Positions 1-64,000 of a stretch of DNA of 64,000 nucleotides are shown piece by piece (position 1 is the first letter of the stretch; every line of letters begins with the position of its first letter). The translations under genes were made by a program, and so were the position numbers. Source of the DNA: Sphyrna mokarran (Eukaryota); the NCBI GenBank assembly GCA_024679065.1, contig JAGIQG010000024.1, positions 24,614,001-24,678,000 of the forward strand, written 5' to 3'. The notes beneath the pieces were generated by a model. That model saw only the letters and a list, made by a program, of their open reading frames with translations. It searched no databases and was not told the origin of the DNA.

Positions 1-482
1 CCCTCGACAGACCTCATCTGCTTAGTCTTATAAATATACCAGACAAATAAAAATGAGTAATGGAAATTTTAACAACCATGTGTACCGTTCTGTGCACCAC
101 ACTGTAGGAAAGATGTGAGCATATTGGAAGAGTGCAGAAAAAGTGACAAGAATGGTTCCTGAGATCATAAGCATCAGTTATGAGAATAGATTGGAGAAGC
201 TCTTCCTGGGGACAAGAAAGCAGTGAGGAGGTTTGATAGAAGTGTTCAAACTTCTGAGGGGGCTTGTCAGAATAGAGAGGGAGAGGCTATTCCCCAAAGG
301 GAAACAGGTTCTGCCTCTTATGAGAGGGAAGGAGAAAGCACAGATTTGAAGTAATTTGCAAAAGAAATAAATGTGATGTGTGAAAGAAAACTTCTTCATG
401 CAGTGAGTGGTTTAGGTCTGGAATGCACTGCTTGGAAGTGCGGTGAAGACCAGTTCTATCGGGGCTTGCTTTCAAGAGAGCA
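1..482 (+). mobile_element. Old CR1-clade LINE 3' fragment, interrupted by a 61-bp insertion
   Basis: Decayed CR1 ORF2 C-terminal motifs: tgtgtaccgttctgtgcaccacactgtaggaaagatg (CVQFWxPHxRKD-like), ttgatagaagtgttcaaa (LIEVFK), ttcttcatgcagtgagtggttt...tggaatgcactg (FFTQRVV..WNAL). Confidence 0.8.
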
Positions 483-626
483 TTTTTTGATTTGATTTGA
501 TTTATTATTGTCACGTGTTTTGGGATACAATAAAAAGTATTGTCTCTTTTGAGCTATGCAGACAAAGCAGATTGTTCATAGAGAATATAGGGGAGAAGGA
601 AAGGACAGCGTACAGAATGTAGTGTT
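483..626 (-). mobile_element. Rex1/Babar-type LINE 3' end fragment
   Basis: (ATTTG)n tail followed by ttattattgtcac, the same tail as the ORF-bearing copy at 4463-6110. Confidence 0.7.
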
Positions 627-774
627 AATTAAAAAGAGGGCCATGGTGAAAAGGTTGGAGAATGGCACTAAATCATAACGTTCATCCAGAGAGCCAGTGC
701 AAATGCAATGGGCCAAATTGGCTCTTTCTGTGCTGTAACAACTCTGTGATTCTGCAACTAACGTATGTCACAAT

Positions 775-1865
775 AGTTTTTATAGCTAGCAAAACATTTT
801 TGAAGAACAATCTCAGTTGTAGTGCAAGGAACATGACAGCCAGCTTGTTCATTGCAAATTCTCACAGACTACAGTGTGTGGTAATATGATATTGATTGAA
901 TGATAAATATTGAGCAGGACACTAAGGGATAATTCCTCTGCTCTTCAATAACTGAATTGCATGGGATCTTTCACATCCATTTGAAAGAACAGACATGGGC
1001 CGGGATTCTCCCAAAAAAAATTAAATGTTTTGGGTGTACTTAATAAATCTCCAACATTCTGTGCATCACAGAGTGCTCCAGAGAGGTTCACATCAGAGGC
1101 AGGGCCTCATCCAGCTGGGGAGGCCTGCATCAGTGCATGTGCACTGCCTCCACTTCCACCCTCCCCAAGCCTCCCCCAACCCAACACCTCCTGCACCCCC
1201 CGGAAAACCCCATCATCAACCTCCCAATCACTGGCCTTCACTGGTTATCCCTGACTGCTTGGCAATGCCAGTTGGCTGTAATAAGGTACCCAGTGGGCAG
1301 TGCCAGTGCACCCCTTAGGCAGTGCCAGAGTGCCAGGCACTCCCCAAATGGCAACACCCTGCCCACAACCTCAAAGGCCTCTGTCCCCACTAGAGAGGTG
1401 ATTCTATTCACGTTGGAGGGGATCAGATGTAAACCTCTATGGTGTGGACCTCTCCCAGTATGGGAGGAGACCAGCAGCCCTGGAGAACACCATCTCAAAT
1501 TGCTAATCATACAGAAATTACGAATTCCATATGGGGAATCAACTTTGCACCGATTTCCGGCCTAGGGCTAACTACAGCAGAGTAAAGGTCCTGGGAGACT
1601 CGCAATCGGCTGGACCTTGGTTGCAAGTCCAGCTAAAGGCCCTTTGCTGATGTCGCTCCTGAGTTACTGAAGCAGAGTAGCAGCTTGGGATAATCCCAGC
1701 CATGGTCTCAGTTAATGTCTGAGTTAAGGACTCCTAACGGTACGGCAGCCCCTCAGTACTGGACTAGTAGCATCGGTCTTGATTTTCATATGACATCCTG
1801 GAGTCAAGCTCAAATCTTCCAATCTGCCAATATAAAGACAAGGAGTAGCAACTAAGACCCAGCTT
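775..1865 (-). mobile_element. DeuSINE-like (SacSINE1-like) SINE split by a MITE at 998-1701
   Basis: gataaatattgagcaggacac...atgggatctttcacatccat...acagac|ggtctcagttaatgtct...cctcagtactg matches the reverse complement of the plus-strand copy at 30040-30605. Confidence 0.65.
998..1701. mobile_element. Non-autonomous DNA transposon (PIF/Harbinger-like), about 700 bp
   Basis: TIRs GGCCGGGATTCTCCCA (998-1013) and TGGGATAATCCCAGCC (1686-1701) match 14/16. 3-bp TSD ATG on both sides. Removing it restores the host SINE. Related copy at 55720-56676. Confidence 0.8.
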
Positions 1866-2479
1866 AAAAAAAAACACAAGTAGTCAGACATGAAAAAAAA
1901 CTCTGCAAAAGCAATCCAGTGTCTGGAAAGAGGTGTTTTAGATGGAGTTTTGGAGTTTCTGTATAAAACTTTAACATGGTGTTTGTCAGATCTGGACTGG
2001 CCTGAATTTATTTCCAGCAGCTTATTTTCCTCTGTTAAAGCAATAACATTTGCCAACCATTAAGCAGGACACATCAATAGCTCTTTCGCCAACAAGCTAA
2101 AAGTGGTCAAACTTAATAAGATAAGCAAAAATGTCCAAAATAAATTATAAATATAAATAGTTAGAAGGGAATGAGTTTGAGGCCATAATCTCATCTTCTG
2201 CTTTGCTCTGGTGTTGTTCATGACATCATCTGAACCCCCCAATTAGATTATGACTTTGGAATGGCTTTCCGTTGGCTGTTATTCGACAATATTTTAGAAA
2301 CATCTGCTTAGTCTTATAAATATACCAGACAAATAAAAATGAGTAATGGAAATTTTAACAAACATGGTCATTGAACTTAAATCAAGATTGCTACAAATGG
2401 TTAACAGGCAGCATTGCATCCTTTGCAGATTTCTAAATAATACTTTATTGTCTACGAGGATACAAAATATCTTTATCTT

Positions 2480-2660
2480 AATATAGAAATAGCAGAAATA
2501 GGCCATTTGGCCCTTTCAGCCTGCTCCACCATTCATTTTGATCATGGCTGATCATTGAATTCAATATCCTGATTCCCCCTTCCCCCCATAACCCTTGATC
2601 CCTATGGAAACAGAAACTAGAAGCAGGAGCAGGCCATTCAGCCCTTCATGTCTGCTGCTT
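2480..2660 (-). mobile_element. Two short CR1 3'-tail fragments
   Basis: aggccatttggccctttcagcctgctccaccattca...ataacccttgatccc, then a second tail agcaggagcaggccattcagcccttc. Confidence 0.65.
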
Positions 2661-3939
2661 ACCTTCAAATTGAATTTGAGCCAAAAATCTTCCCTGAACT
2701 GAGATGATGCTGATGTCACAAAACTACACTGTGATCTAACATGACAGAAATGTGAAGCAGTGAGGAGAAATAAACTAAACTCGGTGCATGATTCATAATA
2801 ACTACCACTATATAATATAATCATTAATGTATAATATATTCTGCAATAGCCAAAGGAAAGCATTTAGTTCTTACATCACTATCATCTTTATTACCTTTTC
2901 ATCTACTTCATGAACTTTTTTCCCATTGGATATTATTTACATATAAAACAGCAAGACATATCAGCTTCCAAAAATAGAATTTAACATTCTACGGGCCCAA
3001 AATGCCATAAAATAGAATGTGTTAGTGCAGACTCAATGGGCTGAAGGGCCTCTTCTGCACTGTATGATGTGATGGTTCTAAAATCCTCTCTGCCAGGATG
3101 AGTGTAGCATAACGGGATCCAACATCACTCAAAACAAAGACCACCTTAGCCTTCCTGAGCACAGTTTCATTGGGGTGCTGAAGGTGGGGGCATTGCACCT
3201 TGTTGGAAGGATATATCAGAGGCATCCCTCCTGGATTACAGAGTCAAAATCCTAGAATATAGAACATAGAACACTACAGCACAAACAGGCCCTTCGGCCC
3301 ACAAGTTGCACCAATCATACCCATACCTACTAGGGCATAGAACTATCTGTAGCTCCCAATTCCATTTAATCCCATTATGATGATGGTCATGTCAGGTCGT
3401 GAAGTGAAACCAAGAACATCCTTTGATACCTATTATGTCGTTCAAGGAATTTCCTCAAAAACAAAATGATGGAAAATTAGAAATATCAAATATTCATAAA
3501 AGATAATGCTGCTGACAGAAGTTAAGTTGGAAAGTTAATTATTGTCACATGTATTGGGACATAGTTTAAAGCACTATTTCTTGCACACTATTCAGTATGT
3601 TTTAAATAATTTTGTTTTTGAAAAATTTCCTTAAGGACATGATAAATATCGCTAGATTCTTTGGTTTCATTCCACGACCTGACAAGATTGCCATCATAAA
3701 TTTTGTTACATCATATACATTTCTACAACATTTTAAAACATGCTGTGTAGCGCAGAAGAAACAATACTTTTTGCTGTATCCCAATACATGTGACAACAAC
3801 AAATCAAATCAAATTGGTATTGTCATGGCTGCTGTGAAAATTGTGCTCACGTAGATAATACATGGTGGACCTCTTTTGGAGAGCTGATGTGACAAGCCAT
3901 ACAGACACATTGAAGCTTACAAAAGAAACCCTTCTCTGA

Positions 3940-4082
3940 CAGCAGTGTAGGTACCTACACCACATGGACTGCAGCGGTTCAAGAGGTCAGCTCCCCACCA
4001 CCTTCACGAGGGTAATTAGGGGTGGGGAGTAAATGCTGGTCTGGCCACTGATGTCTTTGTCCCATGAACAAATACTTCTAAA
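3940..4082 (+). mobile_element. 3' tail of a second CR1-clade LINE family
   Basis: ggactgcagcggttcaag...caccaccttc...gggtaattaggggtgggg..taaatgctgg. Same tail at 17110-17230 (minus) and on the SINE family at 39988. Confidence 0.6.
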
Positions 4083-4103
4083 AAGGACAAACTTGTGTCT
4101 TAC

Positions 4104-4258
4104 TTCTGACCATACTTGAGCTCTTTTTGGCAAGAGTTCTGGTAAGAGTCACTCAATGGCAAAGTTCGTCAGTCACTCTTGGATATCCTCCACATGCCCA
4201 TTTGCCATGGTGAGAGGGGTGCTCCAGTGGTTGGAAGGCTGCCATGACTCTCCATCTA
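4104..4258 (-). other. Candidate 155-nt internal exon, mostly 5' UTR; last ATG would start M-V-R- across a phase-1 intron
   Basis: Minus strand: polypyrimidine tract ttttgctgttttgcag| (NAGNAG CAGTAG) and donor GAA|gtaaga. Not recognisably repetitive. All three frames contain stops; only the ATG at 4113-4111 (AGTATGG, good Kozak context) stays open to the donor. Confidence 0.4.
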
Positions 4259-4462
4259 CTGCAAAACAGCAAAACTAAAAACAAATAATGGGACTGGACA
4301 TCATCCTATTCTCCAACTCCTGTGGGATGATCTGCTATAGTTTCACCCGGCTGAATAGAAAGTTTAACCCTTATCTCCCTATCTTAATATATATTTTGAT
4401 ACAATTAATCACATCACAGGCTAGTTTCATGCTTTGTCACATATAAAGGAGCATGCAAATAA

Positions 4463-6110
4463 TTTGATTCGATTTGATTTGTTTTTGTCACATGTACTAA
4501 TGTACAATGAGAAGAATTGTTTCTTGCGTGCTATATAGACAAAACATACTATTCATATAGAAGGAAATGACAGACTGCAGAATGTAGTGTTACAGTCAAA
4601 GCGAGGATGTAGAGAAAGATCAATTTAATGCAAGGTAAATCCAATCAAAAGTCTGACAGAAGCAGGCAAGAAGCTGTTCTTGAGTAAGTTGATACATCAC
4701 CACAAACTTTTATACCTTTTTCCCAAAGGAAGAAGGCGAAAGAGAGAATGTTTGGGGTGTGTGAAGTCCTTAATTATGTTGGCTGCTTTGCCATGGCAGT
4801 GGGAAATGTAGACAGAGTTAATAAATGGGAGGCTGGTTTGCATTATGGATTGGGCTACACTTACAAGCTTTTGTAGCTCCTTGTGGTCTTGGGAAGAGCA
4901 GGAACTACATCAAGTTGTGATACAACCAGAAAGAATGCTTTCTATGATGTTTCTGTAAAAGTTGGTGAGAGTTGTAGCTGACATGTCAAATTTCCTTAGT
5001 CTTCTGAGAAAGTAGAGGCATGTGTGGGCTTTCTTCATTATAGTGTCAGCATGGGGGGACCAGGACAGGTTGTTGGTGATCGGGATACCTAAAAACCTGA
5101 AGATCTCGACCCTTTCTACTTCATTCTCGTATTCTCCTTTACGCTTCCTGAAGTTGATGTGAATATTCTTCGTTTTTCTGACATTAAGGGAGAGATAATT
5201 ATTGCCGCACCAGTTCACCAGATTCTCTCCCTCATTCCTGCACTCTGCCTCGTCATTGTTTGAGATCCGACCCACTGCTGGTGCCGTCAGCAAACTTAAA
5301 AATCGAATTGGAGGGGAATTTAGCCACGCAGTCATAGATGCATAAGGTTTCAGTGAGGGGCTCAGAACACAGCCTTTTGGGGTACCAGTGTTGAGGATGA
5401 TCGTGGAGGTGGTGTTGTTGTGGTCTGTGAGTTAGGAAGTTCAGGATTCAGTCACAGAGGGAGGTGCCAAGGCTCAGGCCACAGAATTTGGAGATGAATT
5501 TTGTGGAAATAATAGTGTTGAAGGCTGAGTTGTAGTCAGTAAGTCTGACATAGATGTCCTTGTTATCTAGGTGTTCGAAGATTGAGTATAGGGTCAGGGA
5601 AATGGCATCTGCTGTGGACACGTTGCAGCAGTAGGTAAACTGTAGTGGGTCCAGGTAGTCCGGTAGCTGGAATTGATTCGTACTATGACTAATCTTTATA
5701 ATGTACTTTATAATGATGGACGCCAGAGCTCCCGGCCGATAGTCATTGAGACACTCTGCTTAGTTTTTCTTAAGTCCCGGCATGATGGTCTTCTTCTTGA
5801 AGCAGATAGGGACCTCAGATTGTTATAAAGAGAAGTTTTATGTCTCTGTCACCTGACCTGTGGAGAGTCTGAGTGCCCCATCTGGGCCAGTGCTTTCTGT
5901 GGGTTGACCTTCAAGAAAGCTGCTCTGACATCTGCAATGGTGACCCCGGATACAGGTTCATCCAGGCCTTCCAGGGTGAAGGGTATGTTCTCGCTGACCT
6001 CTTGCTCAAAACGGGTACAGAATTCATTGAGCTCATCAGGAAGGGAATGCGTTGGAGCCAACAATTTCACATGCTTTCATCTTGTAGTCTGTTACATTTT
6101 GCAGACATTG
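4463..6110 (-). mobile_element. Rex1/Babar-clade non-LTR retrotransposon, 5'-truncated, decayed RT
   Basis: ORF 4910-5335 (LVNWCGNNYLSLNVRKTK...FRFLGIPITNNLSWSPH...LYFLRRLRKF...FYRNIIESILSGCIT), ORF 5849-6070 (LPDELNEFCTRFE...DVRAAFLKVNPQKA), and a (CAAAT)n 3' tail at about 4463-4480. Confidence 0.85.
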
Positions 6111-6539
6111 CCATAGTTGGTGGGGTTCGGTGTGGTTGCCTACTGTCGTCAATAAAATATTGCATTAGCTGACTAACTCATAAAAAATATTGGGTAGGAT
6201 TTTGTGAACTTTTCACTCATCTCGAAACAGGAAAATCTTGCCGAGGTCAACGGACATTTCAATGGTCCTCCCCTTGCCGTGCTGGACAGAACAGATAAAT
6301 TTACTCCATTGAGTATGATTTCCTGGGAGCAATACCACTAAAAAGTGATCAGAAAGTTAATCTAAAAGAAACCAATTGTCATCTGTTGGGGTCTGAACTT
6401 GAGACGGTGTTTCTGCTGATTAATTTCACTAACATTTATGAATTGCTTAAATTTATTCAAATAATTTGGACACTAGCCATTCAATCTCACTTGCCAGATA
6501 TTTAATACCCTGGACAAGGTCATGGAAGAGATCACATGG

Positions 6540-6830
6540 CAAAGTGGGGCGTGTCCATGCCTCTCCATCAGCGCTCTGGGTTGAAACTCCACCCCTAGTA
6601 TCTGACAGCCAAGGAAGATGTGTTTTAACATACCCAAAGAGGTTGGGCGTCAACCCATGATTTCCTGCCAATGGCAGCCGGGAAGAACAGGAGATGTTCC
6701 TGGTCAGCCTTGAGATGGAAAGAAAATTGGATCCTCTGCTATCATTATCCATAGTTCCAGACTACATACAAATTACACAGAACCTACATATAAAAGTGCA
6801 CTTTGCCATGTCCCTGAATAAACAATGACT
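6540..6830 (+). repeat. Unclassified old dispersed repeat (SINE-like); related copies about 12470-12730 (+) and 21385-21600 (-)
   Basis: Shared blocks aacat..caaagaggttg, aaatccttc, tggcag.g, cctggtcagcc across the three loci. The 12470 copy has a box-B-like GGTTCAAGTC. Confidence 0.5.
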
Positions 6831-7647
6831 AAGATTTTATGCTACCCACAAACTAATAATGTTTTGTGAATAGAGGTGATTAACGGAATTATTTAATCAT
6901 CCTGAGAGACATGTAAACTATATAAATTCTTCTATACACTAGTTATTGTAGCCATGTTATGAAATCAGTTTAACATCTGCACATTATTCTAGCAGGATAT
7001 TCCAGGCTATAATCCTGAACTACAGAACAGTGAGAAGGGGACCTCTGCCTACTGAACAATTTATGAATATATGTTCTGATTACATGAGCCATTTGGTTGT
7101 TTGGATCTTTACACACTATTTACTAATTTTCCTGCCTCTCGGTCAAAGTTCCAAACAGAATCCTGGCACAAATGTGGAACAGACCCTCTCCCTGGGCGCG
7201 GAGCAGCCTGGATTGCATTCTCTGTTTGTGCTAACATTTCAAAACTGCCATCTTCTGCCCACCGCCGTCTCCTGCCCAGAGAGCCCAGGGATTTCTGTGG
7301 GAATTCTTTGTCAGCCTTTGAGAGGACTGACCACACAGCACTGTTTATTTTTCATTTTCTTTTGTGTTTTATTTTTAATCCTGCCTGCTTAACGCAGACC
7401 ACAGAGTGTAACTGTTCTGCCACAAACTAATTCAAACAGTCAGCATGAGGTACACAATGCAGAAAGCATGCATTTCCCAATTATGAGGACAACCAACTTG
7501 AGGTGGAGGACAATTTAAATCTAATTGACTTTGAATTAGCAATCAAATTGGATTAACCCTTTAACAGCTGCGGTGACATCCTAACCTAGAATGAAGCAAT
7601 GTCTACCAGAACTATTGATTATATATCTAGAAAGATTGGGGGGTGGA

Positions 7648-7784
7648 GGGGCATGATCTTACCTGCCGTTCATGCCTTGCTCCCACTGCAGCAAGGTCGG
7701 AGAATTTGGCAGCCAAGAAAATCTCCGTTCACTGCAGCGGGATGGGAAAATCCTGTCAACGTGAACTGTGATAAGATTCCATGT
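7648..7784. mobile_element. Hairpin MITE
   Basis: Nested inverted blocks gatcttac/ataagatt, gttca/tgaac, cccactgcag/ctgcagcggg, cggaga.ttt/aaatctccg. Confidence 0.65.
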
Positions 7785-8584
7785 CATGCTCAGTCTCAAT
7801 CACAGATTAGGAGGTGCTGAGAATGGTAATGGTGAGAAGGGCCACTGAGTGCGGGAAAGGAATAAAAGAAATACACTAAACCCCTCACTTCATGGAGACT
7901 CCGCTGTTGGAATGGTGGCAATGTATAAAAAGAGGATGGGAGTCAGGTGCGATGCTTCCTCTGGCGGAATAGCTGATGATGTGCACTGCCCAGGCTAGTG
8001 GAGTGAGGCACTAAAGAACACATTGGAAGTGAAAATGCAGTAGCAGGAGAGGAGTTTGCAATAATCTGCTTTGCTTCTGCCACGTATTTGAAGACTCCTG
8101 CTTCCAGGGCGGGCGCAGAACAGAATTCTCCATTGGTCTCAAATGGAATTTTACAAGCCTTGCCTCAACAAGTTAGTAAAACACCGGGCAGTCAGTTTTT
8201 ATTCCCTGCTGTCTTTCTGCATTGCTATTAGCCATTTGTGAGTATTTTCCCCAATGATGTAATTTAAAAGGATGGAAAGTCTGTGGCGATTCTGACACCA
8301 ATGATGCTTTTATGGGGTAATGTTCACTGGATCCCAGTCGGGTTGATCCCACGCTTTTCCAGGTGTTCATCTCAAGGTGATGAAAAGTCAGACTCCCTGC
8401 AGGGAGGTCACAACTTGCACAGGGTGCATGATTAATCGGAATGAGGTGGCTAAATTTTCTTCTGAATTTCCAATCCTTAAACAGCTGAAGATGGAAGAGT
8501 TAGTTTCAGCTTGTGATACATACCCTTCTTGTAAGACTCAATATTCACCTAGTGTATCCTTAGTGTCTACACTCAGTATTACTG

Positions 8585-8713
8585 TTTAAGTTTATTTATT
8601 AGTGTCACAAGTAGGCTTACATTAACACTCAGTGAAGTTGCTGTGAAAATCCCCTAGTTGCCACACTCTAGCACCTATTCGGGGTATACTGAGGGAGAAT
8701 TTGGCATGCCCAA
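8585..8713 (-). mobile_element. V-SINE type-B tail fragment
   Basis: aagtttatttattagtgtcacaagtaggcttacattaacac...aaaatcccctag, the same tail as full copies at 26606 and 53372. Confidence 0.75.
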
Positions 8714-8969
8714 TACAGTTACGTTGAGTACATGCACTGCAGTAACTCACCAAGCTTTCTTTGCCAGCATGTTCATCCAGCTGCAGAGAATCTATTATGT
8801 GAACAGTAAGAGCAGCATTATTATGAGGTCCTACTATTGACAGGTTGTCATCCAGTTCAAATCACATACTGATGATATTGACATTTATCGTGATCCCATT
8901 GCTGATCCCACACTGGAATTCCAGCCTAACACCATTGTGAGGCACCACCATCGCAAGAACAGTAACAAT

Positions 8970-9196
8970 TCATAGAACCATAGAATCCCTATAGTGCAAC
9001 TAAAGGTCGATTTAGCACGGCCAATCCACATAACCAACACATCTTTTGAATATGGGAGGAAACCGTAAGATCCAGAATAAGCCTACACAACCACAGAGAG
9101 AAAGTACAAGTTCCACACAGACAGCGACCCAAAGCCAGAATTGAACCTGGATACTGGTGTGAGGTAGCAATGCTAACCACTGTGCTACCATGCCAT
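8970..9196 (-). mobile_element. HE1-like V-SINE with CR1-type tail and an internal deletion
   Basis: tRNA-like head (reverse complement ggcatggtagcacagtggttagc...ggttcaattc), V-domain gggaggaaacc, tail gggattctatg. Confidence 0.85.
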
Positions 9197-9226
9197 ACCC
9201 TTCTTGAAGAAGGCCCGCCACATTCG

Positions 9227-9570
9227 TGGGCAGCATGGTGGCATAATGGTTAGCGCTGCTGCCTCAGGGCACCAGGGACCCGGGTTAAATTCCAGCTTTG
9301 GGTCACTGTTTGTGCGGAGTCTGCACATTCTCCTCATGTCTGCGTGGGTTTCACGTGGGTGCTCCAGTTTCCTCCCACGGTCCAAAGTTATGCAGGATAG
9401 ATTGTCCATGCTAAGTTGCCCCTTAGTGTACAAGGATGTGTAAGTTAAGAGGATTAGTGGGGTAAGTATGTGGGGTTATGGGAATAGGGCCTGGGTAAGA
9501 TGGTCTGTTGGACAGTTGGTGTCGACTTGATGAGCCAAATAGCCTCCTTCTGCACTGTAGGGATTCTACG
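9227..9570 (+). mobile_element. HE1-like V-SINE, full length
   Basis: gggcagcatggtggcataatggttagc (box A), gggttaaattcc (box B), V-domain tgcgtgggtt...gctccagtttcctccca, tail cctccttctgcactgtagggattcta. Confidence 0.9.
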
Positions 9571-10164
9571 TAAAGCAACTGAAAATGGGAAATGAATTCC
9601 ATTTTACTAAAATCACCCATATTTCTTGAATAGCTAAGAAGGAAAATTTTTAAGACGTAAAAAGTTTCCTATATTTTAGCAATGATTGGCTTTGAGAGGG
9701 ATGAAAGAATCATAGAATCGAATCAGAGAATGTTTACAGCACAGACAGAAGCCGTTTGGCCTGTGATATCCATTCTGCTCTCCGCAAGATGTGTGTGCTA
9801 TAAATGAAACTCATGGGCAAATATCAGAATGTCACAATACCCTTCTTGACAAGTGGTCAAGTGTTGAAGGAGGTGATTGGAGAGAATGTTGCTACATTAG
9901 GCTATCAGGTGTAGGAGTCGGTTACCGAACACAGCTCTGCTAATATTGCTTCCAGAACCAGATGCAAGGGGAGATTATGGGATTTACACAAGTCCGACAC
10001 TGTATCAGACTGCTGGCCGAAGATGTAGTGTGTGGTAAACTCTTCTACATTTACAGCTCAAGCCCTCTCTCGCAACCTTGCAGCTACACAAGGGAGTGGA
10101 CAGCAAATTTGGAGCAGGGAGTCCATACAAATTTTGATCAGAGATGCAAGCATTCAGTTTTGCA

Positions 10165-10272
10165 TTATTATAGACCAAAAGAGAAAATGCTGGAAAATCT
10201 CAGCAGGTCTGGCAGCAACTGTAACAGGAGAAAAAGGAACTGACATTTTGAGTCCAGATGACGCTTTATTAT
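10165..10272 (-). mobile_element. Penelope-like terminal repeat remnant (family 2)
   Basis: gaaaatgctggaaaatctcagcaggtctggcagca...gagtccagatgac, homologous to 42315-42455. Confidence 0.6.
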
Positions 10273-10628
10273 TATTATAGATTGGAGGTGCCGGTTCCTA
10301 TTTAATAATACATTTGATACAAACATTGAGCTGAACAACATTCATAGTTCCTTGGGATTTATGTCAGTCTTGCGTTGCTTTCTGTCCAAAAGAAGATGCA
10401 GTGGTTTCATCTCACTGGCTTTAAAATTGCAACATTTAGTTCATCTTGTCTCCCCAACTTTTTATACCAAAATATGTCACTCACCATTTTTTTTATTAAG
10501 TTGCCTCTGCCACCTCTCTGTTTGTTTCGCTGTCCTCCTGAAATCTGTCACTATCCCCTTCACTGCTTACTACAGTTTTGAGTTCTGCAAACTTTGCAAT
10601 TAGGCCCTTATAACAAGTTCAAGTCATT

Positions 10629-10755
10629 GGGAGGGATTTTACAGCCTCGCTCATCCCAAAACTTAAAATTCTCCCCGCGGTCAATGCACTTTCCCATTAT
10701 CCCCTTCTCGCCCGCTCCAATTCCCGTGGTGGGTAGGGCTGTAGAATTCTGGTGA
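10629..10755. mobile_element. Short hairpin MITE; related short MITEs near 6192-6308, 12940-13070, 15712-15831, 24008-24200, 27685-27785, 28775-28900, 47165-47310
   Basis: Inverted ends gattttacagcc and ggctgtagaatt. The 15712-15831 copy is flanked by a 3-bp TSD ACA. Confidence 0.65.
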
Positions 10756-11224
10756 TTAATATCAAAAAGGTAGTAGTTCTCCTGGCCCCATCACTGTGTT
10801 TGAGGACCCAAACCAATTATTTAGAATTTTTTCTTTCACACTGTTTGCCTAATTTAGAAAGCACACAATTTCTCCTTGTAAGAATATACCTCAAAAAGCT
10901 TACATCATGTAGGTGCAAGTTAATAAAAGCCAAAGATACAGGATCTCAAAGTAACCGTCCTGATAACACTGGAATTGACTGGCCGAACATAATCTACTGC
11001 ATCCTTCCACTTATCGTCAATTAGTATCCATCCAATCCACCTGGACATTGATTTATTTAGAGGAAGGCCGATCTATTCCACTCCTTTTGTTGCATGTTTT
11101 AATACCCTGGCCTCACCTGTGATTCTGTGATTTCCTTGTAGCTCTCAGCAGGAAAAGAGTAGACTTACATTCTAAAAAAGGAATCAATCTTGATGCAATT
11201 GGCTAATGGGATACAGGGGTTGGA

Positions 11225-11405
11225 AAAACTGGTTCACTAATATCCTTTAAAGAAGGAAATCTGCGGTCTTCACCTGGTCTGCCTTATAAGAGACTCTAGA
11301 GCCACAATGACACTGTTGACTCTCAACTGCTCTCCAAGGGCAACTATAGGTGGGCAATAAATGTTGACCAGCCAGTGATGCCCAGATCCCATGAATGAAT
11401 AAGAA
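11225..11405 (+). mobile_element. 3' part of the second tRNA-SINE family
   Basis: ctggttcactaatatcctttaaagaaggaaatctgc...caactataggtgggcaataaatg, matching 40170-40365. Confidence 0.75.
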
Positions 11406-13356
11406 AGAAATAATTGTTCAGACAATATTTTACACATGTCCGTTCTTGTGTTTTAATATTCTGATGCAGAATTTGCAACATCTGATCCACTGCTGACTAA
11501 TTCTTAGTCACATGAAGGAAACAACAGATCAAAATTGTTTGAACATTTCCTTTGTGCATGCTTCATTCCAATGTCTAAGACTGAGATACTTGCCAACCTT
11601 CTCAGCCAGGGCTGATGGGTGACATGAGAAAGTGGCAGAAGGCGAAAGTCGGAGAATAATCAATGCCTTATATGGATTTTTTTTAAACTGCTGATTTCTT
11701 TCTCTTACGGCTATCCCAAAAGTATTTTTCTCTTTTGACTATCACTCATTATTCCTGCAGTGTTAATCATGGATATCTGTGCTTTAATGAGGTGTCCAGG
11801 AAGTTGCCTGAATCTTAATGCTTACCGTTCTCCAGGGAGACATATTACAGAATTTCATTGACAACCTCTGAAGAACACGTAGAGCCAGATTATGGACGCA
11901 GTGTTAAAATACCATAATGAAATATGCTGTTTGAAATAGTCAGCACGGTAATGACAGACACCATTAGCTGCAAGCTCCTTAATTAGTGAGGTCTGTTTTC
12001 AGATAATGTAATTATTACAATAAGGTGATAAGTAGGCCTCTTTCTAATGATCATTATTAACAATATTTAAAAAGACAAGGCTGGAACAGATTAAATTTTG
12101 ACTTTCAGAGCTGTAGTGAGGCCAATATGTTGTGCATCCCATCTTACAAAAGTTCAGAATCCCAGAAGTTGCAATGTGGACGTGATCTTTCACAGAAGTT
12201 CAATAAAAGCATTATTATTAACATTAATTACAGATTTAACTAATTCTCGTCACTATCATCACTGGTTTGATTGCTGCTTAATTTGCTTTTTTATTACCCT
12301 CGGCTATTGCCATACATTTTCTCTTTTCACGTTTTTTTTTTAAATGCTCCATGAGGCTTAAGTTTAGTCTGATGGTATGTTTTTATTTGTCACTGGCAAC
12401 TAGTTATAATATGAACTTTAGTCCTGCCTGTTTCTCATGGCTACAGTTGCTGGATGGATGTCCCTGTTGCAGTGTTCCTGCCTCCAGGCAAGATGTTCTG
12501 GGTTCAAGTCTCATTCCAGGAGTTGATACTGTTGGGAGACACATTTACAACATGGTCAAAGAGGTTGAGTATCTGCCTGTAAATCCTTCTGATACTCCCT
12601 GATGGCAGGGAAGGACAGTCTCTTGGTCAGCCATGCTTCAGAGGGCAATGACAAACTGCTGTAGAAATTTGCCAAGCATGGCGATAGCGTAGTCCAATAG
12701 AAGTCCACGGTTAGCAATGCCAACTTAGGACATAGTATCTGGAGGAGGGTAGTTATTGACCTGAGGGCTGTTAACATTTCATGTTATCATTACCATTTTG
12801 TGTTTGGTAAGCTTGGTTCTTCACAATAATTATTCATTGTGGTGATTAGTCTCATTAGTGGCTACTTTCTTTCCGATTGCAATTAAGCATTAACTCCAAG
12901 TGGCTCCAGATCCATTGTAAATCTCATGTCGGATACTTCAGCTGGAATTTGCTGGTCTCGCGTGCTCTACTACCACTACTAGCGAGAACAGAACTTGGTT
13001 CTCAGCCAAATCTCTGTTCACTACAGGGGGATTGGAAAATTCCAGCCACAAGCAAGGTCAGGCAATACTAATGTTTAATAATATTGTGTGCCACACTTCT
13101 GAGCACCTTTGCTAAGGAAGGGAGTGATGGATATAAGTATTGGTGGTATTGTTTTCGTTCACACTTCCAAATGCATGTTACCAAGTTGGGGTTATGGGAA
13201 TGAAAATAAAGAGTTCATTAGAGTTTTCTCACCTGTTCCCTAGCAGAAGTAGAAAGTATACAAATCTTCTCTTTAGGTTGCAGCAATAAATGTGGACCAA
13301 ATACTCTGTATTGGAAAACTGGAACACCATCTATTCTAAACTCATACTGAACAATA

Positions 13357-13670
13357 CACTGGACAGTGATAGGCTTTTTCCTAGGATGGAGAAAGCTAGC
13401 ATGAGGGGACACAGCTTTAAATTAAGGGGTGATACTTATAGGACGGATATCAGAGGTAGGTTCTTTACCCAAAAGGGTGGTTTGGGAGTGGAATGCCCTG
13501 CCTGCAGCAGTTGTAGATGCGCCAAGTTTGGTGGCATTTAAGAGGTTAGTTGATAAGTATATGGAAGAGAAGGGAATGGTTTAGTTTGGAGGGGCATTGC
13601 TTTTTATATTGGTCGCCGCAACATCGAAGGCCGAAGGGCCTGTTCTGTGCTGTAATGTTCTATGTTCTAT
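13357..13670 (+). mobile_element. Young CR1 3' fragment, same subfamily as 59400-61839
   Basis: LFPRMEKASMRGHSFKLRGDTYRTDIRGRFFTQ and tail caacatcgaaggccgaagggcctgttctgtgctgtaatgttctatgttctat. Confidence 0.9.
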
Positions 13671-14249
13671 AAAGACAGTTTGTGACTCATACTGAACAAT
13701 AAAGTTTGTCTTGTACTCTGGAACTTACATTTGATCATCTTTGTCATGCAGCATTTCAGAATCATTTAGTTGCTATAGTTTCTAAAATTATTTCAATGTA
13801 TGTGGGCACATCGCTGGCTGGGCCAGCATTTATTACCCATTCCTGAGAGCAGGATGATACTCTTCATTACACAGATGTCTAAATATCATTCAAGCCAAGA
13901 ATAAACCTAAAATAAGCCCCTTCCATGCCCTGATTGGGGCCTTTAAGATTCCTTTGAGAAAGTGGGCTGACCTAAGAGGAGAAATTGATCGCACTGAAAA
14001 GGTAAATTTGCTCTACCTTTTGCTGGATGAGGTTCAGGACTTAACAATAACTAACTGGAAATGAGGGTATTGCCCATGAAGACATGCCAAATGTCAATGA
14101 TTGAAATGAGACCTCAAGGCCAGTATTTGTAAACCTTGAAGCGCGCTATTGGTTATTTTCTCAAAAATATGACCAATCTCAACATTACTGTTTCCTGAAA
14201 ATTTGAAAGGAATGAGAATGAGGATGAGGATGGTACACACTGTTGCTAT

Positions 14250-14915
14250 TGTGAAGGAGGAAATGAAGGCGGTGGATGGGTGCCAATTATGTGAGCTGCT
14301 TTGTCCTGGGTGGTGTAGAACTTGTAGGGTGTTGAAAGAGCTGCACTCATCCAAGCAAGTGAAGAATATTGGTATAGACAGGCTTTGAAGAATCAGGAGG
14401 TGAGTTACTCGCTGCAAAATTCTCAGCATCTTACCTGCTCTTGCAGCTACCGTATTTATATGGTTAGTCCAGTTCAGTTTTTGGTCAATGCAAACCCCCA
14501 GGTTATTGACAGTGGGGGATTCGGCAATGGTATTGTCATTGAAGATCAAGAGGAGATGTTTGGATTCTGATCCTCTCTGATTGAAGGTGGCCATTACCTG
14601 CCATTTATGTTGCACAAACGTTACTTGTCACTTGTCAGACCAAGCCTGAACATTATCCAGATCTTGTTGCATTTGAGCATGGGTTGCTTCAGTATGTGAG
14701 GAGAGATGAACGGTGCCGAACATTGTACAATTAACCATCAGTGAATGTCCCTATTTTTGGCTTTATGGTGGAGGGGAGGTGTTTGATGAAGCAGTTGAAG
14801 ATGATTGGGACTAGGACATGATCCTGAAGGAATCCTGTAATTATATTCTGGGACTAAGATGATTATGTTCTAATAACCAGAATCATCTTCATTAGTGTCC
14901 AGTATGACTCCAACC
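14250..14915 (-). mobile_element. CR1-clade LINE (second family) RT fragment
   Basis: ORF 14094-14615 includes NNLGVCIDQKLNWTNHINTVAARAGKMLRILQRVTHLL, a typical post-RT LINE region. Confidence 0.75.
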
Positions 14916-15032
14916 ATTTTTAAAAGGGTGAGATTTTGTTGAATTGTTGGTGATTCCACTACCAGGTGCTCAAGCAGAAGGCTGGACGTTTACAGCAATA
15001 TTGCCAGCTGGAGGTGAAGTAGAGCTGGTAGT

Positions 15033-15228
15033 CAGGCCTGCCACACTGCTCATCCAATCAGAGGGCACGCAAGCAGGCCTGCCACACTGCTCATCCAATC
15101 AGAGGGCACGCAGGCCAGCCTTTCATGCTGCTCATCCAATCAGAGAGCAGGCAGACCTGTCACACTGCTCATCCAGAGGGCAGGCAGGCCAGCCTTCCAT
15201 GCTGCTCATCCAATCAGAGAGCTGGCAG
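15033..15228 (+). repeat. About 40-bp tandem repeat, 5 units, four with CCAATCAG
   Basis: Unit caggcctgccacactgctcatccaatcagagggcacg. CCAAT at 15054, 15095, 15136 and 15210. Confidence 0.9.
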
Positions 15229-16885
15229 TTCTGGCGCCTTGACAGCACCACCAATTTCCCCTGTGGAGGCAGCAAAAACATTTCAGTTCTGAGGCATCTT
15301 GGGAAAGGCAAGCATTAAATACATTCTTACGTGGGCCTAACAGGGAGAGCCCAAAGAATGGAAGGGAACTTCTCCAGCAACAGGGTTGGAATCACGCAGC
15401 ATTATTTGCTGACAGTGTTTACCCTACACGCGCACATGCACACGCCATCCCCAACATACCCTAAAGCCTGAAGTCTCCAATTCCAATGGCCATTAGGAAG
15501 CTGGATCTGGGCAGCTTGCAGCCTCCCCACATCCTGGGGATCTTTAATTACCTCAATGAGGCCCATCAGGTGAAAAACAAATACCCTGATTGAGGTAATG
15601 ATTGCCTGCCCAATCAGGGAGCCTCACCAATGTATATTTATTAAGAACTCTGAGGCTACTGCCACTCTACACTCTAACTTTGTACCTGAAACCCTCTAGG
15701 AGTGGAATACAGGGCAGAATTTTCCTGTCTCTCCCACCATGGGAATTGTAGCAAACAGGACATGAATCATACAAAGATCCTCAGATGGGATTTTCCAGCT
15801 TTGGGGTAAGCGTGGCTGGAAAATCTCCCTCACAGTTTGTAACTAAAGGGAATCTGGTGAATGGACACCAGCCTCTGAGAAATCATTTCAGGCTCAGTCC
15901 ACCAGTAGCAAAGTCCAGCATCCTGGGAAAATCTGCTATTAATTGGATCATTGATCATTGAAGATTGGCCACCCAGATCCATTCAGAGGTCAGCTGAGAA
16001 ACTGCCATCCCTGCCATTTGCAAACTCCCCTCTGGTGAGGGGACAGAATCAGAGACCCTTCCGCACACATTTCCCAGCATTTAAATAACAGTCATTCATA
16101 GGATGTGGGTGTCGCTGGCTAGACCAGCATTTATTACCCACCCCTAATTGCCATTTACTAGTAATCCATTTCCTTTCCCTTCATCCAGGGCCTAACATTC
16201 TGTCCAATGGGATTGTGCCACCTAAAAGAAATAAATAAAAAGTAGATTATGTTGTGCGCAAGTAAACAAAGATGAATTTTGAAAAATCAGTTAACAGGTA
16301 GACCTTATTTTCAGTAAAAATTTAATAATGATGCTGTGATATTATTGTTCATTTCCCTGTATATTAAATATGTTGAAACATAAGTTTTAGAGTCTGTAAA
16401 AGCTCCCACCTCTGTAAAACAAATGGACCCTAATATATAAGGTACTATGTATCATTAGATAAATAAACTCCTTAGGCCACTGCTGCTTTATTTTTAGATT
16501 GCTCACTAATCACTGTCGCTAATGCTATATGTGAATTAACCCCAGTGACTGCGTTCAACACTTACTTCAATTAACATTATTTTTCTATTAGGCAGATGAC
16601 AATATGTCAATTATTGGTGTCCAGATTCCAGTAGAGGATCTTGCTGCATCTTATATACCTACCAGTAAAGGTCAATAATTATTTTAGAGTTTCACTACAG
16701 ATGAGAGAACTGGAAACTGATTTTAAAAAAATCCTCAACAGAGAGTATGCCTCCATGAGAAAGCAAGAGTTTTTTTAAGTGAGGACCTTCACTGTGCTGA
16801 GAAGGAGACATGTGTCCTTTCTCAGGCAGCCATTTTGATTCATGTGGACCACAATATCATGATGTTTTCAAGATGGGAATGATGT

Positions 16886-17425
16886 TATAGAATCCATACA
16901 GTGCAGAAGGAAGCCATTCAGCCCATTGCATTTGCACTGACCACGATTCTACCCAAGCCCTATTCCTGTAACCTCACATATTTACCTTTTTAATCCCCCT
17001 GACACTAGGGTCAATTTAGAGTTTGTAATAGAAATAGGTAATAGAAATTAAGATATAAGTCTGCTGTGATCTTGCAACAGATCCAAAGGATCTCCTCCTG
17101 TTCCAATAGTTTGATGTGGGCATCCCTGACAATGTAACATTTATTGCCTGCTCCTTATTACTTTTGAGAAGGTGGTAGTGAGCTTCCTTCTTGAACAGCT
17201 GCAGTCCCTGAGGTGTAGATACACCCACAGTACTGTTTGAGACTCTTATTGTTAGTCCACTTCTCTGAGACTATCATGAGGCACAACTTTATATCAAAGG
17301 TGAACCCATACATCTTTGGAGTGTAGGAGCAAACTCCACACAGGCATTGACTTGAGGCTGGAATTGAACCGGGTCCTGGGCGCTGTGAGGCAGCAGTGCT
17401 AACCACTGTGCCACCATACTGCCCT
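16886..17425 (-). mobile_element. HE1-like V-SINE pieces (tail 16886-17017, head 17310-17425) with a LINE tail between them
   Basis: tagaatccatacagtgcagaaggaagccatt... and ...ttgaaccgggtcctgggcgctgtgaggcagcagtgctaaccactgtgccacc. Confidence 0.75.
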
Positions 17426-18201
17426 TGTGTTGTGTTCCTAAAAAAAAGGGGAATGCTTTCATCTCGGATTAAATAGCATGACTAAAATTTGAAGTTGTTT
17501 GATTTGAAAAAACTTTGGGGTGATGGAATTGAAGATTTGGGTATTGAGTAATGTTTCCCACTTTAAACTCACCTCCATTGATTTGTCAGTAATGAACAAG
17601 GATGGGTATATCTTATCTTATTTTTGCTCTCTGTCCCTTTCTGTATCCTGAGTACTAGTTTGGGTTCCGTTTGGATACTGGTTCTCTCTGTAGTGGTAAC
17701 AGGGGTCTTCCACAGGCTGTAGAGTCAGGAAGAGACCCCCATCACCTGTTTTAGGGAAGATTAAACAAATTAACTGCCACCCAATGTGCTTAATCTGCCC
17801 AGGGATCAAGGATGCCAAGGAGCCTGCTGAAGGTTGCCAATCCATCAGAGGCTGGCAGTTCCATTGAACAGCAATGTGGCTGTTGGTGATGGAACATGCA
17901 CACGTGGCCCAGAATGGCCACAGGGGTGTGCCAGTTTCAGGTGGTGACAGTGGAGTGAGTCACAGAGTGGAGGGGTGCTTTCAAACAAGTGCTGGGTGGC
18001 TTTCTTCACCGTCCTCCCCCTTCCTCCGTACCTGCCTGATGCTGGGTCCCACAGTCAGGCAGTATACGTTTGAGGAATGGATCGCGGGAGTCTGCAAGCA
18101 ACACCACATGAGTTTCTTTGCTGTGCAGCCACATGGCACATCCCTCACCACCACAGAGTTACTCTAGTGACAGCAGGATAAAGCCCTTAATAGGCCACAA
18201 G

Positions 18202-18538
18202 GGTGGCACAGTAGTTGGCACTGCTGTCTCACGGCACCAGGAACCCAGGATTGATTCCAGCCTTCCAGGTGATTGTCTGTGTGGAATTTGCACTTACTCC
18301 TTGGGTTTCCTCTGGGTGCTCTGGTTTCCTCCCACAGTCTGAAAGATGTACTAGTAAGGGAAATTGGCCATGTTAAATTGCCCCTTAGTGTCCCAAGATG
18401 GGTAGCTTAAGGCTTTAGAATGGCAAAAACAGGGGGTAATGGGGATAAGGGAATGGTTCTGGGTAAGAAGTTCTGTCTGAGAGTCTGTGTGGACTCAGTG
18501 ATCCAAATGGCCTCCTTCTGCACTGTAGGGATTCTATG
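18202..18538 (+). mobile_element. HE1-like V-SINE
   Basis: Head ggtggcacagtagttggcactgct, V-domain, tail ggcctccttctgcactgtagggattctatg. Confidence 0.88.
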
Positions 18539-19379
18539 GAAATGGCAATAGGTCTTCCTTACATGGACCTGTTTCAGGTTGATGCAGAAAGATGGCAATG
18601 TCCCTACCCTCCACCCTCACATCCTTCTGTCCAATTAAATGTGCCACCCAACCACCAAACCTGCCAGAGGAAAGGACATTAAATTCTGACCCACCTCTCT
18701 GACCTATAAATTACAAAATTACCTTTTTACACACTGAATCTGTTCCATCAATTGAAGAAAGAAAGCCCTCTCAGGTTAAAAATTAACATTGCATTTGATG
18801 TGTGTCTGAGTGAAGTCAGTATGGGGCCACCATGCTCTGTGTGTAATCATGCCTGTAACTGAGATTGACAACACCTAGGTTTCACGTCCACAAATGACTT
18901 GGCAAAACATTACCTGAATAAATATTGAAAAATCACTTTTAAACTCTGGATAATTTGGACTTTGGGAACAGGCCAAATCAACCTTTCTAGTTGTGATTGT
19001 TTACTTCACACTGCTTCTCTGCTTGTCACTGCCTCACAACTGGCAAGAGTCAAGGTATATTTGTAAGGGAATTTGTGAGTGCCTCTTAGGAATAGTAAGG
19101 AGAAAAATTAGTGGAAATCAGTTGCCACTTTGGGACTGTACACATTACACCAAATACCTATCCAGAGAAATATCAACAAATACTACATCCTCCAGATGGC
19201 AGGACCAATCGGGGATTAAAAAAAATGCATTTATTTATTTTGCCAAAGTGAATTTTGAAATTATTTCTCAAAACGTTCCGGCAAAGTTTGGTTGCAAATG
19301 TTGGAAGCGCAAATGTGCCTTTCAGTACCATTTTAATAAAATATTCAGACATTGGAGCGCTCCAGTTACTGAGCAGTGA

Positions 19380-19930
19380 TTTTTTTCTTTATTTTATTAG
19401 CTGTTGCTTGGTTCGGGTAGGGGAAGGATGAACTCCTTTTCTTACACTTGAAATGTTACATTTTTCAAAGCTGCTATCTACTAGATTTGCGAGCCTGAGG
19501 GTTTGAATAAATGACTGCTCACAAATCAGGTAAAAAGCTGGTAAAAGGACACATTGGAGGGTCCTGACAGGGAGATGCAATCCCTCTCTCTCGCTGTAAG
19601 TGGTTTTCAATGATGTTTGGTCACTTTGGACCTGTTATTAATGAGCCCTATGGGGATAGTGACAGAACTTCTTTTTTCTCTAACAAGACATCAGATGACT
19701 CCCGTTGCCATGGAGATGCACCGTGGAATCTATTTTTTGCCTCATCTGGTGGAGGGCCGAGCAGGGCACATTCTTTCAAGATACTGCTCTAGTTAGATCA
19801 ATTAGCATCAGTCTGTGATTCTGTGTGATGTATAATGATTACAGCACATTTCTAACACCCACAATTACAATAATTCACTGAAAATGAGGGCAACCGATAT
19901 GATCCGTCATTAATAAGGCTTCAGTCTTAA
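19380..19930. promoter_or_regulatory. Candidate enhancer in TE-free sequence
   Basis: RFX X-box-like GTTGCCATGGAGAT (19704-19717), E-boxes CAGATG and CATCTG, several TAAT cores, and no recognisable repeat. Motif evidence only. Confidence 0.3.
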
Positions 19931-20859
19931 AGGGCAGGCTTGTGAGAAATGTAGGGAGAGGCATGAGGCCACATTCTGCTGGAGCCTCCTGGCACCCATT
20001 GACCTATCAGTAAAAGACACTGACTTTTTATTCTGATACTTTGTGCTGATTTGAATTTGGGCGTCATTAGTAATGTTGAAAAATTATGAAACATTTAAGA
20101 GCTCGGCCTTTGACTCCTTCCAAGTAGAAAGAAAGAGGCAGACAGGGAGTCCAGACAGGAGAAACTAGTGAAAATGTTCCCATCTCACAACTGCTGGCAG
20201 TATCATCAGAAACCCAGGGAATTCTGTTCCGCCTATAACTGATTTTCTGTTACTTGTTACTGCTTGAGATATCTGCTCAGCAAGAGGGAAGATAATCTGT
20301 GGCACAGACTTATTTCTGAAAAGCTTGCCTGATTGTTTTTTTTTGAGTTTTCATGTTTTCTCAAGGCTGTCCTATTATAACAATCACAGAGCATTTACTG
20401 ACAAGTTGGATAAAGAAAGACTCCCATTTATGTAGCAATTTTCATAGGAATCAGGAGCAGAAGTAGGCAATTCAAGCTTAGAGTCTGCTCTCTCATTCAG
20501 TCGGATCATGACTGACCTCTTCCTAGTCTCAAATCCACCTGTTCCCCATATCCCTTTAACCTGTTCTTTATCAGAAATATATCTATCTCTTTCATGACCA
20601 CTAGACCTGTCAAACTATTTTACAGTTAATGAAGAGTAATCACACTTGTACTGTGTTTGATCAGCTTATAAACATGCATCTCTAAATACTGACCAGAATC
20701 ACATTTACAAAAGTGAAAAATGGGTCAGTGTTCAGTTTCTTGAATTTGGGTAAGGATTTTTGATTCCAGTTGTTTTTACTGACTTGCAGGAATAAATTCC
20801 CAGGTTTTATGAAAAAGTGTTACTGCTGTTTTTCAACCTGTATTACTGCCTGAATTCAG

Positions 20860-21280
20860 CATGCCCACTATGATGCAGCATAGAAAGCATCTTTTCCAGA
20901 TGAATCACAGCTTGGTATGGCTCCTGCTCTGACCAAGACCACAAGAAACTACAAAAGGGTTGTGAAGGTAGCCCAGTCCATCATGTCCAGCCTCCCATCC
21001 ATTAACTCTGTCTGCACTTCCCACTGCCTTGAAAAAGCAGCCAGCGTAATCAAGGAAACCATGCACATCCTGGACATATCCTCTTCCACCTTCTTCCATT
21101 GGGGAAAAAGATATGAAAATCTTTTTCTACACCCTAACTATAACCGTAACACTATAATCTGCATCCTCTCCTTTCCTTCTCTCCTATGTATTTCTATGAA
21201 TTTATGTTTTGCCTGTATAATCTCAAGGAACAATGTTTTTCACTATATCTAAATATATGATGCAATAATAAATCAAATAG
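20860..21280 (+). mobile_element. Rex1/Babar 3' fragment
   Basis: ORF 20917 KRVVKVAQSIMSSLPSINSVCTSHCLEKAASVIK and tail aataataaatcaaat. Confidence 0.8.
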
Positions 21281-21625
21281 AAAGCACCTTAGTCAGTGAA
21301 ATTACCATAACACATGCTTTTGAAATATGTATTTCCTAAGAAAGTGAATTAATTAACTGGCAGCCAAATATGGTGATGGTGTATTACTCTTCTCGCAGGA
21401 AACCCCAGTTGCTGTGGCAACATGCATCTTTCCATGCATGTTGTAATCTGAAGTTATCGATCGTGATGGTGGAGGCTCAGACCTGCTGTCCATTGAGTGG
21501 CTGTTCAGGAATATCTTCCTCTCTTGGTCCCTGCCCTGGGCGTGCGTTGGAAGGATTTGTAGGTCAGCCTGTTTTGCCATGGGATGAATGTACCTTCCTT
21601 GTCATCTGGGGTTGGCCTGTAAACA

Positions 21626-21915
21626 GGGTGGCATGGTGATTAGCACTGCTGCCTCACAGCGCCAGGGACCCGGGTTTGATTCCAGTCTTGTGAGACTATC
21701 TGTGTGTAGTTTGCACATACTCCCCACGTCCGTGTGGGTTTCAGCCAGGTGCTCCGGTTTCCTCCCACACTCCAAATATATGCAAGTTAAGTATTGGCCA
21801 TGATCAATATGGGGATTAACAGGTTAGAGAATTGGGCCTAAGTAATGTGCTCTTTCGGAGAGTTGGTGCAGATTCAATGGGATAAATGGCCTTTTTGCAC
21901 TGTAGGGACTCAATG
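21626..21915 (+). mobile_element. HE1-like V-SINE
   Basis: ttagcactgctgcctcacagcgccagggacccgggtttgattcc, V-domain, CR1-type tail. Confidence 0.88.
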
Positions 21916-22519
21916 AACTATCCCTTATGCTACAATATCTCCCAACAGGATATATCTGCAATTATCACCCTGCTAACAAGACACTTCACTGGTACAAATG
22001 TTAAACAAAAATCATTAGTCCAGCTATGAAAATTGGTTGAGAATGGTACAGGACAATGTGAGCCAACCTGTTTTCACATCAGGACCCTGACAGAAGGATC
22101 TTCAGATATTAATAAATGGCACCGCTCAATCACAGCCTCTCTGGTAGCATCAAGTCACCTTGTGTCACTGTTTATTTGCTATGCCTAAGCAGCTAACTGT
22201 TTTCATGGACCCCCAGTCTTGGATAACTTTACTTGGATTTCTTTACTTGTGACTAACTTTATCCTTTCAAACATGCCTTCGCTTGCTGCACTATGTAAAA
22301 GCAAAGCCAGAGTTAGCAAAGGTGATTCTCCTATTATATACTCCAAGACTGATTATAACAGGTAAACTTTGCGAGAATGAAGGTATCTACTCAATACCTG
22401 TACTTAATGATTTACACATTGGTTGCAAAGAAACCAATCTGCCTGGGCTTTTGAATTAAAAACACAAAGGTTCATTTAGAAGAGCTAAAAACCCAACTAA
22501 ATAAAAATGTAATGGCATT

Positions 22520-23252
22520 TGAAGACATAATATCAGAATAGATAAGAGACAACCTGTGGACGTGATATGTTTAGATTTTCAGGAAGCTTTTGATAAAGTC
22601 CCACATAGGAGATCGGTGTATAAAATTAAAGCACATGGGGTTGGGGGTAATGTATTGATGTAGATTGAGAATTGGTTAGTAGACAAGAACAGAAAATCGG
22701 AATAACGGGGTTTTTTTTGGAACTGGCAGGCAGTGACAAATGGGGTCCAATACACTGTGGTGCTTGGGGCTTCAGCTACTCATAATATACATCAATGATT
22801 TGATGAGGGAACTAAAAGTAGTATTTCCAAGTTTGCTGACAGCAATTTGATTGGGATGTAAATGGTAAGGAGAATGTTAAGAGACCTCAAGATGATTTAA
22901 ACAAGTTATGTGAATGGGCATGTGGAAGATGCAGTATAATGTGAATAAATGTGAAGTTAGCCACTTCGAATGGAGAAACAGAATGGCAGAGAATTATTTA
23001 ATTATTGAGGTACAAAGGGACTTGGACGTCCTTGTATACCACTCACTGAAAGCAAGCATGCTTTACAGCAAGCAGTTATAAAGAAAAATGTACATTGGTG
23101 AGGACTAGAGTTTAGGAACAACTGTGTGCAGTTTTGGTCTCTGTATTTAAAAGGATCTTTTTGCCATAGAGGGAATGCAGCGAAGGTTTACAAACTGATG
23201 CCTGTGATGCAGGATTGTCATTTGGGGAGAGATTGGATGACTGGGCCTATAA
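22520..23252 (+). mobile_element. Old CR1 RT fragment
   Basis: Decayed DFQEAFDKVPH (22575-22605), ISKFAD (22822-22840), NVNKCEV and CVQFWS motifs. Confidence 0.85.
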
Positions 23253-24831
23253 TGTGACAAGACTCTGCCTTTAAGACATTGATTTATATAATGTTTCTTG
23301 TGAGAGTTATGTTTAAAATAATATTTTACCTGATGCCAATTTGTCTGAAACCCATGCTGAGAATATAAGGGAATAATTGATCCTTGAAAATGGGTGTTTG
23401 TTTAAATCTGAGCTAATGCACTTTTTGTTTAATTTTGTTTTTTCTCCTGGGTTTCAAAGTAGGATTTAATTAGGTTGATTGACAGGAGATAGTTGTGTGA
23501 ATGGGTGGAGCAATTCTTACAGGAAAAAGTTTAGTTTCTGCTTGATCCTGAAAGAAATAAGAGATGTTTCTCTCTTTCTCCCTGGAAGCTGATGTTTGAG
23601 TGTCATATGATTTGCTCATAGGACCAAATGGCCTACTCCTATTCCTATTTTCTATGTTCTTTATCAATGTTTTAAAAATATAAAAACCATGCAGCACCCT
23701 CACAACAGAGATACGCTCATACAAACATGCAAAATGACAAGTTATAAAGTGCAAAGTTACATTTCTGCAAAATATTAAAAATTGAACGTGGAAGGTATAA
23801 CCTAGAGGGTTCATCACTTTGCTGGTATCCATAGCTGAAGAAATTTTTGTCATTGTGGCCTTGAAGCCCATGTTACAAAAATTCCTGGAGTCAGTCTCTT
23901 TTCAAACACACAGAGCCTCTATTCAAAAAGACAATGATTTTTGCATTTGTAGTTACTTTCGAAATTTTCTATCTTTGTGCCTGATTTTAAACTGCAATAG
24001 AAAGGAACTGGGATTCTTCAGCCCCCCAGCCATAGGTTTCTCAGTGGCAGGAGATGACATGCCATTCACTGGGTGGTGGGATATTCTGGTCCCATCACTG
24101 TCAATGAGAATTCTTATTGAAGCCATCATGCTACGGGAAACCTATGATGGGGATGCATCGCCAGAGGGACAGATAATCCCACTACAGTGAATTGCCAGGG
24201 TCTTAAACTTGAGAGAGAAGAGAATGGAGAAAATTATTGCTTCATTGGCAGCTTTCTTCCAGACTACTGCTTAACAGCTTGCACGTTGTAACAAAAGAGA
24301 TTTCAAAAATAGTTATTCTAGTCACATGACCCAACTCTCAATAATGAATTCATACAGCAATTGATTCGCTAGCTCTGGACAGACTGTGGCTATTGACCCA
24401 TGGCCTAGATAATTAGATTCTGTAATGTCCCAGCCAATAACTCCTAAATGATCCATTGTTTCTCTTGATGAGATAAGAAGAGCATTTTTCAATGTAGTTA
24501 TTGACCTAGTCGACTTTCTGCATGCACTTCAGAGGTAACTTTATAGAAATAAAGATGTGAGGACCAGCAGAGTTTCAGCAAATCTTTTAAAGTAGTTTTT
24601 GACATGTAATTCCATAGGAGGATGTCTGGTCACAGGGTAACTGTATTTGACATTGGAACTTTCCAGAAAATTGGTCAACTTGTGAGCCCATACTTCAGGT
24701 GACCTGTGGCAACCATTATAAGTCAGTCTCTTTGATTACTTTTTAAAAATCCTTTATAAACTAGTTCAATATATGTTTGATCAGACAATTAAATTAAAGA
24801 TTAATATCCATCAAGTCACATCATTGTGACA
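23253..24831. mobile_element. Possible solo LTR-like insertion (TG...CA) interrupting the CR1, with nested short repeats
   Basis: Starts TGTGACAAG exactly where CR1 homology stops and ends TTGTGACA. Sequence after 24831 (tatgctatggagcataga) resembles the CR1 continuation. TSD is imperfect. Confidence 0.35.
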
Positions 24832-24850
24832 ATTATGCTATGGAGCATAG

Positions 24851-25143
24851 AGTTAAGTTTTAAGTTTATTTATTAGTGTCACAAGTAAGTTTACAATGAA
24901 GGCCTGCAAGGAAGTTACTATGAAAATCCCCTAGTCACCACACTCCAGCACCTGTTTGGCACACTGAGGGAAAATTTAGATGGCCACCGCGCCTAGCCAG
25001 CATGTTTTTCAGACTGTTGGAGGGAACCGTGGCATCCAGAGGAAACCCACATAGACATGGGAAGAATGTACAGATTCTGCACAGACATTGACCCAAGTCA
25101 GGAATCAAATTCAGGTCCCTGGTGCTATGAGGCAGCAGTGCTA
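24851..25143 (-). mobile_element. V-SINE with type-B tail
   Basis: (TAAACT)n tail, type-B body, V-domain, head ending gcagcagtgcta. Confidence 0.85.
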
Positions 25144-25149
25144 GTTACA

Positions 25150-25480
25150 GATGAAGTCCATTCAGACCATTACGTATGTGCCTTTTGAAGGAATTATTCA
25201 CCTGACACCACTTACCCCTCATAACTACACATTCTTCTACTTTGATTGAACGAGCCTCCTCCAGACCCTCAGGCAATGTATTTCAGATCCTCACCACTAT
25301 TTCTGCTTCTGCCAAATACCTTAAGTGTGTATCCTCTTGATTTCGATCCTGACACCAATGGGAACAGTTTCTCCCTTACTTCAGACCTCTCATGATTTTG
25401 TATAACTATCAAATCTCCTCTCCACTTTCTCTTCACCATGAAGAACAGTCCTATGTTCTCCAGTCCACTGTGCAACTATA
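25150..25480 (-). mobile_element. Old CR1 3' fragment
   Basis: ORF 25269-25475 GLFFMVKRKWRGDLIV...REKLFPLVSGSKSRG. Confidence 0.75.
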
Positions 25481-25624
25481 GTTCCTGGTGCCAAAGTTTC
25501 ACTGAAAAGAAAATGTACTGTTTACTTCTGTCTCTTCCACATGGGTTATATGGAACTGTGCGGAATATCTGAATAATGGTCTAGTCCATACCAGCATTTA
25601 TGCTTCACTTGAAGCTTCTCCCAT

Positions 25625-25855
25625 CTTGGATCACTGTTTGTGTGGAGTTTGCACATTCTTCCTGTATGCGCAGGGGTTCCTTATGGTGCTCTGATTTCCT
25701 CCCACATTCCAAAAATATGTAAGTTAGGTGGATTGGCCATATTAAATTAGTATCAGGGAGACTAGCTAGTGTAAATGTATGGGGTTATGGAGATGGGGTT
25801 TGGGTAGGATTGTGGTTGGTGCAGATTCGATGGGCAGTGGGGGTAGGGATTTTGA
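25625..25855 (+). mobile_element. V-SINE, 5'-truncated
   Basis: cactgtttgtgtggagtttgcacattct...ttcctcccaca...ggattggccat. Confidence 0.8.
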
Positions 25856-26605
25856 GAAATTGGGCTCAGATTAGATTTACATACAGAGGAAACTAGAACC
25901 CAACAAACCACATGCAGTTAGTGCTGAGGTAAATGGATCTCATTTTTGCTAGTGCTCTGCTTCCTACAGTGTGCATCTCACAATTTTTAAGAATAATTCT
26001 TTTGTGAACAAGATCTATAAAACTGTCAAGCTGTCAAATTATTTAAATTTCTTCTTCTTTAAATTTTGAAGAAAATAGCCTGCCTGTATTGGAGTTGAAA
26101 AATCAGTTACTTGCAATTTCAATAGTTTTTTGTTGACATAAGATTGAAGGTTACCATTATAATACTATTATTGTTTGTCTGTTTCCTCTTTCTATCATTA
26201 GAAGATGGCATGTAAATTCATTGTTTGATTGACAGCTCCAATAGGTTATTAAGGGGTTAACAAACTTTAACATAGAGTTATGAATACAAGTGTTTATTTT
26301 CATTGAGAATTAAGTACTTGATAGGGATTTAAATGTATTGAGTGGGCTTTTATGGTTCTTGAACATTCTTGATTACTGGATCAGTAATAAGATTCTCATT
26401 AAAATGAACAATACCAAATTACTTTCTGGGAATCATTGTACTATCACACCAAGAAAAATATTCAATAACCAAAGTGAATTAATTACATTTTGAAGAAACT
26501 ATCCCAGATCTGTATTAAACCCATTCTCAATCGGGGAGAGCTAAGCAGCAAATCTATCAACATGCCACCCACAAAATCTAACAACTGCAGCACAAATGCA
26601 CTAAT

Positions 26606-26892
26606 TGGCACAGTTGTTAGCACTGCTGCCTCATAGTGCCAGGAGTCTGTGTTCGATTCCCAGGCTGAGGCACTGTCTGTGCAGACCCTGCGTATTCTTC
26701 CCATGACTGAGTGGGTTTCCCCTGGTTTCCTCTCTCAGTCTGAAAGGTGTGCTGGTTAGGTGCTTTGGCCATGCTAAATCCTCCTTCAGTGTACCCGAAC
26801 TGGTGTAGGAGTGTGGCAACTAGGGAAGTTTCACAATAACTTCATCGTAGTGTTAATGTAAACCTACTCCTGACATTAATAAATAAACTTAA
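26606..26892 (+). mobile_element. V-SINE with type-B tail
   Basis: Head tggcacagttgttagcactgctgcc...gttcgattcc, tail tgacattaataaataaactt. Confidence 0.85.
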
Positions 26893-29587
26893 AAGCTTCA
26901 AATTCTACCTCACAATGAATATGTAGACATAATCTGGATATTAGTTAAATAATCATCAGCCTCAAATAAACACACAAGATTAAATTAAATTACATCTTGA
27001 ATTTTTATCAAAATTCAAGTGCCATTCTTGTTGTTTGGTCCAATAATGAGAATACAAAGATGGAATCATACAGTGCAGAAGAGGCACTTTGGCTCATCAT
27101 GTCTGCACTGATATGGGAGAAACACCTAACCTACCATCTAATCCCATTTATTAGCGCTTGCGCATAACCTTGAATGTTATGACACGCCAAGTGCTCATCC
27201 AACTGCATGGATTTATGGAGAATATGAAGACGAACATAACTCTATACAATGTTCTCCATAAATCCAGCTTTTATTCACTGTTAAGCATTGGAATTGATTT
27301 AGCTCTGTTGCATAAATGGAAAGAAGACAGAGCCTTCATTTATTCCACTCATTTAGATTCTCAGGTCATTCCAAAATGTTTCACAGTCAACTAATTACGT
27401 TTGTGATGTCATCACAAACGTAATTGTTGTCTAGCAAATATAGCAGGCAATTTTGTGTACAGCAAAATCCCACTAACAATAGTAGATCTACTCCAGAGCT
27501 GATGGTTGAAGGATATGTTGTAATATATATTTAACAATGTGAGCATATATCTGTATTGTGCATTCCAGTTTTAGGTCCACTTTCACTTTAACGAGCAGAG
27601 TGGAGAACAACTTCTAGAGTTTCCAAGCTATATAACATTACAATACTGTTCCCGTGTATCTAATCTTACTCTCTGAACCCACAGGATGAAATTGTAGTGG
27701 GCAGGGAGGCGGACCATGCAATGTCCATCGACCTTGGGTGGGACTTTCCAGACTTGGGGCAAGCACAGGTGGCAAATCCTGCCTATAATGTATTTAGCCC
27801 AATCTTTATGAGTGATTGGTGCCTGATTTCTGATTCAGCAAATGAATTCAAAGAACTTATATCTGCAAGAGAACACAACAGGGTTAAATGTTGACCATCT
27901 AAAAATCAATGGCCTGGAATTTTTTGAAAATTTGCACTGAAGCAGTTTTGCTAGTGTGGCAAAATGCATATCTTTATATCAAGAGAGTTTGGGGATTTGG
28001 TGGAAATGAGTGTAAGCCACTTATTCCTATTTCTTTTCAATATTATGTTGAATCCACAAAAAGTTCAACCAAATATCTCTCTAGGTCTCACCATTGCCCT
28101 TGCAAAACTGCAACTCAAGCATATTTATTAAACTTATACTGATTTGGAAAGGGTCTAAATTTATGCTGAGACTTCTAAACACATCAGGACACTGAGCTAA
28201 TATTTCTAGTGTTCTATGGAGTTAATTTTAAGTGTTTTTTTAAATTTGTCCTTACTTGAAACTCACAATACATTTTGTGTTGATCAAGATGTTTTGGTTA
28301 ACTCCTCTGGTGGCTCAGGGAATATATTGAAGGAATGGTTGAACCATATAGACGTTGAAAGTCTGGATTTGATCTGAGGACTATGCTGAGTTACCTGATT
28401 GCATCGAGCTGGCAGTCAGAACTTTATAATTTATTTATTTTATACTTATTGCTATACAAAACACGTGGTATTAAAAACAAGAACAGCAACCACAACATCA
28501 AACAGTACATACATAGACAATACTTTGAGTGGGAATGTCAGCATTTACCTTAAACTTTATGAGTAGCTGGTACACCTACATCTGGAGTATGCACATCTGG
28601 AGCATGCATCCACAGCTTGGAATCCACACTTTTGAAGGGATATACAGTTAATAAAGAGAGACTGCAAAGTATTCCTAGGAAAATGGAGGGCATGACGGAA
28701 TATCTTATGAGGAACATAAGAACTCTTGATTATGATCTTTAGAGAAGAGAAGACTAATTTTTGATTTAGTTGAAGGGGCATTTTCCCATCCCATCAGCCG
28801 TGGACATCCTAGCAGGCGAGGGGCAGACGATGCAAAGGTCTGTTGACCGCGTACAGGTTTTTCTAAATTCGGGGGTCGGCATAGCCAAAAAATCCTACCT
28901 GGGGTTTATAAATCAACATGTGGCCTGACTAGCCTAAACGGCTTGTTACTCGCAATGACAATACTTTGCGTGGTCATCAGTATAAACTGCAGAAATTTGG
29001 TTCATATGTTGACATTCACAAATGTTTTGTTCACATAGAATTGTTGATACATGGAACACTTCACCCATTATGTATAATGAGTCAACAGATGTGAATTGGG
29101 AGTGAGAACATGAATCTATCTTTCCATTTCTGAATAATATTAGCTGACCACTCTCAAAATGTGCACGTGTGTAAGTTGCAAGAGGACAAGCCAAGATGCC
29201 CATTGAGACAAAATAGTTTGTCAGCAGTCAAACCCGGATTATATCTGAGATCTTAGCATCATACTTGCACTATTCATTCCAAATAACTCAGTGCTAGCAT
29301 TAAGATAATTCCAGGCTTCATTGTCAAGGCTCCACACACAGATGAAATGATCTACAGGAGTGTGACCCACAGCTATGGAACTGCATACCAAAAAAGGAGT
29401 CAACACCTTTATGAAGCAAAGGATGAGAAATGGCAGGGAAAATAATTTCTCTTTGGCTCCTTGAGCCACCACAGATATGCTAAACTATCACCTTAGGAAA
29501 GACTTGATCCTTTAACAAAGTAAATCATCAAGCAAGAAACCTTCTCTACTTACCAAGAGTAGGTTGAAGATTAATGGTGGCTTTTAG

Positions 29588-29782
29588 ATCACCAGATTAA
29601 AGTCCAACAGGTTTATTTGGTATCACAAGCTTTCAGAGCACTGCTCCTTCATCAGGTGAGATGTTATATCACTTAACTGATGAATGAGCAGTGCTCTGAA
29701 AGCTTATGATACCACACAAACCTTTTGGACTTTAACCTGGGTGTTATGAGACTTCTTACTGTGCCCATCCCAGTCCAGCTTC
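29588..29782. mobile_element. Penelope-like non-autonomous remnant (family 1) made of two inverted terminal-repeat copies
   Basis: Left arm caccagattaaagtccaacaggtttatttggtatcacaagctttcagagcactgctccttcatcaggtga is the reverse complement of the right arm actgatgaatgagcagtgctctgaaagcttatgataccacacaaaccttttggactttaacctgg. Confidence 0.7.
29623..29659 (-). ncRNA. Minimal type-I hammerhead ribozyme motif (Penelope-associated type)
   Basis: Minus strand UCAC-CUGAUGA-A-GGAGC-AGU-GCUCU-GAAA-GC-UU-GUGA. Stem I UCAC/GUGA, stem II GGAGC/GCUCU, both core boxes intact, palindromic AAGCUU in place of stem III. Transcription and activity not shown. Confidence 0.65.
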
Positions 29783-30039
29783 ACTTCACGATCACTAAGC
29801 CTCAACTTACTGACAAATGCACAATATTTGAAAGTAATTGTGATCATCAGTCTATTAACATGTGGAGCATGTATCCACATTGTAGCAATCCACTGCTACA
29901 AAACCTTATAAATATTATTAAAGTGATATTCACAAATATATTGTTGAACTAAAATGATCTAAACAATCTACCATTTAGTAATTGGATGGTGAGGATTACA
30001 GGCTACTATTCAAAAATTTGGATTTACCTCAGAACATCA

Positions 30040-30605
30040 TCCTTGGCTCAATAGTAACACACCTGTCTCAGAAAGTCGATTGTTCAAGTCCCACCAGTGA
30101 AATGAGCCTGTAGTCAAAGCTGATACTTCAGTGTGTACTGAGGGAGTGCAGAAACTATTTAAGGTACCAACTGAGGTGTTGAATTGAGGCTCCATCTGTT
30201 TACTTATATGAATGTTAAAGAGTCCATGACACTACTCTGAAGAAGAAGAGGGTGCCCTTGCTGCTATCAATATTCATTCTTCTACCAACATCACAACAAC
30301 AGATGATCTTGACCGGAAATTTCCTGTCCCATGTGAATCATAGTGGGAGGGACAGAAAATTCGATGGACCATTTAAAAGTCTGTTGACCTCAGATGGGAA
30401 TTCCCAATCTTTGGGCATATGCGGCCAGAAAATCCCATCCCTTATTATTATCTCATTTTTATTTTTGGGAGTTTAGTATATATGTGAACTACCCTAAAAT
30501 GTAACAGCGGCTGCATTTTAAAAAGTATCTTATTGGCTGTCAAGCAACTCGGACATTTCTGAGGCCTTGAATGGTGCTATATAAATGCAATACATTCTTC
30601 TTTCA
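30040..30605 (+). mobile_element. DeuSINE-like (SacSINE1-like) SINE interrupted by a MITE
   Basis: Head tggctcaatagt...gttcaagtccc, tactgagggagtg, tail attggctgt...gctatataaatgcaa. MITE at 30311-30440 with TSD CTT. Confidence 0.7.
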
Positions 30606-33379
30606 GCAATGTCCTCAATATCTGGCCAGTTTCTGCTTCCTGTGCATTTTCTATCCAGTACAGTATCCTCTCACTTTCTCACAATTAAAAGAAAATGTTT
30701 CAGGATGTCTCTGGCGGCTGTTTCTAATGCACAGGTTACAATACAGCTCCTGACACGTAACTAACTATTCCTAGACCCCATAAAAAATGAAAGTGCAGTG
30801 ATTCTTTTCAGCGGGGTGGTGGGAAAACTAAATCCTATGCAGTTCTGTAGGGTAGAATTAAGAGCCCGGCAGAAACCTCTCCAAGATCAATGCATGGACA
30901 GCTTTGATCTTGGAACGAGCTCCTTTTGATTACAACTCTCAAAGTGTCTGCCTTGTCTCCCGAGAGTTCTGGAATCAAGCTTTTACTTTAATCTCTCCAT
31001 CATTAGTGCTGCTTACACAGGAAGTTGACACTTCCCAAAGACCTCTGGGACTTTTGCTCTCAGGCTGAATTCTGAGGTTTGAACATCCACATGAAATCTC
31101 TTAACCATTTTCTACTTTCTTTTGCTGTCATGTTAAAAACATTCCGCACCCTGTGTCCTAGAACCAATTCTATTTTAACCTAAACATCTTTTATATTTAA
31201 ATAGTATTTGCTAACCCATGCTTAGTTTTGCTCTCCTACACCTAACAATTTGTAATATATTAATGGAATCAGATATATCACTTCTGAGGAAAGAAATCGG
31301 GATGGAATGAAAGGCATTTAGATTCTGTACATCAGTAGGAATCTCATATGGCTTTTATTGATGTATTTATTTATTCATGTTTTCATTCTTTGTTTTCTCA
31401 TTTCTGCTGCGCTGTGCAGTGTAGGAACTGTGCCTAAAGTGAATGGTAAATTCTGCGGCATTTCTTAAACACTGGTTGAAATAAGCAGGTTAATGACTTC
31501 ATTTGAAATTAAGCTATCTAGGAATTTTACACAAATGCATTAACCATTTCATTAAAATTAGTGCCTCATTAAAATTAGGTGTATCAGTCAGCTGGACACT
31601 AGTAGATTCCCTGATAGTGAAGGGGTATCTTTTCTTGTTCAATCGTGGGACATGGGTGTCTCCAGCTGGCCAACATTTATTGCCCATTCCTAGATGCCCT
31701 TGCATGTTACAATGTGACATTGTGAACAAAAGTACATTTAACTTTTTTAAAGCAATCTTTCAAAGTTTGTCAGGAATTAAAACTGTAACGGTTACAGATA
31801 CAAAAAAACGGTCAGTTATAAACAGCTTGGACCCAAACAGGAAGGTAGCCAAACCTTCAGAAATGTCTAATGCTTATCAAGGCACTAAGTGTTATCAAAT
31901 CACAAAATCAATCTGCAGTACTGTGGGGGGAATAAAGAATACTCCACAACATGGATAATATATTGAAGACTATTGAAAACCAAAGAAACATCTTTTACTA
32001 TAAAAAGAGACAGTTTCTATAGGGTGAATGGAGTTGGTTCATCACACAGAATAGGAAAGAATTGCACCCCGATTATTCGATAGATCACTGAAGACAATAA
32101 ATCTTGGACCAGTTTGATGATCTGCAGTCTTACTTTCAGTCAGATACTTGCAGAATCATAGGTTACAAGGCCTCCTGTTACATTGCTTGACTCCATATAT
32201 ATCTCTCTGTTTCACATTCTGTCACTGTGAAATTTCTTCACCTTGCTAACTTCTGTCAGACCTTCAAAATGGACCTCTTTACCGTGCTTTCAGTGCTTTC
32301 TCCCAATCTATTGCTACTCAGTTTCCGCCACCAAATCGGAAGTGGTTTGTAAAAGAGAAAGTGAAACTACAGATGATCAATAGGGCTTAAATTCTGTTAA
32401 CATTACAGTCAGGAACAATGGGGTATTTAAGGTATATTCAACCATGAAGGGAAATTAAAGTAAACACAGGTAGCTGGAGGATGATGGAACTCCATTGAGC
32501 TGGCAGTTGATTCTTTTACGAGGCACTGCACATTGAACATGTTGCAGATCAAAGACTTCAAGTACAATGCTGGGAAGTCTCACTAACTTCAAGTCAAAGC
32601 TGTGTGTGTCTAACTGGGGCAGAGTGCAGAGCTGTGCAGACTGGAACCACCCAGCCCCAGGTGAAAATGACATCTCCTCTCTGTCAGAGGACCACAAAGG
32701 GGTCTGCTGTCACCTACAGCTTCCGAAAGGGAGCAAGGAAAATCTGTGCTGCAGAATGGAGTTGTGCTATGATTTGAAATCCTGTCAGGTGACCAGAGGC
32801 GCAGGGAATGGGGGTGGGGTTGGAGGGGTGGGGGGAAGGAGTTCGGGGGGAGGTGGTGATGCATGAAGATGAAAGTGACCTGGCTACTTCAGAATTTGCA
32901 CAAATGACAGGCAGGAATGCAGATGTTGATTCAGGGCTGCCTGAAATCACCATATCAAGGTGATCTTCAGGTCTATAAGGGCTAGAAGGGCCAATCCAAC
33001 CATAACACCCCCATCCTGGTGTAGAGTGGCAAGGTTAACTCCTTGCCATAACCTGAGCCCACCCAACCTCCAGGAGCATTGAGGGACCCTTCTTCTGCAG
33101 CCTGGCATCAGCAGCAGGGTAGATGACCACTATCCCTACCTCCTCAAGCTACCACGGATAGCAAAGTGCCGAGCCAGGGTGTCAGTGCCATGGTGCCAGG
33201 GGCAATTCATTGTTGGCCATGATGCAAGGCTTGAAGGGGACAAAATTGAGGTCTGAGGGGGAAGGGAGGATAACTGGGAGGAGTCCGGGGGTGAGGGGAG
33301 TTGAGTGAGGGGAGGTGTCGACCCACCCTCATGCTTGCATGGTGTGTGGGGGAGTAGAGGTGGGAGGGAGTGCGAGGAT

Positions 33380-33501
33380 CACCCAGAAGAAACCCATGCA
33401 AACACGGGAGATTGAGAAAGTTCCACTCAGATGCTGACTCAAGGCCAGAATTGAACCTGGATCCCCGGCACTGTGCTAACCACTGCACCACTGTGCCATC
33501 C
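33380..33501 (-). mobile_element. V-SINE head and V-domain fragment
   Basis: gaaacccatgcaaacacgggag...ttgaacctggatccccggcactgtgctaaccactgcaccac. Confidence 0.75.
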
Positions 33502-34203
33502 CATTTCTTTTGATTTTTTTTGATATTTCATCTGTTAATACATTTCCTAAAAGACATCAGCACAAATGTGTCATTTTAAGTAGGAGTTGGGGATGAGAAT
33601 GAGCTGAGGGAGTGAGTTCCATTTGTCACTAGCTCTCTCCAGCCCTCTCTGTGAGTTTTGGGGTAAATGGTGGATGCAGCACATTGTTAACTTGATGCTG
33701 CCAGCCCTGTAATATTTGAATTCCAGGACCAGGGATATATGCCCTGCTGCATATTCCTCACCATAAAGATGATGGCTGTGTGTGCAACTGCACAGGCACA
33801 GTGTTGATAGCCGATGTTGACATTTAAACATGCAGTTCAATGAGTCTCAGCAGATTCATGTTCGAATTGACTCTGATTATGTAACACTGAGAGGCAGGAA
33901 GAGGCGTTAAACTCTTTGCATTCATTTGATCGGTAAATAGCAATGATACGTAGCACCACGCAGCCAATTGTGTCCTACTAATTTTAAATCGTGTCTTAAA
34001 GAGTCATTACGTTTCTTTACAAGCTATTGTGCATCCTTACTGTGTTAGTGAGCACACTTAATTCAGAAACTTTATGGAGTAATGCAGTCTAACCTGGTGT
34101 GCACTCCTCTCCCAGTTCGGAACTGTTGTTAATAGCAAATCAGGTGAAGTAATCTGAGATGCAAATGGAATGGCAGGTCTTAAACTGAATTGTAATGTAC
34201 ATA

Positions 34204-34447
34204 TGGTGGAATTTTCCGATCCCGGCTGCCATGGGAATGGTAGTGGGCAGGACAGGATCATATAAAGATCCATTGACCTTAGGCTGGAATTTTTTCTCCT
34301 GGGGCGAACGCGGATGGATAATCCCGCCCATAGGCCAGATTGTCTGCTCCAATTCTGGGGTGGGCAAAGCTCAGAGAATGGCATTTTCCATTGGCCTTAG
34401 GTAGGATTGTATGAACCTTGGGAGGATGTGCCGGTAAAATTCTAGCA
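34204..34447. mobile_element. Hairpin MITE
   Basis: Ends tggtggaattttccg and ccggtaaaattctagca, 3-bp TSD ATA. Confidence 0.7.
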
Positions 34448-35304
34448 ATAGTGTACTTCCTTCCCGTGTCTATGTTCACTGCAGGGTGAGTGAACCCTTA
34501 GAGAAGGAGCACATGGTGTCCACTGATACACTTGAGGACTTCCATAACCTGTAGGCACCACGGTTGAGGGCTAAGGTGTAACATCACCCTTGGGAATGAT
34601 ATTTTGGTTTTGGTGATTAAACTTTCTTTCACATTTTTGTGTTAGTTACATTGCCTCACCAGAGGCTATCTGTCACCTCTTACATGTACTGATTTATATC
34701 TAACTTATTCATTTTTGTTTTCCTAAAGCAGCATAGTTTGCTTCCATCTTGAATTGCCCAGGAACACTTCTTGTCAGATAAGATTATCTTTGTGTGCAAG
34801 TATTCGGGGTTGGTTATAAACAAGCACAAGAAGGATATAAATGAAAGCCAGTGACTTCAATGTGGTTACATTTGAACATATTTCTATGAAAGCTAGTACA
34901 GATCATTTGAAACTTCAATGGTTGTCAGGCAAAGCTGATAATTCATGTGATGCACTATTCTGAATCAAATAAATATGATGCTGTGCTTGATACCTTTTGA
35001 TTTTTAAAAGATAGAACCTCCACAGACTTATACTTAAAAAGGCCCATTGATTTTTGTTGGCAAGATAATTATGGAGTCAATTGTTTATTGTTTCCTATGT
35101 CCATATTAATGTTGTATGGAGTGACAAGTTGATGTAGTCACATGACTGTAATGGTGAATAGGACTGCCAAGAAATTAATATTTCAAATGTTTCCAACTCT
35201 TCTTCAAAGAATGTTTTTCTTTTCTTCACTTTTACATCCTTGTTGACTGATTTCCAGAATGACCTCATTAAACCCATATCTCTCAAGTGGTATAATTTAG
35301 AAGA

Positions 35305-35997
35305 ATCTCGGTGTACAGGTCTACAGTTCCCTGAAAGCTGCAACACACGTCAATAAGGTAGTCAAGAAGTTGTCCTATTTGTTTGCCTTCATCAGTTGGG
35401 ACAGAGTAGAAAAATTTGACAATTCTTGTTGAAGCTGTGTAGAACTTCAGTTAGGTCACATTTGGAATGTTGCATACAGTTCTGGAGGCCACATTACCAG
35501 TGGGATATAAAGACTTTGGAAAGGGTACGGAAAAGGTTTACCAGGATATCGCCTGGTTTGGACAGTTTTGGCTATGAGGAGAGATTGGACAAATTTGATT
35601 TATTTTCACTTGAATGTCAGAGGCTGAGAGGCAACCTGATCGAAGTTTACAAAATTATGAGAGGCGTGGATAATTGGGAATCTTTTTCCCAGGGTAGACA
35701 TGACAATTACTGGGGGATATAAGTTTAAGGTAAAAAAGGGGTAAGTTTAAAGGAGATGTGAGAGTCAAGTTTTGTACACAGAGGGTGGTAAGTGCTGGAA
35801 TGCACTGCCAATGGAGATGGTAGAAGCAGACACAATAGCAACACTTAAAAGGCAATCTTAACAGATACACAAATAGGCAGGGAGTAGAGGGATACAGACC
35901 ATGCAGAGATAAAAGGTCTTTAGAAAGACATCATGTGTTGGCACAGGCTTGGTAAGCCGAAAGGCCTGTCCCTTGCTGTATTGTTCTTTGGTCCTTG
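35305..35997 (+). mobile_element. CR1 3' fragment
   Basis: ORF 35426 VRSHLECCIQFWRPHY...LERVRKRFTR...LRGNLIEVYKIMRG and tail gccgaaaggcctgt...gttctttg. Confidence 0.9.
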
Positions 35998-37246
35998 TCC
36001 TTTGTTTATAGCAGGTTTCTAATTGGTAACTGTTACAAACAGGTGAAGAAGGTAGGATGGTTTCCCTCTGTTTTCATTCCTTGTTTGGCCACAAAAGATT
36101 TTTTAAAAAGAGAATGTGCTTGCTAATTCAACAAGCATTTAGCTATGACTAGCTGTACTTCTTATAGACACTTATTTTTCCTTTGAGGAATAGTGGAAGG
36201 ATTCCCCAGCTGATTATTAGTTTATTGAACCATGTTGTGAACGCTTTTTCCATGGCCAACTAGTCCTGGCATTGCATTTGAACCCAAATCCTCTAGTCCA
36301 GAGATAGAGACACTGTTACTGTGCCACAAATCTTCCCCTGTGATCATTAAAGACACAAATAAACATGTTACCTTAAGTTTTAAAAAGAAAGATTAGTATT
36401 TATTGTACATAACCTGGTCTAAAATGTTCCATTTCATGCACACGCCTGCGCACAGGTGTTTACTCACACAGGTGGATTACAGCATTGGTGGGTATATTAA
36501 GAATTTAAAATTCAGGTTATATGGATCTTGAAGATTGTGACTTAGTTGGCTTCTGGCTGGACTCAGTGATCCTTCTAAATTTGGCATTGATATCGTTTAA
36601 AGATGTCGGTGGACAATTTATCCTTCTTTTGAAGAGAGTAGCTGCTGGATTGATCTTTTAAAAATAGAATTGTACTTGAGGAACAAAAAGCAATAGGCAG
36701 GGTTCAAAACTTGCACATTGCATGGGCAGAGAGAGAGAGGGAGAGACCCAAACATGGATCTTGCTTCTTCACCATCTCATTTGATAGGACCAGTCTGAAG
36801 AGAAAACAGGTACCTAAACACACAAAGGTCAGCTGGCTTGTCACATGACCCTACCTCTGCAACTGCCCAGATAGCCCAAATATGGTTATAGTATAATGGA
36901 TTCCAGATCCAGAAAACTGTCTGCACCCAGCTGTCTGCATCCACATCGCAATTTTGCTAGTGGGAGAGAGGCATTGGGACCCAACCACCACTGAGCTAAT
37001 TGAGGCTCTTTAGTCACCAATTAGTAGCCACTTAAAGGCCTCCCACCTCCACCCTAATTTTACCTAGGGACGAAGGGGAGATGGCGGTGGGGAGGGCAGA
37101 AGGGTTTTGGGAGAAGGAGGAAAAGTTGGAACGCAGTGTCCAGCCCGACAGGTCTCACCAGGTAAGCTTGTGGCCGGTCAAGGAGGGATGGTGCTAACTC
37201 CCTGTGCCTATCATACCCCCCGCCTCTCCAAGACCAATTTTTCTTA

Positions 37247-37308
37247 ATTGGTCGGCACAACATCGAAGGCCGAAGGGCCTGTTCTGCGCTGTAATGTTCT
37301 ATGTTCTA
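37247..37308 (+). mobile_element. Ultra-short (about 60 bp) young CR1 tail
   Basis: attggtcggcacaacatcgaaggccgaagggcctgttctgcgctgtaatgttctatgttcta, near-identical to the tail at 61785-61839. Confidence 0.85.
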
Positions 37309-38849
37309 AGACCTTCCCACCACGCCCTTGCACTGTTCAGCTCCCCATCTTAGTCACGGGTGTCAGTGAAGCCACTGGGACCCCAACAAGACACCAGACA
37401 TCTCTTAAAGTCCAGCCTCTATCACAGCACAACCTCTGCAAGACCACTGAAGTCACAGCAGTGATTGCCCCTCCCACTGGTGCTGCTGGGGCCAGAGATC
37501 CAGCCATTGGATTGGCTGGCAGCTCTCAGATTGGGATCTCCTCCCCAGATTGAGGCAAAGTCCCACATCAAGCTAAAGATTGGCCCAAAGGCCATTGAAT
37601 TGTTGTGGTTAAGATGGCCAAGAGGATTGTCCCTGACTTATACACTGGGCCTCCTTCTCTCAATAAAGTTCAACCCAATTGTCCTCATAACATCTGATTG
37701 CTTTCCTGCAATCCAGGTTCATGGATCTTCCCTTCACTTTATTACAAGCATAAAAACTAACATCAAATCTATAAATAAAAGGCCACTACACCAACTAACT
37801 CTATACTTGGATACCGGTCACCTTGCAGAATTAAGCATTGCACTTGTACCAACTCCTGGTGGCAATCTTCTCTGTCCATTTTGTTTTAACGAATTGGCAA
37901 ATTGCAAAGTGGCTACAATGTGGAAGATGGCAGACACCAGATCCTAGACTGATATCTTTGCATATGGTTGTGGTTGGCAAACTTGAGTATGTCTGGGCTT
38001 TGGGGGCTGAGTGTGAGCCGGAATAGACTAAGCCACTAGGATTGTCTGGCACTTTTAAGGGCATGGGCAATGTAGTGGAGGAGCGTGCATGCTGTCACAT
38101 GATAAACACCTCGCCCATAAAGTCATTGTCATTTCTCTGGGAAAGTATTTCAGCATTCGTAAAGCTTTGTTCTAGGGCATGAGTGAGATAATGCAGTGGA
38201 AGCTCGTGTTGATGCAAGGCACCACAACCTCGCAGCCCCTCAAGTTCAATTTCCATAGTACATGAGGCTCCAGTCTCTTACTTGCTCATGGCTCAGGTTG
38301 AGTGATGGTGCATTTTCAAGAAAACTGTCCTTTTCTTCCGGAAGTGCTTTCACAGATTCTATATCTTAAATGAACGAGGAACAAGGGTTAGTTTTTAATA
38401 CAAAAGATAACCAGAGAGATGGCTGTCTCCTAAAAGCAGCTGAAGTTTGTCATGAAAAGCATAGAATGAGATAGAAATGAGGGGAGAAAAAATGGTTACG
38501 ATGTGAAATAATCAGTCCTGAAGCAGATGGGGGCTGGGGCGTTAAAATTAATACCTTCATCTTTCTTCCTTCTGTCATAGTTGTCAGCCTTGGGTGAAAC
38601 AGTTGGCCAGTGGATTAGAGTTACATCCAATATCAACCCATGTTTTAGTAGTTGTGCAATTGTATAATGCTTGATAGATGGTTACAGATGTTGACTGTGC
38701 TTTTATTTTAGCACAGAAGTCTATCTAGCAGTTAGATATCAGTACACATGTATACATTAATGATACGTAGCCCAGAATTTCTTTTCAGCATGACTACTAC
38801 ATAACCATTTATTCAAGGAAATTCATGCATAAATGATTTGTGCAGATTT

Positions 38850-39310
38850 TTTTTTAAAATTTATTCATAGGACAAGGACATCACTGGCTGGCCAGCATTA
38901 ATTGCCCGCCCCTAGTTGTCTTTGGAGGGCAGTTGAAAGTCAGCCACATTGCTGTGGCTCTGGATTCACATGTAAGCCAGACAGTAAGGACAACAGATTT
39001 CCTTCCATAAAGGACATTAGAAACATAGAAACCCTACGGTACGAAAGAGGCCGTTCGGCCCATCAAGTCTACATCGACCACAATCCCACCTAGGCCCTAC
39101 TCCCATATCCCTACATATTCACCCACTAATCCCTCTAACCTACACATTTCAGGACATTTCCTCTCTAGTAAATAGATGGAAATCATTGGCAAGATTGGTG
39201 ATGATGAGAAATTGTCTTCCAAAGAGATTTGTTAAGGTCTGAAAGCTTTACCTGAAAAAGTGCTGGAAGCTAATTCTATAAATAGCTTTCAAAGGAATTT
39301 TCACAAAGGC
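38850..39310. mobile_element. Cluster: second-family SINE 3' part (-), V-SINE tail (-), old CR1 fragment (+)
   Basis: ggccagcattaattgccc...aaggacattag; tagaaaccctacggtacgaaagaggccgttcggccc; aaagagatttgttaaggtctgaaagctttacc. Confidence 0.65.
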
Positions 39311-39987
39311 CTGGGGATGAGGACTTAAAAGGACGATTGACAAAGACCAGGAATGTGGAATTAAGCATTTCGTTCAGCAAAAATGCAATAGAGGCAGAAA
39401 AAGCATTGTCTACATTTGAAGTTTCTATAATATTTCCTGACTGAGAACTGCAGATTATTTTCCAAACCTTTAAATGTTTCCTTCCGGCACAAGAACCTGT
39501 TACATTAAAGAGAGCATATCTTTCACAATTGTATTTTCCTAAACATTCTATCCTCAATATGCATAAGCGATCTTTTAATGATTTTAAACCTCAATGTCCA
39601 TGAATTCCGTATGAAAAAGACAAAGAAAGGAGCTAATGTATGTTCCACATTCCCCTCAATGTCTTGACTGTTTAGGTTGCTTTCTGCTGCTTTTTGCATT
39701 CCAGAATGTGCTACTAAGATTCTCAGGAAATTTTGCAGCAAGTTGCCATTGTCAAAATAAATCATCAATCATAACTGCAAATCAGTTTGGGAAAATATTG
39801 ATTTCCTTCAAATGGTCATGATAATCTCCACATTTATTTCATGTTGAATTTCTGTCCAACAGGAATCGTCCTTGCCATTTTACATCAAAGCAGCTTCAAA
39901 ACAAATTTCACATTGGAACTACTGTGTACATTTACAGCATGTATAAGCCTATGGTGTGCTGAAATTATTCACTATAGTTCATTTCCC

Positions 39988-40368
39988 AGAGATGATGGCG
40001 TAGTGGTATTATCGCTAGACTATTCACACAGAAACTCAGCTAATTTTCTGGGGATCTGAGTTCAAATCCCGCCACGGCAGATGATGCAATTTGAATTCAA
40101 TAAAAAATACCTGGAATTAAGAATCTACTGATGACCATGAAACCATTGTGGATTCTTGGAAAACCCATCTAGTTCACTAATGTCCTTTAAGGAAGGAGAT
40201 CTGCCATCCTTACCTAGTTTGGCCTAATGTGACTCCAGAACCACAACAATGTGGTTGACTTTCAACTGTCCTTTGAAATGACTTGGCAAGCTATTCATTC
40301 AAGGGCAATTAGGCATGTTCAATAAACGCTTGCCTGCCAGAGGCACCCATATTCCATGAATGAAAAGA
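39988..40368 (+). mobile_element. Second tRNA-derived SINE family, full length
   Basis: Box A TGGCGTAGTGG, box B GAGTTCAAATCC, 3' tail shared with the LINE tail at 3940-4082. Confidence 0.85.
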
Positions 40369-40820
40369 AAGAATGCTTATTTTTGATAAAGGTGTTTTGT
40401 TACTCATTGTGTTCCATGTATTCTTGAAACACTGTTGTATTTTACAGAAAAATTGTGACATGAAACTCTACTGAGCAGATTGAAATAACACTCTAAGTTA
40501 ATTAATATTTGTTTGATCTGTTGATTAGCTCTGTCTTTTTGAAAATGGACAATATATTGGCTGCACTCCACTCCTTTGGCATACATTGAACCTCAGTAGA
40601 ACTCTAAAATACACTTTCTAGGACCTTTGCTACTTCCTCCTTCTCCAATTCGCTGAGCATCCTTACAATGTACCCACTGGATGCTGGCACCCTATCCTTG
40701 CTTTGATTGAGCAACTTCTCTAATATTTTCTTTATTTTATAATATTTGTCCTTTCACTTTTAACCAGTTTGACAACGCTTGTCCTTCCCCAATATTCCTT
40801 TTTGTAAACATCAAATCAAA

Positions 40821-41063
40821 GGGCAGGATTTCCACCACACCCCATCCCCCCACCTCCCCTCCCCAACCCCCATCCAAAGACATGTTTTCCAGTGGCAGAG
40901 GCAGCTTGCCATTGGCTGCTGGCAGCATTTTCCAATCCCACTGGGGTCTATGACCTTTTTCTATGGCTCCCTTGTCCCACTGCCTGGGAACCTGTTGCAG
41001 AAGGGCTCACCTTCGTTCAGACCATGAGACCCCATTGGCAGGAAGGGCTGGAAAATCCTGCCC
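40821..41063. mobile_element. MITE (PIF/Harbinger-like)
   Basis: TIRs GGGCAGGATTTCCA and TGGAAAATCCTGCCC, TSD AAA. Confidence 0.8.
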
Positions 41064-41419
41064 AAAGTTCTTGTTAAATATCTCTATCCATTTTCCACTT
41101 AAAGTCTTCTTTCAGTCAGATTTTTTTCACAATTTTTCTTTGACCGATATATTTGAAGACTATGGCCTATATGTTGTGTTCTAGCAGCCTGGAATTTAGA
41201 AGTTCAGAATTTCTGTTATCCTTCATTCATGCACTCATTCAGATACATTTCAGCATTATCACCATGACTCAGTACTGGTGAGAGGTGTTTTACAGCAAAC
41301 ATTCCAACATATGAGTCTCTACTGTTGATCTAATTAAACCCTAAGAACAAACCACAGACACCATTGATCATTTATTCCTTCTATAGCAAGCACTAGCATA
41401 GCCAGGGTGCCCCAAGTTG

Positions 41420-41676
41420 GGGAGGCGATGGCCTAATGGCATTATCATTAGACTATTAATCCAGAAACTCAGGTAATGTTCTGAGGATCTGGATTCGAAT
41501 CCCATTACAACAGATCGTGGAACTTGAATTAAATATAGAAGATAAATCTGGATTTAAGAATCTGCTGATGACCATGACATTATTGTCGCTCGTCGGAAAA
41601 GCCCATCCAGCTCACTAATGTCCTTTAAGGAAGAAAATCTACTACCTTACTTGATCTGGCTCACATGTGACTCCAG
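41420..41676 (+). mobile_element. Second-family SINE, 3'-truncated
   Basis: ggaggcgatggcctaatggcattatc...ggattcgaatccc, colinear with the 39988 copy. Confidence 0.85.
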
Positions 41677-42300
41677 GTGTATATCATCACACTCCTGACT
41701 TGTACCTTGTAGACAGTGGACAGGCTTTGTGAAATTAGGAAATGAGTTAGTCTCCACAGAATTCCCAGCCAATGACTAGCTCTTGCAGCCACAGTATTCA
41801 TATGGCAAGTCCAGCTGAGTTTCTGGTCAATGTCAATTGTGTGGGATTCAATTATAATAATGTCATTTGAATGTCAAGGGGCGATGGTTAGAAAATGATT
41901 GGGCTAAAAACACTAACCTGAAGATCTCCTGCAAGTAGTGTCCTAGGACTGAATCACAGAATTGTTATGGACAGATATGGCCATTGGTTCTATCAAATCT
42001 GTACTGGCTCTCAAACTCACCAAGTACCATTCTCTGTCTTTCCCGTAAACCTGCACACACTTCCTTTTCAGACAACTGTCTAATTCCCTTTTGAATGCTT
42101 CAATTAAACCTGCCTCCATCTCACTTTCAGGCAGTACATTCCAATCTCTAACCACCCACTGCATTAAAAAAAAATTCTTCTCATTAACTTTTGATTGACC
42201 TCCAACAACCACATCCACCTTTCTTTGTGTGAGGTAGGACTCCAACCAATGGAAGGTTTTCCCCCTGATTTCCATTGAGTTTAGTTTTGTCGATGCCAAG
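41677..42300 (-). mobile_element. CR1-clade fragments of the second family with a first-family CR1 3' end (41945-42185) between them
   Basis: ORF 41943-42299 is chimeric: KLNSMEIRGKTFHWLESYLTQRK...VVVGGQS joined to FFLMQWVVRDWNVLPE...FKRELD. Confidence 0.75.
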
Positions 42301-42314
42301 CTGGCTCAGCTGAT

Positions 42315-42760
42315 AAAATAAAAGTAAAATACTGCAGATGCTGGAATCTGAAACAAAAACAGAAAATGCTGGAAAATCTCAGCAGGTCCGACAGCATCTG
42401 TGGGGAGAGAATAGAGCCAATGTTTCATGTCTGGATGAGCCTTCCTCACAGGGCTGAGAATGTTGCTGAGAGATTGGTATGTATAAATGGCAGAATCAAG
42501 GTACAGTGAGTCTTTTGTAACCACAAATTTACATTCCCTTTTCCCTTTTGTCTGTGACATCTTCATCAATTACATAACACCTCCCACTCCACCACCATGC
42601 ACTCCCCCCTGCCTGGCACTCCCTCAGCCTTACAGTATAAATCTTGTCCTAATTTCTTTGTCTTTAGCTCTGATGCGGGTCATCCAGATTCTAAACGTTG
42701 TTTCTATTTTCTCTCGACAGATACTGCCAAAACTGAGATTTTCCAGCATTTTCTGTTGTG
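42315..42760. mobile_element. Penelope-like remnant (family 2) with inverted termini and decayed hammerhead motifs
   Basis: 42355-42450 is the reverse complement of 42665-42757. Right arm gctctgatgcgggtcatccagattctaaacgtt is a decayed CUGANGA-stem II-GAAAC motif. Confidence 0.65.
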
Positions 42761-42922
42761 ATTTGCTCAGCTGAAGTCAAGGCAGTCACTCTCACCTCAG
42801 CACTGAGAGTTACTATGATCTATCCTTACAAAATGAGTGACCACATTGAATTTCATCTCCCCTCCTCTCACTTAATCAATCAGCACCTCTTTGTAATTGG
42901 AATATGGACAAGGCCATTGATT

Positions 42923-43652
42923 GGTGGCACGGTGGTTCGTGTTGTGCTGCACCAGGGACCTAAGTTCAATTCTGGCCTCAGGTACAGAGTTTGCATGTTC
43001 TCTCTGTGTCTGCATGGATTTCCTCCAATTGCTCCAGTTTCCTCCCATAGTCCAAAGATATGCAGGTTAGGTTGATTAGAATTATAGAATGCCCATAGTG
43101 CAGAAGGAGGCCATTCAGCCCATCAGGTCTGCACTGGTTCTCTGACAGAGCAACTTACCCAGGCCCAACTCATGCCCTATCCCCATAACATAATGCATTT
43201 ATCCCACTAATTTCCTTAACCTGGACATCTTGAGATAAGAAAGAGCAATTTAACATGGCCAATTCAACTAAGCAGAGATGGGGAGAATGTACAAACTCCA
43301 CATGAACAGTCACCTAAGGTTAGAATTGAACCCGGGTCCTGGCACTGTGGAGCAGCAGTGATAACCATTGTGCCACCTTGCTGCCCATTTAGTCATGCTA
43401 AAGTGACCCCTTGGCTGGAATTTTATTGCCGTGCCTGCCACGGGAATCATGGAGGGGATAGAGGCAGACCATGGAAATGTCCACTGAACACGGACGAGAT
43501 TTTACAATTTCAGGACAAGGTGAGGCCGCAAATCCTGACCTTAGTGTCAGCTGGATTAGCAGGGTTATGGAGATAGGGCCTGGAGGAGATTGTTGTCAAT
43601 GCAGACTGCATAGGCCTCCGTCTGCATTGCAGGAATTCAAAGATTCTATGAA
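42923..43652 (+). mobile_element. V-SINE split by an opposite-strand V-SINE (43082-43387) and a MITE (43413-43539)
   Basis: Host SINE reads ...ggttgattag|insert|tcatgctaaagtgacccctt|MITE|agtgtcag... through to its tail. MITE TSD is CTT. Confidence 0.8.
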
Positions 43653-43920
43653 TTGCACCATTGTTCAGTTTACAACCCCTATATATTTAAAATAAGTGGA
43701 AAAAATATGCTCCATCCCCCCACCATCCCATGATGTCCAAAGATTAGGTTGAGGGGCCATGTTAAATTGACCTGGTGTCAGGGGGATTAGTAGGGTATAG
43801 GGCCTGGGTGTGATTGTGGTGGGTGCAGATTTGATGGACCGAATGGACCTTCTGAGGGACTCTAAAATATCCCACCTTAATTAATGAAATAGCAGCAGAA
43901 TCTGGAGGGTTAGTCCTTAC

Positions 43921-44215
43921 TGCCAGGACCAACAATGAGAAGAGGGTCGGTATCAGGTCTTTACATCTCCCTGACCCAGTGTGATCCTATGTAGGGCTGA
44001 GTGGGTGGGTGAACGCTGTTCTGCTGGATGCTCTGGGCTGCTGGCGTTGACGCTGTGGAGCGGCTGGTGTAGGCTGGCTGGGGAGGTGATGTATTTCCGC
44101 TGTCTGTAACTGATCAAATCTGCGAAGCGACCTGAGCAGATAAGCAGGCAGACACACCTTTCCGCACGGTAGGTCAGTCCTCTCAGCCTGTATCTCAGCC
44201 GGGGAGTTAACAACA
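43921..44215 (-). other. Candidate non-coding first exon of an unidentified minus-strand gene
   Basis: Strong donor GCA|gtaagg at 43921/43920, CpG-rich unique sequence, about 25-30 nt downstream of a TAAATAAA box. The only ATG is followed immediately by TAA. The 5' end is inferred from TATA spacing. Confidence 0.5.
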
Positions 44216-44590
44216 CTGTACAGCCGCGCTGAGTGCGGGGCTTTATTTAGGGAGGGTCTGTGTGGATGGGAACCTTTTATTAATGCAGCGAGAGCCCGGC
44301 TCGGGAATCCCAGATGGAAGAGATTTGCAACATGTGCGGATTAGATTGCGGAGATGCAGCTCCGGAATTGGGGATTTTGTTTAAATTCTTCCTCCGATTG
44401 TTTTTTGTTTGTCTCAGGCGTCAAAAAGATGAAAGCCATCCATCCCCTTGCTGCTGAGAGGGTGCTGAGTATGTGTTTGATCACAGCGCTGCAATCTAGC
44501 ACACACTGGGCAGCTCATGGCGGAGCGTTACGGAGCAGCAGAAAGGGGAAAAGGATTGCAGCTTATAGCAAGGGCAACTAGACAGGTGTC
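44216..44590 (-). promoter_or_regulatory. CpG-enriched promoter with TATA-like box
   Basis: Minus-strand CTAAATAAAG at 44250-44241 and CATTAATAAAA at about 44285-44275. About 25 CpGs counted in 43990-44540 against general CpG depletion in old sequence. Confidence 0.5.
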
Positions 44591-44594
44591 ACAG

Positions 44595-45420
44595 CCGGGG
44601 GGGGGAGGAGAGGGTGCAGGGAGGGGGTGTCAGAGGAGTGTCACAGGGAGAGAGGGTGTCAGAGGGAGAGGGGGTGTCACAGGGGAGAGATAGAAGGGAT
44701 GGCACAGGGAGGGGGTAGAGAGGATGTCATGGGGAATGGGAGGAGGTGTTGCTGGGAGGGGGTATCACAGGGAGGGTGCAGGAGGAGGTGTCGCGGAGAT
44801 AGTGGTGGGAGGGAGTGTTGCAGAGAGAGGGGGTGGGAGGGGGTCTTGCGGGGAGAGAGGGGATATCGCAGGGAGAGGATTGGGAAGTAGTGTTGTGGGG
44901 GTGAGAGGGGATGTCACAGGGAGAGGGGTTGGAGTGGGTGCCACGGGGGAGAGGGGTTGGAGTGGATGCCACGGGGAGAGGAATGGGAGGGGGTACTGCG
45001 GCGAGAGGACTGCAGGGGTGTTGTAGGGTGGAGGGAGTGTCGCGGGGAGAGGGATGGGAAGGGGTGTCGAGAAGGGGATGTCGCGGGGTGGGAGGTGTGG
45101 AGGGGTATTATGGAAGGGGGTGGGAAGGGGTTTCGGGGGAAGGTGATGTCAGCTGGGAAGGTGAGTAGGAGAGGGTGTCACAGGAAGAGGGGTGGAACGG
45201 GGTAGAAGGGGTATCATGGGGAGGAGGATGGAGGGAGTGTCGCAGAGAGGGGTGTGGAGGGGGGTGAAATGGGGAGGAGGGTGGAGGGGATGTTGTGGGG
45301 GTGTGCAGTAGGTGTCATGGGGAGGGGACAGGAGGGGATATTGCAGGAGGGGATGGCAAGTGTGTCATGAAGGGAGTTACAGTGGGAGGAGGAATGATTA
45401 TAACAGTGGGAGGGGTTAAG
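44595..45420 (+). repeat. Degenerate G/A-rich minisatellite or low-complexity tract
   Basis: Recurrent ggg(g)tgtcacagggagaga-like units with many G3+ runs. Confidence 0.85.
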
Positions 45421-45459
45421 GTTTTAATGAGGGACAAGGTCTATTTAAAGTGTGCCCTT

Positions 45460-46190
45460 AGAAATATTAGCAGACACAGGGATCTAGGCGTGCAAATCCA
45501 CAGTTCCCTGAAGATGGCAACTCAGGTGGACAAGTGGTCAAGAAGATACCCATGGCATACTGACCTTCATTGGTCAGGACGTTGCGTATAGGAATTAGAA
45601 AATCATACTGCAACTGTATAAGACTTTGATTAGGTCACATTTGGAGAATTGTGCAAAATTCTGGTCGCCATACTATTGGGAGGATGCTGATGCATTGGAA
45701 AAGGTTCAGAAGAGATTTACCAGGATGTTACCTGTTTTGGAGGATGTGGATTATGAGGGAAGGTTGAACAAATTTGGATTGTTTTCATTGGACCATTGGA
45801 GAATGAGGGGGGACCTGATAGAGGTTTAAAAGACTATGACAGGCTTGGATAAAGTGGATAGTCAGAGTCTTTTTTCCAGGGTCGAAGGGTCAATTAGTTG
45901 GGGGCATAGGTTGAAAATGGGAGGGGGAAAGTTTAAAAGAAATGTAAGAGACAAACTTTTCAAACAGAGGGTGGTGAATGCCTGGAACATGCTGCTGGAG
46001 AAGGTGATGGAAGCAAATTCTATAACAATGTTCAAGAGGCATCTGGATAAATACATGAATAGACAGGGATCAGAGGGATATGGACCACATAGAGGCAAAA
46101 ACAATTAGACTAGAGATACATCTCTGTCGGCACAGACTTGGGGGCCAAAGTGCCCGTTCCTGTGCTGTACTGTTCTTTGTTCTTTATGTT
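45460..46190 (+). mobile_element. CR1 3' fragment
   Basis: HRDLGVQIHSSLK, RSHLENCAKFWSPYY, LFKQRVVNAWNML, tail ctgttctttgttcttt. Confidence 0.9.
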
Positions 46191-46667
46191 TTACAGTGAG
46201 CTCAGTAGGAGTTGTATAGTGAGGAGAATAGATGAGTGTTATTATTGGAAAGGAGGGGTTGTAAAGACAAGATAATGATGCTGTAAATATCAAAAGATAT
46301 GAGGGAATGGGAGTGCTGCAGGAAATGGTCAGCGGATGTGGAATTGAGAGCGGTTATAACTTTTCAAAGCTGATCTGAATATTGTCCCGTGGGCCCATTT
46401 AGCTTAGTAAAGCACTGGCAAGGGTGATCATTCCTTTCACTGTCTGCAGCAATCTGGGCGCGAGAGGAGTCCCAGAATGACAGCATCACTTTCATATCTC
46501 TTTACCTCCCCTTTACCCCACCCCACCCCCACCTCACCCCACATTCACTGGGTCTCTCAAAAGATGCTGAATATCCGAACATGACAGTGATACCCCTACC
46601 GCCCATCTGGTTTTGTAACTTGTGACACTGGCCATCTTATTAGAGATAATGGCAGAGAATGGAATGA

Positions 46668-47899
46668 TGAGAGAACATAGGAATAGCAGTGGGTCATTCA
46701 ATCATCTTGAGCCTGCTCCACAGTTCAGTCAGATCATAGCTTCTCTGTGATTTAAATCCTTTGACCTGCCTTGACTTTATATTCCTTAACACACTTGCCT
46801 TACAAAAATCATCAGTCTCAAAATGTTCAACTGACCAAGCCTCAAGTCAATTTTAGGAGAAAAGTGTTCCAAATTTTCACAACGCTTACACATGAAGAAG
46901 TGTTTTCCGACAGCATTCCTGAAGGACCTAGTTTGAATTTTAATATTGTGTTCCTTTGTCCTGGACTGGTTTTTCAAGAAAATGGATTTTCTCCAGCTGT
47001 CCGACTCAATCTTAATTATTTTATACATGAAATTAGATCATCTTTCAATATTCTATGTTCAAGGGGATGTAAACACAGTCTGTGCATTTTCTAAAAGTAG
47101 CAACTGTTGGAAGCGCTCAACAGGCCTGTGGAAGGGGACACAAATTTTGTGTTTGAACCTTTTATCAGAACGTAGCGTTGAACTTTCTAGCCCACTGATG
47201 GCATGGCGGCCAGGGGTACACTCAATGGGAAATCCTGTTGATGACAGTGGGACCAAACAATCCTGCCAATGGCGGGACGCCTCCACAGCAGGTTGGGCAG
47301 TAAATCCCTCTCTATGCAACTTGTTATCAGAGTTTAATCCTTTAAACTCAAATTTCATTCTGGGGAATCTGTGCCCTGCACCCAATACAGCAACCCCCCC
47401 ATGCTTCCCCATCCCCTCCCCATTCCTTCTTAAGGTCCAAGGTCCAGAATTGAATGCAATATTATGTAGTCTACCCAGAGCTCTGTACACTTGTAACAAC
47501 TTGTTCAACTTCCTATTCCAGTCCTCTTAAAATCAAGACCAACACTCCATAAACCTTACCAATTTAGGACCATTCACTACCTTTTAATCATTTTCTGTAG
47601 GTGAACCCCTAAACCTCTTCTCCATAGTTCCACACTATTTGCCATTTATAAACTAGCTAGAGCTCTGAGGAAGAGTCATATTGGATTCAAAGTGTAGCTC
47701 TCTTACTCTTTTCGCAGTTGACCTGCTGAGCATTTCTTGTACTTTCTGCTTTTATTCCAAAACAACTAGAACCATCTGCCACAGTTTTCTCTATTTAATA
47801 TATCAATGTCGCTTTGCAATTTTCAGCAGTTATCTACATTATTTATAGGGTTTCCCAACTTAGTGTCATCAGCAAACTTAGATATTCCTTCATCCAGAC
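46668..47899 (-). mobile_element. Old CR1 fragment with nested MITE and Penelope-like remnant (47655-47760)
   Basis: [14 protein letters not shown] (ORF 47823-48011), IAFNSGPW region homologous to CIQFW, and ORF 46786-47028 SRTKEHNIKIQTRSFRNAVGKHFF. Confidence 0.75.
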
Positions 47900-47914
47900 T
47901 GTTGTATGATGGAA

Positions 47915-48258
47915 TATCATAGAATCCCAACAGTGCAGAAGGAGACCTTTCAACCCATTTGAGTCTGTACTGACACTCTGACAGAGCATCCCACCCAAGC
48001 CCTATTCCCATAACCCCCCCTGTATTTTCCCTTCATATTTACCAGCTAGACGCCCTAACCACACATCTTTGGGTACTTAAGGGACAATTTAACATGGTCA
48101 ATCCACTTAACCTGCACATCTTTGCACTGTGGGAGAAAACCCATGCAGACATGGGGAGAATGTGCAAACTCCACACAGACAATCACCCAAGGCTGAAATT
48201 GAACCCAAGTCCCTGGTACTGTGAGGCAACAGTGCTAACCACTATGCCACCGTGCTGC
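47915..48258 (-). mobile_element. HE1-like V-SINE
   Basis: Tail catagaatcccaacagtgcagaaggag, V-domain, head ...gtgctaaccactatgccaccgtgctgc. Confidence 0.9.
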
Positions 48259-48908
48259 ATGGATAGTCTGTGATAGTTTGTGACGAAATAGAAGAAAGTG
48301 ATTTATTCTTGTGATCTGAGAGAATCTCGGAGAAAGCAGCGTGGAAAGAAGTTAGTGTCAGGGAGCGTTCCCATAACTGTTTACATATCATAAAAGTTAG
48401 TGGTGTCAACTGACTGTGTTTGAGAGTTATTTAAACACCATAATAAAGTATGGTAGTAAGCGATAAAATAAAAATCCCTCCTTCTATCAGATAGTTTCAA
48501 GGAAGTTGCAGGACTAAATTGGGCTGAAACATGGCCAAAGTGGGACAAGGTGCTCGCTGTTGCACTCACTATGTCCTGCAGTGAACCAGACAGTGAGCAG
48601 GTCAGTACATCTTTATACACAGTGCATGACTTTGTATATGGCATCTTAAGTACTCTGGGGATCAGTGAGGTTAAAGCCACATATGCCAAACTCATTGACG
48701 TATTGGAGTCATATTTCAGTCTCTGCAAGATCACCATGGTGGAGCATGCAAAGTTCAATAAATGCATCCTGAGACACGGGGAGCATAGATACATTTATCA
48801 ATGATTTGTACTGATTACTTCAGAGTCTTCAACTAATCTGGAAGAGGAGCTAATTTACAGTAGAATAATAATCGGAATAATGGATGAATTATAATCATAT
48901 AATTTGCA

Positions 48909-49038
48909 TAATGTGCTGATGCTGGCGTTGGACTGGGGTGGGTACAATAAGAAGCTTTACAACACCAGATTAAAGCCCAACAGGTTTATTTGGAATCATG
49001 AGCTTTTGGAGCACTTTCCCTTGCTCAGGTGAATTGTA
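48909..49038 (-). mobile_element. Penelope-like family-1 remnant nested in Gypsy gag; hammerhead core decayed
   Basis: caacaccagattaaagcccaacaggtttatttggaatcatgagc...caggtga, flanked by ataatttgca / ataacttgca (10-bp TSD, one mismatch). Confidence 0.7.
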
Positions 49039-49430
49039 ATAACTTGCAATCCCAGGAAGACTTGATGCTGGTGAAGGCGATTTCAAATAAATGGGCAGGC
49101 TGAGATCAGGAGGCTGAACTGATTGATGGTCAGAGGAGAGAGAGCTGGCCTGTTATCCAACTGTTAATTAACTGTTATCCAAAGTAACAGAAAAAGTTGA
49201 ATTTGTCAGACATCATAAAGAGAAGAAGGCAATGCATGTGATATGAAAAACAATTAATAGCAGCAGACAGGCAGTCACTGATACAGATGGGAAAAGCACA
49301 GGTGTGGGAATTAGCCCACCAAAGATATGCAATGCCATTGGTGGAAAAAGATGGACCATTTTTAAGCAGTATGTTGCCATAGGAAAAAAAGGCAGAACAC
49401 CAAAAAGAAAATGCTTTAAAAGGAAAGAGT

Positions 49431-49828
49431 GATTTGATTTATTATTGTCACATATATTAGAGAGTGAAAAGCATTGTTTCTTGCGAATAATACAGACAAA
49501 GCATACCATTTATAGAGAGGGAAAGGAGAGAGTGCAGAATGTAGTGTTACAGTCATAGCTAGGGTGTAGAAAAAGATCAATTTAATGTAAGGTAGGTCCA
49601 TTCAAAAGTTGGATGGCAGAAGGGAAGAAGCTGTTCTTGAGTTGGTTGGTACATGACCTCAGACTGTATTTTTTCCTGACGAAAGAAGATGGAAGAAAGA
49701 ATGTCCGGAGTGCGTGGGGCCTTGATTATGCTGGCTGCTTTTCCAAGGCAACGGGAAGGGTAGACAGAGTCAATGGATGGGAGGCTGTTTTGCGTGATGG
49801 ACTGGGCTTCATTCATGATCCTTTGTAG
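49431..49828 (-). mobile_element. Rex1/Babar 3' fragment nested in Gypsy
   Basis: gatttgatttattattgtcac tail, LQRIMNEAQSITQNSLPSIDSVYPSRCLGKAASII, and AGAGT at both junctions. Confidence 0.85.
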
Positions 49829-51456
49829 AGTACTTGAAGTTGAAGACATTGGAATACCCTTCTTGGGAGAGATTAAAGAAATGGAGGCTAATGGAATGCC
49901 CAAATCCTCGTAGAAGGTCATAGGAAATACTTTAAATTAGATACTGGTGCAATGGTTTCAGTTCTTTCTGACATTGAACTATAGTTCAACAGGAGAGTTC
50001 TTCAGCCACCCGACAAACAGAGCTATTGGCTCCGGGAGAATGAACAGCCACTTTAAAGCAAAGAGTGAAGGGAATTATTGAAATTCTGTATGTAATTCAA
50101 TATCATAGCTGTTCACTTTTACATAGGAGGGCATGTATGGAACCGGATCAAATCTGCAGATTAGAAGAAATAAAGGATAGTGAAGATCAATCAGGAGACT
50201 TCAAAGCAAAGTCTTCAACATTCATTTACAAGATTGGGAGTGTATCGTATAACTCCCAGTCAAGCAGTGAAATCAGTATACTTAAATATATCCAGACAGG
50301 TTCTATATCTCTTATGTCGAAAAGAAATAAGTCAATTTAACAGTAAGATGAGAAGTCATTTGACTTTAAGAGAGCCAATTATTTGATGCTTGAGGATGGC
50401 ATTGACTCCAAAGCCAAAGGATCCCGAGTAATATGTGTTGATTGTGCCCAATGGTATAAAACTGTGAAAAGAAATGTCCATCCAATAGTATCAATAAGTG
50501 AGAGTTTAGCAAAATTAGGGAAAAGCTCAATATCTCTAATTTAATCGTGAACAGTGATTGCGGCAAAAACCCTTTGAAGAGGAGTATAAACTTCTCACAA
50601 CTTTCATTACACCTTTTGGAAAATTCTTTTTTAACATCTTACACTTTGAAAGATCTCTGGTCCTGATGTTATTCCACAAAACAATGTCAAATCTTTTAGC
50701 TGGCTTACACAGCGTTGTTTGCCGCGTGGGTGACGGGTTGAATCCTGAGTCCACATAAGTTGCGTATGACGAGAGTGAGAACAGCGTTGAGCAGATTACA
50801 AGTGGCAGGACAGAGCAGTTTTTCACAACCAATAATAAGATTTCTTAGTAGCATAAGGCAGGAATCTCCAGCTCAGTCTGTGGCAGGGCCTGTTGTGAGT
50901 GAGAACAGGAAATTTAGCATTCCAGACAAAACTCCATTCACTCGCACAGCACTGAAAAATCCCAGCTGGGAACGAGAACAGAGTTCATCCGTAGTGAATG
51001 TTATCGGGAATAATGCTCTGAAGAATCCACAGAATCATAAAATAATTCCAGGTTACATCATGGAATTGCAAAGTTCAAGGGAATGGTGAGGCAGGTGGCA
51101 AACTTTCTTGAAAGGATTTCACAGAGGTTAAGGAGCAGCTATGTCAGTTGTCCTGCCAAGGCAATGAATAAGGAGAGGTTGATGTCATCAGAGGTGTTAG
51201 CACACAAAAGAATTTGAGCGGATGTTTCCTCTACATGATTGGGTGAAGATCTTTCAGGTACAAAAAGATGATAAATGCCAATCACTCTATTATACGTCAT
51301 ATTTATTAACAGAAACAGAAGAGAGTGACACGGTAATTGAAAAAGAAGCCATATGTGCTTATGAAGAATTTATTGACCGTATCTTGGTCTTCACATTTAG
51401 ATAGAAAACAGATTGTTAACCATTTGTCACATGACTGAATTTATAAACCTTGCTGT

Positions 51457-51752
51457 GCGGCAGCACGGTGGCACAGTGGTTAGCACTGCTCTTTCACAGT
51501 GCCAGGGTTCTGGTTTCAATTCCAACCTAGGGTGTCTTGTCTGTGTGGAATCTGCATGTTCCCTTCATGTCTATGTGGGTTTCCTCCCACAGTCCAAAAT
51601 TGTGCAGGTTAGATAGATTAGTCATGGTAAATTTGCAGGTTTACGGGGATAAGGTGGTGGGCCTAGGTAAGATGCACTTTCAGAGAGTCAGTGCATACTC
51701 AGCGAACCAAATGGCCTCCTTCTGCTGTTTAGGGATTCCATGATCATTCCAT
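51457..51752 (+). mobile_element. HE1-like V-SINE nested in Gypsy RNase H region
   Basis: gcggcagcacggtggcacagtggttagcactgct... through to tail agggattccatga. Confidence 0.88.
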
Positions 51753-52877
51753 GATAAGTGTTCAAGGGTTTAATGTGATCAACAGTTCAAAGGTTTAAGA
51801 TTGATGATGTTTGAAACTTGTACGGCATATGTTCAAGGGAAAACGAATACGCATTGAAACACAGACTCCAGAAATCGTGATATTGAAAGTTGGAAGAAGT
51901 TGAGGAGTTGGCTATGTGATGTTAGCAGCAACTACACAAAGGTTAAGTGAATTCAAAGGGGCTAAAGATCAAGTGAGGAATGGGAGCAGATCAGAGGGTT
52001 TTACGTTAGAGGATGGCCAACCTTTCAGAATGTTCTACTTCACTTTCAAGGAAAGAAAAAATGTAAAACATAACTGTCTTTTAACATTCAGCATTCGTGA
52101 CAATATTAAGATGCTGACCATGGTGCTTGAGACTGTCACTGTCCAACATTTCAGCACTGCATACCTTTTTTTTCCGAAATCTTCTATTCCATTACAAGAA
52201 TTTCTTTGAATCGATTGACAAGACTCATCTTCAGTACAATGGAATCAGCAGGCACTTTGTGAAGTTAAAGTTGGTTTAAAATCTGAGTTCATAATTAAGG
52301 AGTGAAGGGAAGGTTGGAATAACACAGTCATCTACAGCAGGGGTTTTGTTTAAATGGACAGCCAGGTTGGTGGGCCAAAGGGCCTGTAATTTTCTTTGTT
52401 CCTTTACAGAAAATAAATGTGGTAATGCCATTGTTTTTTTAGCTTGGATTATTTCAGTGTCGTGTGCTAGGATTTTCCTTCACGCAGTATTAGTTCTGGT
52501 CCATTTTGCATTTGTTTTAATTAAGAAATGTTTGGTGTGGAAAATTGGTGGATAAAAACAACCTTCCTCCTTTTATGATGAACAGCCTTCTGGATGTCAG
52601 CTGGTTTTTGCTGCTTTGTCCAATTGGATATTGTTCATCTATGACCCTTCACAGGAATGGTAGTTATCTCTTCCTGCTCTTTATTGTCAACTTATTGTTG
52701 GTGTTGCAGCCAAATTGCACTAAGGACATATTTATCCAGGGTTCCTACACTTATTCAATAACACATATTCCATGTTGGAAATGTACATGTACTTTTCAGT
52801 CTAAGTCTGCAAACACACCCTCACAATTCACTCAAGTGGAATGGCTTTCCAGATAAGGTTTACTGAAAGGCGCTTAA

Positions 52878-52986
52878 TGTTTTAAGTTTCTTTAATTAGT
52901 GTCACAAAATGACTTAGATTAACACTGCAATGAAGTTACTGTGAAAATCCCCCTAGCCCGCCACACTCTGGCGTGTGTTGGAGTAC
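52878..52986 (-). mobile_element. V-SINE type-B tail fragment
   Basis: ttagtgtcaca...aacactgcaatgaagttactgtgaaaatccccctag. Confidence 0.75.
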
Positions 52987-53371
52987 AATATGCTGCCACA
53001 TAAAAGTGGTCTGTCTTTTTCCACCAAAGTGTCTGAAACAGCAAATCTGTAGTTAGTTAATAGTTAGCTAGTATTATTTAGTAATTAATTCTGCAGTTAG
53101 TTAGAGGGGGTGCTGAGGATAGGGAAGTGGCAAAATTGGATGCAGTGGCAATGTCACAAGTCTCTCCCAGTTATCTCAATTCAATAGTAAGCTGTCACCA
53201 CCAGTTTGAAGCGGAAAATGTTTTCGCTTGTCTTGGTCTTGCTGAACTCATTGCAAAATTCCAGGCAGTAAGCTCACCATTCATTGGCAAAGTCGGTCCA
53301 TAGGAATGTGACTGGCATAGTCATTGTAGGGTCCTGCAGCATATTATATTTTATTTTCACTTCTTTACTCT

Positions 53372-53672
53372 GACACAGCATAGTGGTTAGCACTGCTGCC
53401 TTACAGCGCCAGGGACCTCGCATTTGATTCCTGGCTTGGGTCACTGCCTGTGCGGCATCTGCATGTTCTCCCCATGTCTGCATAGGTTTCCTCCAGATTC
53501 TCCAGTTTCCCCACACAGTCTGAAAGGTGTGCTGATTAGATGCATTGGCCATGCTAAGTTCTCCCCCAGTGTACCTGAACAGGTGGCAGAATGTGGTGAC
53601 TAGGGGATTTTCACAGTAACTTCATTGCAGTGTTAATGTAAGCCTATTTGTGACACTAATAAATAAGCTTAA
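53372..53672 (+). mobile_element. V-SINE with type-B tail
   Basis: Head gtggttagcactgctgccttacagcgccagggac, V-domain, tail ttgtgacactaataaataagctt. Confidence 0.88.
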
Positions 53673-54129
53673 AATATTTCAGAAACAAACTTCAGATTCT
53701 AAAAATAATGGGTAAGATTGCAACTGACTCATCCGAACTGAGGTTAAAACTTTTCTTTAAAAAAATCTTAACGTTCAAGCCTTTTGTATTTTCTCATTAG
53801 GAAATGATCTCCCTCCGCACTCCCAAGCCTGTGTTTTGGTTTATTTACTTATATTGAAATCTGTTAAAAATGTTCATTGAGAAACGGAGTTAAGTATTGA
53901 TAATTGCGACCACCCCCCGAATGTGGCTCTGATGAAGAAATAAAAGCTGTTTCAATGAGATGACATTCACAAGTCATAATTTAAAATTCAACATGTCTTT
54001 ATCTGTCCAGGTATAAATCAACTTGCTGACCGCTTAAACTTCAGTGGCAGAATAATAAATTGAATTTAAATCTGGGTGAGTTTTTATTATAAACATACTT
54101 CATGTATAAAATATTAAAAACCCATGGAC

Positions 54130-54368
54130 TGATTTGATTTTGATTTATTATTGTCACATGTATTAGTACATGTATTGTCACATGTATTAGTATTTTTCCT
54201 GATGGAAGAAGGTGGAAGAGAGTATATCTGGGCTACATGACTATGTGGGCTGCTTTTCCGAGGCAGTGGGAAGTGTAGGCAGAGTCAGTGGATGGGAGGT
54301 GGGCTCCGTTCACGATTCTTTGTAGTTTCCTGTGATCTTGGACAGAGCAGGAGCCATACCAAGCTGTG
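54130..54368 (-). mobile_element. Rex1/Babar 3' fragment with internal deletion
   Basis: tgatttgattttgatttattattgtcacatgtattag and ggacagagcaggagccataccaagctgtg. Confidence 0.8.
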
Positions 54369-54949
54369 CAAAATGTTTAATAAGTGACATTTGAAAATTG
54401 CAATAATGGATAATATAATGCTGCTGTTGGTGTAAAATTGGACGTCTTCTGTTCTCAGCTATCTTGTGCCTCATCGTGATAAGTGCAAACATTTTATGCC
54501 TGGAAACATTTTTAGTAAACAAACATGTGATATTTTAACAAAGAAAAGAGGCTTTATCGCACTGGGAAATGCAGCTTCATCTAAGGGTTGCTGTTCTACG
54601 CACCACATAGTCTTGGGGCCAGAACTGACCAGAATAATGCTTTCATGTTTTGACAAATTAAGAACAAGCAGCTTCTGCACTGATGTGGGGTGATGGCATC
54701 ACATCTTCCATAACATCTGATCATAAACCCTGATGCTAATAATCAATTTATCATCTTGACGGTAAAGTTGCCACATTTTGGGTGAAATTTTATCAATTTT
54801 TTGACTTCATTTTCAAAAACAGTGTGCTTCCCCTGGCTCCACTGCTGGCTTTTCCCGCCATATTTAAATTTAAAAAAGGTTGTGGAGGTGGGTCCTATGA
54901 GAACCCATCCCAGCTGCAAGCCTGAGCTTCAAGAAGTCTGATAATAAGA

Positions 54950-55220
54950 ACGTGAACATAAGAACTAGGAGCAGGTGTAGGCCATCCACTCCCTCGAGCT
55001 TGCTCCGCCATTCAATAAGATCATGGCTGATTTTTTTGTGGACTTAGCTCCACTCAACCACCCCTCACCATAACCCTTAATTCCTTTACTGTTCAAAAAC
55101 TTATCTATTCTTACCTTAAAAACATTCAACGAGGTAACCCCAACAGATTCACTGGTCGGAGAATTCCACAGATTTTGTGTGAAGAAGTTCCTGCTCAACT
55201 CAGTCCTAAATCTGCTTCTG
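54950..55220 (-). mobile_element. CR1 3' end, nested in a MITE-like element (about 54780-55690)
   Basis: RFRTELSRNFFTQNLWNS...FKVRIDKFLNSKGIKGYG and tail aagaacgtgaacataagaactaggagcagg. Confidence 0.85.
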
Positions 55221-55719
55221 TTTAATAAAGGAGCCCCTCCCATGCTGAAGCGAACTCCTTCCCCACATCCCCCCCACAAGAAAATAGGGAACCCATCCCA
55301 TCTACCTCACCTGGTCAGTGCTAAGACATTGCCAGGATACTGCCTGGGATGACCCTCTGCACTCTGGACTCTATACTTAGCTGTGCGCCCCATCCCCATT
55401 TGGCAAATCCCTGCCAAAGTGACACTATGCCAACGAGGAGGGAAACTGTAATGCCAGGGGTGTTCGATACAGTGGGGAATCCCACAAATGATATGTTAAT
55501 GTATGACAATGGGGTTCCAATCTTACATGGCAGGAATGCCATTATGTCATTGGTGGGCGGGGTGGGGGGGGCAGATGCAATTGAAAGGGGAAATCTCGGA
55601 AGTGTAAAATCATTTGGGGGCTTCCGTTGATTTCTCAGCCCTCACCAGCTTCCCTACCCATCAAAAACAAGGAGTGGAGAATCCCAGATGAATCATTTCT
55701 ATAACCATAAAAAAATTAT

Positions 55720-56676
55720 GGCCGGGATTCTCCCAAAAGAAATTCTAAGTCCTCAATTTGCAGGAAAATGGGAGTAAATCCCATTGGTTTTTCCAGCGTG
55801 ATTCCAAAGTGAATCCCCAACACTCTGCATCACAGACTGCCTCAACAGGATTCACTCTGGAACACAGGGAGCGGGGCCTATTCCCACTGGAGAGGCCAGC
55901 AGTATAGTGCTGATCTGTTGATCTGTCAAAGCTGAGATTGGCACTTGCACAGTGGCGCTGTATTGCCAGCCTCCCGAGTGCTGGCCAGCCCTACAATTTC
56001 TCATCACTAGCCTCCCGGATCTACAAGGCCAGCCCCAATCTCCCGTTCCTCTCCCACACCCCCAACCCAGCCAGCTCTGATCTCCAGATTCACCTGCTAC
56101 CCCCCACCCACCTCCCATCAGCCCAACCACCCACCTTCTTCCCCACCAACCCAGATGGCCAGCCCTGATCTCCTTCTGCCAACAATCCTAATGAAGAGTG
56201 GCAGCAGGTTCCCCACCCTCACCACCAATTGCTTTCAAGTAGGTCCTGCCCCTCTCTTGCCCCACCTCCCTTGGCACTACTCGATGCCTAGTGGACAGTG
56301 CCAAAGTGCCCTTCGGACAGTGCCAGTTTGCCCCTTGGGTAGTGCCAACTTGCCAAGCTGGCACTGCCCAGGTGGCACCCTCCCTTACCTTTGACCTGGA
56401 ACAGCCTCAATGGCCTCTGTTCCCTCCAGAGGGATTGGCTGCCTGTTCTCTGTTAGTGAGAAGCAGGAGTAAGTCCTGCTGGAGAGAACCATTTCCGTGG
56501 AGGGGTGGGGGAGTGCCTGGAGACTTCCATCCCGGTTCCGCTAATCACATGGAAATGAAAACTTGAATCTGGTTAATGCCGAAAATCTTTGGCTGGGAGA
56601 TGCGTAGAGGCTCTGCTGATATCTCCTGGCCCACTGTTCTCCTGCAGCAGTGCATTGAGCTGAGAGAATCACCTCC
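55720..56676. mobile_element. Non-autonomous PIF/Harbinger-like element, same family as 998-1701
   Basis: Left TIR GGCCGGGATTCTCCCA identical to the 998 copy, right end TGAGAGAATCACCTCC, TSD TAT, colinear internal blocks. Confidence 0.75.
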
Positions 56677-56820
56677 TATATCTGGTGTGTCAGTGACTGA
56701 GATTGACTTTTACATCAGAATTCAGTGAGAGAAGGTACTTATCCATTTCATGAATCTGCTGCATCATGTATGGTTGGTTTCGTCACTTCTAAGCATTTTT
56801 TGTTTGAATCTGGACTGTAT

Positions 56821-56940
56821 CAAAGAACAAAGAACAAAACAGCACGGGAAACAGGCCCATCGGCCCAACGAGCCCACGCCGCCACCTCGATGTTCCCACT
56901 TCTACCCATGATCCCTGTCATCCCTGTCTATGTTTACAGA
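56821..56940 (-). mobile_element. CR1-type 3' tail with (TTCTTTG)n
   Basis: caaagaacaaagaacaaaacagcacgggaaacaggcccatcggcccaacgagcccacgccgcc, near-identical to 56964-57012. Confidence 0.8.
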
Positions 56941-56943
56941 TCT

Positions 56944-58652
56944 TAAGAGTTAAGAGTTAAGAGCAACACAGCACGGGAAACAGGCCCTTCGGCTCAACGA
57001 GCCCGCGCCGCCATCATAACTATATAGTAGCAATTCCATTATCCTATTATAAATTAAGGTTATTCCTAATATGGAAGACTCTCACTATAGGGACAATTTG
57101 TTTCCCAATCAGCCTAAGAGCGAATTTTTGGGTTGTGGGAGGAAACCGGAGCGCCCAGAGAAAACCCACGCAACCACGGGGAGAACGCGCAAACTCCCGC
57201 AGACACCGGCCCAATTCCAAGTGTCTGCACAGCCACATCGATAGTCTCTGAGCTGTCATGGTGCCCTTCAGATGGTCCACATAAAGCACTCATTTACGAC
57301 ATGAAGTACCAGGCAACCCATGAATCAACATCCAAGAGCTGTCCTTGCACCACCTGCCGAATGCATGCTCTTTGTTGGTCAAGTGTGGACCGAATTACCT
57401 GTGGAAAAAAAGCCGTAGTTAAACAGTCCTACTATATCCCTCTATCTGCATACCGCTCATGTGGCTGTCCAAGAGACCCTTAAACAGCCCTAGCGTGCCT
57501 GCTCCCACCACCTTACTCGGCAGTGCATTCCACACCCCCACTACCCTTTGTGTGAAAAACTGCCCTCTAATATTCGTCTTATACATAGCCCCCCTCACCC
57601 TATGGCCATGACCCCTCGTCCTATCCATTTCTGAAGGTGGAAAAAGTTTACCTCCATTTACTCTATCTATACCCCTTATAATCTTATACACCTCTATGAG
57701 ATCCCCTCTAAGCCGACGTCTTTCAAGGGAAAACAACCCCAGTCTATTTAATCGTTCCTCATAAGACAGTCCTTCCATACCAGGCATCATCCTGGTAAAC
57801 CTCCTCTGCACTCTCTCCAAGGACTCCACATCCTTCCGATAGTACGGCGACCAGAACTGGACGCAGTATTCCAAGTGAGGCCTAACCAACGTTCTATACA
57901 ACTGCAACATCAAACTCCTACTCTTGTATTCTATACCCTTTTCTATGAAAGCTAACATACTATACGCCTTCTTTATCACCTTCTCCACCTGTGAGGACAC
58001 CTTCAGAGACTTGTGAACCTGCACCCCCAAGTCTCTCTGCGTCTCTATGCTCCATATAGTTTTACCTTTTATCCTATAACTCTCTTCTACATTTTTCCGG
58101 CCAAAATGCATCACCTCGCATTTATCCAGATTAAATTCCATTTGCCATCTATCTGCCCAGTCTACCAACCTATCTATGTCCTGTTGTATTGCCTGACACT
58201 GCTCCTCTGTACCCGCCAATCCAAGCATCTTGGTCATCAGCAAATTTGCTGATCTCACCACCTACCCCAACTTCCAAATCGTTTATGTAGACCACAAATA
58301 GAAGAGGACCTAGTACTGAGCCTTGTGGCACTCCACTAGTGACAGGCTTCCAGCCGGAAAAAGAGCCTTCCACTACTACCCTCTGTCTCCTCCTCCCGAG
58401 CCAGTTCTCGACCCATCTACATACCCGACCCTGTATCCCATGCGCCTTCACCTTCTCTATCAGTCTACCATGAGGAACCTTGTCAAACGCCTTACTGAAA
58501 TCCATGTAGATGACATCAACAGCATGTCCTTCATCAACTGTTTTTGTCACTTCCTCAAAAAATTCCACTAGATTTGTAAGACAAGACTTCCCCTTGACGA
58601 AGCCATGCTGCATATCCCTGATCAGATCGCAGCGCTCCAGATGCTCATACAT
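56944..58652 (-). mobile_element. Young 5'-truncated CR1 LINE with a long 3' UTR containing a V-SINE core
   Basis: ORFs 58170-58652 and 57419-58261 encode RT ([43 protein letters not shown]) with one frameshift near 58235. V-domain at 57134-57205. (TCTTAAC)n tail. Confidence 0.9.
57419..58652 (-). pseudogene. CR1 ORF2 reverse transcriptase, truncated and frameshifted
   Basis: Continuous CR1 ORF2 similarity over two overlapping frames. Confidence 0.92.
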
Positions 58653-58875
58653 TATGCATTAGAACCAAATTTGAGGCAATTTAAGGAGAATTTGTTCTGC
58701 TAATCATTCTAAGAGCACATCTTTGGGATGTGGGAGGAAAACCGGGGCACCTGGAGAAAACCCACGCAAGCATGGGGAGAATGCGCAAACTCCCACAGAC
58801 ACAGGCCCAAATCCACGTATCTGCACAGCACAGCGATAGTCACTGAGCTGTCGTGTTGCCCATCAACTGGTCCAG
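58653..58875 (-). mobile_element. Second, diverged copy of the V-domain plus decayed-head module
   Basis: tgggaggaaaaccggggcacctggagaaaacccacgc...ggcccaaatcca...tctgcacagc...cgatagtcactgagctgtc...tggtcca, colinear with 57134-57279. Confidence 0.8.
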
Positions 58876-59399
58876 GTCAAGCATTTGAAAACATTGAAGT
58901 TGCACTGCCTTAATAAAAACTCTTGAAGCATCATATGATGTGAGAAGCAGTACTGTGCACAGAATAGTGAAGCTCTAGCAGGGTTGTTGAAGCAGGTTAT
59001 CTGAATGTTATTAGTTCTGACTGAGTGCAGTACTAATCCGGTGCCAAGGAAAGCTTTTTAAAGCCCAGGTGTGCTCAATACAAATTTACACTGAACCTTC
59101 AGCTGTGTCCTTTGCATTTGTCTGAGCATTCTGCCCAGTGCTCCAGTGATTAATAGTCATTAAGTATATAAATCACCTGAAAGCAGTGTGTGTTGTTATC
59201 ACATTTGGTGTTTCAATGCTCTGTGCAAGAGAGAAGTGAGATGAGTATTTGTGTCTGCAGCCTTTTCCAGCCACATTGATGGCCAGCAAAGAAAAAAACA
59301 GCAGGAAACAAAAAGAATGTCTCCTCTCATGGTGAAGGGCATAACTATAGCCCTTCAATTTAAGGCGTTAACTCAAGAAATGCATTTGCTCAAAACAGC

Positions 59400-61765
59400 A
59401 GTAGTAATGGGGGACTTTAACTTTTCTAATATCGATTGGAAAAGCTATAGTTCAAGTACATTAGAGGGGTCAGTTTTTGTTCAATGTGTGCAGGAAGGTT
59501 TCATGACTCAGTATGTAGATAGGCCAACAAGAGGTGAGGCTATATTGGATTTGGTACTGGGTAATGAACCAGACCAGGTGTTAGACTTGGAGGTGGGTGA
59601 GCACTTTGGTCTTAGTGACCACAATTCGGTTACGTTTACCTTAGTCTTGGAAAGGGATAGGCACATACCGAATAACAGTAATTATAGCTGGGGGAAAGGT
59701 AATTATGAGGCTATTAGGAGAGATTTAGGATGCATAGGGTGGAGCAGGATATTGCAGGGGCTGGGGACATCTGAAATGTGGAGCATATTTAAGGAACAGC
59801 TTCTGCATGTCCTTAATGAATATGTACCTGCCAGGCAGGGGGGAAGTGGTCGAGTGAGGGAACCATGGTGTACTAGGGAAGTTGAATCTCTGGTGAAGAG
59901 GAAGAAGGAGGCTTATATAATGATGAGCCGTGAAGGCTCAGTTAGGGCACTGGAGAGCTATAAATTAGCCAGGAAGGAGCTAAAGAGGGAGTTGAGAAGA
60001 GCTAGAAGAGGACACGAGAAGATTTTGGCAGATAGGATTAAGGAGAATCCTAAAGCTTTTTATAGGTATATAAATAATAAAAGATTGGTTAGGGCAAGAT
60101 TAGGGCCAGTCAGAGATAGCAGTGGGAAGTTGTGCGTGGAGCATGAGGAGATAGGAGAGACACTGAATGAGTATTTTTCGTCAGTATTCACGCAGGAGAA
60201 AGACAGTGTTGTCAGGGAGAATACTGCGATACCAGGTTGTAGACTGGGTAGGATTGAGGTTCATAAGGAGGAGGTGTTAGCGAATCTTGAGGGTATGAAA
60301 ATTGATAAGTCCCCTGGGCCAGATGGGATTTACCCTAGGATTCTCTGGGAGGATAGAGAGGAGATTGCAGAGCCTTTGGCTTTGATCTTCATGTCGTCGT
60401 TGGCTACAGGTATAGTGCCGGAAGACTGGAGGATGGCAAATGTTGTCCCTTTGTTCAAAAAGGGGAGTAGGGACCATCCTGGAAATTATAGACCGGTGAG
60501 CCTGACTTCTGTTGTGGGCAAAGTCTTGGAAAGAATTATAAGGGATAGGATTTATAAGCATCTAGAGAGAAATAAATTGATTAGGGATAGTCAGCACGGT
60601 TTTGTGAAGGGTAGGTCGTGCCTCACAAACCTTATTGAGTTTTTTGAGGAGGTGACCAAAGAGGTAGATAAGGGTAAGGCAGTTGATGTAGTGTATATGG
60701 ATTTTAGCAAAGCGTTTGATAAGGTTCCCATGGTAGGCTACTGCAGAAAGTGCAGATGCATGGGATTGAAGGTGATTTAGCAGTTTGGATTAGGAATTGG
60801 CTAGCTGATAGAAGACAGAGGGTGGTGGTTGATGGGAAATATTCAACCTGGAGTGCAGTTACAAGTGGTGTACCTCAAGGATATGTTTTGGGGCCACTGC
60901 TGTTTGTCATTTTTATAAATGACCTAGATGAGGGTGTAGAGGGTTGGATTAGTAAATTTGCTGACGATACCAAAGTGAGGGGAGTTGTAGATAGCGAGGA
61001 TGGATTTACAGTTTGCAGAGGGACATAGATAGGTTGCAGAGCTGGGCCGTGAGGTGGCAAATGGAATTCAATACGGATAAGTGTGAGGTGATTCACTTTG
61101 GTAAGAATAACAGGCATATGAAATATAGGGCTAATGGAAGGACCCTTAATAGTGTTGTCGAGCAGAGGGATCTTGGGGTACAAGTACATATGTCTTTGAA
61201 AGTTGGCACCCAGGTTGATAAAGTTGTTAAGAAGGCGTACAGTGTGTTAGCTTTTATTGGTAGAGGGATTGAATTTAGGAGCCGTGAGGTTATGTTACAA
61301 CTGTACAAAACTCTGGTGCGGCCGCACTTGGAGTATTGCGTACAGTTCTGGTCGCCGCATTATAAGAAAGATGTGGAAGCATTGGAAAGGGTGCAGAGGA
61401 GGTTTACCAGGATGTTGCCTGGTATGGTGGGAAGGCCTTATGAGGAAAGGCTGAGGGACCTGAGGTTATTTTCATTAGAGAGAAGAAGGTTACGCGGTGA
61501 CCTAATTGAGGCGTATAAGATGATCAAAGGACTGGATAGGGTGGATAGTGAGAGCCTTTTTCCTCGGATGGGGATGACCAACATGAGGGGACATAACTTT
61601 AAATTAAGAGGTGGTAGTTATAGGACGGATGTCAGAGGCAGGTTCTTTACACAGAGGGTGGTGAGGGCGTGGAATGCCCTGCCTGCAGCAGTTGTGGACT
61701 CGCCTACTTTGGGGGCATTCAAATGGTCGGTGGATAGGCATATGGATGATATTGGAATAGTTTAG
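59400..61765 (+). pseudogene. CR1 ORF2 (endonuclease-reverse transcriptase), two frameshifts, no internal nonsense codons in the tracked frames
   Basis: ORFs 59251-60780, 60750-61028 and 61013-61765 join into one ORF2. Confidence 0.93.
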
Positions 61766-61839
61766 GTTAGAGGGTCCACTGGCTGGCGCAACATCGAGGG
61801 CCGAAGGGCCTGTACTGCGCTGTAATGTTCTATGTTCTA
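59400..61839 (+). mobile_element. Young CR1 (HER1-like) LINE, 5'-truncated inside the endonuclease domain
   Basis: VVMGDFN...ILDLVL...SDHN (APE endonuclease C-terminus), KSPGPDGI, NYRPVSLTS, KFADD. Frameshifts near 60730 and 61005, stop at 61765, tail (ATGTTCT)n. Confidence 0.95.
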
Positions 61840-61871
61840 ATGTAGAATTTCCTGCAACAGGGAGCTCTTTA

Positions 61872-62282
61872 AAATTCATTCATGGGACTTGGGCATCGCT
61901 GGCTGGCCAGTATTTATTGTCCATCTCTAGTAACACCTGAGAAGGTGCTGGTGAGCGATTGATACAATTTGGTGTCTTGCTGGGCCATTTCAGAAGGCCG
62001 TTGAAAGTCAAGCACATTGCTGTGGCTCTGGAGTCACATGTAGACCAGACCGGGTAAGGACAGCAGATTTCCCTCCCTAAAGGACATTAGTGAACTAGAT
62101 GGGTTTTTTCTCTGACAGTCAACATAGGTTTCACGGTCATGTGTAGAACTTAATTCCAGATTTTTCTTTATTGAATTCAAATGCCACCATCTGCTGAGGT
62201 GGAACTCAAACCTGGGTCCCTAGAACATGAGCTGAGCTGCTGGATTAAAAATCTGGCAATTAATACCACTAGGCCACCACCT
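61872..62282 (-). mobile_element. Second-family tRNA SINE, full length
   Basis: Reverse complement of the 39988 family, head ...aataccactaggccacc. Confidence 0.85.
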
Positions 62283-62557
62283 AGTTAATAGTAAAGATGC
62301 ATCTCTGGAGAAGCGAGGCAGGCGTATGAGGGAGAAGGGAAAATGTCCTTACAATGATGGATTTAAATAAGAAAGATAGAAGGAGACTCGATAAATACCA
62401 CAGGCTGGGTCAACTGACATGTTTGTGTGCTCCATATACAATGAAATGATACAGTACCTATTGCTTCCAGTTCAGCAATGGGAGAAATCCCAAAACTTTG
62501 AAATACAACCAATAACCTCCAGATAGTGTCTGACTGTTATTTGAAAGAGGAACTCTG

Positions 62558-62880
62558 TGGGCAGCATGGTGGCTCAATGGTAAGCACTGCTGCCTCACAG
62601 TGCCGGAGACTCGGATTCAATTCCACCTTAGGACACTGTCTGTGTAGAATTTTGCACATTATTCCCATGTCTGCGTGGGTTTCCTCCGTGTGCTCTGGTT
62701 TCCTCCGACAGCCTAAAGATGTGCAGGTTAGGTTAATTGGCCATACTAAATTGACCCTAGAGTTAAGGGGATTAGCAAGGTAAATATATGGGATTACAGG
62801 AATAGGGCCTAGGTGTGATTGTGATTGGTGCAGACTCGATGGGCTGAATGGCCTTCTGTACTGTACAGTTTCTATGATTC
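62558..62880 (+). mobile_element. HE1-like V-SINE, full length
   Basis: gggcagcatggtggctcaatggtaagc, ggattcaattcc, V-domain, tail tctatgattct. Confidence 0.9.
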
Positions 62881-63571
62881 TTTGAATAATAAGGTCTGAA
62901 TAGGCTTCAATTCTGAATGAGCGTTTTTTACAAATGGCAAATAAAAATGTGTATTTTCTTAAGATTTGCAATGCTAGTCATGATCTGAACCTTCAGCATT
63001 GGGTAAAATTGAACCCCATCTTTACCCTTCCTTAAAGTTAAAAGCACTGGAGAGATGGACATGCTAACAAGAAACTTTATTCTGCATCTTCTAAATGTGA
63101 AATGGCCATTCCATTTCAGTAGATAATGGTTGGCAAATCTATTCAGAACTGCCCCATTGGAGAGAAGGAGCTGCGGGTATAGAACTGTTGAAGAATTCCT
63201 TTCTTAGATCAGATAAAAAGTAATATCACTAAATATAAAGACACTCAAAATCCACAACATTGTTCATGTTACTTGAGTTTGAGAAGGATGCAGAAGCACT
63301 TTACTGTGAAGCAACATATGTGACAACATGTTGGACTATAACATGGCAAACTACCCTCTCCTGTTGCATTGCCTATCTTTGCAGTTCTTCACACTGCAAA
63401 TAAATTACTGATGTGAAAAAAAATGCAAAAGTTTTCAGATAGTTATTACCTGCAGTCATTTCGCTGGATCGCTAGTCACTTCACTGCTTAGTTTAATTCT
63501 AAATTTCACATTTATAAATAGTTTTAACAAAGTTTTGAGGTGACGATACCTTGTCATTTAGAACCAAAATC

Positions 63572-63872
63572 TTAGAATCCCTACAGTGCAGAAGGAGGCC
63601 TTTTAGTCTATTGAGTGTGCACCAACTGCAATCCCATGAAGGCCCTATTCCTGTAACCCCACTTGTTTACCCTGCTAATCCCCTGACACTAAGAGGCTAT
63701 TTAACATGGTCAATCCACCTAACACACACACATCTTTGGAATGTGGGAGCACCTGGAGGAAACCCACGCAGACCCAGGGAGAATGTGCAAACTCCACACC
63801 AACAGTGACCCAAGCCAGGAATTGAACCGGATCCCTGGCACTGTGAGGCAGCAGTGCTAACTTCTGTGCCAC
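63572..63872 (-). mobile_element. HE1-like V-SINE, full length
   Basis: tagaatccctacagtgcagaaggaggcc...ggaggaaacccacgcagac...ttgaaccggatccctggcactgtgaggcagcagtgctaac. Confidence 0.9.
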
Positions 63873-64000
63873 TCTTTGATTCCTCCTCTGTACTGCATTT
63901 CCCCATTTTCCAAGAGCTTTGTCAAATGTTAATGTCAGGAGAAAGTAGATGGAAACATGCTTAATCAAACCAAATAAATGTGCTTTGCTTCACTTGTTTC

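Follow-up and report, generated by a model that had tools for sequence, protein, structure and literature searches.

Can a LINE take up the front of a SINE and keep it? The question is raised by the 3′ end of a CR1 LINE on the minus strand of a 64,000-nucleotide stretch of the Sphyrna mokarran genome, referred to here as the window. Behind the ORF2 stop the original prediction had seen a decayed tRNA-like head with a dead Pol III promoter, a preserved V-domain and a CR1 tail, and had proposed that sequence had passed here from a V-SINE to a LINE, which kept the V-domain while losing the promoter.

Layout of the locus

All of these parts could be located on the minus strand (Table 1), in a young copy, belonging to what is termed here subfamily A, that is 5′-truncated within ORF2. 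The unique UTR behind the stop, previously put at about 140 nt, measures 152 nt (57418–57267) and is non-SINE. It is followed by the V-SINE-derived head, by the V-domain, and finally by the CR1 stem-loop, which is similar to the tails of short-UTR CR1s, and the (TCTTAAC)n tail, both as first described.

Table 1. Parts of the young CR1 copy and of the older copy that surrounds it (positions in the window)
Feature	Position	Strand	Remarks
CR1 LINE copy, subfamily A	56943..58652	-	97% identical throughout to full-length copies (~4.8 kb, with both ORFs)
ORF2, 3′ part	57419..58652	-	single frameshift near 58230; stop at 57419-57421; RT and endonuclease domains seen in full-length relatives
Spacer with terminal polypyrimidine tract and CAG, splice-acceptor-like	57399..57418	-	length varies among subfamilies
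Upstream block, non-SINE, 132 nt: closing stem, short hairpin, long irregular hairpin	57267..57398	-	similar fold in four subfamilies
Head, remodelled V-SINE tRNA-type; box A altered, box B deleted	57206..57266	-	predicted hairpins, one pairing with the V-domain start
V-domain	57134..57205	-	72 nt
Post-V stretch, SINE-derived as well	57088..57133	-	28-33% off free SINE; 9-15% among subfamilies
Variable spacer	57013..57087	-	34-92 nt across subfamilies; aligns poorly, 35-47% mismatches
CR1-type 3′ stem-loop, presumed ORF2 recognition site	56964..57012	-	0-8% among subfamilies; 26-28% off free SINE tail
Terminal tandem repeat (TCTTAAC), 7 nt x 3	56943..56963	-	three units
Older subfamily-B copy, 5′ part (end of upstream block, head, V, post-V); insertion target	58653..58882	-	91% to B copies; itself 5′-truncated
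Older subfamily-B copy, 3′ part (spacer, stem-loop, repeat tail)	56821..56942	-	maps immediately behind the 5′ part in intact B copies

The sequence from 58653 to 58875, which had been listed as a diverged copy of the module, does place the module in a second subfamily but is not a separate upstream copy, being the 5′ part of a split subfamily-B copy. Since 58882–58653 and 56942–56821 adjoin on intact B copies, an older relative was the target of the young LINE, whose insertion shows no evident target-site duplication. Besides the window case (58653/56942), young CR1s nested in module-bearing copies were seen at L042, at L154 and L159 (same place) and at L280, one of them lying inside the V-domain. 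The window also holds a second long CR1 (59245–61839, plus strand), of a short-UTR lineage with 68% ORF2 identity and without the module, and a tandem array at 15033–15228 with a 41/74-bp unit that carries a CCAAT-like motif.

Relatives of the window copy carry the features of a CR1. The ORF2 of the full-length copy L161 matches RVT_1 (E = 4e-33) and Exo_endo_phos_2 (E = 7e-11), and the 301-residue ORF1 of copy L164 matches OSK above the cut-off and Lipase_GDSL_2 just below it (E = 5e-7; 30.9 bits against 32.9). The 3′ stem-loop, the short tandem-repeat tail and staggered 5′ truncations are present, as for a CR1-clade LINE, and short A runs end some full-length A copies. By the features tested (ORF1 esterase, ORF2 endonuclease and reverse transcriptase, and tail) the element is a CR1 and not a V-SINE; the ORF2-end tree described below was built from copies of the Sphyrna mokarran genome only. 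At full length, elements of A measure ~4.8 kb and those of B ~4.65 kb, and both terminate in the module. Of 11 loci of subfamily A retrieved through their 5′ portion, nine end in head and V-domain, one is interrupted by another CR1 and one breaks off at an assembly gap; six of seven long subfamily-B loci end in the module, the seventh being cut off within ORF2.

At the other end of the element, the 5′ UTR of subfamily A contains tandem subunits of ~184 bp with a TATA-like box in each (L156:265–607; also L157–L159), and the box and the sequence following it are also kept at the 5′ ends of the subfamily-B copies L254 and L257–L260. The tandem subunits suggest a promoter built of upstream monomers, like that of mouse L1.

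The module is copied together with the LINE

An exact search for a 27-nt motif of the head gives 34,224 matches in the genome, against none for the reversed control. With the UTR as query, the best 40 of 1980 candidates scored all matched over the full length at 99–100%, and every one of the 30 best matches that were fetched continues into ORF2 or its stop (96–99%) with staggered 5′ ends. Because this sample had been selected by the UTR, two further samples were taken, one with the head motif and one with an ORF2 motif. An ORF2 end lies directly upstream in 25 of the first 30 head-motif matches (tblastn). Across 68 consecutive head matches (50 B, 11 C or D, 6 A and 1 unassigned), no module begins at the head, with 66 measured 5′ ends at least 59 nt upstream of it and the other two likewise, by eye; this set requires an intact head start, includes four pairs of segmental duplicates and overestimates a few 5′ extents (overlapping loci). 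The ORF2-only motif has 9,571 matches, and the first 30 copies selected with it all carry head, V-domain and tail, 29 of them intact and one split by a later CR1 insertion, in keeping with the proposed amplification as a unit.

Two observations had been named as pointing to a one-off SINE insertion at this locus. Neither was found: no copy lacking the module was among the 30 ORF2-selected ones, and no free module starting uniformly at the head was among the 68 consecutive matches. A one-off insertion is rejected on the strength of the 34,224 head matches, the fetched UTR matches and the ORF2-selected copies. Contigs of two other organisms join ORF2 to the upstream block, and two further organisms cover parts of the module, so that the module is not confined to the Sphyrna mokarran genome. 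Module and LINE have multiplied as a single unit, tens of thousands of times over, and it is close to certain that part of a V-SINE was captured by the LINE and has since been propagated with it.

Older variants of the module, 84–89% identical to the four consensuses, were seen at L089:1–303, L122:1496–1820, L012:2788–3112 and L088:2276–2588 and are probably further subfamilies. Near-identical duplicated segments with module copies occur on contig C1 at ~813/1,642 kb, 1,691/1,697 kb and 2,235/2,238 kb.

Origin and remodelling of the head

The head is homologous to that of the free V-SINEs, the alignment score being reached by 0–1 of 2000 shuffles in three subfamilies. It differs from the free SINE head at 35–39% of aligned sites, in subfamilies B and C mostly by transitions, and lacks ~19 nt including box B. 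The V-domain is 7–12% off the free SINE consensus (88–93% identical), the comparison being with free SINEs of the same genome (11 free V-domain SINEs within the window). Free V-SINEs are abundant in the genome (11,482 exact head matches); they are probably HE1-type, judging from a family table in PMC3747384. ARAGORN, run at a relaxed threshold on 20 free SINE heads, gave mixed isotypes and no single tRNA species. Beside the CR1-tailed free V-SINEs there are others, near 53436 (plus) and 25099 (minus), whose different tail is presumably L2-like; the two tail types point to at least two partner LINEs.

The promoter of the module is dead, as first described: box-A-like and box-B-like motifs are both absent from all 173 module copies, the latter being present in 42 of 94 other V-domain matches. 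A V-SINE would be a short non-coding element whose 5′ end is fixed at the head, and none of the 68 consecutive module matches has that form. The V-domain of subfamilies A, B and C also contains a T4 run, which would stop Pol III and is missing from the free SINE consensus. To call the head decayed, as the original prediction did, is too strong. Between LINE subfamilies it differs by only 5–11%, which argues that the head is not decaying and was remodelled once, with deletion of box B, and then conserved.

Apparent constraint on the module

The subfamily consensuses rest on 6 copies of A, 15 of B, 7 of C and a single one of D. Between A and B, 60 of 139 four-fold sites in ORF2 differ, compared with 5 of 72 positions in the V-domain (p = 1.5e-8 against the four-fold sites; 3–7% across LINE subfamilies), 6 of 60 in the head (p = 2.7e-6), 7 of 46 in the post-V stretch, 38 of 131 in the upstream block (p = 0.017) and 1 of 49 in the tail; both spacers are altered in length and sequence. 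The pattern is the same between B and C (four-fold sites 56/146, V-domain 3/72, head 3/60), and in the shallow comparison of A with C the V-domain alone is significant (p = 0.017; head p = 0.65), the rate contrast resting largely on one deep split, B against A/C/D. After insertion the four regions decay alike (0.016–0.034 in B), so the V-domain is no mutation cold spot. It retains 5–7 CpGs.

The proposal that the V-domain was kept while the head was lost is therefore borne out in its first half only: both regions change far more slowly than the four-fold sites, and in the suggested comparison of their rates the head is held about as tightly as the V-domain (6/60 against 5/72) and does not decay faster. 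Constraint also extends to the remodelled head and into the non-SINE upstream block, so that a unit of about 310 nt is conserved and not the V-domain alone. Purifying selection on the module is very likely. A coding role was rejected, there being, by eye, no reading frame common to A and B.

Predicted RNA fold

The ~310 nt from the acceptor-like site to the post-V stretch are predicted to fold beyond shuffles (z = -2.85 and -3.26), with a fold that is alike in four subfamilies, and over 18 genomic copies, 17 of them distinct, pairing is kept in 93% of cells. Thirteen of 89 pairs are altered on both sides (8 in the long hairpin of the upstream block, 3 in the helix between head and V-domain and 2 in the last V hairpin), compared with 8.4 in shuffles, 1 in 500 of which is as high, and 1–5 in slid controls; these counts are of related copies, not independent events, and are inflated by that relatedness, and the structure itself was derived from a single sequence among them. 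With RNAalifold the long hairpin, the head–V helix and both V hairpins are recovered, whereas the head hairpin and the closing stem are not. Searched with the module, no Rfam family reached its gathering score, the best E-values being 3–9 with scores well below it. In 12 of the 30 ORF2-selected copies just 121–125 nt of the upstream block align, and a sublineage of A without ~9–11 nt of the short hairpin has amplified well (L035:2780–3104; L269–L289, 12 of 30 loci), so that part of the fold is dispensable.

The both-side changes in the last V hairpin occur in single old copies only, which indicates that the V-domain is conserved at the level of sequence and could equally act in DNA. The module might then be an enhancer or factor-binding site that aids transcription of source copies, the fold being incidental. 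The V-domain is conserved in its primary sequence, shows hardly any covariation within itself and keeps 5–7 CpGs, which would suit such a role, and raised transcription and epigenetic control are counted among the possible roles of SINE central domains in the accessible text of PMC4824008. The adjoining block, however, has pairs changed on both sides, the remodelled head is predicted to pair with the V-domain and the folding beats shuffles; a role in DNA would thus seem unlikely. Constraint and predicted fold together indicate that the module probably acts at the RNA level.

The splice-acceptor-like site

Homology between the subfamilies resumes at a pyrimidine tract followed by CAG/G (YAG/G). 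The acceptor-like CAG is present in 43/43 A, 9/9 C and 3/3 D copies and in 76/99 B copies, the B set containing copies picked for a disrupted acceptor site. A consensus donor lies within the 5′ UTR of subfamily A, ahead of ORF1 (L156:729; acceptor 4615), where B has no consensus site. This donor, found in A only, and the acceptor-like site (window 57399–57410, minus) would bracket both ORFs.

It is conceivable that the module is a spliced 3′ exon, part of a short Pol II RNA without ORF2 that carries the V-domain and the ORF2-binding tail as a regulator or decoy. The tract and YAG/G lie exactly where homology resumes after freely changing spacers, as such an exon would have it, and the donor in A would provide its partner. 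The predicted A junction, on the other hand, has no genomic copy in the assembly, and in the search for altered acceptors, which covered subfamilies A and B, only 187 B and 17 A copies came up, the 30 and 17 examined being truncations or point changes with unrelated flanks. Among the 15 joints listed, out of 36 in four contig runs guessed to be RNA, there was no donor–acceptor joint, a result that is to be read with the caveat that contigs cannot show absence. With B also lacking a consensus donor, a spliced exon appears unlikely, slightly more so than a role in DNA. The acceptor-like site is conserved in all module subfamilies.

A probable single capture from SINE to LINE

CR1s with the module fall into one clade, with a support of 1.0, in a midpoint-rooted tree. 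It was drawn from 101 CR1 ORF2 ends in fetched DNA, a sample enriched for the module, and includes each of the 51 ends that lack a V label and an evenly spread selection of the 50 that have one. Three ends without the label also lie within the clade, each of them a B copy with a disruption of its own, and the CR1 lineages outside it have a UTR of ~60–110 nt where the tail is readable. At least four subfamilies of this clade (A, B, C and D) have the module attached to ORF2.

The low divergence of head and V-domain could also be that of a neutral passenger, kept similar by recent exchange between subfamilies or by conversion by free SINEs. Nesting of one copy of the clade within another is frequent (window, L042, L154) and would give opportunities to recombine, and just one deep subfamily split was sampled. 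Yet the UTR and ORF2 trees agree in setting B apart from A/C/D, the flanks of head and V-domain are more diverged than the two themselves, and the LINE-specific V differences and the remodelled head are common to different subfamilies and absent from the free SINE consensus, all of which makes a neutral passenger improbable.

The tRNA-head remnant, the restriction of the module to one clade and the wider spread of V-SINEs, which range from lamprey to cnidarians in the accessible text of PMC4824008, support one capture from SINE to LINE and with it the reverse flow originally proposed. The usual direction, in which V-SINEs would have obtained the V-domain from the UTR of this LINE, has a precedent in LINE 5′ UTRs that have supplied SINE bodies (accessible text of PMC5786205) but is largely refuted by the tRNA-type head remnant standing in register with the V-domain and by that breadth of V-SINEs against a single CR1 clade here. 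A direct donor SINE with the tail of the module was not found among 30 free SINEs, apart from one weak, low-scoring local match of 39 columns upstream of L318. An insertion into the UTR, or a template switch there, accounts best for the capture; acquisition by read-through into a now-extinct SINE subfamily may be considered as an alternative route.

Proposed mechanism and significance

The element is best explained as an autonomous CR1 lineage that carries the 5′ ~180 nt of a V-SINE in its 3′ UTR, likely as part of a folded RNA element, a reading to which we give a probability of about 0.7. One ancestral CR1 would have taken up the front half of a V-SINE between its stop codon and its CR1-type tail, the uptake including the 132-nt block and proceeding by insertion or template switch. 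The Pol III promoter would then have been destroyed through deletion of box B, change of box A and the gain of T4 in the V-domain (subfamilies A–C), and the head would have refolded against the V-domain. The resulting ~310-nt element may raise the yield of transposition-competent RNA, through stability or through assembly with the LINE proteins, and recognition by ORF2 would still be left to the terminal stem-loop; for zebrafish L2, stringent LINE proteins bind the 3′ stem-loop, according to the accessible text of PMC4176376. Short-UTR CR1 lineages have amplified recently without the module, which is thus not needed for CR1 mobility.

Going further, a vertebrate LINE might have domesticated its own parasite, with a dead V-SINE promoter, the V-domain and a hairpin block behind a conserved splice acceptor forming a ~310-nt RNA device that boosts or regulates transposition, an idea that we hold tentatively and put at somewhat below even odds. 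If it is true, the long-sought function of the V-domain would be post-transcriptional, independent of Pol III and transferable between classes of element. What SINE central domains do is described as unknown in the accessible texts of PMC4824008 and PMC11481361. Here the V-domain is constrained without Pol III promoter and SINE tail, in a self-mobilising element with young, near-identical copies, which argues against a role tied to Pol III transcription. For annotation it matters that tens of thousands of apparent V-SINE matches in such genomes are LINE 3′ ends.

Comparison with known systems

SINE pieces occur inside L1 or BovB families. A literature search, with Repbase and Dfam consensuses, the 1999/2002 HE1 papers and supplements outside its scope, found no description of a SINE-in-CR1 chimera and no AfroSINE case of a SINE in a LINE, and the accessible portions of PMC5786205, PMC4824008, PMC3747384, PMC13343379, PMC13174262, PMC11481361, PMC6036668, PMC13756887 and PMC4176376 contain no description of such a chimera. 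The nearest relatives would seem to be the HE1 V-SINE and its CR1-type LINE HER1 of sharks and rays, which, in the accessible text of PMC3747384 and PMC4824008, show the same order of head, V-domain and CR1-type stem-loop. In contrast to that pair, head and V-domain lie here within the LINE after ORF2, box B and a fixed 5′ end are lacking, the tail is 26–28% off the SINE tail and there is an extra upstream hairpin block. With the canonical vertebrate CR1, as far as it is set out in the accessible text of PMC13343379, the element shares a GDSL/OSK-type ORF1, an ORF2 with endonuclease and reverse transcriptase, 5′ truncation, the stem-loop and the short-repeat tail, but its 3′ UTR measures ~430–540 nt with the SINE module, against ~60–110 nt in the other CR1s sampled.

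Exchange of modules between LINEs and SINEs is also seen in the bipartite LINE-derived SINE bodies and in Ingi-3_AC, a 5′ UTR stretch of which is possibly derived from Ceph-SINE, a suggested instance of recombination from SINE to LINE; in these cases, in the accessible text of PMC5786205, RTE/Vingi 5′ UTRs have passed to SINEs, and neither a V-domain in a LINE nor a test of constraint is described. Alu/LINE-1 chimeras likewise unite SINE and LINE in one retrotransposed unit, but in the accessible text of PMC13174262 they are single insertions, whereas the module described here is a heritable family feature of at least four subfamilies and apparently under constraint.
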